DNA of 32,000 nucleotides. Source: Halomicronema hongdechloris C2206. Its GTDB lineage: Bacteria; Cyanobacteriota; Cyanobacteriia; Phormidesmidales; Phormidesmidaceae. Position numbers and translations under genes: made by a program. Positions 1 to 32,000 of the stretch are shown one piece after another. The notes below the pieces were generated by a model, which made no database searches, was not told the DNA's origin, and saw only the letters and a program-made list of their open reading frames with translations. The DNA lies in the NCBI RefSeq assembly GCF_002075285.3, contig NZ_CP021983.2, positions 4,920,001 to 4,952,000 of the forward strand, written 5' to 3'. How positions within the stretch are numbered: the first letter of the stretch is position 1; the number at the start of each line of letters is the position of its first letter.

Positions 1-573
1 ATCAAATACAAATTCTGCGGGAGCCAGGCGATCGCGGATTTGCAGGATCAGCGATCGATTTTCTGCCTCACTTAAATAAGGAGACACCCCTTCCATCAGG
101 ATCAGCAGGGGCTGATCGACAGAGTGCTGGATCTGATCGATCCAGGAAAAATCGAGAATTGACGCTGGAATGAACCGATAGCGATCATTTTCTTGAAAAA
201 ACCTCTGGCGAAACTCAATCACTTCAGGAAAGTCAACGTCATACCAACGCACGCCGCCGTTATCCAGGCGGGTAAAGCGAGTACACAATCCGCAGCCCAG
301 GTTGACTACAACGGCATTGGGATGAGCCTTAAGGAATTGTTGGGTTATGTGATCGTATTCCTGCACTCGAACCACAACACCCAGTTGGGAAGCCCAGCCC
401 TTGGCATATTTGTCAAAGTCATAATTCGTTCGCTCGACAATTTCAACTGCTTCAGGATCTTGAAAAAAGCTATCCGAGCGCTGGGTCTCAACGTAGCGAG
501 CATACAGGGTAATCATTAGGGTTTCGGCTACCCCAGTTAATGGATCTGCGGATTCTTTCTGAGTGCTAGTCAT
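1..573 (-). CDS. Class I SAM-dependent methyltransferase (TcmP / leucine-carboxyl-MTase-like); C-terminus lies beyond the window edge
   Basis: Not in the ORF track because it leaves the window. Reverse-strand ATG at 573-571 opens MTSTQKESADPLTGVAETLMITLYARYVETQRSDSFFQDPEAVEIVE...NAVVVNLGCGLCTRFTRLD...LLILMEGVSPYLSE, with no stop down to nt 1. VVNLGCG is a SAM-binding motif I. Confidence 0.7.
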   Translation of the reverse strand, partial: MTSTQKESADPLTGVAETLMITLYARYVETQRSDSFFQDPEAVEIVERTNYDFDKYAKGWASQLGVVVRVQEYDHITQQFLKAHPNAVVVNLGCGLCTRFTRLDNGGVRWYDVDFPEVIEFRQRFFQENDRYRFIPASILDFSWIDQIQHSVDQPLLILMEGVSPYLSEAENRSLILQIRDRLAPAEFVFD

Positions 574-781
574 GGGTATTCACCGTTGTTTAGGTAGTGC
601 GATCGCAAGCCGACATGGGTCAAATCAGCCGTCTCAGGTCTGTATCATGCCCTTCTCTCAAGACCCGGTGCTTGGAAAAGCGCTGGATGGGCCTGATTAT
701 TAATGAGAATATCTCTCAATAGTTTAGGGATATTGTAACTTGACTAACGGTCAGTAGGGGCTCACAAACCATGACTCTGCT

Positions 782-2431
782 TCAGGTAGATGTCCCAAAA
801 ACTGCGCCTCCCCAGGCCAACAGCATTGAAAACGCGATCGCGGCGATCGCCTGGCGAGCCATCAGCCCCACTGCAAACCGCATCGACTGTTCGCGGGCAA
901 TGGTGAGTGCAGTGACCAAGCAGGGCAGCAACACCCCGGCCAGGTACACCCCCGTCAAGATTTGCAGGGGGGTGAGTACTGCCAATGTGTCTGGTTCGGC
1001 AAAGAGCAGCAGTCCGTCTTTGCGAATCGAGGCCAAGATCACAGGTACAGCCGCCTCTGGAGGCAGACCAAACAACCCCATCAGGGGATTGATCCAGCCT
1101 GCTAGAGCAATGATCAGACCGAGCCAGTCCAACACTGAAGCGATGACAGTAATCACTAAAAAGATGGGAATCGCATTGGTGAAAAACTGGCTGAGGGTGC
1201 TTTGGGTTTCGCGCCAGATGGCCGACCAGCGGGGCATTTCCAAAAAGGTGCGCCGCTCAATCATCAGGGCGTTGTGGGGAGAGCGGGCGGCTTTAGGCGC
1301 AATCAGGCGGGTGTAGATCAGCGTGGTCAGGGTCAAATAGCCCAGGTAGGGCACCACTAAACCGGGCAAATTGGCAGCGCTGAAGACCCCCAGGGTGGCC
1401 CCGAACTGGTAAGAACAGGCGGAGCCAAAAGCGATCGCACTCACACAGGTCTGCCGGGAACAACTGGAACAGGCGCGAGTGCTGATCACGGCGGGCACAT
1501 TGCAGCCAAACCCCATAATTACCCGCACCAAATCTCGCCCGGATAGGCCAAACGGTCTCAGGAGTGGATGCAGCGCTACGGTAAGGCGCTCCACCAATCC
1601 GCTGGCCTTGTATGCGCCTAGAAACAGGGCATACAGCATCACCGTCGGCACCGCCCAGACGAATAACAGCGGCCCCATGGTGACTAAGCCATAGCGGCCA
1701 ATCAAAATCGCCTCTAGCAGCGAGGGGGCCTGAGCTAGGACATTGACCAAAGGGGCTAATCCGGCTTGTATCAGTGGATCGAGCAGGCCCGCGACGCCAT
1801 TGGCAACCCAAACGGCAATGACCGCAGGCAACAGCAGCAATAGGATGGCCAGCAACCCACCCCAGCGGGGATGTTCCAACCAGGTGGGCGCGGGCTCGAT
1901 TCGCCAGCCCGCCGGAATCGGGTGCCATTGCTGGGGGAAGGGAACTGGAGTCTGCAACCCCTCTAGAATCTGCTGGCGTTGTCCTGGGCTTAAATGACGG
2001 GCATCTACAGGAATAAACTTCACCTGAAAGGTTTGCTCCCAACGGCCCACAACCTGCTGGGTGAAGTCAGAGGGCAATACCTTATCCCAGAAGGTGACGA
2101 TCACCAGCCCCTGTTTCCCAGCCACGAGCGGCAACAAATCCGCCAGATCATCATCCATGTGGGTCGCTTGAACGACTAACAAAATCCGGTCATGGGCCTG
2201 AAGTTGCGCCAGGGCAGTTCGGGTAGTGGCAGTGTCAGAGCGAAAGAGAATGCCGGGGGTGTCGATAAAGGCATTGTCTCGGGTCTGATAGGTCTCGCAG
2301 GCGATCGTCGAGCCCTGAATACTAGTGCTGGTGGGCGATCGCCCCGTGAGCGCTGCGGCCAGTTCAGATTTGCCGGTGCTTTCTTTGCCGACAATGACGG
2401 TGGTGCGTTGGGTGGGTGGTGCGGTGGGCAT
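782..2431 (-). CDS. feoB: FeoB-family GTPase-permease (short form, 549 aa)
   Basis: N-terminal small GTPase (P-loop GKESTGKS, DTPG) followed by a polytopic membrane domain. It carries the FeoB gate motif IMGFGCNVPAVISTR (E. coli FeoB has IVGFGCNVPSVMGAR). It lies downstream of, and on the same strand as, the operator-fronted flavoprotein gene. Confidence 0.8.
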   Translation of the reverse strand: MPTAPPTQRTTVIVGKESTGKSELAAALTGRSPTSTSIQGSTIACETYQTRDNAFIDTPGILFRSDTATTRTALAQLQAHDRILLVVQATHMDDDLADLLPLVAGKQGLVIVTFWDKVLPSDFTQQVVGRWEQTFQVKFIPVDARHLSPGQRQQILEGLQTPVPFPQQWHPIPAGWRIEPAPTWLEHPRWGGLLAILLLLLPAVIAVWVANGVAGLLDPLIQAGLAPLVNVLAQAPSLLEAILIGRYGLVTMGPLLFVWAVPTVMLYALFLGAYKASGLVERLTVALHPLLRPFGLSGRDLVRVIMGFGCNVPAVISTRACSSCSRQTCVSAIAFGSACSYQFGATLGVFSAANLPGLVVPYLGYLTLTTLIYTRLIAPKAARSPHNALMIERRTFLEMPRWSAIWRETQSTLSQFFTNAIPIFLVITVIASVLDWLGLIIALAGWINPLMGLFGLPPEAAVPVILASIRKDGLLLFAEPDTLAVLTPLQILTGVYLAGVLLPCLVTALTIAREQSMRFAVGLMARQAIAAIAFSMLLAWGGAVFGTST

Positions 2432-2540
2432 GGGGGATAGGTTGGAAGTGGATGGGTAGGGGGGAAAAGTTTTAAGTTCTTAGTTTTGTTCGCGCAGCGA
2501 CTCCAGAGGAGTAATTTTGAGTTGGCGGCTGAGTAGAAGA

Positions 2541-2561
2541 ATTCAAAATTCAAAATTCAAA
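2541..2561. repeat. Heptamer tandem repeat ATTCAAA x3 (STRR-like) in the flavoprotein/FeoB spacer
   Basis: Direct reading of attcaaa attcaaa attcaaa. Confidence 0.6.
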
Positions 2562-2566
2562 CCTTG

Positions 2567-3691
2567 CTAGCAGATACAGTCGTTGCTGCAGCAGGAGAGA
2601 TCGTCGAGGAAAAGTCCAGCCTCGCGGTAAGCCTCAAGGGGGGTGGGGTCGAGATCGAGGCGCTGGGCGATCGCATGGGCCACCACTGCAAAGCGCTGGC
2701 GGAACTTGTAGATGAAGCAGAAAATCAGGTCGCCATGGCGCACGGAAGGACCGCTCACAAAGAGACCTGGGGTGAGGGTAGATTCGTCATTTTCCGTGAG
2801 GGCGGCATAGCCCTCGGACCAATCGAATAGGGGAGCAATCTGCTTCAAGCTGGTGTCAAAACCGGTGCAGAGAATGGGGGGATGGGCCGTCACCCACTTC
2901 TGGTATTCGCTGTAGACCGCGTAGCCGCCGGGAACAGGTTTGACTTCTTCAATGGGGGCGTCACCCACCATGTCTAGGCGACCGGTGCGATAGACAAATT
3001 CCAGACGCTGCAGGGTGTAGGGCGATAGGGATACGCTGGGATCCGTGTCAGGATCGGCCCAGGCTCCAGTGCGATCAAGCACACCGACTTTCTTTCCCAG
3101 CGCGACTAAATTGGTAGCGGCATCCATGCCGCTTTCGTAACCGCCGATGATGAGGAATTCGTCGCCCTCTAGCTCCGCCCACGACCGAATTTGAGTGTTG
3201 TGGAGGCAGTGCTCTGCCCCCGGAAAGGGATTGAGCTGGGGGTATTGATATTCCCCGGCGGCCCAAATGACAAACTGGGTAGACAGGTCACCGCTGCTGG
3301 TGTGCAGGGTAAAGCCTCCCTGGGGCAAGGGCTCAACGGTTTTTACATCGACTTCTGTCTGAATTGGCAGCTCAAAATGATCGGCAACGGTCTGCAGGTA
3401 CAGGGCGTACTGCTTGCCGCTGATATGTTCGCGCCGAAATGCGATCGCAGGCGAAGTCTTCAAGGTCACTGCATTCAGGTCGAGCAGGCCAAAACCATGG
3501 CTTGGGAATGATGGGGTGATGAAGTTCATCTCCTGGGGCCAACGGCTAAAGGAGGCTCCGACCTGGTGTCTTTCTAAAATTGTGAAGTGCTCTAGACCCA
3601 GTTCTTTGAGCACGACGCCACAGCCGACGCCTGCCGCTCCGGCACCCACAATCACAACGTCATAGGACAGCTTCGTTTGGGGTTGGCTCAC
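2567..3691 (-). CDS. FAD/NAD(P)-binding oxidoreductase (pyridine-nucleotide-disulfide / flavin monooxygenase-like) with a C-terminal Cys cluster
   Basis: GTG start. Rossmann dinucleotide motif DVVIVGAGAAGVG at the N-terminus and a second one, LIIGGYESGMDAA. The protein ends in ...DDLSCCSNDCIC. A Fur-family operator lies about 30 nt upstream. Confidence 0.75.
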   Translation of the reverse strand: MSQPQTKLSYDVVIVGAGAAGVGCGVVLKELGLEHFTILERHQVGASFSRWPQEMNFITPSFPSHGFGLLDLNAVTLKTSPAIAFRREHISGKQYALYLQTVADHFELPIQTEVDVKTVEPLPQGGFTLHTSSGDLSTQFVIWAAGEYQYPQLNPFPGAEHCLHNTQIRSWAELEGDEFLIIGGYESGMDAATNLVALGKKVGVLDRTGAWADPDTDPSVSLSPYTLQRLEFVYRTGRLDMVGDAPIEEVKPVPGGYAVYSEYQKWVTAHPPILCTGFDTSLKQIAPLFDWSEGYAALTENDESTLTPGLFVSGPSVRHGDLIFCFIYKFRQRFAVVAHAIAQRLDLDPTPLEAYREAGLFLDDLSCCSNDCIC

Positions 3692-3724
3692 GCTGATTTA
3701 CCCGAATCACTGAGAATATTAGAA

Positions 3725-3739
3725 TGATAATCATTATCA
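3725..3739. promoter_or_regulatory. Fur-family (Zur-type) operator, copy 1
   Basis: Perfect 7-1-7 palindrome TGATAAT-C-ATTATCA. Extended 3719-3741 TTAGAATGATAATCATTATCAAA. Sits upstream of the 2567..3691 gene. Confidence 0.75.
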
Positions 3740-3829
3740 AATCTCTTGTCTAGGAAATGGGTACAAGGTTTCAGGTTCACGGTGTATGGCTCATGAAATA
3801 GGGGCACCTTGCACCGTACACCTTGCACC

Positions 3830-4073
3830 CTAAACCTCATCCATCAACGCCACTGTTGTCAGACCGAGGCCGATACCGACCGTAGCGAAAGCGCTCACTA
3901 CTGACAGCCGCTGCATCATTCCAGCACCAATCGAAGCTTTTTCGAGCCACTGGCGGCCAGACGGCGGCTAACCCCAGAATCGTGAGCACGGATGCCAACC
4001 CCAGGCTAAAGCCACCTAAAAGCACTAACCCGTAGGCGATTTGGTGTAAGGCGATCGCGCTCAGCAGCAGGCT
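3830..4073 (-). pseudogene. Orphan C-terminal fragment of an RcnA-like (Ni/Co efflux type) membrane protein, frameshifted, abutting IS630
   Basis: The frame opens exactly at the IS boundary: SLLLSAIALHQIAYGLVLLGGFSLGLASVLTILGLAAV. After a frameshift a second frame continues SGRQWLEKASIGAGMMQRLSVVSAFATVGIGLGLTTVALMDEV-stop. This resembles the last two helices of E. coli RcnA as I recall them. No N-terminal part is present. Confidence 0.35.
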
Positions 4074-4086
4074 TTATACTAATTCT

Positions 4087-4653
4087 CTAGATTCCAGCTA
4101 CAGATAAAGCCTCCAATATGGAGGCTCTCCCAGTAATCGAGGCAACCGTGGCTGAGGTCAATGCAAGCAACTGCTCCTTGATAAGGTGTCGCAGTTCATC
4201 TAAGGTTTTGAGTCGTTTCCAGCGCAGCCGCTTTTTGAGGTATTGCCACACTTGCTCAATGGGATTGCATTCCGGCGCATGGGCCGGTTGAAACATCAAG
4301 AGGAGATTGTCTGGTACCTGTAAGCGTTTGGCTTTGTGCCATCCGGCTTGAGCTAACTGGATGATTAAAATACTGTCGGGGTATTGCTGAGCGACCAGTT
4401 CCAGAAAACGCTGAAAGCAGTCGGTATTCCAGTGGGTGAATTCGTAGAAAAAATGCTCACCTGTCGCTGGCTCCACCACGCCGTAGAGATAGGTGGCCTG
4501 AAAGGTCCAACGAACTTTGCCCACGGGTTTGACCCCACGTGCCGTAATCCGTCGTCCCGTGAGGGTTTTCAAGCCAACGCGACTCTCATCCTGGCAGAAG
4601 CATCGCACCGAACCACTCCAGCCCAAGACACTGATGGCGAAGAACGCCAGCAT
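4087..4653 (-). CDS. IS630 transposase, DDE catalytic part (orfB)
   Basis: Contains CFCQDESRVGLKT ... LIIQLAQAGWHKA ... PAHAPECNPIEQVWQYLK, the typical IS630/Tc1 DDE_3 pattern. Its frame is +1 relative to orfA across the A7 run. Removing one A would fuse the two ORFs. Confidence 0.8.
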   Translation of the reverse strand: MLAFFAISVLGWSGSVRCFCQDESRVGLKTLTGRRITARGVKPVGKVRWTFQATYLYGVVEPATGEHFFYEFTHWNTDCFQRFLELVAQQYPDSILIIQLAQAGWHKAKRLQVPDNLLLMFQPAHAPECNPIEQVWQYLKKRLRWKRLKTLDELRHLIKEQLLALTSATVASITGRASILEALSVAGI

Positions 4654-4663
4654 CGCGAGGTTC

Positions 4664-5179
4664 TCAGCCAGTTTTTTTATATGCGACTATCTGCGCTTCG
4701 TCCGGTTTATCGCTTTTCGGCCGCACCACTTTGGGTGCAGCCCCAAGCCGGTAGTACACCCACTTATGAACCGTTTTGTACGGAGCCACAATCCCCAATT
4801 CCAGGGCCAACCATTGCCGGATCGCCTCGTAGCTCTCAAAGCCTTCCGGTTGCTCTAAACGATTTCGCAAGGCGGTTTCGGCCCAGTCGGGTAGCGTCGA
4901 TTTGCCGCCCGGATGGGGTTTGTGGCTCCGTAACGCTTCTAATCCCCCTTGGCGGTAACGCTTGGCCCATGTCTGTATCGTCACTCGATGACGTCCCAAC
5001 AATGAGGCCGCCGCTTGCTGTATCGTCTCGGCTTGCTCACTTTTGAGGAGGTAGAGCAGTTGAATCCGTTCTTTATCCGAGGCTGTTGTTTGATTTCTCA
5101 GAAGCGCTTTGAGCGCTTGCTCGCTTTCCGTTATTTCGAGGTGATAGACGCCTGACATCGCTCGTGTTGAGTGCTTCAA
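4664..5179 (-). CDS. IS630 transposase, N-terminal HTH part (orfA)
   Basis: 171 aa with helix-turn-helix-like segments (ETIQQAAASLLGRHRVTIQTWAKRYRQGG). It ends at an A7 run (T7 on the plus strand, 4672-4678), where the next frame continues. Confidence 0.8.
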   Translation of the reverse strand: MKHSTRAMSGVYHLEITESEQALKALLRNQTTASDKERIQLLYLLKSEQAETIQQAAASLLGRHRVTIQTWAKRYRQGGLEALRSHKPHPGGKSTLPDWAETALRNRLEQPEGFESYEAIRQWLALELGIVAPYKTVHKWVYYRLGAAPKVVRPKSDKPDEAQIVAYKKTG

Positions 5180-5220
5180 CTCCTGTCTAGCATCTGTAGC
5201 CTCTACTTACAGAATTGGTA

Positions 5221-6064
5221 TAAATCCAGCAAATAACTCTGCCACCCCTCATCGGGAATCAGTATCCACATGGCAACCAGGTTCCACGTGGCGGTTGCCA
5301 AAATGGGGGAGCGATCAGCATCAGGAACATCGGCCCAGGCGAGTTGCCGCACCTTGCCGGGCAGCCCTGCCAGCAGAGCGGGCAAATCTGCTTAATGATC
5401 CGAAGATTGCTTTAGGGCACGGACGTTGTCCCAGGTGAGGACGCCGACGCTGTTATCCTGATTGGCTGACGCCAAATAGGCTCCCTCGGAGGACCATTTT
5501 AAGATTCGACTGGCGGCCATCAGTTCCCATTCATATCGAGGGGAAATCCAGCGAGACGTTTCCCAAATTTGAATCCGTTGCTGAGCCGACACCGCTAGAT
5601 GAGTGCCATCGGGAGACCAGCCCAGATCTTGCACATTGGCGGGCAATTCCAGGGTGGCTAGGGTTTCACTCTGGTCAGCATCCCAAATATGAACCGTTTT
5701 GCCACAGTTGTAAGCGAGCCAGGGTTGATGGGGGTGCCACTGCAGGCGATCGAGCCAGGTTGAACCCCAGGTCAGCGTCTTTACCAACTCAGGTGAGTCA
5801 GCAGACAGCCGCCAGAGTGTCACCGCCCCGGCTTGCCCGGCTGCCGCCAACCACTGCCCCTTCCCCGGAAAACCCTAGGGCATCAATGGAAGCGCCATTG
5901 GCGGCCTGCAATATGGTTTCTTGAAAGTCTTGCCACAGAACCACCTCCCCGGCCCCAGAAGCGATCGCCAATCTATTCCCGACCGGCGACCAGACCAGGG
6001 CGGTAATGTACTCCGACAGCGATCGGTGAACCTGTAGTTCTACCAGGGATTTGAGAGAGAGCAT
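5221..6064 (-). pseudogene. WD40-repeat protein gene, disrupted (frameshift, in-frame stop, 3-prime end displaced by IS630)
   Basis: Three collinear ORF pieces (5798..6121, 5392..5850, 5203..5385) carry WD-type repeats (VTLWRL, VHIWDA, IQIWET, VGVLTW). Deleting one nt of the C4 run at 5863-5866 joins pieces 1 and 2 (..GFSGKGQWLAAAGQAGAVTLW..). TAA at 5392-5394 is in frame with piece 3. Piece 3 reads into the IS and stops at 5203-5205. A plausible ATG is at 6064-6062. Confidence 0.6.
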
Positions 6065-6133
6065 AATATAGCCTGAACCAATGGAATGGACTGACCTGCC
6101 GCCAGAAAATCTGACCCGCACGCCATAATAAAG

Positions 6134-6148
6134 TGATAATGATTATCA
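6134..6148. promoter_or_regulatory. Fur-family (Zur-type) operator, copy 2
   Basis: Perfect palindrome TGATAAT-G-ATTATCA. The reverse strand of 6133-6154 reads TTAGAATGATAATCATTATCAC. Sits about 70 nt upstream of the WD40 ATG. Confidence 0.7.
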
Positions 6149-6268
6149 TTCTAATTCAAGTCAGTCGTCAAGCTGTTAGGGAGCGATCGATTTCCGCTAA
6201 GGATCACCATAAGGTTGAATCTCATCGAGCCGGAAGCTGTAATTGGCCTGGTAGACCAGTTCACCCGA

Positions 6269-6853
6269 TCAGGCCGTGCGATCGCACCACCAGGGTTGTC
6301 GTAAAACAATCTGTTGACGTTTGGAATAGCAGAGGCTGCCCTGCTGTTCCAGATTTCGCATGAGTCGGGTTACCGTCACGCGGGTGGTGCCGATGGTTTC
6401 AGCCAGTTCCTGGTGGGTTAACCGCAGTTGAATCAACTGCCCGCCCTCGGCAGAGCAACCAAACTTCTGCCCCAGCCAGGTGAGCAGCAGTTGTAATCGC
6501 TGAGGAATGTTGCCCTGTCGCATGCGAATCAGCGCTTGCATCTGGTGCAGATGGGCCATCGTCACCTGCGGCAATTCCCGACACTGCTCAAGATGTAGCC
6601 GGACGGCTTCGACATCCATCAGACATTCCAACTCGCAGGGTTGAATGCCAATAAGCGGTTGTCCAGTAAAATCGCCCGTGCCCCAAAATCCCAGGGTAAT
6701 GGCGGTGCCCTCTTCAGACAGGGTCAACAAGCGGGCGGCTCCGGTCTTGAAATGCCAGAGGGTGTTTTTCCGCAGGGGAATGATCTCCCGACGTTTGAAT
6801 TGATGAATCACGGGCTGAGTCACCGGGGCTGGGGTGGAAGCAAACTGATGCAT
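6269..6853 (-). CDS. Crp/Fnr-family transcriptional regulator
   Basis: 194 aa with an N-terminal cNMP-binding-like beta-roll region and a C-terminal HTH (LTHQELAETIGTTRVTVTRLMRNLEQQG). Confidence 0.8.
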   Translation of the reverse strand: MHQFASTPAPVTQPVIHQFKRREIIPLRKNTLWHFKTGAARLLTLSEEGTAITLGFWGTGDFTGQPLIGIQPCELECLMDVEAVRLHLEQCRELPQVTMAHLHQMQALIRMRQGNIPQRLQLLLTWLGQKFGCSAEGGQLIQLRLTHQELAETIGTTRVTVTRLMRNLEQQGSLCYSKRQQIVLRQPWWCDRTA

Positions 6854-6991
6854 ACAACCTAAAAGCGAGCCGAATCCTCGCCAGCGTAATCTGACCTGTG
6901 ATGTCAGGGCATTCAGGACAAGTCAACACCCTAACGACCATGCAAATGACATTTATTCTCAACAAGCTTAGAATTTAAGTTAACACATTCC

Positions 6992-7402
6992 TCAAGATTG
7001 AGGAGGCAGCACGGGCGGAATGCGAGCAAGGATTCCTTTCTGTAATAGGGCCGGACGGTCTCTACGGGGGATCACTCCATCGCGGCTGGTCACATATTGG
7101 GTCGCCAACTGGACAATGGCCGTCGCGCTGTCGAGAGCGGGCAAATCGCCAAACATGAGGGTCGTCTTTGCGGGAGAGGCGATCGCGATGGCCGAGGGCC
7201 GGTCTCTGACCATCGCGCAGAACCGATTGCAAGCACTAAGGCACTCTACCGGTTGAACCCTGACAGTCGGCGGTAGTTGTCCTAGTTGCTGACACTGCAA
7301 TAAACTCTGCCACAGGTGATATCCACCCCGCTGCCCTCGGTATTCCCGTTGACCAATGGCAAAGGCGCAGGAAGTGCAAATAAATAACATGTGCTGAGAC
7401 AT
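6992..7402 (-). CDS. DUF1636-type predicted metal-binding protein (thioredoxin-like ferredoxin fold)
   Basis: Contains MLFICTSC..., VECLSACNRFC, FGDL and RPALLQKGILARIPP, which match my recollection of the DUF1636 pattern (CxxC ... ECLSAC.R.C ... FGDL ... KG.IARIPP). Confidence 0.7.
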   Translation of the reverse strand: MSQHMLFICTSCAFAIGQREYRGQRGGYHLWQSLLQCQQLGQLPPTVRVQPVECLSACNRFCAMVRDRPSAIAIASPAKTTLMFGDLPALDSATAIVQLATQYVTSRDGVIPRRDRPALLQKGILARIPPVLPPQS

Positions 7403-7497
7403 CGGATTTACTCCGTTTGAAATAGGCGGATGACACCGACCTGCTCAATGTCATCCAATGCTTTATGGGTTTTGTAAGGATGCTCAGTTTAATTTTT

Positions 7498-7899
7498 TTA
7501 TAAGGTAATGACCTGATCAGGGGGATTGCCGCTCAATGCGGTGTATAAGTCTGGAAAACAACCAACGGTTACTCCTTCAACCACATCTTTGACGATGCAC
7601 TTCCCCGGTTCTTTTCGCCCGGTTCCGTCAGGATTACACCAACGTGGTTCACCTTCTGCCAGGTTCCGTTCCAGGGCACATAGATCGCACATCATCAACA
7701 GAATGTTTCGTTTTTCTGCCACCTTTGCCAATCGTTCTCCAATCGGATCGCCCTTTCGCAAAACGAAGCAGTTTTCATCGAAGAAGAACATTCCCACAAC
7801 TTCAACTCCATGCACACCCATTTCTAGCTGTGGCAGAATCATTTGCCCTAACTTGTAAGTACCCCCGCGAGGATGGGTAAAAACATAAGCAACTTTCAT
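7498..7899 (-). CDS. DsrE/TusD-like family protein with extra Cys residues
   Basis: 133 aa, MKVAYVFTHP...VVGMFFFDENCFVL...ILLMMCDLCALERNL. The layout is like TusD/DsrE (FFY.DGV ... VCV.AA..RG). Only 17 nt separate it from the thrS stop, so co-transcription is likely. Confidence 0.55.
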   Translation of the reverse strand: MKVAYVFTHPRGGTYKLGQMILPQLEMGVHGVEVVGMFFFDENCFVLRKGDPIGERLAKVAEKRNILLMMCDLCALERNLAEGEPRWCNPDGTGRKEPGKCIVKDVVEGVTVGCFPDLYTALSGNPPDQVITL

Positions 7900-7916
7900 T
7901 TCATGTTCCTCTTGAT

Positions 7917-9782
7917 CTAAATCTGTTGTTTGTTAATAATTGAATGCTGCATTTTCTCCTGAAGTTCTGACAGCGTTAATGCTCCGATTTCTCCTGCCTG
8001 ACGGGTTCGTACACTCAAGGTTTGGTTTTCCACTTCCCGTTTACCAACAACCGCAACCACTGGGATCTTCTCCAACTCAGCCGTGCGAATCTGCTTACCT
8101 AAGCGATCGCCGCTGGCATCCACCTCCACTCGCAAGTCTTGTTGTTGCAGCGCCTGGACTACCTGATTCGCATAGTCCCGCTGAGCATCACTCACGGGCA
8201 ACAACCGCACCTGCACCGGGGCCAGCCACAGGGGGAAATCCCCCGCATAGTTTTCCACCAGAATTCCAAAGAATCGCTCCAGGGAGCCAAAAATGGCCCG
8301 GTGAACCATAATCGGACGCTGCCGGGAGCCATCCGCCGCGACGTAATGCAGATCGAATCGTTCCGGTAGATTAAAGTCCACCTGCAGGGTTGAACATTGC
8401 CAGAGCCGACCAATGGCATCCTGAATCTTAATGTCGATTTTGGGACCGTAGAAGGCACCACCCCCCTCATCAACCACATAGGCCCAACCTTTGCGATCGA
8501 GCGCTTTCTGTAACGCCGAGGTGGCCAGTTCCCAAATGTCGTCGCTGCCCACAGACTTGGTCGGGCGAGTCGAAAGATTCACCTCATAGTCGGTAAAGCC
8601 AAAGTCCGACAAAATTTGTTCGGTCAGGTTCAGCACCCCTAGAATCTCCTCTGTCACCTGCTCGGGCAGACAGAAAATGTGAGCATCATCCTGGGTAAAC
8701 CCCCGCACGCGCATCAGCCCGTGGAGCACCCCAGAGCGCTCATAGCGATACACCGTGCCCAGTTCGGCCCAGCGCATCGGCAACTCCCGGTAAGAATGGA
8801 GCCGATGCTGATAGGTCAGCACATGGAAGGGACAGTTCATGGGTTTGAGCTGATACTGTTGCGCTTCCACCGCCATCTGCTCAAACATGTTCTCCTGGTA
8901 AAAGTCGAGGTGCCCGGAGGTTTGCCAGAGGTCTCGATTGGCAATGTGGGGGGTATAGAGCAGCTCATATCCAGCCTGCAGGTGAGCCTGACGCCAGTAG
9001 TCTTCGATCAGCAGGCGCATGCGGGCTCCTTTAGGATGCCAGAACACCAGCCCACCCCCGGCAGCCTCTTGAATACTGAACAGATCCAGCTCCTGGCCCA
9101 GTTTGCGATGGTCGCGTCGTTTGGCTTCCTCTTTCTGCGTCAGGTAAGCCTGCAGTTGCTCCGGGGTTTCCCAGGCAGTGCCGTAGATGCGCTGGAGCTG
9201 CGGTTGAGTCTCATCACCTCGCCAGTAGGCTCCGGCTACACTTTCCAGGACAAACGCGTCAGGATGCAGCTCGCCGGTGCGGTTCAGGTGGGGGCCAGCG
9301 CACAAATCCCACCAGTAGGGGCGCGTACTGTTAGCGGCGGCTGGTGGCTGATTGAACAGAGACGGTTCTGCGGTAACTGGCAGCGGGTCGGGACAGCCGA
9401 TGTAGTAGCGGGTAATCGGCTCATCGGCGGGAATGCTGTCGAGAATCTCTAGCTTGTAGGGTTCGTTCAGGTGCTCAATCTCAGCCCGGATGTCATCCCG
9501 TTCCACCGTTTCGCGAATGATTGGCAAATTCGCCTGAATGATCCGCCGCATTTCGGCTTCAATGCGCTGCAGATCTTCAGGCGTAAAGGGATCAGCCCGG
9601 TCAAAGTCGTAGTAAAAGCCGGTATCGGTGCAGGGGCCAATGGTGACTTTGGTCTCTGGGAACAGGGTTTGCACTGCCATGGCTAACACGTGGGCACAGG
9701 TATGGCGAAGCCGCTGCAAATGTTGCAGATCGCTAACCGGAGCAGACGCTTTAGTGGGCACGCGGGGCAGTTGGCTAACCAT
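7917..9782 (-). CDS. thrS: Threonyl-tRNA synthetase (no TGS domain; editing and catalytic Zn motifs present)
   Basis: 621 aa, collinear with E. coli ThrRS from the editing domain onward. Motifs: HTCAHVLAMAV, WWDLCAGPH, RDHRKLG, KPMNCPFHV, RGFTQDDAHIFC, MVHRAIFGSLERF. A Fur-family operator lies 18 nt upstream of the start. Confidence 0.95.
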   Translation of the reverse strand: MVSQLPRVPTKASAPVSDLQHLQRLRHTCAHVLAMAVQTLFPETKVTIGPCTDTGFYYDFDRADPFTPEDLQRIEAEMRRIIQANLPIIRETVERDDIRAEIEHLNEPYKLEILDSIPADEPITRYYIGCPDPLPVTAEPSLFNQPPAAANSTRPYWWDLCAGPHLNRTGELHPDAFVLESVAGAYWRGDETQPQLQRIYGTAWETPEQLQAYLTQKEEAKRRDHRKLGQELDLFSIQEAAGGGLVFWHPKGARMRLLIEDYWRQAHLQAGYELLYTPHIANRDLWQTSGHLDFYQENMFEQMAVEAQQYQLKPMNCPFHVLTYQHRLHSYRELPMRWAELGTVYRYERSGVLHGLMRVRGFTQDDAHIFCLPEQVTEEILGVLNLTEQILSDFGFTDYEVNLSTRPTKSVGSDDIWELATSALQKALDRKGWAYVVDEGGGAFYGPKIDIKIQDAIGRLWQCSTLQVDFNLPERFDLHYVAADGSRQRPIMVHRAIFGSLERFFGILVENYAGDFPLWLAPVQVRLLPVSDAQRDYANQVVQALQQQDLRVEVDASGDRLGKQIRTAELEKIPVVAVVGKREVENQTLSVRTRQAGEIGALTLSELQEKMQHSIINKQQI

Positions 9783-9800
9783 GGCAGAATAAAATTGGAA

Positions 9801-9815
9801 TGATAATCATTATCA
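9801..9815. promoter_or_regulatory. Fur-family (Zur-type) operator, copy 3
   Basis: Perfect palindrome TGATAAT-C-ATTATCA. Extended 9795-9817 TTGGAATGATAATCATTATCAAG. Lies in the divergent spacer between thrS and the NACHT cassette. Confidence 0.75.
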
Positions 9816-10000
9816 AGATAGCATTGCTGATGACTCTCGCGAGCACATCTCTCAATGTCGATCGGCAATGCTGCTCAATCAGCACTGGCTGGTAAGATCG
9901 AAATCCAACGTTAGGGTCTGGGAGGCCTTGCCTCAGCAGACTAGGCAAATCTAGAGCAATAGAGCCAAAATTGAGGAGACAAGCGCGTCTCTGGAGGGGC

Positions 10001-10444
10001 ATGGCAGATCCGGTCACCACGTTCACTGCGAGTGCAATAGCGACCCTGGCATTTCAAAAATTCATTGATTCTGCTGCTGGAGAACTCGCCAAGAAATTCT
10101 CCACTGAGGCCATCGCCAAAATGGATACGCTGTTGAAGCGCATCTGGGCGAAGTTGCGGGGCAAGCCTCGGGTGGAAGAGGTTAAAGCGACCCTTGACCA
10201 GAACCACAACATTACCCCTGGGCAGGTTAACCAGATTGCCGCCTACCTTCAGGTGGCTATGGATGAAGACCCGCAGTTTGCCAAGGATATTCAGATACTG
10301 GCTCAGGAAATTAACGCGGGTAAGCTGATTGACCAGAGCAACATGGTGCAGAACAACTACGACCAGGCGAAGGGTTGGCAGACCAAGGTGGAAGGGGGCA
10401 CCGCCTATATTGGTGAAATCCGCATTCAGGGCAAGCCGGATTAG
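10001..10444 (+). CDS. Small all-helical protein (147 aa), adaptor-like partner of the NACHT-TIR protein
   Basis: ATG at 10001 preceded by GGAGGGG (the track ORF starts at TTG 9971). The stop is 12 nt before the next start. Its C-terminal motif MVQNNYDQAKGWQTKVEGGTAYIGE recurs near the N-terminus of the downstream protein (MEQSNRDGAKGFQFLAEDGSIVFIEG). Confidence 0.6.
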   Translation: MADPVTTFTASAIATLAFQKFIDSAAGELAKKFSTEAIAKMDTLLKRIWAKLRGKPRVEEVKATLDQNHNITPGQVNQIAAYLQVAMDEDPQFAKDIQILAQEINAGKLIDQSNMVQNNYDQAKGWQTKVEGGTAYIGEIRIQGKPD

Positions 10445-10456
10445 GAATCGATAAGG

Positions 10457-13400
10457 ATGACTGGCCCCATCGCTCAACTGTGTCAGCTCATAGCGGAGAA
10501 GCTGCGGGATGCACCGAAGGCTACTCTGGCGGAGTTGGTGGCGCATGTGGAAGGGGCGATCGCTGCAAATGCTGAGTTGGCGGCTGCTTTGCAGTCTCAG
10601 CAGCGGATGGAGCAAAGCAATCGAGATGGGGCGAAGGGGTTCCAGTTCCTTGCTGAAGATGGCAGCATTGTTTTTATTGAAGGCACTCACTATCACCTAT
10701 CTGATCCAGAGAAGTTTCAGGCAGCATTGGAAGCTGTGTTGAAAGGCGTCCAGACTGCTGAAGCAAAGACGATCAATTTTGAACGCTACTTACAATCCCT
10801 CGTAACCACCTATCAGCAGTGGTGGAAGCTTTATGCCTTAACCGATGCTGTCGGGCAAATCAAAGAGCAGGAGCAGGAACAATCACTTCCCTCGCCCTTC
10901 GACTTTGGGTTAATGGTGCAGACGGTTTCTAAGGAAAGGAAGCACGCCGGTTCTGAAGCTGATCTCACTCAGGAAAAACGAGAGAAAACGGAACGATTGC
11001 CTGTGTTGGAAGGCATTTGCAAATATGCCAATGACCATGTGTTACTGGTCGGACGCCCTGGTTCTGGGAAATCCACAGCCTTGATTCGACTACTCCTGGA
11101 AATGGCAACTGCCCTCTCCCCCAACCCCTCTCCCAACCTTGGGAGAGGGAAGCCAGAGAGAATTCCTGTTTTGATAGAGTTGCGCTATTGGCAAAACTCC
11201 GTCACCGAGCGTATCCAGGCATTTATCCACAAGCACGATCCAACTCTCTCTTTGGATGAGAGTACGCTCACATCCCTACTGCGCCAGGGACGTTTTTTGC
11301 TGCTGATGGATGGCTTAAACGAGTTGCCATCGGAAACGGCAAGAACCCAGCTTGCCAGCTTTCGCCAGGACCACTCCCAAGTCCCCATGATCTTCGCTAC
11401 CCGAGATTTGGGCCTGGGGGGAGATTTGGGCATTGAAAAGAAGCTGGAAATGCAGCCCCTGACCGAAGGGCAAATGAAAGAGTTTATTCGCGCCTATGTG
11501 CCCTACCAGGCCGAGGCAATGCTGCGGCAACTTAACGACCGTTTGCGGGAGTTCGGCCAAACGCCTTTACTGCTGTGGATGCTCTGCGAGGTCTTTCAGC
11601 AGTCGCCTGAGCACCAAATGCCGCCTAACCTGGCGGGGATTTTTCAGGCATTCACTAGGATGTATGAAGACAGCAGTGTGCGGAAGCATGAGGTAGCACT
11701 GCTGAAAGGGGATGTGAGGCCCCTAAGCGATCGCAGACTTTGGAAGCCCGCCCTGCAAGCTATTGCCGCAACCATGATGCAGGGAGAAACCCCGGTCGAT
11801 TTTCGCAGAGTGATTTCTCGTCATGAAGCAGAAGGGGAACTCAGCAGAATTTTCCCTAATGAAAAATTCCCGGTTCGAGATATTTTAGATGACTTGCTTA
11901 AGTACCACCTATTGCAAAACCGCAGTGCCGACAAAATTGAGTTTCGCCACCAGCTAATTCAGGAATATTACGCGGCGGAATATTTGCTTAAACTGCTACC
12001 AGAACTGACCGATGAGGAATTGAAGCGAGACTACCTCAACCTTTTGAAGTGGACCGAACCCATTGCCCTGATGCTGGCGCTTGTGGACAAGGAAGAGCAA
12101 GCATGTCGGGTGGTTAAACTGGCGATCGATGATGTAGATGTGATTCTGGGAGTGAGGTTCGCAAGGGAAGTAAAGCAAGAATTTCGAGCAAAAACTCATC
12201 ATCTAGTCACAGTGGCAAATGCGCCACGAAAAATTATTAATCTTGCCTTGGCTCTTACTCAGCCAACATCTGCCGATGACGAACTATTCGAATTTTTGTT
12301 CGAACAAAATAGACAAGAAGATTCCCTGGAGATATTAGTAGAGTCTCTATATACTTCTGATTATGATACTCGTGCATATGTCATCGCAAAGTTAACAGAA
12401 AAATACAGCAATGAGTCAATTGAGATTTTAGAAAAGTTTTTAAGGAAAACAACGGATGGAAGTTCTCGTGCTTTAGCCATACCTGCACTAGCTAAGGTTA
12501 GCAATATTAAAGCTATTCATTTAGCGGTGGAAGCGCTTGATGACAATGATTGGTTAGTTAGGTTGGCATCTGCTCAGGCACTTGGAATATGTCGGCATGA
12601 ACCATCAGTTCCCAAGCTTATCGAAATGCTTGAAGACGATGATTATGATGTTCGTGGCGGAGCTGGAAAAGCGCTTGGAAAAATTGGCAGTAATCAAGCC
12701 ATTGAAGGGATTTTAAATGCGTTATCGAAAGCGGATAAGGAATACATCCATGCCGATCATTTTCATCGTTTTCAGATTGAACAAAGATTCATCGTTGAGG
12801 CACTCATAGGTTTGGAGTACACCTCTCATGAATCTCAAAAAGCAGCAATAGAAAAATTGATCAATATCGGTTCTAAGACCGCTTTGCGAGAATCAATCAA
12901 AGAGTTCCAGACTGTAATCGAAAGTAACTCCGAATCGTGGACTAGCATTTTGGAAGCTTTGGCTAAGATCAGCAGCTCGCAAGCGATTGATACTATTCTT
13001 GAATTACTCGATGAAAAAATAGATGACGAAAATCTTCAGCTATTCACTCTCCCTGAAATTATAGAGAGACTAGAAATTCGTTCCGCAATTCCGTCGCTAA
13101 TCAAACTGATTTATGAATCGACAGGAACAGAAAGCATTGCAAATTGTCTAGCCAGTTTGAATGTAGTTGAAATCTTGCCAAGATTAGTTCAACTTTGGAA
13201 AAAAACCGAGGGTGAGCAGTATCGTTCAGCGATTACCAGACTGCAAAATTTTTGTAAATTCTATAACTACGAAGTTGCTTACGGCATCACCCCCCTAGGC
13301 AAAACCATTTCCCTCTATTTCTCCTACGCCCCCGCCGACGAAGCCCTACAAACCCAACTCGCTAATCACCTCACTCTGCTCGAACACCAGGGCGTCATCA

Positions 13401-13759
13401 CCAGTTGGAGTCAGCGTCAAATTCTCCCCGGCGACGAACCCGCTCAAGTCATTAACCAGCAACTCAACACTGCCGACATCATTCTGTTGCTAATCAGCGC
13501 CAACTCCCTCGCCGACGACACCTGCTACGACCTCGAAATCCAACAGGCTATCGAACGGCACCAGGCAGGCGAGGCTCGCGTCATTCCCATTCTGCTGCGT
13601 CCGGTAGACTGGGCCGGTGCGCCCTTTAGCCAGCTTGAAGTATTGCCCAGAAATCATCAGCCCCTCACCACCTGGGCCAATCAAGACGAAGCCTTTCGCG
13701 AAATCGCCGAGGGCATTCGAGCTATCGCAATGGAAGTAAGGAGAGAAAAAGAAGAATAG
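10457..13759 (+). CDS. STAND NTPase: N-terminal helical module - NACHT - HEAT repeats - C-terminal TIR domain (1100 aa)
   Basis: Walker A VLLVGRPGSGKST (nt 11039 onward), Walker B FLLLMDGLNE, and NACHT-type TPLLLWMLC. HEAT/PBS-lyase-type repeats (DWLVRLASAQALG..VPKLIEMLEDDDYDVRGGAGKALGKIGSNQAIEGIL). TIR_2-like C-terminus ISLYFSYAPADE...ILLLISANSLADDTCYDLEIQQAIE, with the putative catalytic Glu codon at 13535-13537. Confidence 0.9.
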   Translation: MTGPIAQLCQLIAEKLRDAPKATLAELVAHVEGAIAANAELAAALQSQQRMEQSNRDGAKGFQFLAEDGSIVFIEGTHYHLSDPEKFQAALEAVLKGVQTAEAKTINFERYLQSLVTTYQQWWKLYALTDAVGQIKEQEQEQSLPSPFDFGLMVQTVSKERKHAGSEADLTQEKREKTERLPVLEGICKYANDHVLLVGRPGSGKSTALIRLLLEMATALSPNPSPNLGRGKPERIPVLIELRYWQNSVTERIQAFIHKHDPTLSLDESTLTSLLRQGRFLLLMDGLNELPSETARTQLASFRQDHSQVPMIFATRDLGLGGDLGIEKKLEMQPLTEGQMKEFIRAYVPYQAEAMLRQLNDRLREFGQTPLLLWMLCEVFQQSPEHQMPPNLAGIFQAFTRMYEDSSVRKHEVALLKGDVRPLSDRRLWKPALQAIAATMMQGETPVDFRRVISRHEAEGELSRIFPNEKFPVRDILDDLLKYHLLQNRSADKIEFRHQLIQEYYAAEYLLKLLPELTDEELKRDYLNLLKWTEPIALMLALVDKEEQACRVVKLAIDDVDVILGVRFAREVKQEFRAKTHHLVTVANAPRKIINLALALTQPTSADDELFEFLFEQNRQEDSLEILVESLYTSDYDTRAYVIAKLTEKYSNESIEILEKFLRKTTDGSSRALAIPALAKVSNIKAIHLAVEALDDNDWLVRLASAQALGICRHEPSVPKLIEMLEDDDYDVRGGAGKALGKIGSNQAIEGILNALSKADKEYIHADHFHRFQIEQRFIVEALIGLEYTSHESQKAAIEKLINIGSKTALRESIKEFQTVIESNSESWTSILEALAKISSSQAIDTILELLDEKIDDENLQLFTLPEIIERLEIRSAIPSLIKLIYESTGTESIANCLASLNVVEILPRLVQLWKKTEGEQYRSAITRLQNFCKFYNYEVAYGITPLGKTISLYFSYAPADEALQTQLANHLTLLEHQGVITSWSQRQILPGDEPAQVINQQLNTADIILLLISANSLADDTCYDLEIQQAIERHQAGEARVIPILLRPVDWAGAPFSQLEVLPRNHQPLTTWANQDEAFREIAEGIRAIAMEVRREKEE
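11112..11149. repeat. In-frame palindromic mini-element inside the NACHT domain
   Basis: CCCTCTCCC-CCAAC-CCCTCTCCCAA-CC-TTGGGAGAGGG. There is a perfect 11-bp stem (11126-11136 / 11139-11149) plus an extra direct copy of the left arm (11112-11120). It is translated as ALSPNPSPNLGRGK just after the P-loop helix. Confidence 0.7.
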
Positions 13760-13815
13760 TAGGGAGTAGAGGAGTAAGGAAGATTGAAAACAGATTAATC
13801 AGGAGGTTGAAAAAC

Positions 13816-14010
13816 ATGATCGAAAAACGTGTAGTTGTAGTGAATAGAACGACGCTCAAATCTTCTCAATCGGACGTGGCTTACTGGCGAAGTCAGACCT
13901 ACGAAGCAAGATTAGCCGCCTTAGAAACTATTCGACGCGAATATCACCAGTGGAAATACAATGCTGAGCCAGGATTTCAGAGAGTTTATCGAATTGTTAA
14001 ACAAGCATGA
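13816..14010 (+). CDS. Small conserved protein (64 aa), antitoxin-like partner of the downstream NTase-fold gene
   Basis: ATG at 13816 follows AGGAGG at a 9-nt spacing. The sequence ...AYWRSQTYEARLAALETIRREYHQW...GFQRVYRIVKQA resembles a small-protein family I recall next to nucleotidyltransferase-fold genes. It overlaps the next ORF by 50 nt. Confidence 0.5.
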   Translation: MIEKRVVVVNRTTLKSSQSDVAYWRSQTYEARLAALETIRREYHQWKYNAEPGFQRVYRIVKQA

Positions 14011-14413
14011 TGTTCGCTATTTAGTGATTGGTGGCTATGCCGTAGCCCTGCACGGACATCCACGGTATACCAAAGATCTAGACATTTGGATAGAAATGGA
14101 GCCATCTAATGCAGCGAAACTTATGAATGCTCTTACAGACTTTGGTTTTGGTTCAGTAGGACTAAACCCAAATGATTTTACAGTCCCAGATCAGGTGATT
14201 CAACTCGGTTATCCGCCCAATCGGATAGATTTAGTAACAACTCCTGACGGAGTTGATTTCGCAACCTGTTACCGAGCTAGGGTGAAAGTACCCATTAATG
14301 GAATTGAAATCAGTTTTATCGATTTGGAGAATCTTAAGCTTAATAAAAAAGCATCAGGCAGACTGCAAGATCTAGCTGACTTAGAAAAGCTGAATGAGCA
14401 AGAAGACAGTTAA
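13961..14413 (+). CDS. Nucleotidyltransferase-fold protein (AbiEii / DUF6036-like)
   Basis: 150 aa, FREFIELLNKHDVRYLVIGGYAVALHGHPRYTKDLDIWIE. This is the typical minimal NTase GG...DxD pattern. Confidence 0.65.
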   Translation: MLSQDFREFIELLNKHDVRYLVIGGYAVALHGHPRYTKDLDIWIEMEPSNAAKLMNALTDFGFGSVGLNPNDFTVPDQVIQLGYPPNRIDLVTTPDGVDFATCYRARVKVPINGIEISFIDLENLKLNKKASGRLQDLADLEKLNEQEDS

Positions 14414-14453
14414 AGTTAGGAGAATTCTGGGAAAGAAAATACCTTGAGTAGGA

Positions 14454-14468
14454 GCGCAGGGCCTGCGC
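14454..14468. terminator. Possible bidirectional hairpin between convergent genes
   Basis: GCGCAG-GGC-CTGCGC followed by CTTTGGG. The T tract is weak. Confidence 0.25.
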
Positions 14469-14602
14469 CTTTGGGTAACAGCCCATAAAATGGGTAATTT
14501 TGTTTCAAGAGATCTCCTTAGAGTTAGAAAAAGTCAAGGGAAAGCGTAATTCCATAAATAACTATGGCTGAGATTCAAGACATTCTCAGTTTGGCATAAC
14601 CT

Positions 14603-16096
<1,494 letters not shown>

Positions 16097-16886
16097 GCAG
16101 ATGAACAACGCCATGAATTTCCTGGAGTGTTGCATCCTGCCCCTACCAGATGGCACTTACCAGCTCCGTCACTTGAGTGGAGCCGTGTGGCAGTCCAGCG
16201 ATTTACAGTCCTGCCTAAAGCTTTGAATACCAACAGACCAGTTTGTGACTGTGCTCCAACCGAGGGGTGGCGGCATAACAAGCGGCATAACAACTTGATC
16301 AGCGGCCATTGTGCTGCCGGGCTCATTGACTGACAAAACCTGCTAGAACCCAGACTATCCAAAGGGTCAGGGAACCTGCCCCCTACAGCATCCGAAATCT
16401 GGTAAGGGCGCGGTTTCCGTGCCCAATGCAGAATCTTTTGTCAGTCAACCAGGCTGCCGGGTCAAGCCGGTCATTCCTTAGGGCTGTATCAATGAGAAGA
16501 GGCCGACATAGCCGAGGATGCCGATATTGCGTAGCTGCATGTCGTTCAAAATAACGCCGCTGAGACCGGCCAGGGCCAGCAGACCGCTGAGGATTAGTAG
16601 GCGCGAATTGCGATCGCAAGTGGACTTCCATAGGTTATGCGGTGGCCATTTGTGACAGGTTAAGCCGTGTGGGCCTGCAATGGGGGACGGGGGTGGCAAG
16701 AGAATGCGATCGCACCCGCAGGAGTCCCCCCGAACTCACTTAGAATCTGGGTCTCTCGCAGCAACTCGGGTGCTTTGCTAAAAAACGCCACAGCGGCGAT
16801 CTAAACTGCAACGGCTGCACTATAGTCGCCGTAAGCCTCGTTCAGTCTGACCCGTCATGGTGACTCAAGTCGAGATTCTGAAAAAC

Positions 16887-17560
16887 TGAAGTGAACCCCT
16901 GGATTCGGACAGTAGATCAAGAGAATTAAGAGATTGACTCTTTTATACCATGCTTTTTCTTGTGTTGTTCATTCCAGTTTTATTCATACTCTTCAGGTAT
17001 TAGATAACCCAGAGACGAATGGATCCTTTTCTTCATATAGACATCCTCCAAGAATTGTCCTATCTGTTGATACGCTTCGGTAAAGTTTCGATAGTCTAAT
17101 AGATCGACTTCCTCCTCTTTAATGGTTCTCATTAAGCGCTCAGCATAGCCGTTTTGCCAAGCTTGTCCTACGTCTGCCAGGTGAGATGAATCTGAGGAAT
17201 ACCTTTTTCTAATCCTCGAGTTAAGGCCGTTATGGTCAGGCTTTGATCCATGCTTCGAGCCAGGTGCCAACCGCGTATGCTACGGGTGAAGACGTCCATT
17301 AAAACGGCCAGATAGACAAATTCCTGCTGCGATCGCATCGGCTGGCACCAGGGAGGCAAGTATATCGACTACTCTGAAGTGACATTCGACACCTCCGCAC
17401 CTCTTGGCCACCTCCCTGGGCGGGTGTTTGTGACGGGGGTTTTTTGGGTTGATGGCGGTTTTGAGTCTCTTCTCTCGCATCCAGACTTGTAAACTGTAGT
17501 TGAAGAGCCCGGAGTGTGGGTCATTTCCCCTGTAATAAAGGGTCATGCTATGCCTGTAAC
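16887..17560 (-). mobile_element. IS3-family element remnant: terminal repeat plus multiply frameshifted orfB (integrase core), orfA missing
   Basis: The outer end TGAAGTGAACCCCTGGATTCGGACAG at 16887 is IS3/IS911-like (TGAAGTG...). ORF pieces 16980..17270 (QNGYAERLMRTIKEEEV...RIHSSLGYLIPEEYE), 17168..17359 (QEFVYLAVLMDVFTRSIRGWHL) and 17280..17546 lie in three different frames. Confidence 0.7.
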
Positions 17561-17613
17561 GCGACCCACACTCCAGGCAATGTTAGAACTCCAATCAGAA
17601 CAGAGGATGTCCA

Positions 17614-17666
17614 TCATTCCGGGTCGCGCTGCGCTTGCCCGGAATCCAGGCAGAGCGCTCTGCGCC
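17614..17666. repeat. Palindromic mini-repeat, family TCATTCCGGG...GGAATCCAGGCAG
   Basis: tcattccgggtcgcgctgcgcttgcccggaatccaggcagagcgctctgcgcc. Related copies occur at 23921-23960 and, inverted, at 31427-31453 and 31555-31575. Confidence 0.6.
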
Positions 17667-17720
17667 AAAGCCAAGGTTTATGCTTGAGTAAGATATGGGC
17701 ATAGCTTGCCCAGGCTAACC

Positions 17721-17963
17721 ATGAGCGTTGACTTAACTACCCCAGCCGCTATCCTGAACCAGTTAAAACGGCGCCAAGCCTATTTGGCAGAGCATTATGG
17801 CGTCACTCGCATTGGAGTGTTCGGCTCAGTCGCTCGTGGTGAAGCAACCAACGAACTCCTGACAGCACAGTCCGAAATTGACTGGGAAAGCGTCATTTTC
17901 ACCCGTGATCTGCCCCGCTTCAAACAGGCGCTCATTCAGCTTCGGCAAGATGTTTTCAATTGA
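17721..17963 (+). pseudogene. Deletion fusion of an MNT-type nucleotidyltransferase antitoxin N-terminus with a HEPN (DUF86) toxin C-terminus
   Basis: ...LAEHYGVTRIGVFGSVARGEATN is the MNT GSxxRGE motif but lacks the following SDxD strand. The ORF continues as ...SEIDWESVIFTRDLPRFKQALIQL, which resembles DUF86 C-termini. Confidence 0.45.
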
Positions 17964-18035
17964 GTCAGGTAAGGTATCCCTGTCACCATCCCAAATGTCA
18001 ATGGACTGATTCGTAATCGCTCTGCCCCCCATAGA

Positions 18036-19025
18036 AATGCTGGCGGTACTCCGGTGATTGCCGTGGCCTTGGGGTCTGCCCCCGAAATCATTGCCGATGG
18101 CAAAACCGGCTATCTCTGCCAGAGCGTCGATGACTGCGTGCAGGCCCTAACCCAAATTGACCGTCTCGATCGTCGCGACTGCCGAGACCATGTTGAAACT
18201 CACTTCAGTGTGCAGCGCATGGTCGATGGCTACGAGGCGGTTTACCGCCAGGTTCTCTCCAAGCGCTTTGCTTGCAATGGGCATCTTCAAGCCCCTGTGA
18301 TTCCCCTCGGCACCACCGTATTTCTCTGCAACAGCGACCGGGCCTCTAAAGCAGCCCAAGAGCTCCTGTGGACAGCCCTGTCCCATTATCACGCAGGGCA
18401 TCAGGCAGCGGGCAGTCCCGACTGGCGCTGCTTGCTGCTGGGGGACCCAACGACACCACGGCATGCCCGTCAGCTGAAGCCCCTGCAGCTCGGTCGTCGC
18501 ATCAGTGTGGTACCGCCATGCCAAGAACACCTTGCCTATGGGGCCGCCGATGTCTGTTGGATTCCTGACCCCTATAAGCCCCTGGGCACCCTAGCCTTGA
18601 AGGCTCTCGATCACGGATTGCCGGTCATCGCTGCCAACACGGGGGCATATCGCTTTACCATTGTGCCGGGGGAGACGGGTTGGCTGGTCCCCCCTGGGGA
18701 TGCCGCCGCCATGGCCCAGGCAAGCATGGCTCTGCTGTCTCGGCCATGGAGACCTGGGCATCGGCGACCGCTGGCCCTTGCGGCTATGGCCGATGGGCAG
18801 TGGCAATGGTATCGCACGGCTGCTTACCTCAGTGACTACTATCGGCAGCATTTGGCTCGTTTGGTCGGCGCGGCTGGTCTAGTGATTCCCCACCAGGTTG
18901 CTCTGCCGGTGCCAGATGCTGTCTGGGCGGATCGGAGGCTGGCTGCAGCCGCAGCGACGATGGCCATAGATCAGCCCCTGGGGGCCGTCGCCTCGGTGTC
19001 GTCTCGTTATGGTTGGTCTGCTTAA
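18036..19025 (+). pseudogene. Glycosyltransferase (GT1/GT4-type) fragments fused in one reading frame, 5-prime truncated
   Basis: Similarity starts abruptly at NAGGTPVIAVALGSAPEIIADGKTGYL (a GT4 C-terminal motif) with a stop 10 codons upstream and no N-terminal domain. After ...YEAVYRQVL the frame runs into a second GT C-terminal half (AADVCWIPDPYKPLGTLALKALDHGLPVIAANTGAYRFTIVPGETGWLVPPGD). Confidence 0.55.
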
Positions 19026-19089
19026 TCACGATGGCGGAATCGGTGGAATTGCTTGAACTCGATGGTCGTACCTTTGCCGCGATTGCATC

Positions 19090-19938
19090 GTGGATGCCCG
19101 GGGGCAGCGAGTCACGGGAGCGATTGCTCTAGCTGAGGTTCAGGCCTATGTCTATGTCGCTAAGCTCCGCCTCGGTGTCATTGCCCGCATGAAAAAGCGG
19201 CTCGATCTGGCGGACCGCTGGCAGGAGCAGGCTCAGGCCCTGAAGGAACGGTTCAATCGAGACTTTTGGCTGCCCGAGCAAGGGTATTTCGCCCTGGCCC
19301 TCAATGGTGAGGGGCAGCCGGTGGACAGCATTACCTCTAACCCCGGCCATTGTCTGGGCACCGGCATCCTGGCCGACGACAAGGTGTGCAGTGTGGCCGA
19401 GCGCCTCCAAGCCCCCGATATGTTTAGCGGCTGGGGCATTCGCACCCTCAGTAGTGCCTCCCCCGCCTACAATCCCATGGGCTATCACATCGGCTCGGTG
19501 TGGCCCCACGATAATGGCATCATTGCCGCCGGGTTGCGATCGCAAGGGTTCGTCGAGCAAGCCCTAGAAATTGCCCAGGGCATCATCGACATGACCGCCC
19601 AACAGCCCTACCACCGTCCCCCCGAGCTATTTTGTGGCTACAAACGCACCCCCGAGAGCAGCCCCGTCCGCTATCCCGTGGCCTGCTCTCCCCAGGCCTG
19701 GGCCACCGGTACCATGTTTCAGCTGCTGCAGCTGATGGTGAACCTGGTCCCCGACGCCCCCAGCAACTGCTTGCGAGTCATCCATCCCCAGTTGCCAGAG
19801 TCGGTCAACTATTTGTCTCTGCACAACCTCACCATTGGCCAGACCCTCTTAGATCTGGAGTTTGAACGCTCCAGTGGCGCCACGGCCTGTCGAGTCGTAC
19901 GCAAGCGGGGCAACCTGCGAGTCGTGATCGAAGCGTAG
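19090..19938 (+). pseudogene. Amylo-alpha-1,6-glucosidase / glycogen debranching enzyme, C-terminal ~280 aa only
   Basis: Contains GWGIRTLSSASPAYNPMGYHIGSVWPHDNGIIAAGL and ELFCGY...ACSPQAWATG, which are GDE_C hallmarks. Family members I recall are more than 600 aa, and here the upstream frame is closed. Confidence 0.7.
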
Positions 19939-19963
19939 TTGAGGCAGACGGTCAACAAATACA

Positions 19964-19981
19964 TCCAGGGATTCACTTCAC
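19964..19981. repeat. Second IS3-type terminal repeat, inverted relative to 16887-16904
   Basis: The reverse complement reads TGAAGTGAATCCCTGGAT, against TGAAGTGAACCCCTGGAT at 16887-16904 (17/18 identical). Confidence 0.7.
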
Positions 19982-20148
19982 CGCCAATAAGGAATAGCAG
20001 GCTCATCTCTGCTCAGAGGATCGATAGTAGCAGAGCAAAGGTTCTAAGGTGCCCTGCGGGCTGACGTGGAGACGCTTTACCTAAATTTACACTAGAATTT
20101 TGGGAACACTGCCACTAGCACTGTAACTGAATCGGATGGCTGGCCTCC

Positions 20149-23100
20149 ATGACACGATTACTCTGGTCTCGCTTAAATCCGAGCCTTGCCGTGCGTGTAG
20201 GCGTTACCCTCGGCGGTATTACCCTCTTGTTGGCCGTGGTCTTGGGGGAAAGAGCAGGGCGCCAGGCCCGCCACCAGATTAAACAGGATATCGGCGAGGA
20301 GCTGACCCAGGTGGCCTTTCAGGTGTCACGGGAACTCGATATCAATATATTTGAGCGGTACAGAGAGATTCAAATCATTGCCGAGTTAGACCGCTTCCAG
20401 AATCCCCAGGCAACCCTCTCCAAGCAGCAGGCACTGCTCGAGCAACTGCAAAGCACCTTTCCCCACTACTCCTGGATTGGGTTTACCACCCCTCAAGGAA
20501 CGGTCGTGGCGAGTACTCAAGGGCTACTCCAGGGCGCAAATGTTGCTCAGCGGCCTTGGTTTCAAGCGGCGCTCTCGGAGCCCTTTGTCGGGGATGTCCA
20601 TGAAGCCGCACTCTTGGCAGAGCTACTGCCTAATCCGCAGGGAACCCATCTACGCTTTGTCGATGTTGCTGCCCCAGTTGTCAACGACCAAGGAGATGTA
20701 CAAGGAGTGATTGGAGCCCATCTGAACTGGCAATGGGCAGAGGAGGTCATAGACGTCCTCATGAAAACTCCACAGGTAGAAGGCAAAGAGGTGTTCATTG
20801 TCAATAGGGATGGGATGGTGCTGTCAGGCCCTCGGGCTTGGCAGGGAAAGTCGTTGGATCTCGACAGCAACCGCCTGGCCTACCTTCGTAAACAAGGATA
20901 TGCCGTCGAAACCTGGCCGAATGACGAGACATACCTGGTGGGGTTTGCCTATAGTCGCGGCTACCAAAGCTATGAGGGCCTCGGGTGGACCATTCTGGTG
21001 CGGGAATCGACGGCGACAGCCTTTGCTCCGGCCCATGACCTTTATCAGCGCATTCTTCTAGGGGGAGTGGTGATCGGCGGAGGATTTGTGTTTCTCAGTT
21101 GGGCAGCCACCGCCTTGATTACTCGGCCCCTCTTACAAGTGGCGGCGATCGCCGACCAAATTCGAGCGGGGAATCGCGACATTACCTTGCCCCACTTTCG
21201 GAGCAACCACGAGATGGCTCGGCTCTCGCGGGCACTGACTCAGCTCATTACCGAGCTATTGGAGCGGGAACGAGATCTATCCAATGCCAATGCCAAGCTC
21301 CAGTCTCAGCTGGCAGCCAACAGGCGCCTTAGCTACTCCTATCGGCGTAGCGAGAAACAGCTGCAGCAAATTGTCGATGGCATCGAGGATGCCCTGCTAT
21401 TACGCGAGATCGGCAGCGGCAAGCTGATTTACGCCAATGCTGGCTTGACCAAGTTGCATCCCCCCTCAGTCCTACGAGATCCAGACTGTCTGGAGGAGTG
21501 GGTACAGCACATTCACCCCGAGGATCGAGACTGGGTGAGTGAGAAGCTCCATGCCGAAGTCCAGCGACAGGCATTCTTCAATGACGAATATCGCATTCTA
21601 GACGCCGATGGCAACGTGCGATGGATTTGGGATCGCTCCTTTCCCATCTGCGACGAAACTGGCCAGGTTTATCGGTATGTGGTGATTAAGCGCGATGTGA
21701 CTGAGCTGAAACGCTCGGCGGAGGTACTGCAGACCCTGATGCAGGGGACGGCTGCGGTCACCGGCAATGCCTTCTTTGAGAAACTGGTGCAGCAGTTGGC
21801 CGAGGCCCTCAGGTTTGATCATGTCTGTATTACAGAGCAGGTAGACACCGGCCTACAGACTCTAGCCCATTACTGCCGGGGACAGATGTGTCCCAGCGTT
21901 ACCTATAATCCCGACAGAACCCCGTGCGCCATTACCCTGGCCCAGGGCAGTTACTACTGCGCAACTCAGGTACAGCAGCAATTCTCGGACAATTCCCATC
22001 TACAGCAGATAGATGCCGACGGCTATGTTGCAGTGGCTTTAGTCAATGCCACCGGGGAATCCCTCGGTACCCTCGCCGGAGTCAGCCAAAGTCCTCTAGA
22101 CAATCGCAGTCAGAGCCTAACAATTCTGCGTATCTTTGCCCATCGAGCCGCCGCCGAGATCGAACGGCAGCGCTCAAACACTGCGCTAGAAGCCAGCGAA
22201 GCTCGCTTTCGCTTACTGGCAGAAAATATCAAAGATCTGGTGTGTCTCCATGATTTAGACGGCAAGATCCTCTACGCCAGCCCCTCTTGTCAATCTGTAC
22301 TTGGCTCTGATCCCAAGGGCTTGATTGGGCAGTCCCCCCTAGACTATTGCCATCCGGAGGATCAAGCTCTGATGTGGTTAGAAATGCTGCAGGCAATTGA
22401 AGCGGGTTACCTTCAGAATCCCATTGTCTATCGAGCTTGGCATCAAGATGGCCACTATATCTGGCTGGAGACCCTGATCAAAGTGGTGGCCTCGTCTACG
22501 GGGGAGCCCACCCATCTACAAACTAGTTCCAGGGACATCACCGATAAGTTTAGAGCCTATCAGCAGCTGGAACATGACGCTACCCACGATAGACTCACAG
22601 GACTCCCTAACCGGACTCTATTACTGGAGCGTCTAGATTTGGCTCTGGAACGAGCTCGGGCTAATGCCGGCGCTCAGTTTGCCGTCCTCTGTATTGACCT
22701 TGATCAATTTAAGGTGATTAACGACAGTTTGGGGCATTTGCTTGGAGACCACCTGTTGCAGCGAACTGCTAGCACCCTAGAGAGTGCAATTCGAGGTGTT
22801 GATTTGGTGGCCCGCTGGGGAGGTGATGAATTTATTGTGCTCCTGGAGGATATCAGCGGTTTGCATGCTGCCATCGGCATGGCGGAGGATATTTTAGAGG
22901 CCTTGAGTATCCCGATATGCCTCGATGACCATGAAGTGGTTGTTGAAGCTAGTATTGGCATCGTCTTGGGACATGCTGACTATGGGCAGGGCTTAGACCT
23001 GCTCAGAGATGCTGATATTGCTATGTATTCTGCCAAGCGCAGTGGTAAGGCCTGCTATGCCATTTTTCAACAGGAAATGTATGCCCAAGCCCTGCGACGT

Positions 23101-23880
23101 CACGAGTTGGGCAATGCCCTGCGTCAGGCCCTGGAACGGCAGGAATTTGTCCTGCGCTATCAGCCGATCATAGCCCTGGATACTGGGAAGCTGGCGGGTT
23201 TTGAAGCCTTGGTACGCTGGCAGCATCCTGAGCGAGGCATGATTTCTCCCGCCGAGTTTATCCCAGTGGCTGAGGAGACGGGGTTGATTGTGCCCTTGGG
23301 CACCTGGGTGCTGCGGGCAGCCTGTGAACAGATGGGGCGCTGGCAGACCCAGTTTCCGGCAGCTAAGGCCCTGAAGATCAGCGTCAACCTCTCGGTGAAA
23401 CAGTTAAAAGATGCTGCCCTGATTCCCCAGGTGAAGCATGTGCTCCAGACGACGGGACTGGCTCAGGGGAGTTTGGCCTTGGAAATTACCGAGAGCATGT
23501 TTATGGAGGATATCGAGGCCATTAATCAGCGTTTGCAAGAGCTTCACGACCTGGCTGTCCAAATTAGTATCGATGATTTTGGCACTGGCTTTTCGTCTCT
23601 AAGCTACCTGCATCTCTTAGCGGTTAATAATCTGAAAATTGATCGGTCCTTCGTCAGCAATCTGTTTGAGAGTGAGCGCAACTTCAATGTGACGGCAACC
23701 ATCATTGAGCTCGCCAACCAGTTGGGCCTAGATGCGATCGCAGAGGGCATCGAAACCGAGGCCCAGTTGCAACAACTCCAGGTTCTGGGCTGTCGCCTAG
23801 GTCAAGGCTACCTATTCGATGGCCCCGTTCCCTCTGAGACCGTCGAGAGTTTAATTGCCCAAGCAAGCCTGGCAGCCTGA
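20149..23880 (+). CDS. Membrane sensor diguanylate cyclase/phosphodiesterase (TM-Cache-like-TM-HAMP-PAS-GAF-PAS-GGDEF-EAL)
   Basis: 1243 aa with two TM segments flanking a ~270-aa periplasmic domain. The GGDEF site is intact (RWGGDEFIVLL) and RxxD-like residues lie upstream. EAL motifs are intact (FEALVRW, DDFGTGFSSLSYL, AEGIETE). Confidence 0.9.
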   Translation: MTRLLWSRLNPSLAVRVGVTLGGITLLLAVVLGERAGRQARHQIKQDIGEELTQVAFQVSRELDINIFERYREIQIIAELDRFQNPQATLSKQQALLEQLQSTFPHYSWIGFTTPQGTVVASTQGLLQGANVAQRPWFQAALSEPFVGDVHEAALLAELLPNPQGTHLRFVDVAAPVVNDQGDVQGVIGAHLNWQWAEEVIDVLMKTPQVEGKEVFIVNRDGMVLSGPRAWQGKSLDLDSNRLAYLRKQGYAVETWPNDETYLVGFAYSRGYQSYEGLGWTILVRESTATAFAPAHDLYQRILLGGVVIGGGFVFLSWAATALITRPLLQVAAIADQIRAGNRDITLPHFRSNHEMARLSRALTQLITELLERERDLSNANAKLQSQLAANRRLSYSYRRSEKQLQQIVDGIEDALLLREIGSGKLIYANAGLTKLHPPSVLRDPDCLEEWVQHIHPEDRDWVSEKLHAEVQRQAFFNDEYRILDADGNVRWIWDRSFPICDETGQVYRYVVIKRDVTELKRSAEVLQTLMQGTAAVTGNAFFEKLVQQLAEALRFDHVCITEQVDTGLQTLAHYCRGQMCPSVTYNPDRTPCAITLAQGSYYCATQVQQQFSDNSHLQQIDADGYVAVALVNATGESLGTLAGVSQSPLDNRSQSLTILRIFAHRAAAEIERQRSNTALEASEARFRLLAENIKDLVCLHDLDGKILYASPSCQSVLGSDPKGLIGQSPLDYCHPEDQALMWLEMLQAIEAGYLQNPIVYRAWHQDGHYIWLETLIKVVASSTGEPTHLQTSSRDITDKFRAYQQLEHDATHDRLTGLPNRTLLLERLDLALERARANAGAQFAVLCIDLDQFKVINDSLGHLLGDHLLQRTASTLESAIRGVDLVARWGGDEFIVLLEDISGLHAAIGMAEDILEALSIPICLDDHEVVVEASIGIVLGHADYGQGLDLLRDADIAMYSAKRSGKACYAIFQQEMYAQALRRHELGNALRQALERQEFVLRYQPIIALDTGKLAGFEALVRWQHPERGMISPAEFIPVAEETGLIVPLGTWVLRAACEQMGRWQTQFPAAKALKISVNLSVKQLKDAALIPQVKHVLQTTGLAQGSLALEITESMFMEDIEAINQRLQELHDLAVQISIDDFGTGFSSLSYLHLLAVNNLKIDRSFVSNLFESERNFNVTATIIELANQLGLDAIAEGIETEAQLQQLQVLGCRLGQGYLFDGPVPSETVESLIAQASLAA

Positions 23881-23919
23881 GGGCAACGTTTCAACTTCTG
23901 CCAGACAAGGTGGTCTTTC

Positions 23920-24150
23920 GTCATTCCGGGCAAGCGTAGCGCGATCTGGAATCCAGGCAGGGACCTTTGCAGTCAGTAGACACCTCCCAGGTATGCTCCT
24001 CGAAAACTGGATTCCCGCCGCCGCGGGAATGACGGGAGTAGTCTCTTGAGGTAGCAGACTCATCGCGAAAAAGACGTCCGTCATTCGGGAGCGTTCTGAT
24101 TTCTTTCTCGGCATGATGCGGTCTCTTGAGTTATGGGGATTCTAGACCGC
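23920..24150. repeat. Cluster of nested palindromic mini-repeats downstream of the GGDEF-EAL gene
   Basis: The cluster contains: 23920-23960 gtcattccgggcaagcgtagcgcgatctggaatccaggcag; 24007-24035 ctggattcccgccgccgcgggaatgacgg (8-bp stem ATTCCCGC / GCGGGAAT); 24080-24092 gtcattcgggagc; and 24117-24149 GCGGTCT...AGACCGC. Confidence 0.7.
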
Positions 24151-24253
24151 TTACACAAAATTCTGATCAGTCTCCCCGCAAGGGGTTTATGGCCATCCGT
24201 GCACCTCACTAGCTGCAAAAATGCTGTAGTCGCTGAACGGATGTCACAGTGTA

Positions 24254-24850
24254 TTAGTTAGAGACCTCGGCCATCTCGATCACCTGGTCATCGTAGTCTT
24301 TGACCAGAAAGTTTAGGGGCTTATCGCGGCGAATCTTGTGCTTGACGCCGTAGGTCTGTACCCGCATCAGCAACTGCTCCAGGCAATCATGGTCGAAGCA
24401 GACGTGGCGTTGGCGTCGTTTGTGGCCCAGGCTAGCCCCGGAGATCACATGGAGCTGGGTATTTTTCTTCAGCTGATACCAGAGGCCATCGGGGTTGCCA
24501 TAGTCTGAGCCAGGATTGCTACCCATATTGCCCATATACATCGGGTCAATTCCCGCCGTGCCCAGGGTCTGCTCATAGTTGTAGTAGTAATGCAGGGGCA
24601 CATCCGCGGCGGGCAATTGCAACATGCCCTCATAGAAGCGGCGGGCCAATTCCAGGTCTGAGACCATGACGGTATGAACCTTGGGGGCACTGGTGAGAAA
24701 CATCCACATGGCCCCGGCATAGGCCACCAAGAGCAGCACCATGATGCCTTGGGTCGACAAGAGACTGTCGATGGGCAGGCCGAGGACGGCACCAAAGGTC
24801 GCTGTCTCGCCGCAGCCAACACTAGAACCAAGGGATAATGCCGTATTCAT
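24254..24850 (-). CDS. Membrane-anchored VOC (glyoxalase/bleomycin-resistance fold) family protein
   Basis: 198 aa with an N-terminal TM helix (IMVLLLVAYAGAMWMF), then VHTVMVSDLELARRFYEGMLQL ... LHVIS ... HVCFD. Confidence 0.55.
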   Translation of the reverse strand: MNTALSLGSSVGCGETATFGAVLGLPIDSLLSTQGIMVLLLVAYAGAMWMFLTSAPKVHTVMVSDLELARRFYEGMLQLPAADVPLHYYYNYEQTLGTAGIDPMYMGNMGSNPGSDYGNPDGLWYQLKKNTQLHVISGASLGHKRRQRHVCFDHDCLEQLLMRVQTYGVKHKIRRDKPLNFLVKDYDDQVIEMAEVSN

Positions 24851-25183
24851 AGGTGAGATACCAAACCACGGAATGACGCTACGTCAGCCTGCTCCTTCTG
24901 GAAATGGTCACAGGACTAAGCTAGTTTCTCTAGTGTATCAACATCACTATCGCCCATTAGCAGGGCATGATTCTAACGCCATCGTTGCTCGTCGTATCTT
25001 GATTTTGTAAAAAATCATGTGAATTTGAGCCAGTATCGGTATATTAGGAGCTAGCTTACCCTCAACTTAAGGTTGCGAGTCTTGTGGATAAATGGTCTAG
25101 GTTATCTCTGGCCCAGCCGTCCCGCTGGAGTATGCTGCTCCTGGGAATGTCCAAGCCGGATGTAACTGCTACCGTGATACCGT

Positions 25184-25981
25184 TTGAGTTTTAGCTGTTC
25201 TGAGCAAGCGATTGCTGTGCGTATCCCTAGTTTTCCTGAATGTGACCACGAGATTGTGCAGTCCCTGTTTCACCTGAGTGATCGGGAACTGGTCAGCCTG
25301 CTCAAGCACCATCCCGATTCGGGACGCTATTTTACGGCCATTTTCTGCCGCTACAGCCCCATCGTCTACAGCCTAATTCGTCACTCGGCTCGCTCTCCGG
25401 TGCAGGCAGACTATTTATTTGCCATTACCTGGCGTCATATTCTCTACGAACTCAGTGGCCTAGATTGGCCGGAAGCGGTGCCTGGTAAGTCCTCGTTTTC
25501 ATTGCAGAGTTGGCTGATCAATATCACAGCCCTGTGCATTAACCAGGTGCCGCTGCCCGATGTGGAGCAGATTCACTATGCCATCGAAGATGCCTCACCG
25601 CCGCTGTGGTGCTACCTAGAACGGGCCCTGGAAAACCTACCACCGATTGAGCGGCTGATGGTGGTGATGGCGCAGACATTTCATTGGAGTGCCACTCGCA
25701 TTGCCGCCTATCTTCAGGCCGAGGGAGAACGGCTGTCGCCGGGGGATGTTAAGAGCCGCCTGCAGGACGCTTATCGCCACTTGGAAGAAGCCTTGCCTAC
25801 CGATATTCGCGCCATCTATTTGGGGGCAGCAGGAACCGATAACGGCTATCAAGAGGGCAATGAGAGTGATGAGAATGATGAGGATGAGAGACTCTTAGAT
25901 CAGGTGTTTGCCCCCAATGAGCCATCGGCAGATAGGTCTTACCTACAGCTGATGTTGCAGGGAAAAAAAGCAGCCCTGTGA
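25184..25981 (+). CDS. Sigma-70 family RNA polymerase sigma factor (ECF-like) with an acidic C-terminal tail
   Basis: Region-4 signature LPPIERLMVVMAQTFHWSATRIAAYLQAEGERLSPGDVKSRLQDAYRHLEEAL, and a region-2-like YFTAIFCRYSPIVYSLI. The start is uncertain (TTG 25184; GTG alternatives downstream). Confidence 0.65.
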   Translation: MSFSCSEQAIAVRIPSFPECDHEIVQSLFHLSDRELVSLLKHHPDSGRYFTAIFCRYSPIVYSLIRHSARSPVQADYLFAITWRHILYELSGLDWPEAVPGKSSFSLQSWLINITALCINQVPLPDVEQIHYAIEDASPPLWCYLERALENLPPIERLMVVMAQTFHWSATRIAAYLQAEGERLSPGDVKSRLQDAYRHLEEALPTDIRAIYLGAAGTDNGYQEGNESDENDEDERLLDQVFAPNEPSADRSYLQLMLQGKKAAL

Positions 25982-26018
25982 TCGGGAAAACACTGGATGC
26001 GGTGGGAGGTAGATAGAG

Positions 26019-27053
26019 ATGGCAACCCCGAAACGATGGCCCTATGGCTGGCTGCTGGTGGTCCTAACTCTGGGATTTGTGGGCCCCTCTGCCCTGGCTA
26101 CCGATCTAGATCAGCAATTGGATATTCGCCCCTTTAACGCTACTGCGGGGCAACCCCGAAATGTGGCGGATCAATGGTTGCGGTTGGGCAGCCAGCAGGC
26201 GACGGCAGGGCGCCCGGCTGAGGCCATTGCTTCCTGGCAGCAGGCCATCGAGATCTACCATGCCCTGGGGGATACGGTGGCCCTAGGGCTGACCTATGAT
26301 TATATCGGCCTCACCTTTGCCAGCCTGGGTCAATACGATCAAGCAGAGTCGGCTCTGCGACGCCGCCTTGCGATCGCACGGGACAATCAGAATCTACAGC
26401 GAGAAATCTTTGGCTGGAATAACCTAGGCAGCCTGCTCCTGCAGCAGGGCAATGTGGCTGCGGCCCAGGCCGCCTTCAGCGAAGCCTCTGTCCTGGCCCG
26501 TAGCGTTAATCACCCGGAAGGCCTGGGTCTGTCCCTCAGTAATCTGGGGTTGGTGGCGGCGATTCAGGGCCAATGGCAAGATGCCCGCAAGTACTACGAA
26601 ACCGCTGCCGGCTACCGCTACACCGCTGCCGACTGGGCCGGCGAAGCCCATACATCGAATGGGCTCGGGGATGTTTATCAGGCCCTAGACCAAGAGTCTG
26701 CTGCCATCGGCGCCTACCGTCTGGCCCTGCGCCTAGCCCGCGACGTCAACGATGTGGCCGTACAACTACGAGCCATCGATGGCTTGCTGCCCATCTACCT
26801 AGATCGCAATGAACTAACGACGGTTCGCCGCCTCATCGATCAGCGCTTGGCCCTCACCCTAGGCGCCAACGATCCCCAGACCGTTGTCAGCCTCATGTAT
26901 GCCGGTGACTACTATCGACGCTCGGGGGATATTGCTGCCGCCCGCACCCTCTACTATCGCGGCATGCAACTGGCGGCGGCCTTAGAGATGAAACTAGAGC
27001 AAGCAGATTTAGCTAACCGCCTAGTTCAACTGGGTGGGCTACCGGTGCTCTAG
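26019..27053 (+). CDS. Secreted tetratricopeptide-repeat protein
   Basis: Signal peptide WLLVVLTLGFVGPSALA. Repeated 34-40-aa units of the type A..A...Y..AL.....GD......L..LG. Confidence 0.8.
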   Translation: MATPKRWPYGWLLVVLTLGFVGPSALATDLDQQLDIRPFNATAGQPRNVADQWLRLGSQQATAGRPAEAIASWQQAIEIYHALGDTVALGLTYDYIGLTFASLGQYDQAESALRRRLAIARDNQNLQREIFGWNNLGSLLLQQGNVAAAQAAFSEASVLARSVNHPEGLGLSLSNLGLVAAIQGQWQDARKYYETAAGYRYTAADWAGEAHTSNGLGDVYQALDQESAAIGAYRLALRLARDVNDVAVQLRAIDGLLPIYLDRNELTTVRRLIDQRLALTLGANDPQTVVSLMYAGDYYRRSGDIAAARTLYYRGMQLAAALEMKLEQADLANRLVQLGGLPVL

Positions 27054-27093
27054 CCGGCCAGATTGGTCTGTCTCTATCTGTATCTATCTGTAT

Positions 27094-27666
27094 CTAGAAG
27101 TTCTCAGTGCCAGGGGGTGGCGCCCCAGCTCCCTGTTGATTCAGGAAGAGGTTGCCAGCGGCATCATTTTGATAGATGCAGTCCACCTTAGCGGCCTGCT
27201 CATTATTGGCATCGCCGGTATAACCAAAGGTATTCATCCGCTGCCGACACTGACGCTCGTCTTCACTGTCAATCAGTCCTCGCTTCTCTAGCACCGCCCA
27301 GTTATTGCGGCGAATCACACAGCCCGGCTGCATGGTGGGCTGCGACAGATAGACCCCGAAAGGATTAAAGGTCAAAAAGATGCGAGCATCGGCTACTACG
27401 GCACTAGCCCCGTACTGCACACACATCTCGGGATTGGGGGCCCTGCGGTCGATGAACTCCCGGGACGCTACATTTTGAGGGGTCATGCTGGTTGTTGAAG
27501 AACTGAAGGCAATGCCCAAACCAATGCCCAGAATAAAGACGCCCCCGATGATGGCCAGGGTCATGTAGTTCAGGGTCGAGCCCAAGGGCGACTTAGGCGG
27601 TGGTGGCTCTGTAGACCGATAGGAATCGTATGACTTGGAGGAACGGGAGGGTCGGGTGCGTCTCAT
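27094..27666 (-). CDS. Conserved cyanobacterial membrane-anchored protein (DUF3172-like)
   Basis: 190 aa with a basic N-terminus, one TM helix (LAIIGGVFILGIGLGIAF) and a Cys-containing lumenal domain (CVQYGASAVV...PGCVIRRNNWAVLEKRG...CRQRMNTFGYTGD). The family name is from memory. Confidence 0.55.
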   Translation of the reverse strand: MRRTRPSRSSKSYDSYRSTEPPPPKSPLGSTLNYMTLAIIGGVFILGIGLGIAFSSSTTSMTPQNVASREFIDRRAPNPEMCVQYGASAVVADARIFLTFNPFGVYLSQPTMQPGCVIRRNNWAVLEKRGLIDSEDERQCRQRMNTFGYTGDANNEQAAKVDCIYQNDAAGNLFLNQQGAGAPPPGTENF

Positions 27667-28053
27667 AGCCGCAGTCAGAACCTACAACGAAAGTTAGCTT
27701 ACTCATCCAACCATATTAGCGTCCTCACTGGTGTCTAGGGGCAGACAGCGAGGGAGCAACCATCCTCAAACGACACCTACGGTAGCTCAGGCCCTACGCC
27801 CCTTAAGACCTGGGCAAGTCACCGCTCAATCTAGTGCTGGCAGCTGCATCTAGCTTGCGGGTGTGTCTAGGATACATCCAAATGATTAGGGCCAATGGCA
27901 GGATGATGGTGTTTAGGGAATGCCCCGTTGTCTGGCCATGGGCTTCCAACTGCGATGAAGCCTTCATCAAGCCAATGATTCCCCGAAATACAGCCCACTG
28001 CCAGGGGCATCTTAGTAGCAGGTGTTTTGTACACTCACCATGTGGTCGTATTT

Positions 28054-28992
28054 ATGCTGCATCTCTGGCTCAAAATAATTCTGGGATTAGGGGTAATCCT
28101 CGGGGTCAGCGGTTGTTCTCCCGATTCCCTGTCCTCGGACACCACCTCTCCTGCCGCCGATCCAGCGGCTACCGAGACCTTCGTGATTGCAGATATCTCC
28201 GACGAACCCGCCGCCAAAATTGATGCCTACCAACCCATGGCCAACTATCTGGCCGAGCAATTGAGCGAATTCGGCATCGAAGCTGGGGCGGTCAAAGTTG
28301 CCCCCGATATGGCTACGATGACCCAATGGCTCGCCACTGGAGACGTTGATCTATACTTCGATAGTCCCTATCCTGCCATGCGAGTGAAGACTGGTTCCGG
28401 GGCAACTGTTTTGCTGAGACGGTGGAAAACTGGTGTCGCCGCCTACAGCACCATTCTGTTTGCTCGCCAGGATAGCAACCGTCAGACCGTCCATGACTTA
28501 TTAGGGCAGGTGGTTGCCTTCGAAGAAGAATTTTCGACCTCTGGCTACATGCTGCCTAAAGCTTATCTTGCCGAAGCTGGCTTATCCCTTACCCAGCTCA
28601 ACGATCCCACTGCTCAGGTACCGCCAGATCAGATTGGCTATGTCTTCAGCCGCCACGAGCAAACTACCATTCAGTGGGTGCTGAGCCAGCGGGTCGTGGC
28701 CGGTGCCGTCGGCAGTCCCTATTTTTATAGCATTCCAGAATCTACCCGAGAGCAGCTCGTCATCCTGGCTGAGACCGAAGCCTTACCCCGTCACATTGGC
28801 CTGGTGTCTCCCACCATGGATGCGGCCCAGCAGCAAGCCCTGAAGACAGTCCTGATGGCCATGGATGAGACGCCAGCCGGGCGTGATGTCCTGCAGCAAT
28901 TTGAAGAGACAGCTCAGTTCGATGAGTTTCCCCAGGGAGCCAGTACTGCCATTGCTCGGATCAAAGTGTTATATGACCTGGTGGGCGATTAA
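28054..28992 (+). CDS. PhnD-like (phosphonate/phosphite-type) ABC substrate-binding lipoprotein
   Basis: ATG at 28054 gives MLHLWLKIILGLGVILGVSGC (lipobox). The mature part shows the Phosphonate-bd pattern (YQPMANYLAEQL..., GDVDLYFDSPYP, YSTILFARQDS, DLLGQVVAFEEEFSTSGYMLP). Confidence 0.75.
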   Translation: MLHLWLKIILGLGVILGVSGCSPDSLSSDTTSPAADPAATETFVIADISDEPAAKIDAYQPMANYLAEQLSEFGIEAGAVKVAPDMATMTQWLATGDVDLYFDSPYPAMRVKTGSGATVLLRRWKTGVAAYSTILFARQDSNRQTVHDLLGQVVAFEEEFSTSGYMLPKAYLAEAGLSLTQLNDPTAQVPPDQIGYVFSRHEQTTIQWVLSQRVVAGAVGSPYFYSIPESTREQLVILAETEALPRHIGLVSPTMDAAQQQALKTVLMAMDETPAGRDVLQQFEETAQFDEFPQGASTAIARIKVLYDLVGD

Positions 28993-30703
28993 CAAGACGC
29001 GCGCTTTAAGGCTCCCTGGCTGGCAACGGTGGTCACCTCAGCGCTCCTTAGGGGTAAAGCTGACCATGACGATGACGGGCCTAGTCGTCATTGCCATTAG
29101 TGGCGTCACCGCCCTCTCCGTGCAGCGGGAACAAAACACCTTTCACCAGGAATGGAAAGAGCGGGCCAGCCTCTTATTAGACACCCTGGAAGTTGTCGCC
29201 CGCGATCCCCTCTATGACCTAGAGGCCGATGTCCTCTCCCAGTTAATCTCGGCCCTGGCCCAGAACCATCCTCTGCTGACCTCCGGTCACATCTACGATA
29301 GTGACGGTCGCATCATCGCCGATCTCCATCGGCAAGGGCCAGTCTATGCCACCCAAAGCAGTCCGCTCGGACAACGACTCATCAACAGTGAGCCAACGGT
29401 CTTTATCTGGCAGTCCCAACAGCTCGTCGCCGGGCGCGCCATCATTGCTGGGGAGCAGAGACTAGGCGCAGTCAGTATTGGCCTCTCAACCGCTCCGCTA
29501 CAGCAGAAAGTTGCTAGGGTCCGCAACCAAGGCATCGTCATCGCGCTGATTGCAGGGGGGTTAGGGGCGAGCATTGCCGTAGTACTCAGCCGCTCGATCA
29601 CAACCCCATTGCAGGCTCTCGTGGTGGCCACCCGCAAGATTGCCCAAGGGGATCTAAATCAGCAGGTGCCGATTCAGAGCCATGATGAGCTGGCCGTCTT
29701 GGCCCAATCCTTTAACGAGATGACCAGCCGCTTGCAGCAAACCCTATCCCTACTCCAAGCCCACAAAGACGAGTTAGAGCAGCGGGTACAGGAACGCACC
29801 CAAGCGCTGTCCGAGGCCATTCAGCACCTGCAGCAGACGCAGACCCAATTGGTCCAAAGCGAGAAAATGTCTAGTCTGGGCCAATTAGTCGCCGGTGTCG
29901 CCCACGAAATCAACAATCCAGCTAGTTTCATCCACGGCAATCTCACCTACGCTTCTACCTACATCCAAGATCTGCTGGACATTATCACCCTTTACCAACG
30001 GCACTACCCAAATCCCCCAGCCGGCCTGCAAGAAGCCATTGATGCAGTTGATTTGGCGTTTATTCAAAGTGATTTGCCGAAGTTACTGCAATCTATGCAG
30101 GTGGGCTCTGATCGCATCAATGAGATTGTCCGCTCCCTGCGAACGTTTTCCCGCCTGGAAGAGGGGGACTTTAAGCCTGCTGACATCCACGACGGGATTG
30201 ACAGCACGCTGATGATTTTGAAGCATCGCCTGAAGATGGCCACTGGCAACGGCATCCAGGTGGTCAAACACTACGCTCCCCTAGATCCTATCGATTGCCG
30301 CCTGGGGCAACTGAATCAGGTGTTCATGAATATTCTCACCAATGCCATCGACGCCTTGCAGGACCAAGAGGCGGCGCCGTCGAGCCCGTCTCAGCAGCCT
30401 CCCACCATTGAGATTCGCACCCGATCCCTGTCTCCCGACTGGATCGCTATTCATATTTTCAACAACGGCCCCAGTATCGACACCGAGATTCACTCCAAGC
30501 TGTTCGATCCTTTCTTCACCACGAAATCGGTTGGGCAAGGGACCGGCCTGGGGCTCTCCATTAGCTACCAAATCGTGACTGAGCATCACCGGGGGCGCCT
30601 CTATTGCCATTCCAAGGCTAATTGGGGAACCGAATTCATCCTCGAGTTGCCCACCCATCATCCCGACGAGACCATGCCGGACTTGGCGGCAGCAGATCGC
30701 TGA
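28973..30703 (+). CDS. Sensor histidine kinase (TM-periplasmic-TM-HAMP-HisKA-HATPase)
   Basis: H-box AGVAHEINNPASFIHGN, N-box MNILTNAIDAL and G-boxes GQGTGLGLSISYQIV. HAMP lies around ITTPLQALVVATRKIAQGDLNQ. Start candidates are ATG 28973 (overlaps the upstream gene by 20 nt) and ATG 29066 (MTMTGLVVIAISG). Confidence 0.85.
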   Translation: MTWWAINKTRALRLPGWQRWSPQRSLGVKLTMTMTGLVVIAISGVTALSVQREQNTFHQEWKERASLLLDTLEVVARDPLYDLEADVLSQLISALAQNHPLLTSGHIYDSDGRIIADLHRQGPVYATQSSPLGQRLINSEPTVFIWQSQQLVAGRAIIAGEQRLGAVSIGLSTAPLQQKVARVRNQGIVIALIAGGLGASIAVVLSRSITTPLQALVVATRKIAQGDLNQQVPIQSHDELAVLAQSFNEMTSRLQQTLSLLQAHKDELEQRVQERTQALSEAIQHLQQTQTQLVQSEKMSSLGQLVAGVAHEINNPASFIHGNLTYASTYIQDLLDIITLYQRHYPNPPAGLQEAIDAVDLAFIQSDLPKLLQSMQVGSDRINEIVRSLRTFSRLEEGDFKPADIHDGIDSTLMILKHRLKMATGNGIQVVKHYAPLDPIDCRLGQLNQVFMNILTNAIDALQDQEAAPSSPSQQPPTIEIRTRSLSPDWIAIHIFNNGPSIDTEIHSKLFDPFFTTKSVGQGTGLGLSISYQIVTEHHRGRLYCHSKANWGTEFILELPTHHPDETMPDLAAADR

Positions 30704-30900
30704 GCGGCCTCGACCCAGGGCTGGGATACTGGCTATGGGGCTAGCCGGCTGGTCTGCAACGGCGCCCAGCTTGGTGGCGGCTATAGAAGGCAGAAGGCGA
30801 TTGTCTGGGATTGATAAAGTACCGAAAAATTATCGAGTCGCTGTTGGTGAAGGGCTGAGCATTCTGAGACTGACCATATCTTAGTCGTGAGGTATATCCC

Positions 30901-31374
30901 ATGGTCACGAATAGAGTAAGCGCCACCTTAGACTCCAGCGAGCTACAGACGATGATGGCTGCGATCGCAACCATTCCAGAGAAGCTGTCATTCTTTGCCG
31001 GGCTGACGCCAGAGGAGCGCAAGTCCCTGCTCAAGATGGCCGATACCAATGAAGCCTTTGCCCGCCGCGCCCTGGAAGTGGCCACCCAGACCCCAGATTT
31101 TCTGCCCTGCTCCTTTGACCTGGAAGAGATGCAGCGAGACCTGACCCTGTTTACCTCGCTGCAGCCGGTGATTCTAGCCGTAACCCAACTGCAGGAGATG
31201 CTGACGTATACGGCCACAGCCGCAGGCAACGAGGCCTACACGGCCGCCTTGGAGGTGTATCGCTACGCCAAGGCCAATGGCACCATGGCCGGCCTGGATG
31301 ATCTAGTGGAGAAGCTGGGGGAATGGTTCACCAAGCGGGCCAACCCCAAAGGCAGCCAGCCGGTCACCGAATAA
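30901..31374 (+). CDS. Conserved hypothetical helical protein
   Basis: 157 aa, ...LTPEERKSLLKMADTNEAFARRALEVATQTPDFLPCSFDLEEMQRDLTLF..., resembling a widespread uncharacterised family. Preferred over the antisense ORF 30741..31229, which is Ser/Arg-rich. Confidence 0.55.
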   Translation: MVTNRVSATLDSSELQTMMAAIATIPEKLSFFAGLTPEERKSLLKMADTNEAFARRALEVATQTPDFLPCSFDLEEMQRDLTLFTSLQPVILAVTQLQEMLTYTATAAGNEAYTAALEVYRYAKANGTMAGLDDLVEKLGEWFTKRANPKGSQPVTE

Positions 31375-31426
31375 TCCCAGCCCCGGCTGAAGTTACGTTT
31401 CTACAGCGTTATCGATCACAGTTCGG

Positions 31427-31575
31427 GTCGCACTGCGTTTGCCCGGAATGACAGGACTTATTTTCGCGGTTAGTTTGCTGTCTAAGAAGACCCCATTACC
31501 GTCATTCCCGCGGCGGCGGGAATCCAGAGAACCAACCTCGGCATCGACCCAGAGGGCTCTGCCCGGATTCCAAGC
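31427..31575. repeat. Palindromic mini-repeat cluster (same families as 23920-24150, inverted)
   Basis: 31499-31527 is the exact reverse complement of 24007-24035 (29 nt). 31427-31453 and 31555-31575 are related to the TCATTCCGGG / GGAATCCAGGCAG arms. Confidence 0.75.
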
Positions 31576-31599
31576 CTACCCGCAATAACCGTACTGCCA

Positions 31600-31851
31600 G
31601 TCCACCCTTCTGCTGCTCCCGACCACCTTTGTGCTGCTCCCGCTCACCCTGGTGGTGCATCAGAGCACCCTTTTGCTGCTCTCGACCACCCTGATGATGC
31701 TCCCGATCGCCTTCGTGGTGCTCCCGACCACCCTGGTTGGTGCACCCACTCACCTTTTTCGTGTATCCGACCACCCTGGTGGTGCACCCGAGCACCTTTT
31801 TGCTGCTCCTGACCACCTCTTTGGTGCATCCACCCACCTCTGTCGTGGACT
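31600..31851. repeat. Degenerate tandem array, 12 units of 21 nt (consensus about GACCACCYTKKTGSTGCTCCC)
   Basis: Units were read off at 31600, 31621, 31642 ... 31831. Each contains the dyad ACCACC..GGTGGT. There is one 1-nt phase slip around 31746. Confidence 0.8.
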
Positions 31852-31881
31852 AGTACCCGATGACAGAAGTAAGCGAGCTAT

Positions 31882-32000
31882 TTATGCGGTGAGAGGCTTG
31901 CCTGTATAGTTCCACTTGAAGGGCTTGGCCATCGTGCGATTGAAGTAATCAACAAAGTCCAAAATCTTGGCCCTGAGTTCAGCTTGACTCTTAAAACTGG
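31882..32000 (-). CDS. Transposase, C-terminal end only (gene continues beyond the window)
   Basis: The reverse strand reads ...SFKSQAELRAKILDFVDYFNRTMAKPFKWNYTGKPLTA-stop (stop at 31884-31882). The F..YFN....KPFKWTY tail is typical of IS630-like DDE transposases. Confidence 0.55.
   Translation of the reverse strand, partial: SFKSQAELRAKILDFVDYFNRTMAKPFKWNYTGKPLTA

Follow-up and report, generated by a model that had tools for sequence, protein, structure and literature searches.

A conserved flavoprotein and FeoB-like permease pair in the zinc-starvation islands of bacteria and archaea

A flavoprotein gene paired with the gene of a short FeoB-like permease is a conserved module of zinc-starvation islands, and it occurs in both bacteria and archaea. 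In the 32,000-nucleotide stretch of the Halomicronema hongdechloris C2206 genome that we analysed (the window), the pair is encoded on the minus strand, behind a palindrome whose distribution supports its assignment to the zinc (Zur-type) regulon, not to an iron regulon. The explanation that we favour, with about even confidence, is that of a Zur-repressed operon induced at low zinc. Its products would be a permease that brings a thiophilic divalent metal, probably zinc, into the cell and a flavoprotein that serves it as a dedicated thiol reductase or acceptor arm.

Although Zur regulons have been mapped well, some of their genes still lack an assigned function. In Staphylococcus aureus, the pair ranks among the units with the strongest reported induction by calprotectin (PMC5480029). 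If it does provide a route for zinc uptake or trafficking, it would bring a new type of transporter to zinc biology, supply the COG0523 chaperones with a membrane partner and explain the place of a redox enzyme in the response to a redox-inert metal. If it imports iron or manganese for zinc-independent paralogues, the zinc regulator itself would provision metal substitution. The role of the pair lends itself to direct tests in genetic systems already available.

The locus and its operator

The order of the elements is operator (3725-3739), flavoprotein gene (3691-2567) and permease gene (2431-782), with the following features in window coordinates.

3724..3752, minus strand: promoter-like site TAGACA-17-TATCAT, 10/12 consensus matches, a match to the consensus only
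3725..3739: Zur-type operator, perfect 7-1-7 palindrome TGATAATnATTATCA (also given as TGATAATCATTATCA), 34 nt from the GTG
2567..3691, minus strand: flavoprotein coding sequence, GTG start, 374 aa, FAD/NAD(P)H oxidoreductase with two dinucleotide-binding domains
2570..2605, minus strand: C-terminal tail of the flavoprotein, DDLSCCSNDCIC, its last 12 residues, tetracysteine CC-x3-C-x-C, predicted to be flexible
2432..2566, minus strand: intergenic spacer between flavoprotein and permease, 135 nt
782..2431, minus strand: FeoB-superfamily GTPase-permease coding sequence, 549 aa, distinct short subfamily
1952..2407, minus strand: N-terminal G domain of the permease, residues 9-160, with G1 GKESTGKS, G3 DTPG and G4 TFWD
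1490..1513, minus strand: gate motif 1 of the permease, GFGCNVPA (Cys310), invariant in alignments A1 and A3 and common to true FeoB
1454..1477, minus strand: R-x-C-S-x-C-x-R loop of the permease (Cys321, Cys324), subfamily-specific, with C324 invariant and C321 in 31/32 members
14603..15004, minus strand: Fur-family regulator gene, candidate Zur, Pfam FUR 69 bits, in the same island

The first-pass annotation had described a Fur-family operator ahead of a 374-residue flavoprotein with a Cys tail, a short FeoB-like gene on the same strand, and a surrounding cluster of zinc-sparing genes. All of these elements are present, the operator being a perfect palindrome, and the island around the pair includes paralogues of thrS and hemB, a Fur-family gene and further boxes. 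The idea that the two genes form one operator-controlled unit is likewise supported. On the minus strand, the 135-nt spacer contains no copy of the operator and no promoter-like or terminator-like site, and it has no Rfam match; the two genes are probably co-transcribed as a bicistronic operon. As for the Fur-family gene, it is divergent from the hemB paralogue, with a two-mismatch box between them (15022-15036). It is a candidate Zur by context alone, as it reaches no NCBIfam equivalog and no curated model assigns it to Zur.

The -10 hexamer of the promoter-like site falls inside the operator palindrome. The window contains three perfect copies of this palindrome, against 0.06 expected for matches with up to two mismatches. 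In the whole 5.58-Mb genome there are five sites with at most one mismatch, three of them perfect, and a control pattern gave none. These five sites front the flavoprotein operon, thrS, a WD40/Crp region, a CobW_C-phosphoesterase-ZnuA cluster and an ArsR-family gene. The ZnuA cluster mirrors genes on pAQ7 of PCC 7002 whose regulation by Zur has been established experimentally (PMC4628125). These data show sequence features expected of Zur-regulon members: an operator placed over the promoter, the same operator at canonical Zur targets, and its rarity elsewhere. Operators matched to the lineage also precede the pair elsewhere: one of the cyanobacterial type in six loci (L008-L011, L015, L016), one of the Bacillales type in three (L036, L044, L046) and one of the enterobacterial type in two (L030, L032).

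The palindrome also fits the generic 7-1-7 form of Fur-family sites, and some databases label homologues of the permease 'ferrous iron transport protein B'. One could thus see in this locus an ordinary Fur-regulated FeoB iron transporter with an unrelated oxidoreductase as its neighbour. We regard this as extremely improbable, given that the same box stands at ZnuA and thrS and has just five genomic copies, that the permease falls far short of the FeoB equivalog while a canonical FeoB is encoded elsewhere, and that the adjacency to the flavoprotein is kept across domains and absent from true-FeoB loci, as detailed below.

Conservation of the pair

Conservation of the gene neighbourhood had been put forward as a check on the pairing, and the adjacency of flavoprotein and permease proved to be strongly kept in cyanobacteria and far beyond. 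Our survey of the permease subfamily covered 39 loci, 34 of them assessable and five unassessable, with 41 true-FeoB loci as a comparison set. The flavoprotein is present in 30/34 assessable loci, directly upstream and co-directional in 27 and otherwise arranged in three; it was not found in the other four (4/34), nor in any of the true-FeoB loci (0/41). The two genes are often separated by 0-100 nt, or their frames overlap. The hosts belong to Cyanobacteria, Bacillota, Proteobacteria, Verrucomicrobia, Actinomycetota, haloarchaea and Nitrosopumilus, and include soil Bacillota, marine Verrucomicrobia and ammonia-oxidising archaea. The pair was found in all staphylococcal (6/6) and actinobacterial (3/3) loci examined, and on plasmids of Klebsiella, Pantoea, Paenibacillus, Haloferax and Halocatena.

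Genes for COG0523 proteins, S14, L33, folE2, cysS and hisI are frequent neighbours of the pair, joined by dksA among the plasmid loci. Large IncFIB/IncHI1B plasmids of Klebsiella pneumoniae carry it in a zinc-starvation cluster (folE2, dksA, cysS, hisI, COG0523), and the flavoprotein matched 499 Klebsiella plasmid records. Where the permease has no G domain, a COG0523 gene comes directly next, wherever downstream DNA could be inspected. No iron-uptake gene or FeoA lies beside the module in any locus examined, and the neighbourhoods examined contain neither a recurring zinc-store protein nor accompanying biosynthetic genes.

The flavoprotein also has ties to COG0523 proteins of its own. It occurs without the permease beside COG0523 and Fur-family genes, with overlapping reading frames in Paracoccus, and also in Acaryochloris; in one family member (P0395) it is joined to a CobW_C domain; haloarchaea have the flavoprotein gene and a COG0523 gene in divergent orientation; and the family is present in 29 of 71 sampled Staphylococcus genomes. 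These occurrences would fit a role in intracellular zinc mobilisation, with the flavoprotein acting chiefly as a COG0523 partner that frees or re-routes zinc from thiolate sites (low-molecular-weight thiols, metallothionein, ribosomal proteins) by thiol-disulfide chemistry at its cysteine arm, and the permease having an accessory or different role. We consider this quite unlikely, as the position of the flavoprotein directly upstream of the permease in 27 of the 34 assessable loci indicates a joint function, and no zinc-store protein recurs nearby.

Properties of the two proteins

The permease matches Pfam MMR_HSR1 (41.7 bits, above the cut-off) and, in two stretches, Gate (50.4 bits, cut-off 29.6), while its match to FeoB_N (21.8 bits) stays below the 27-bit cut-off. 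It does not reach the FeoB equivalog TIGR00437 (89 bits, cut-off 315.65) or NF007105 (32.7 against 683), and it falls in a subfamily sharply separated from true FeoB. The canonical FeoB of this genome sits elsewhere (1.169 Mb, 524 bits), and the sole FeoA match, at 278 kb, is not adjacent to the window at 4.92 Mb. The separate canonical FeoB and the separated subfamily fit the early suggestion of a recruited FeoB paralogue. The G4 motif had been singled out as atypical, a distinction that did not hold. TFWD has the TxxD form, with an Asp invariant across the family; the canonical FeoB likewise reads TMAD, so that G4 does not set the permease apart.

In the AF2 model of the permease (pLDDT 87, pTM 0.83), the G domain ends at about residue 160, and a stretch of coil (161-190) leads to the first membrane helix, which begins at residue 191, with no helical S (GDI-like) domain in between. 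The top Foldseek matches of the G domain are all NFeoB crystal structures. GFGCNVPA, C339 and PCLVT are common to the permease and the canonical FeoB of the genome, and the three membrane cysteines C310, C339 and C504 are identical between the two. The R-x-C-S-x-C-x-R loop, on the other hand, is absent from that canonical FeoB. The loop resembles other positively charged loops (family means of 2.4 for K+R and 0.1 for D+E), and by the positive-inside rule it would face the cytoplasm. The gain of this CxxC loop and the loss of the S domain argue for a changed function of the permease.

Several zinc-independent paralogues use Fe or Mn, and such paralogues often travel with the module. Together with the cysteines and gate motif identical to those of true FeoB and the NFeoB-like fold of the G domain, this speaks for a Zur-switched import of Fe(II), or of Mn(II) or Co(II), under zinc starvation. 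The imported metal would load the zinc-independent paralogues (FolE-type, HisI, gamma carbonic anhydrase, HemB), and the flavoprotein would keep the permease thiols or the metal reduced. We find this unlikely: a canonical FeoB is already present in the genome, the module comes without FeoA or iron-uptake genes at the loci examined, it shares its operator with the ZnuA cluster, and the changes in the permease argue for another function. Nor did positive evidence emerge for reductase-coupled iron uptake, as proposed in the first-pass annotation. No membrane segment or export signal is predicted in the flavoprotein, and among characterised proteins its nearest relative reduces disulfides, not ferric iron.

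The flavoprotein matches Pfam Pyr_redox_3 at 335 bits and aligns over its full length with PDB 3D1C (E 2.3e-79, residues 10-374 against 5-369). It has both features of the 3D1C family, namely this full-length similarity and a CC-x3/4-C-x-C tail. With its AF2 model (pLDDT 90), Foldseek ranks 3D1C first (TM 0.88/0.92) and Bdr/YpdA next (TM 0.71-0.84). The tail residues C367, C368, C372 and C374 are kept in 27/30 aligned members, in a range that extends from cyanobacteria to Bacillota and haloarchaea; the model shows coil over residues 361-374, with a pLDDT below 50 for residues 371-374. Some members of the family carry a fused thioredoxin-fold domain with a WCPPC or WCGPC motif. The conserved tetracysteine tail and these fusions suggest thiol chemistry, and the modelled fold is consistent with that of a disulfide reductase. 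What speaks against a thiol reductase is that the flavoprotein does not have the CxxxxC redox pair on which classical disulfide reductases rely. With the YpdA model TIGR04018, moreover, the protein scores 75.2 bits, far below the cut-off of 339.9. On Acaryochloris and Paracoccus plasmids the tail is retained without a nearby permease, and at locus L027 a tail-less flavoprotein is still paired with a CxxC permease; therefore, the tail need not serve the permease.

The depositors of 3D1C named it a putative monooxygenase. Pfam Pyr_redox_3 also includes FMO-type enzymes, small bacterial FMOs appear in the fold list at TM 0.69, and there are weak FMO-like and Lys_Orn_oxgnase matches. The flavoprotein might then be a small flavin monooxygenase that makes or modifies a small molecule, such as a metallophore or a thiol, moved by the permease. 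This is very improbable in our opinion, since Bdr/YpdA outranks every FMO by fold, no biosynthetic genes were found beside the pair, and the conserved tail and the thioredoxin-domain fusions favour thiol chemistry.

We thus return to the Zur-repressed importer with its thiol reductase or acceptor arm. When zinc is short, a Zur-type repressor would leave the palindrome over the -10 hexamer, and flavoprotein and permease would be made together. Using the three membrane cysteines of FeoB and the added CxxC loop, the permease would import a thiophilic divalent metal, most likely Zn2+. The flavoprotein would act as a thiol:disulfide reductase dedicated to this system and driven by NAD(P)H, and might also accept the metal. 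It would maintain in reduced form the thiols with which the permease and neighbouring COG0523 zinc chaperones bind metal, and would help to pass the metal onward. The transport substrate, the direction of transport and any contact between flavoprotein and permease are what we infer from these data. Two further points count against this explanation. Zn2+ is redox-inert, so there is no obvious need for a flavoprotein in its uptake, and the membrane cysteines of the permease are those of the Fe(II)-transporting FeoB, which makes iron or manganese possible. A bolder proposal, which we hold to be doubtful, is that of an unrecognised class of zinc importers in bacteria and archaea. In such a system the metal would go from the CxxC loop of the permease to the tetracysteine arm of the flavoprotein and then to COG0523 chaperones, and thiol redox state would gate both the entry of zinc and its transfer. 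Where a lineage has a permease without its G domain, the COG0523 GTPase would stand in for it.

Comparison with known systems

Like FeoB (COG0370, TIGR00437; e.g. that of Escherichia coli), the permease has an NFeoB-like G domain with G1, G3 and a TxxD-type G4, two Gate stretches, GFGCNVPA and three membrane cysteines. In contrast, it has about 24% identity to the genome's own FeoB (tblastn), no S domain and an extra invariant R-x-C-S-x-C-x-R loop. It has a conserved flavoprotein partner instead of a FeoA or FeoC neighbour, and it stands under a putative Zur-type operator, not iron control. In addition, some members of its subfamily have no G domain at all.

For the flavoprotein, the nearest characterised fold is that of Bdr/YpdA (PDB 7A76, 7A7B, 7APR), an FAD/NADPH two-domain disulfide reductase, with an identity of just 19-20%. 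A Cys in the N-terminal GxGxxG region is a defining feature of YpdA. This residue is not kept in the flavoprotein family, where position 24 is C, V, I, M, F, Q or T, and Bdr does not have a tetracysteine tail. As the hosts of the flavoprotein family use differing low-molecular-weight thiols, a small-thiol substrate common with Bdr is unlikely. CzcO (COG2072, CzcD-associated) offers a precedent for a Pyr_redox_3-type flavoprotein gene beside that of a zinc transporter, and one close homologue of the flavoprotein carries a CzcO-type name at JGI. However, the partner CzcD (CDF zinc/cadmium) is an exporter of another fold. CzcO is not known to have a Cys tail.

In the Mer system, a thiophilic metal passes from a membrane protein with a cytoplasmic Cys pair to a flavoprotein, which receives it on a mobile pair of C-terminal cysteines. 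The combination of a membrane Cys pair and C-terminal flavoprotein cysteines resembles that of MerT and MerA, as a functional analogy and not a case of membership. Unlike MerA and the class I reductases, the flavoprotein has no CxxxxC active-site disulfide, and Zn2+ is not reducible; MerA comes low in its fold list (rank 43, Foldseek). The thioredoxin-fold fusions in the flavoprotein family recall, again by analogy only, the NTRC-type fusions of thioredoxin reductase and thioredoxin.

The pairing had initially been called unrecognised, which holds in part, as it has been reported at the level of annotation only. In S. aureus, NWMN_2481-2483 were induced 43-, 83- and 152-fold by calprotectin (PMC5480029), and the same operon (HG001_02621-02624) is reported to carry an upstream Zur box (PMC13586535). 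Its genes are annotated as a COG0523 GTPase, a 'putative iron transporter' and an oxidoreductase (PMC5480029, PMC13586535). Our literature search found no functional study of the pair, and both S. aureus papers leave it without a function. The staphylococcal permease differs from that of Halomicronema in being about 445 aa long, without a G domain, and in being followed by a COG0523 gene. The two systems share the same family of flavoprotein, 3D1C ending in CCEVSCTC, and in staphylococcal loci a permease of the same family as that of Halomicronema lies directly downstream. From its sequence and context, 3D1C is probably NWMN_2483 itself.

Operon layout and the Zur-type operator

The operator, the Cys-tailed flavoprotein and the FeoB-like permease described in the first-pass annotation are all present, arranged as follows.

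Features of the flavoprotein-permease operon (window positions)
3725-3739: operator, a perfect 7-1-7 palindrome, TGATAATCATTATCA, 34 nt upstream of the flavoprotein GTG
Promoter-like site: TAGACA-17-TATCAT, a consensus match with its -10 hexamer within the operator palindrome
3691..2567, minus strand: flavoprotein gene, GTG start, 374 aa, C-terminal end DDLSCCSNDCIC
Spacer between the two genes: 135 nt
2431..782, minus strand: FeoB-like permease gene, 549 aa

Terminator-like sites, a second operator and known RNA families were looked for in the spacer and none was found; an Rfam scan of window positions 500-4200 likewise gave no match. Such a bare spacer makes co-transcription of the two genes likely on sequence grounds. 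The region just upstream of the operon (3837-5220) contains an IS630-type element, with an HTH ORF at 4664-5179 and a DDE_3 ORF at 4087-4653. The 62-aa ORF directly upstream of the operon (3837-4025) resembles the C-terminal remnant of a membrane metal-transporter gene that this element has interrupted, and the WD40 ORFs on its far side (5392-6121) are likewise broken. As the upstream membrane-protein gene has been reduced to a stump, the operon appears to use its own promoter. At the other end, 208 nt after the permease gene, an LCM (leucine carboxyl methyltransferase-family) gene on the minus strand (1-573) runs off the window; related loci do not have it next to the pair, and in L009 and L010 hisI and a carbonic anhydrase gene take its place.

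Three perfect copies of the palindrome and one with two mismatches occur in the window, where 0.06 matches are expected. Only five sites in the 5.58-Mb genome have at most one mismatch, and the reversed control pattern has none. The palindrome is a Zur-type box, and neither a chance occurrence nor an iron box.

Genomic palindrome sites with at most one mismatch, and what they front
3725-3739: flavoprotein-permease operon
6134: WD40/Crp-type region
9801: threonyl-tRNA synthetase gene (TIGR00418, 717 bits)
Site with one mismatch: cluster of CobW_C protein, phosphoesterase, unassigned ORF and ZnuA
2188408-2188422 of the contig (G000:C1; L104:3009-3023): upstream of an ArsR/SmtB-family regulator gene

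All near-perfect boxes but the last of these lie within the island, and the regulator gene behind that last box (103 aa) is accompanied by a 147-aa ORF of no Pfam family. The two-mismatch box lies between a hemB paralogue and a divergent Fur-family regulator gene (14603-15004). No curated model assigns the latter to Zur, Fur or PerR; its context makes it a candidate Zur gene.

The one-mismatch box is common to the ZnuA cluster and a divergent gene whose product is another flavoprotein, from a different family (G000:C1:4896988-4897890; L103:2489-3391, minus strand). This protein is 50% identical to G0132 of Synechococcus PCC 7002 and appears truncated, its 300-aa ORF spanning residues 71-339 of 421. 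Loss of zur was shown to de-repress the pAQ7 neighbourhood of G0132, and TPEN to induce it (PMC4628125). G0132, a Zur-regulated 'FAD-dependent oxidoreductase', was also considered as a relative of the flavoprotein of the pair and set aside, as the two share no similarity and represent separate families.

Distribution and neighbourhoods of the pair

Scanning a single genome for each species delineated a sharply bounded permease subfamily of 39 loci at 33-90% identity, the next matches being true FeoBs at no more than 26%. The pairing of permease and flavoprotein pointed out in the first-pass annotation proved to be conserved: a flavoprotein gene is directly upstream on the same strand in 27 of the 39 loci (with an S14 gene in between in L025) and was found in none of 41 true-FeoB loci. 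Single subfamily loci have the order flavoprotein-COG0523-permease, a divergent flavoprotein gene or a downstream one; no flavoprotein gene was found within the locus sequence in four, and the upstream sequence is too short to judge in five. Hosts of the subfamily include Cyanobacteria, Chloroflexota, Planctomycetota, Verrucomicrobiota, Spirochaetota, Myxococcota, Gammaproteobacteria, Bacillota, Actinomycetota, Halobacteria, Nitrosopumilus and Thermoplasmatota. The permease tree comprises two major clades, with the cyanobacterial sequences forming one supported group. The module is rare. It occurs in 5 of 301 sampled cyanobacterial and 3 of 301 sampled actinomycetotal genomes, and a search of 1.84 billion representative proteins yielded 135 clusters at E <= 1e-30.

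Many loci harbour, within 10 kb of the pair, genes for COG0523 GTPases, ribosomal proteins S14/L33, FolE2, DksA, CysRS, HisI, carbonic anhydrase or a ThrRS paralogue. In loci of Cyanobacteria, Bacillales and Gammaproteobacteria, an operator of the lineage's own Zur type stands upstream of the flavoprotein gene. Klebsiella pneumoniae, Pantoea, Paenibacillus, Haloferax and Halocatena carry similar neighbourhoods on plasmids. Two large enterobacterial plasmids carry complete zinc-starvation islands (L002, NZ_CP097652.1 6524-19585; L005, from Pantoea soli) made up of carbonic anhydrase, folE2, dksA, two COG0523 genes, two Fur-family repressor genes, cysS, the flavoprotein-permease pair and hisI or queD2. 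Searching with the flavoprotein gave matches in 499 Klebsiella plasmid records. On the haloarchaeal plasmids L004 and L007, as in L025, a 61-aa S14 gene is placed between the two genes of the pair, whose flavoprotein gene runs divergently from a COG0523 gene. In our window, thrS is followed by a gene for a SaoD/DsrE-family protein (7498-7899; NF040913, 200 bits). Relatives of this protein are encoded directly beside the pair in an Opitutales locus (L031:11718-12092, 56% identity) and an actinobacterial one (L100:359-721, 63%), and the family may be a further member of the zinc islands.

The composition of the module varies. Permeases devoid of a G domain (381-450 aa; L033, L037, L040, L041, L044 and L094-L099) are found in Opitutales and other Verrucomicrobia, Alkalihalobacterium and Staphylococcus, and a COG0523 gene is directly downstream in every such locus whose sequence extends that far. 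Those of Staphylococcus carry about 90 unrelated residues at the N-terminus. Conversely, flavoprotein genes with no permease gene nearby sit beside COG0523 and Fur-family genes on Paracoccus and Acaryochloris plasmids. What these variants leave as a conserved core is the flavoprotein and the Cys-rich permease; the GTPase varies, and a tie to COG0523 proteins recurs.

The two proteins

The permease is a relative of FeoB but not a FeoB. Its G domain (G1 GKESTGKS, G3 DTPG, G4 TFWD) is by fold nearest to NFeoB crystal structures, and two Gate stretches are present, but it fails the FeoB models (89 bits against 315.65 for TIGR00437; 21.8 against 27 for FeoB_N). In the AF2 model (pLDDT 87, pTM 0.83), the G domain extends to about residue 160 and is followed by coil until the first membrane helix, which starts at residue 191; the permease as modelled therefore has no helical S domain. 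The genome encodes a canonical FeoB elsewhere (616 aa, 524 bits, at 1.169 Mb), and its only FeoA at 278 kb. That FeoB also has a TxxD motif at G4 (TMAD), so that the TFWD motif, first taken as atypical, does not distinguish the permease. Both proteins share GFGCNVPA (C310 of the permease), C339 and PCL(V/T)T (C504), whereas an R-x-C-S-x-C-x-R loop is found in addition in the permease. Within the family C324 of this loop is invariant and C321 is present in 31 of 32 members. With family counts of 2.4 K+R and 0.1 D+E, the loop is among the positively charged ones, which, together with the cytoplasmic location of the G domain, suggests that the CxxC motif faces the cytoplasm. The 923-aa permease P0256 was considered as a fusion; its extension has neither flavoprotein similarity nor a Pfam domain and is probably a gene-call artefact.

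The flavoprotein (Pyr_redox_3, 335 bits) has as its nearest solved structure 3D1C of S. aureus Mu50, entitled 'flavin-containing putative monooxygenase', which matches from residue 10 through to the C-terminus (E 2e-79) and itself ends in CCEVSCTC. Its AF2 model (pLDDT 90) superposes on 3D1C with a TM score of 0.88. Bacillithiol disulfide reductases Bdr/YpdA come next (TM 0.71-0.84); thioredoxin-reductase-like ferredoxin reductases, small FMOs and thioredoxin reductases rank lower. A coil is predicted for the final 14 residues, with pLDDT below 50 for the last four. Of 30 members drawn from ten phyla, all have C325 and 27 have the four tail cysteines; the Cys of the first GxGxxG region is variable.

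No fusion with the permease was found among longer flavoprotein homologues. In several eukaryote-like proteins, the enzyme with a CC-x3-C-x3-C end follows a thioredoxin-fold domain with a WCPPC or WCGPC motif (thioredoxin fold and BTHB domain in P0393 and P0399, thioredoxin in P0408), and in one it follows a CobW_C domain (P0395). These fusions support a link of the flavoprotein with thiol-disulfide chemistry and with COG0523 proteins. Other longer homologues carry RRM, PDZ or TPR domains.

The pairwise identities of the two proteins correlate in a mirror-tree analysis (r = 0.76; none of 2000 permutations reached this value). Common descent of the host loci would by itself produce such a correlation, which is not taken as evidence of interaction. 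No co-variation was seen between the tail cysteines and the permease CxxC, the permease cysteines being almost invariant, and a complex prediction (score 0.02, mark 0.32) counts neither for nor against binding.

Proposed function and known counterparts

The interpretation given at first pass, a candidate metal-acquisition module, is partly supported: the module is conserved, and its link to zinc, through the Zur-type box and the zinc-starvation islands, holds. We are confident that the pair forms a Zur-controlled low-zinc operon and belongs to this conserved module. The permease is probably a divalent-metal importer. That zinc is its main substrate is a tentative proposal, the main difficulty being that zinc needs no reduction. 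Import of iron, manganese or cobalt to feed the zinc-independent paralogues we regard as unlikely. For zinc import, a role of the flavoprotein in thiol maintenance or metal hand-off would accommodate a redox-inert substrate, and redox-gated release would be another answer. It is about as likely as not that the flavoprotein, through its cysteine arm, serves as a thiol:disulfide reductase and/or a metal acceptor for the permease and the COG0523 proteins.

The pair joins a transporter of the FeoB superfamily, under the control of Zur, to a flavoprotein partner without precedent, and its function is directly testable. In the literature searched, which left out most subscription journals, we found no functional test of the pair and no description of it as a conserved cross-domain module; only two reports mention it, both at the annotation level and in S. 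aureus. Staphylococcus microti (L079) has no orthologue, and a sample of the genus was used instead. The staphylococcal order, flavoprotein-permease-COG0523, fits S. aureus NWMN_2483-2481, for which induction by calprotectin (152-, 83- and 43-fold), as well as by sulfide and nitroxyl stress, has been reported (PMC5480029), and a Zur box was reported upstream of the same operon in 2026 (PMC13586535). The Zur-repressed oxidoreductase Cg0795 of C. glutamicum, encoded divergently from a COG0523 gene (PMC2823685), was also considered as a possible relative.

Follow-up and report, generated by a model that had tools for sequence, protein, structure and literature searches.

Our results suggest, with a probability of roughly 60%, that two adjacent genes of the filamentous cyanobacterium Halomicronema hongdechloris C2206 form a Bell/BASS9-NLR amyloid-signalling module, in which the receptor carries a second output domain fused in cis. 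The genes lie in a 32-kb stretch of DNA, hereafter the window, as two co-oriented open reading frames; they and all the protein features described below are on the + strand. The upstream gene (10001–10444; ASC73718.1, 'hypothetical protein' in the public annotation) encodes a 147-aa predicted Bell-domain effector, and is followed, after a spacer of just 12 nt (10445–10456), by the gene for a 1100-aa BASS9–NACHT–HEAT–TIR NLR (10457–13759; ASC73719.1/WP_187329513.1, publicly named 'phycocyanobilin lyase HEAT-like repeat protein'). The small gene starts at an ATG with a GGAGGGG ribosome-binding site directly 5' of it, and its aligned homologues begin at the same Met. The spacer contains a Shine-Dalgarno-like AAGGA and no terminator-like site was seen between the genes; co-transcription is probable. 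Short spacers are typical of Bell/NLR pairs (bioRxiv 10.1101/2020.01.06.895854).

That the two genes form one module, as the initial annotation had proposed, is supported by 78 genome loci in which a gene for a STAND NTPase lies just downstream of a Bell-BASS9 homologue and in the same orientation, mostly at a distance of a few tens of nucleotides or less. All 78 loci are cyanobacterial. The partner NTPase is mostly an NB-ARC–TPR protein, with the NACHT–HEAT–TIR arrangement present in three other genomes. A survey of the shared motif beside STAND genes, also proposed there, showed that about 50 of the 78 partners carry a BASS9 match near the N-terminus, within their first ~85 residues. Since the flanking genes are not common to the loci, the pair moves as a unit.

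We identify the 147-aa protein, from its sequence, as a Bell-domain protein and predicted membrane-targeting death effector. The Bell domain has been proposed as a membrane-targeting death executor, and this has been shown for the related Bab protein. The initial annotation had seen no recognisable effector in the small protein, which was wrong, because the protein has a Bell domain: its helices form a bundle, the N-terminal one is hydrophobic and residue 3 is acidic. The N-terminal hydrophobic/amphipathic helix (aa 1–27, MADPVTTFTASAIATLAFQKFIDSAAG; 10001–10081) has the conserved M-x-[DE]-P start and is the most hydrophobic stretch of the protein, at an only moderate mean Kyte-Doolittle value of about 0.8–0.9. 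Position 3 is acidic in most of the 30 homologues aligned, and the N-terminal sequence matches the Bell/HeLo-type signature and 'MEPIS' region. In the AlphaFold2 model the bundle (aa about 8–108; 10022–10324) consists of helices spanning residues 10–106, with pLDDT mostly 80–89 and about 63 at residues 21–30, and is followed by a flexible, disordered tail that bears a low-confidence beta-hairpin at the motif. A fold search of the PDB with this model gave no significant match, HeLo, MLKL and CC domains included. The protein has 800 homologues in filamentous cyanobacteria, each of about 145–155 aa, with identities of 66–100% among the 120 matches listed; one relative (E 1.5e-41) is the Pseudanabaena SR411 ORF bearing the exact BASS9 string of OYQ62169.1 in Table S2 of Dyrka et al. 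Moreover, Bell homologues fill the N-terminal effector position in all-in-one NB-ARC-TPR proteins (P0268, P0270), and are also found fused to CHAT-TRADD_N-TIR.

The motif shared by the two proteins is, from its sequence, BASS9, a predicted amyloid motif that Dyrka et al. 2020 (bioRxiv 10.1101/2020.01.06.895854) list among their ten "bacterial amyloid signalling sequences"; BASS1, BASS3 and BASS11 have been shown to form amyloids. The Bell-side copy (aa 113–139, SNMVQNNYDQAKGWQTKVEGGTAYIGE; 10337–10417) is nearly invariant in its family, and the NLR-side copy occupies aa 50–76 (RMEQSNRDGAKGFQFLAEDGSIVFIEG; 10604–10684). Both fit the BASS9 rows of Dyrka Table S2, which give MxQNNxDNAKGWQTKVEGGTAYI on the Bell side and residues about 51–73 on the NLR side, the latter position recurring in the Pseudanabaena and Microcystis NLRs. 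The resemblance is neither a chance match nor low-complexity sequence, and it ties the two proteins together functionally. BLASTP aligned the two copies with 12/26 identities (E 8e-4), and their Smith-Waterman score of 54, against 31.3 +/- 5.3 for shuffled sequences, was reached by 11 of 5000 shuffles. A profile of the Bell-side motif, built from 77 Bell ORFs of the fetched loci with the window's own copy included, gave two matches only in a six-frame scan of the window: the C-terminus of the small protein (E 1.5e-20) and the N-terminus of the NTPase (E 0.01), the second alone being independent of the training set. A similar helical stretch had been noted before both motifs, and profile-profile comparison (hhalign) bears this out: the N-terminal module of the NTPase matches the small-protein family with a probability of 97.9% (E 4e-13), over residues 7–85 against 43–147, thus reaching upstream of the motif. 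Note that the NLR-side motif in this NACHT clade is among those most diverged from the Bell side (second half AEDGSIVFIEG versus VEGGTAYIGE; profile score only 10–11 bits), so that efficient templating is not assured. The two copies showed no clear locus-specific co-variation, with identities of 0.449 within and 0.440 between loci under imperfect anchoring. In the literature searched we found no experimental work that addresses BASS9, the present Bell subfamily or NACHT-HEAT-TIR proteins of any kind.

The predicted order of domains in the large protein was confirmed, with NACHT, HEAT_2 and TIR_2 all above their curated Pfam cut-offs. Its N-terminus had been described as a helical module of ~180 aa; helices are indeed modelled at residues 4–47, but the region is composite. 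The helices before the motif (aa 1–49; 10457–10603), delimited by alignment and hhalign, belong to a portable N-terminal module that also occurs in NB-ARC-TPR partners. The motif itself is a low-confidence beta-hairpin in the AlphaFold model (60–65 and 71–75), and a conserved pre-NACHT region (aa 101–185; 10757–11011) recurs in 110 of 123 compared NACHT-HEAT homologues, whatever N-terminal module they have. The NACHT core (aa 186–360; 11012–11536) scores 33.2 bits in Pfam over residues 194–348 (cut-off 26.7) and contains Walker A GRPGSGKST with K205 (nt 11051–11077) and Walker B LLLMDGLNE at residues 281–289 (nt 11297–11323). In agreement with this, the full-length model resembles NLRC4, NLRP3 and NOD2 (E 1e-9 to 1e-8). 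The NACHT-associated helical/winged-helix region that follows (aa 361–600; 11537–12256) is modelled with high pLDDT and is 79–86% identical to its homologues; a weak PADLOC Avs2 match covers residues 365–514.

The HEAT repeats (Pfam HEAT_2, 79.5 bits, and HEAT_PBS) span about 340 aa (about 601–942; the segment of aa 601–940 is at 12257–13276) instead of the 380 first estimated. This is the only hypervariable segment of the NLR: its best homologue is only 47% identical, the next 43% and the remainder 29% or less, versus best identities of 75–93% elsewhere in the protein. Its base composition is also distinct (GC 0.387 and GC3 0.32, with flanking modules at 0.53–0.56). From its position, its hypervariability and the analogy with other NLRs, we infer that this region is the putative sensor of a ligand. 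A hypervariable, AT3-rich HEAT segment between a conserved NACHT and a conserved TIR, which recurs in four genomes, was not reported in the papers searched.

The C-terminal TIR_2 domain (aa 946–1100; 13292–13756) scores 50.5 bits over residues 955–1082 (cut-off 28) and matches the PADLOC ThsB-type TIR model, ThsB1 being the best profile, over residues 952–1098 (E 4.6e-45). The closest solved TIR by sequence is that of Cat1 (PDB 9mud; E 1.9e-6). The catalytic-position Glu, E1027 in CYDLEI (nt 13535–13537), aligns with a Glu in the WCWD-ELEQA segment of Cat1 and is conserved in 90% or more of the 39 TIRs homologous to it. A TIR placed after the sensor is unusual among characterised bacterial NLRs, as had been remarked, but not unique: 36 of 120 NACHT-HEAT homologues have one, always at the C-terminus and regardless of the type of N-terminus. 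Of these 36, 17 lack any N-terminal module, which leaves the TIR as their only candidate effector. A 402-aa non-NLR protein (L083) carries the same TIR subtype (54% identical) in fusion with a BASS9 motif, and in sister NACHT-HEAT(-TIR) proteins EAD6 (PF19954) replaces the BASS9 module. Among the ORFs scanned there was no ThsA-like or other signal-receiver gene.

In the mechanism that we propose, the HEAT region of the NLR would sense a ligand, whose binding would free the NACHT NTPase to oligomerise, as expected from its family. Oligomerisation would gather the N-terminal BASS9 segments (aa 50–76) into a cross-beta fold, which would template the near-identical C-terminal BASS9 of the 147-aa protein. 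By analogy with HET-S/NWD2 and with Bab/Agp of E. coli, the templated Bell bundle would then release its hydrophobic N-terminal helix and damage the membrane. The same oligomerisation would cluster the C-terminal TIRs and probably cause NAD+ cleavage or formation of an NAD-derived product, since the catalytic-position Glu is conserved and TIRs need self-association. One receptor would so have two outputs, Bell and TIR, and the affected cell would die or arrest while its filament is protected. A cell-death or abortive-infection role, as initially suggested, is still the best reading; the related Bab/Agp pair works in this way.

Alternatively, the motif could be a non-amyloid, EAD-like homotypic adaptor, which recruits the small protein stoichiometrically to the oligomer by beta-strand pairing, with no prion-like templating. 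The profile-profile similarity spans more than the motif, as if a small domain and not just a peptide had been duplicated; AlphaFold gives a simple hairpin in both proteins, the amyloid status of BASS9 itself is assigned by class, and duplicated adaptors in adjacent genes are well documented in the same organisms. We consider this unlikely, however. The motif has the length and composition of a BASS (rich in G, N, Q, V and I), and was assigned to BASS9 by the same group whose work validated the amyloid or prion nature of other BASS families. Its pLDDT is low in both models, unlike that of a folded adaptor, and no Pfam EAD model matches either protein. The helices before the motif also seem dispensable, because many partner NLRs carry it at residues 1–25 without them. 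Even less probable is that the small protein is a regulator (a cap, antitoxin-like partner or decoy) and that the TIR is the sole killing domain of this NLR. The existence of the TIR, the 17 relatives that need no N-terminal module, the degenerate NLR-side motif and the conservation of Bell, unusual for a defence effector (66–96% across genera for the 119 listed relatives), would all fit such a role. Against it, Bell must supply the output in most Bell-BASS9 pairs, because their partner is an NB-ARC-TPR protein that lacks any other effector domain; Bell also sits at the effector position of fused NLRs, and killing by Bab (G11K) and Avs2 requires the signature seen in the N-terminal helix of Bell.

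Another question is whether the trigger is viral. The module could serve programmed cell death in the filament, be it developmental, stress-related or for kin/non-self recognition, like fungal NLR/HET-S allorecognition. Bell and BASS pairs occur almost solely in multicellular bacteria, the loci found here are exclusively cyanobacterial, and the window pair sits among housekeeping genes (ThrRS, Fur, HemB), with no recognisable prophage there. Conversely, toxin-antitoxin pairs, typical of defence islands, surround this locus and its relatives, the pair lacks a conserved chromosomal setting and has a hypervariable sensor segment, and the one tested relative, Bab/Agp, is antiphage. We therefore regard a non-antiviral role as rather improbable; it bears on the trigger rather than on the mechanism, and would fit the amyloid-signalling module that we favour.

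The architecture had been called undescribed. This does not hold for the pair, since Dyrka et al. 2020 (Dyrka, Coustou, Daskalov ... Saupe; bioRxiv 10.1101/2020.01.06.895854) described Bell proteins with a C-terminal motif followed, a few nucleotides apart, by a collinear NLR that carries this motif close to the N-terminus, for example in Pseudanabaena SR411 (OYQ62169.1/OYQ62143.1) and Microcystis PCC 7806 (CAO90856.1/CAO90857.1). It may hold for a BASS9/Bell partner combined with a C-terminal TIR, an arrangement not found in the papers searched. The window pair shares with the published ones the small-protein family (E 1e-41), the motif on both sides, the position of the NLR copy (about 51–73), the close collinear genes, the phylum and the multicellular habit. 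In contrast, the partners inspected in the species listed by Dyrka et al. (Pseudanabaena, Microcystis and Calothrix loci) are NB-ARC-TPR proteins, whereas the window NLR combines a NACHT NTPase with HEAT repeats and a TIR after them, and the NLR-side motif of its clade is diverged in the second half.

The Bab/Agp pair of E. coli ECOR25, shown experimentally to act in abortive infection by templating amyloid and damaging the membrane (Ibarlosa et al. 2024, bioRxiv 10.1101/2024.11.07.622273), is similar in layout. Its small helical 'Babybell' protein begins with a helix of the M-x-[DE]-P type, carries an amyloid motif C-terminally and adjoins a large sensor whose N-terminus bears that motif too. 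Bab/Agp differs in its motif, BASS11 and not BASS9, and in the shorter Bab (a domain of about 80 aa); no sequence match between Bab/Agp and the window proteins was detectable. In the fungal NWD2/HET-S system, and also in HELLP/HELLF, the gene for an NLR with an N-terminal amyloid motif neighbours that of a pore-forming helical effector; the effector has the same motif C-terminally and is templated when the NLR oligomerises. These signalosomes are eukaryotic and NACHT-WD, without TIR, and HeLo/HELL has no detectable sequence homology to Bell.

With the oligomerising TIR receptors, namely plant TNL resistosomes, SARM1 (ARM-SAM-TIR), Cat1 and Thoeris ThsB, the window NLR shares a TIR with a conserved catalytic-position Glu, which would be activated by induced proximity. 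In SARM1 the TIR lies C-terminal to ARM/HEAT-type repeats, as it does here, but the window NLR has no SAM domains and its NADase role is putative; TNLs, like the Avs and bNACHT proteins characterised to date, usually carry the effector at the N-terminus. The effector-associated domains EAD1–11 (Kaur, Burroughs, Iyer and Aravind 2020/2021), the framework initially chosen, are short non-catalytic modules that, in the conflict systems of multicellular bacteria, occur both in a STAND or core component and, as a duplicate, in a partner with its own gene. They are an analogy and not the closest match: an EAD is a folded helical adaptor, whereas the element found here is a short G/N/Q-rich beta segment classed as an amyloid signalling sequence. 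In summary, the two-gene suicide/immunity module is of a kind already described, and the C-terminal TIR on its receptor is the less usual extra.

Our results suggest that two adjacent genes of the window form a Bell/BASS9/NLR module, a classification to which we give a probability of about 0.9. The window sequence matched Halomicronema hongdechloris C2206 exactly. The small ORF (10001-10444, plus strand) is preceded by a GGAGGGG ribosome-binding site and encodes 147 aa; the large ORF (10457-13759, plus strand), separated from it by a 12-nt spacer, encodes 1100 aa. This co-oriented pair has a ThrRS gene (7917-9782, minus strand) on one side and genes for a Fur-family regulator and HemB on the other. 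Promoter and terminator scans gave background level only, and the flanking genes showed no synteny matches with the 84 fetched loci. Note that directly downstream of the large gene a 67-aa ORF (13807-14010, plus strand) that matches no family shares 50 nt with the beginning of a 150-aa DUF6036/AbiEii-like nucleotidyltransferase ORF (13961-14413, plus strand); these two ORFs have a low GC content of 0.41 and look like a toxin-antitoxin-type pair. Elsewhere in the window (4087-5179 and 5392-6121, both minus strand), an IS630-like transposase made up of a DDE_3 and an HTH ORF adjoins short WD40-repeat ORFs, and its insertion may have disrupted a WD40-repeat gene.

The initial annotation had reported a motif shared by both proteins, and this similarity proved real by BLASTP, shuffling, six-frame scanning and profile-profile comparison. 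The two copies, in adjacent collinear genes, occupy residues 113-139 at the C-terminus of the small protein and residues 50-76 near the N-terminus of the large one. BLASTP aligned residues 109-134 of the former with 45-70 of the latter (12 of 26 identical, E 8e-4), and the local alignment score of the two motifs was 4.3 standard deviations over shuffles, being reached by 11 of 5000. Moreover, a profile of the Bell-side motif found exactly two matches in all six frames of the 32-kb window, the small-protein C-terminus and the NTPase N-terminus, the latter alone being independent of the 77 Bell ORFs, window copy included, used in training. In profile-profile comparison the N-terminal module of the NTPase matched the small-protein family with a probability of 97.9% (E 4e-13), the similarity reaching the helices upstream of the motif. 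A chance or low-complexity origin is thus rejected by shuffling, by the scan of all six frames and by the recurrence of the motif across loci.

The motif is BASS9, one of the ten bacterial amyloid signalling sequences of Dyrka et al. 2020 (bioRxiv 10.1101/2020.01.06.895854), as judged by a string-level match to rows of their Table S2, found by searching motif fragments; in profile searches, a profile that we built on the Bell-side copies in the fetched loci stood in for the published nlr_20. In that study, a Bell protein with a C-terminal BASS adjoins an NLR carrying the same sequence N-terminally, the two genes being collinear and as a rule only a few nt apart. The Table S2 pair of Pseudanabaena SR411 reads MTQNNSDNAKGWQTKVEGGTAYI on the Bell side and LIQINEGNAKGFQTLVTGGIANI at NLR residues 51-73, and similar BASS9 pairs are given there for Microcystis, Calothrix, Leptolyngbya and Chamaesiphon. 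In the papers covered, fibril or prion tests are reported for BASS1, BASS3 and BASS11 only, and we found no test of BASS9 (fibrils, seeding) in the searchable literature. In the NACHT clade of the window protein, the second half of the NLR-side motif has diverged. Pair-specific co-variation of the two motifs was essentially absent (0.449 within loci vs 0.440 between loci, permutation p 0.048, several motifs mis-anchored), in a test of low power because the Bell side is almost invariant. As a separate observation, the N-terminal module of the NLR starts with M-x-D-P-I-A-Q-L-C in nearly all homologues of its alignment (MTGPIAQLC in the window, 10457-10480), which resembles the beginning of the Bell protein (M-x-[DE]-P-[VI]); hhalign did not align the two N-termini.

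The small protein had been described as carrying no recognisable effector. This was incorrect: it is a member of the described Bell family, and thus a Bell-domain effector by homology to the ORF of Pseudanabaena SR411 (E 1.5e-41), present among the fetched loci, that bears the exact Bell-side string of OYQ62169.1. Its 800 homologues, of about 145-155 aa, come from filamentous cyanobacteria (the 120 matches listed are 66-100% identical), and the family comprises 388 clusters at 50% identity (E <= 1e-3). In the AlphaFold model, helices spanning residues 10-106 form a bundle (pLDDT mostly 80-89, falling to about 63 at 21-30), and the motif is on a flexible tail; this and the 147-aa length agree with what is expected of a Bell domain, an all-helical bundle of about 100 aa within a protein of about 120-140 aa. 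No other stretch of the protein is as hydrophobic as the N-terminal helix MADPVTTFTASAIATLAFQKF. This helix begins M-A-D-P, and D or E stands at position 3 in most of 30 aligned homologues, corresponding to the hydrophobic helix and acidic residue at positions 2-3 of Bell proteins. Membrane targeting and killing were shown for the related Babybell protein Bab only (bioRxiv 10.1101/2024.11.07.622273).

Searches of the small protein against Pfam, PADLOC and NCBIfam gave no match, and a fold search of its model against the PDB returned nothing below E 1.6. Matches to the Bcl-2 family, NRG1 CC-R and lysin were weak and non-significant, so that no structural relationship with HeLo, MLKL or CC is claimed; variable Bell topologies are reported by the authors of the Bell domain themselves. 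The polyubiquitin matches of the Bell-family alignment against PDB sequences (E 4e-6) are an artefact, with every per-domain E > 500, because the score sums tandem ubiquitin repeats against a short 'VEEVKASI..ITPEQ' stretch.

The large protein is an NLR. Pfam profiles support both the NACHT (194-348, 33.2 bits, cut-off 26.7) and the TIR_2 (955-1082, 50.5 bits, cut-off 28) domains that had been read from the sequence, and its HEAT repeats are also above the curated cut-offs. Walker A (GRPGSGKST, K205), Walker B (LLLMDGLNE) and the catalytic-position glutamate of the TIR, E1027, lie at the positions first assigned to them; together with the NACHT profile, the two Walker motifs place the protein among NACHT-clade STAND NTPases. 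The full-length AlphaFold model (mean pLDDT 75.6) has the fold of an NLR, NACHT-winged helix-helical followed by a HEAT solenoid at 606-942, with NLRC4, NLRP3 and NOD2 as best PDB matches (Foldseek, E 1e-9 to 1e-8). The initial annotation had likened the pair to effector-associated domains (EADs, EAD1-11). The logic of that analogy stands and the identity does not, the motif being BASS9 and the module Bell/BASS9/NLR; neither protein matches an EAD family at E <= 0.1 in Pfam, and EAD6 (PF19954) is present in sister NLRs of the NTPase. Membership of Avs was also rejected: the only match to an Avs model in PADLOC, Avs2, is weak and partial (residues 365-514, E 1.7e-4), and Avs proteins usually have an N-terminal effector and a C-terminal sensor, unlike the window NLR. 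In public records the NLR is called 'phycocyanobilin lyase HEAT-like repeat protein' or 'HEAT repeat domain-containing protein', with neither NACHT nor TIR in the name, and the Bell protein 'hypothetical'; the assignments made here correct the lyase-like and hypothetical labels of the two genes.

A survey for the motif beside STAND genes had been proposed, and in ours the pairing recurs. Scanning one genome per species gave 78 loci with a Bell-BASS9 homologue, all 78 cyanobacterial, and at about 50 of them the next same-strand gene has a BASS9 match in its first ~85 residues. Bell homologues lie directly upstream of STAND NTPases with the N-terminal motif, of NACHT-HEAT type in Leptodesmis and of NB-ARC-TPR type in Leptolyngbya and Scytolyngbya. 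NB-ARC-TPR proteins are the majority of partners; NACHT-HEAT partners occur at four loci (L001, L007, L012, L038), and NACHT-HEAT-TIR partners, besides that of the window, at three, L011 (Vacuolonema) and L019 and L028 (both Elainellaceae), with L011 and L019 confirmed by Pfam. The loci do not share flanking genes, and toxin-antitoxin pairs are frequent neighbours.

Bell domains are also found fused to the N-terminus of other proteins (P0251, P0272, P0349, P0384, P0268, P0270), two of them on NB-ARC-TPR NLRs, one on CHAT-TRADD_N-TIR and the others on GUN4 or a DUF900 alpha/beta hydrolase; these fusions place Bell in the effector position. Other contexts of the motif were observed. In Drouetiella hepatica (L083, 6135-12105), three consecutive BASS9-bearing genes form a multi-component cluster: a BASS9-NB-ARC-TPR gene, a 402-aa TIR_2-BASS9 protein with a further unknown domain, whose TIR is 54% identical to that of the window, and a gene with a BASS9-like N-terminus. 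At another locus (L082, 5224-7869) an 881-aa protein combines, in order, a PNP_UDP phosphorylase, BASS9 (residues 263-287), SEFIR/TIR and NB-ARC, so that the amyloid motif is internal, between the enzyme and NLR parts. In Okeania sp. SIO3B5 (L006, about 8459-9505; L018, 6459-7505) the Bell partner is a 348-aa non-NTPase protein that shares the N-terminal module; its BASS9 is degenerate (MRQINRDEVSAHQTLVENGIANIG), and its C-terminal region matches nothing in Pfam.

The C-terminal TIR of the window NLR matches the PADLOC ThsB1 profile, a ThsB-type TIR, over residues 952-1098 (E 4.6e-45). At least 90% of 39 aligned homologous TIRs retain E1027, which aligns with a Glu of the WCWD-ELEQA segment in Cat1, the nearest TIR of solved structure. 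A TIR is present in 36 of 120 NACHT-HEAT homologues, always C-terminal, and their N-termini vary: the BASS9 module in 5, Trypsin_2 in 4, EAD6 or another helical adaptor in 9 and no N-terminal module in 17, the remaining one being a fragment. In this NLR family the TIR is therefore an optional output that occurs regularly, and about half of the members with a TIR have no other candidate output. It is unlikely that the domain stems from a recent fusion with a separate TIR gene, given its host-like GC3 and the same arrangement in 36 homologues. The likeness to ThsB1 raises Thoeris (ThsA plus ThsB); here, however, the TIR is a domain of the NLR, and ThsA is absent from the scanned ORFs. Among the window ORFs scanned, Pfam likewise found no gene for SIR2, SLOG, Macro, a ThsA-like protein or another signal receiver, and a Thoeris-type relay is therefore not supported.

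The NLR is a mosaic, in which the top matches for different segments are different proteins. The best homologue identity is 75-84% for the N-terminal module (1-100), 93% for the pre-NACHT region (101-185), 90% for NACHT (186-360), 86% for the winged-helix/helical region (361-600) and 89% for TIR (941-1100). HEAT (601-940) is the only hypervariable segment, with 47% for the best homologue vs 75-93% elsewhere, 43% for the next and 29% or less for the others. Its DNA (12257-13276) has a GC of 0.387 and a GC3 of 0.32, compared with 0.53 and 0.61 for NACHT, 0.56 and 0.63 for TIR and a window GC of 0.54. Along the ORF, GC3 is about 0.28-0.38 for HEAT and 0.53-0.69 for NACHT and TIR. The same GC3 trough (0.23-0.41 vs 0.5-0.78 in the flanks) is seen in four NACHT-HEAT-TIR genes, the window one and those at L011 (6457-10290), L019 (3334-7161) and L028 (3880-7776), the genomes of these last three having 0.46-0.54 GC. 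Its presence in the three other genes makes it a property of the family and not a one-off acquisition. Tandem DNA repeats, as in fungal NLR repeats, were not detected in the HEAT region.

Two origins of this variability are possible, cassette exchange between conserved flanks and rapid in-place divergence drifting to AT. On exchange, the HEAT cassettes, AT3-rich and hypervariable, would pass between paralogues and between genomes, with the conserved NACHT-winged-helix block and the TIR (85-93% identity between organisms) as homology arms; this would explain both the placement of the TIR after the sensor and the GC3 trough in four unrelated genomes. That the NACHT-HEAT-TIR clade consists of dual-output NLRs (Bell and TIR) built for rapid sensor exchange is a tentative proposal, which we consider rather unlikely. 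Were it true, one activation event would open two death routes, amyloid-templated Bell at the membrane and TIR-dependent destruction of NAD+, and a phage could escape less easily by means of a single inhibitor. The pattern of conserved flanks and variable cassette offers a testable reason why effector domains may follow a sensor.

By analogy with relatives, we infer that a ligand would trigger oligomerisation through NACHT, the NLR-side BASS9 would nucleate a cross-beta fold and template the Bell-side copy, and the N-terminal helix of Bell would be released and damage the membrane, as shown for the E. coli ECOR25 pair Bab/Agp (Ibarlosa et al. 2024) and the fungal HET-S/NWD2; TIR activity may be induced by proximity. 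The full course, from ligand to templated Bell and TIR output, seems to us probable.

The core module belongs to a described class. The initial annotation had called its architecture undescribed, which for the two-gene core is mistaken, this arrangement being already in Dyrka et al. 2020 as Bell/BASS9/NLR; the discovery is limited, since the logic of the two-gene core and the BASS9 motif itself date from that paper. In the searchable literature, we found neither a described NACHT-HEAT receptor with a C-terminal TIR or BASS9-plus-TIR receptor nor the pattern of conserved flanks and AT3-rich variable sensor. As far as that literature goes, what is new is this sensor pattern and a NACHT-HEAT receptor that combines a BASS9/Bell output with a C-terminal TIR. 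If the mechanism is true, one receptor would drive two death effectors of unrelated kinds, a TIR enzyme and a pore-former templated by amyloid, in a compact natural case, and amyloid signalling would be extended from NB-ARC-TPR partners to NACHT-HEAT receptors.
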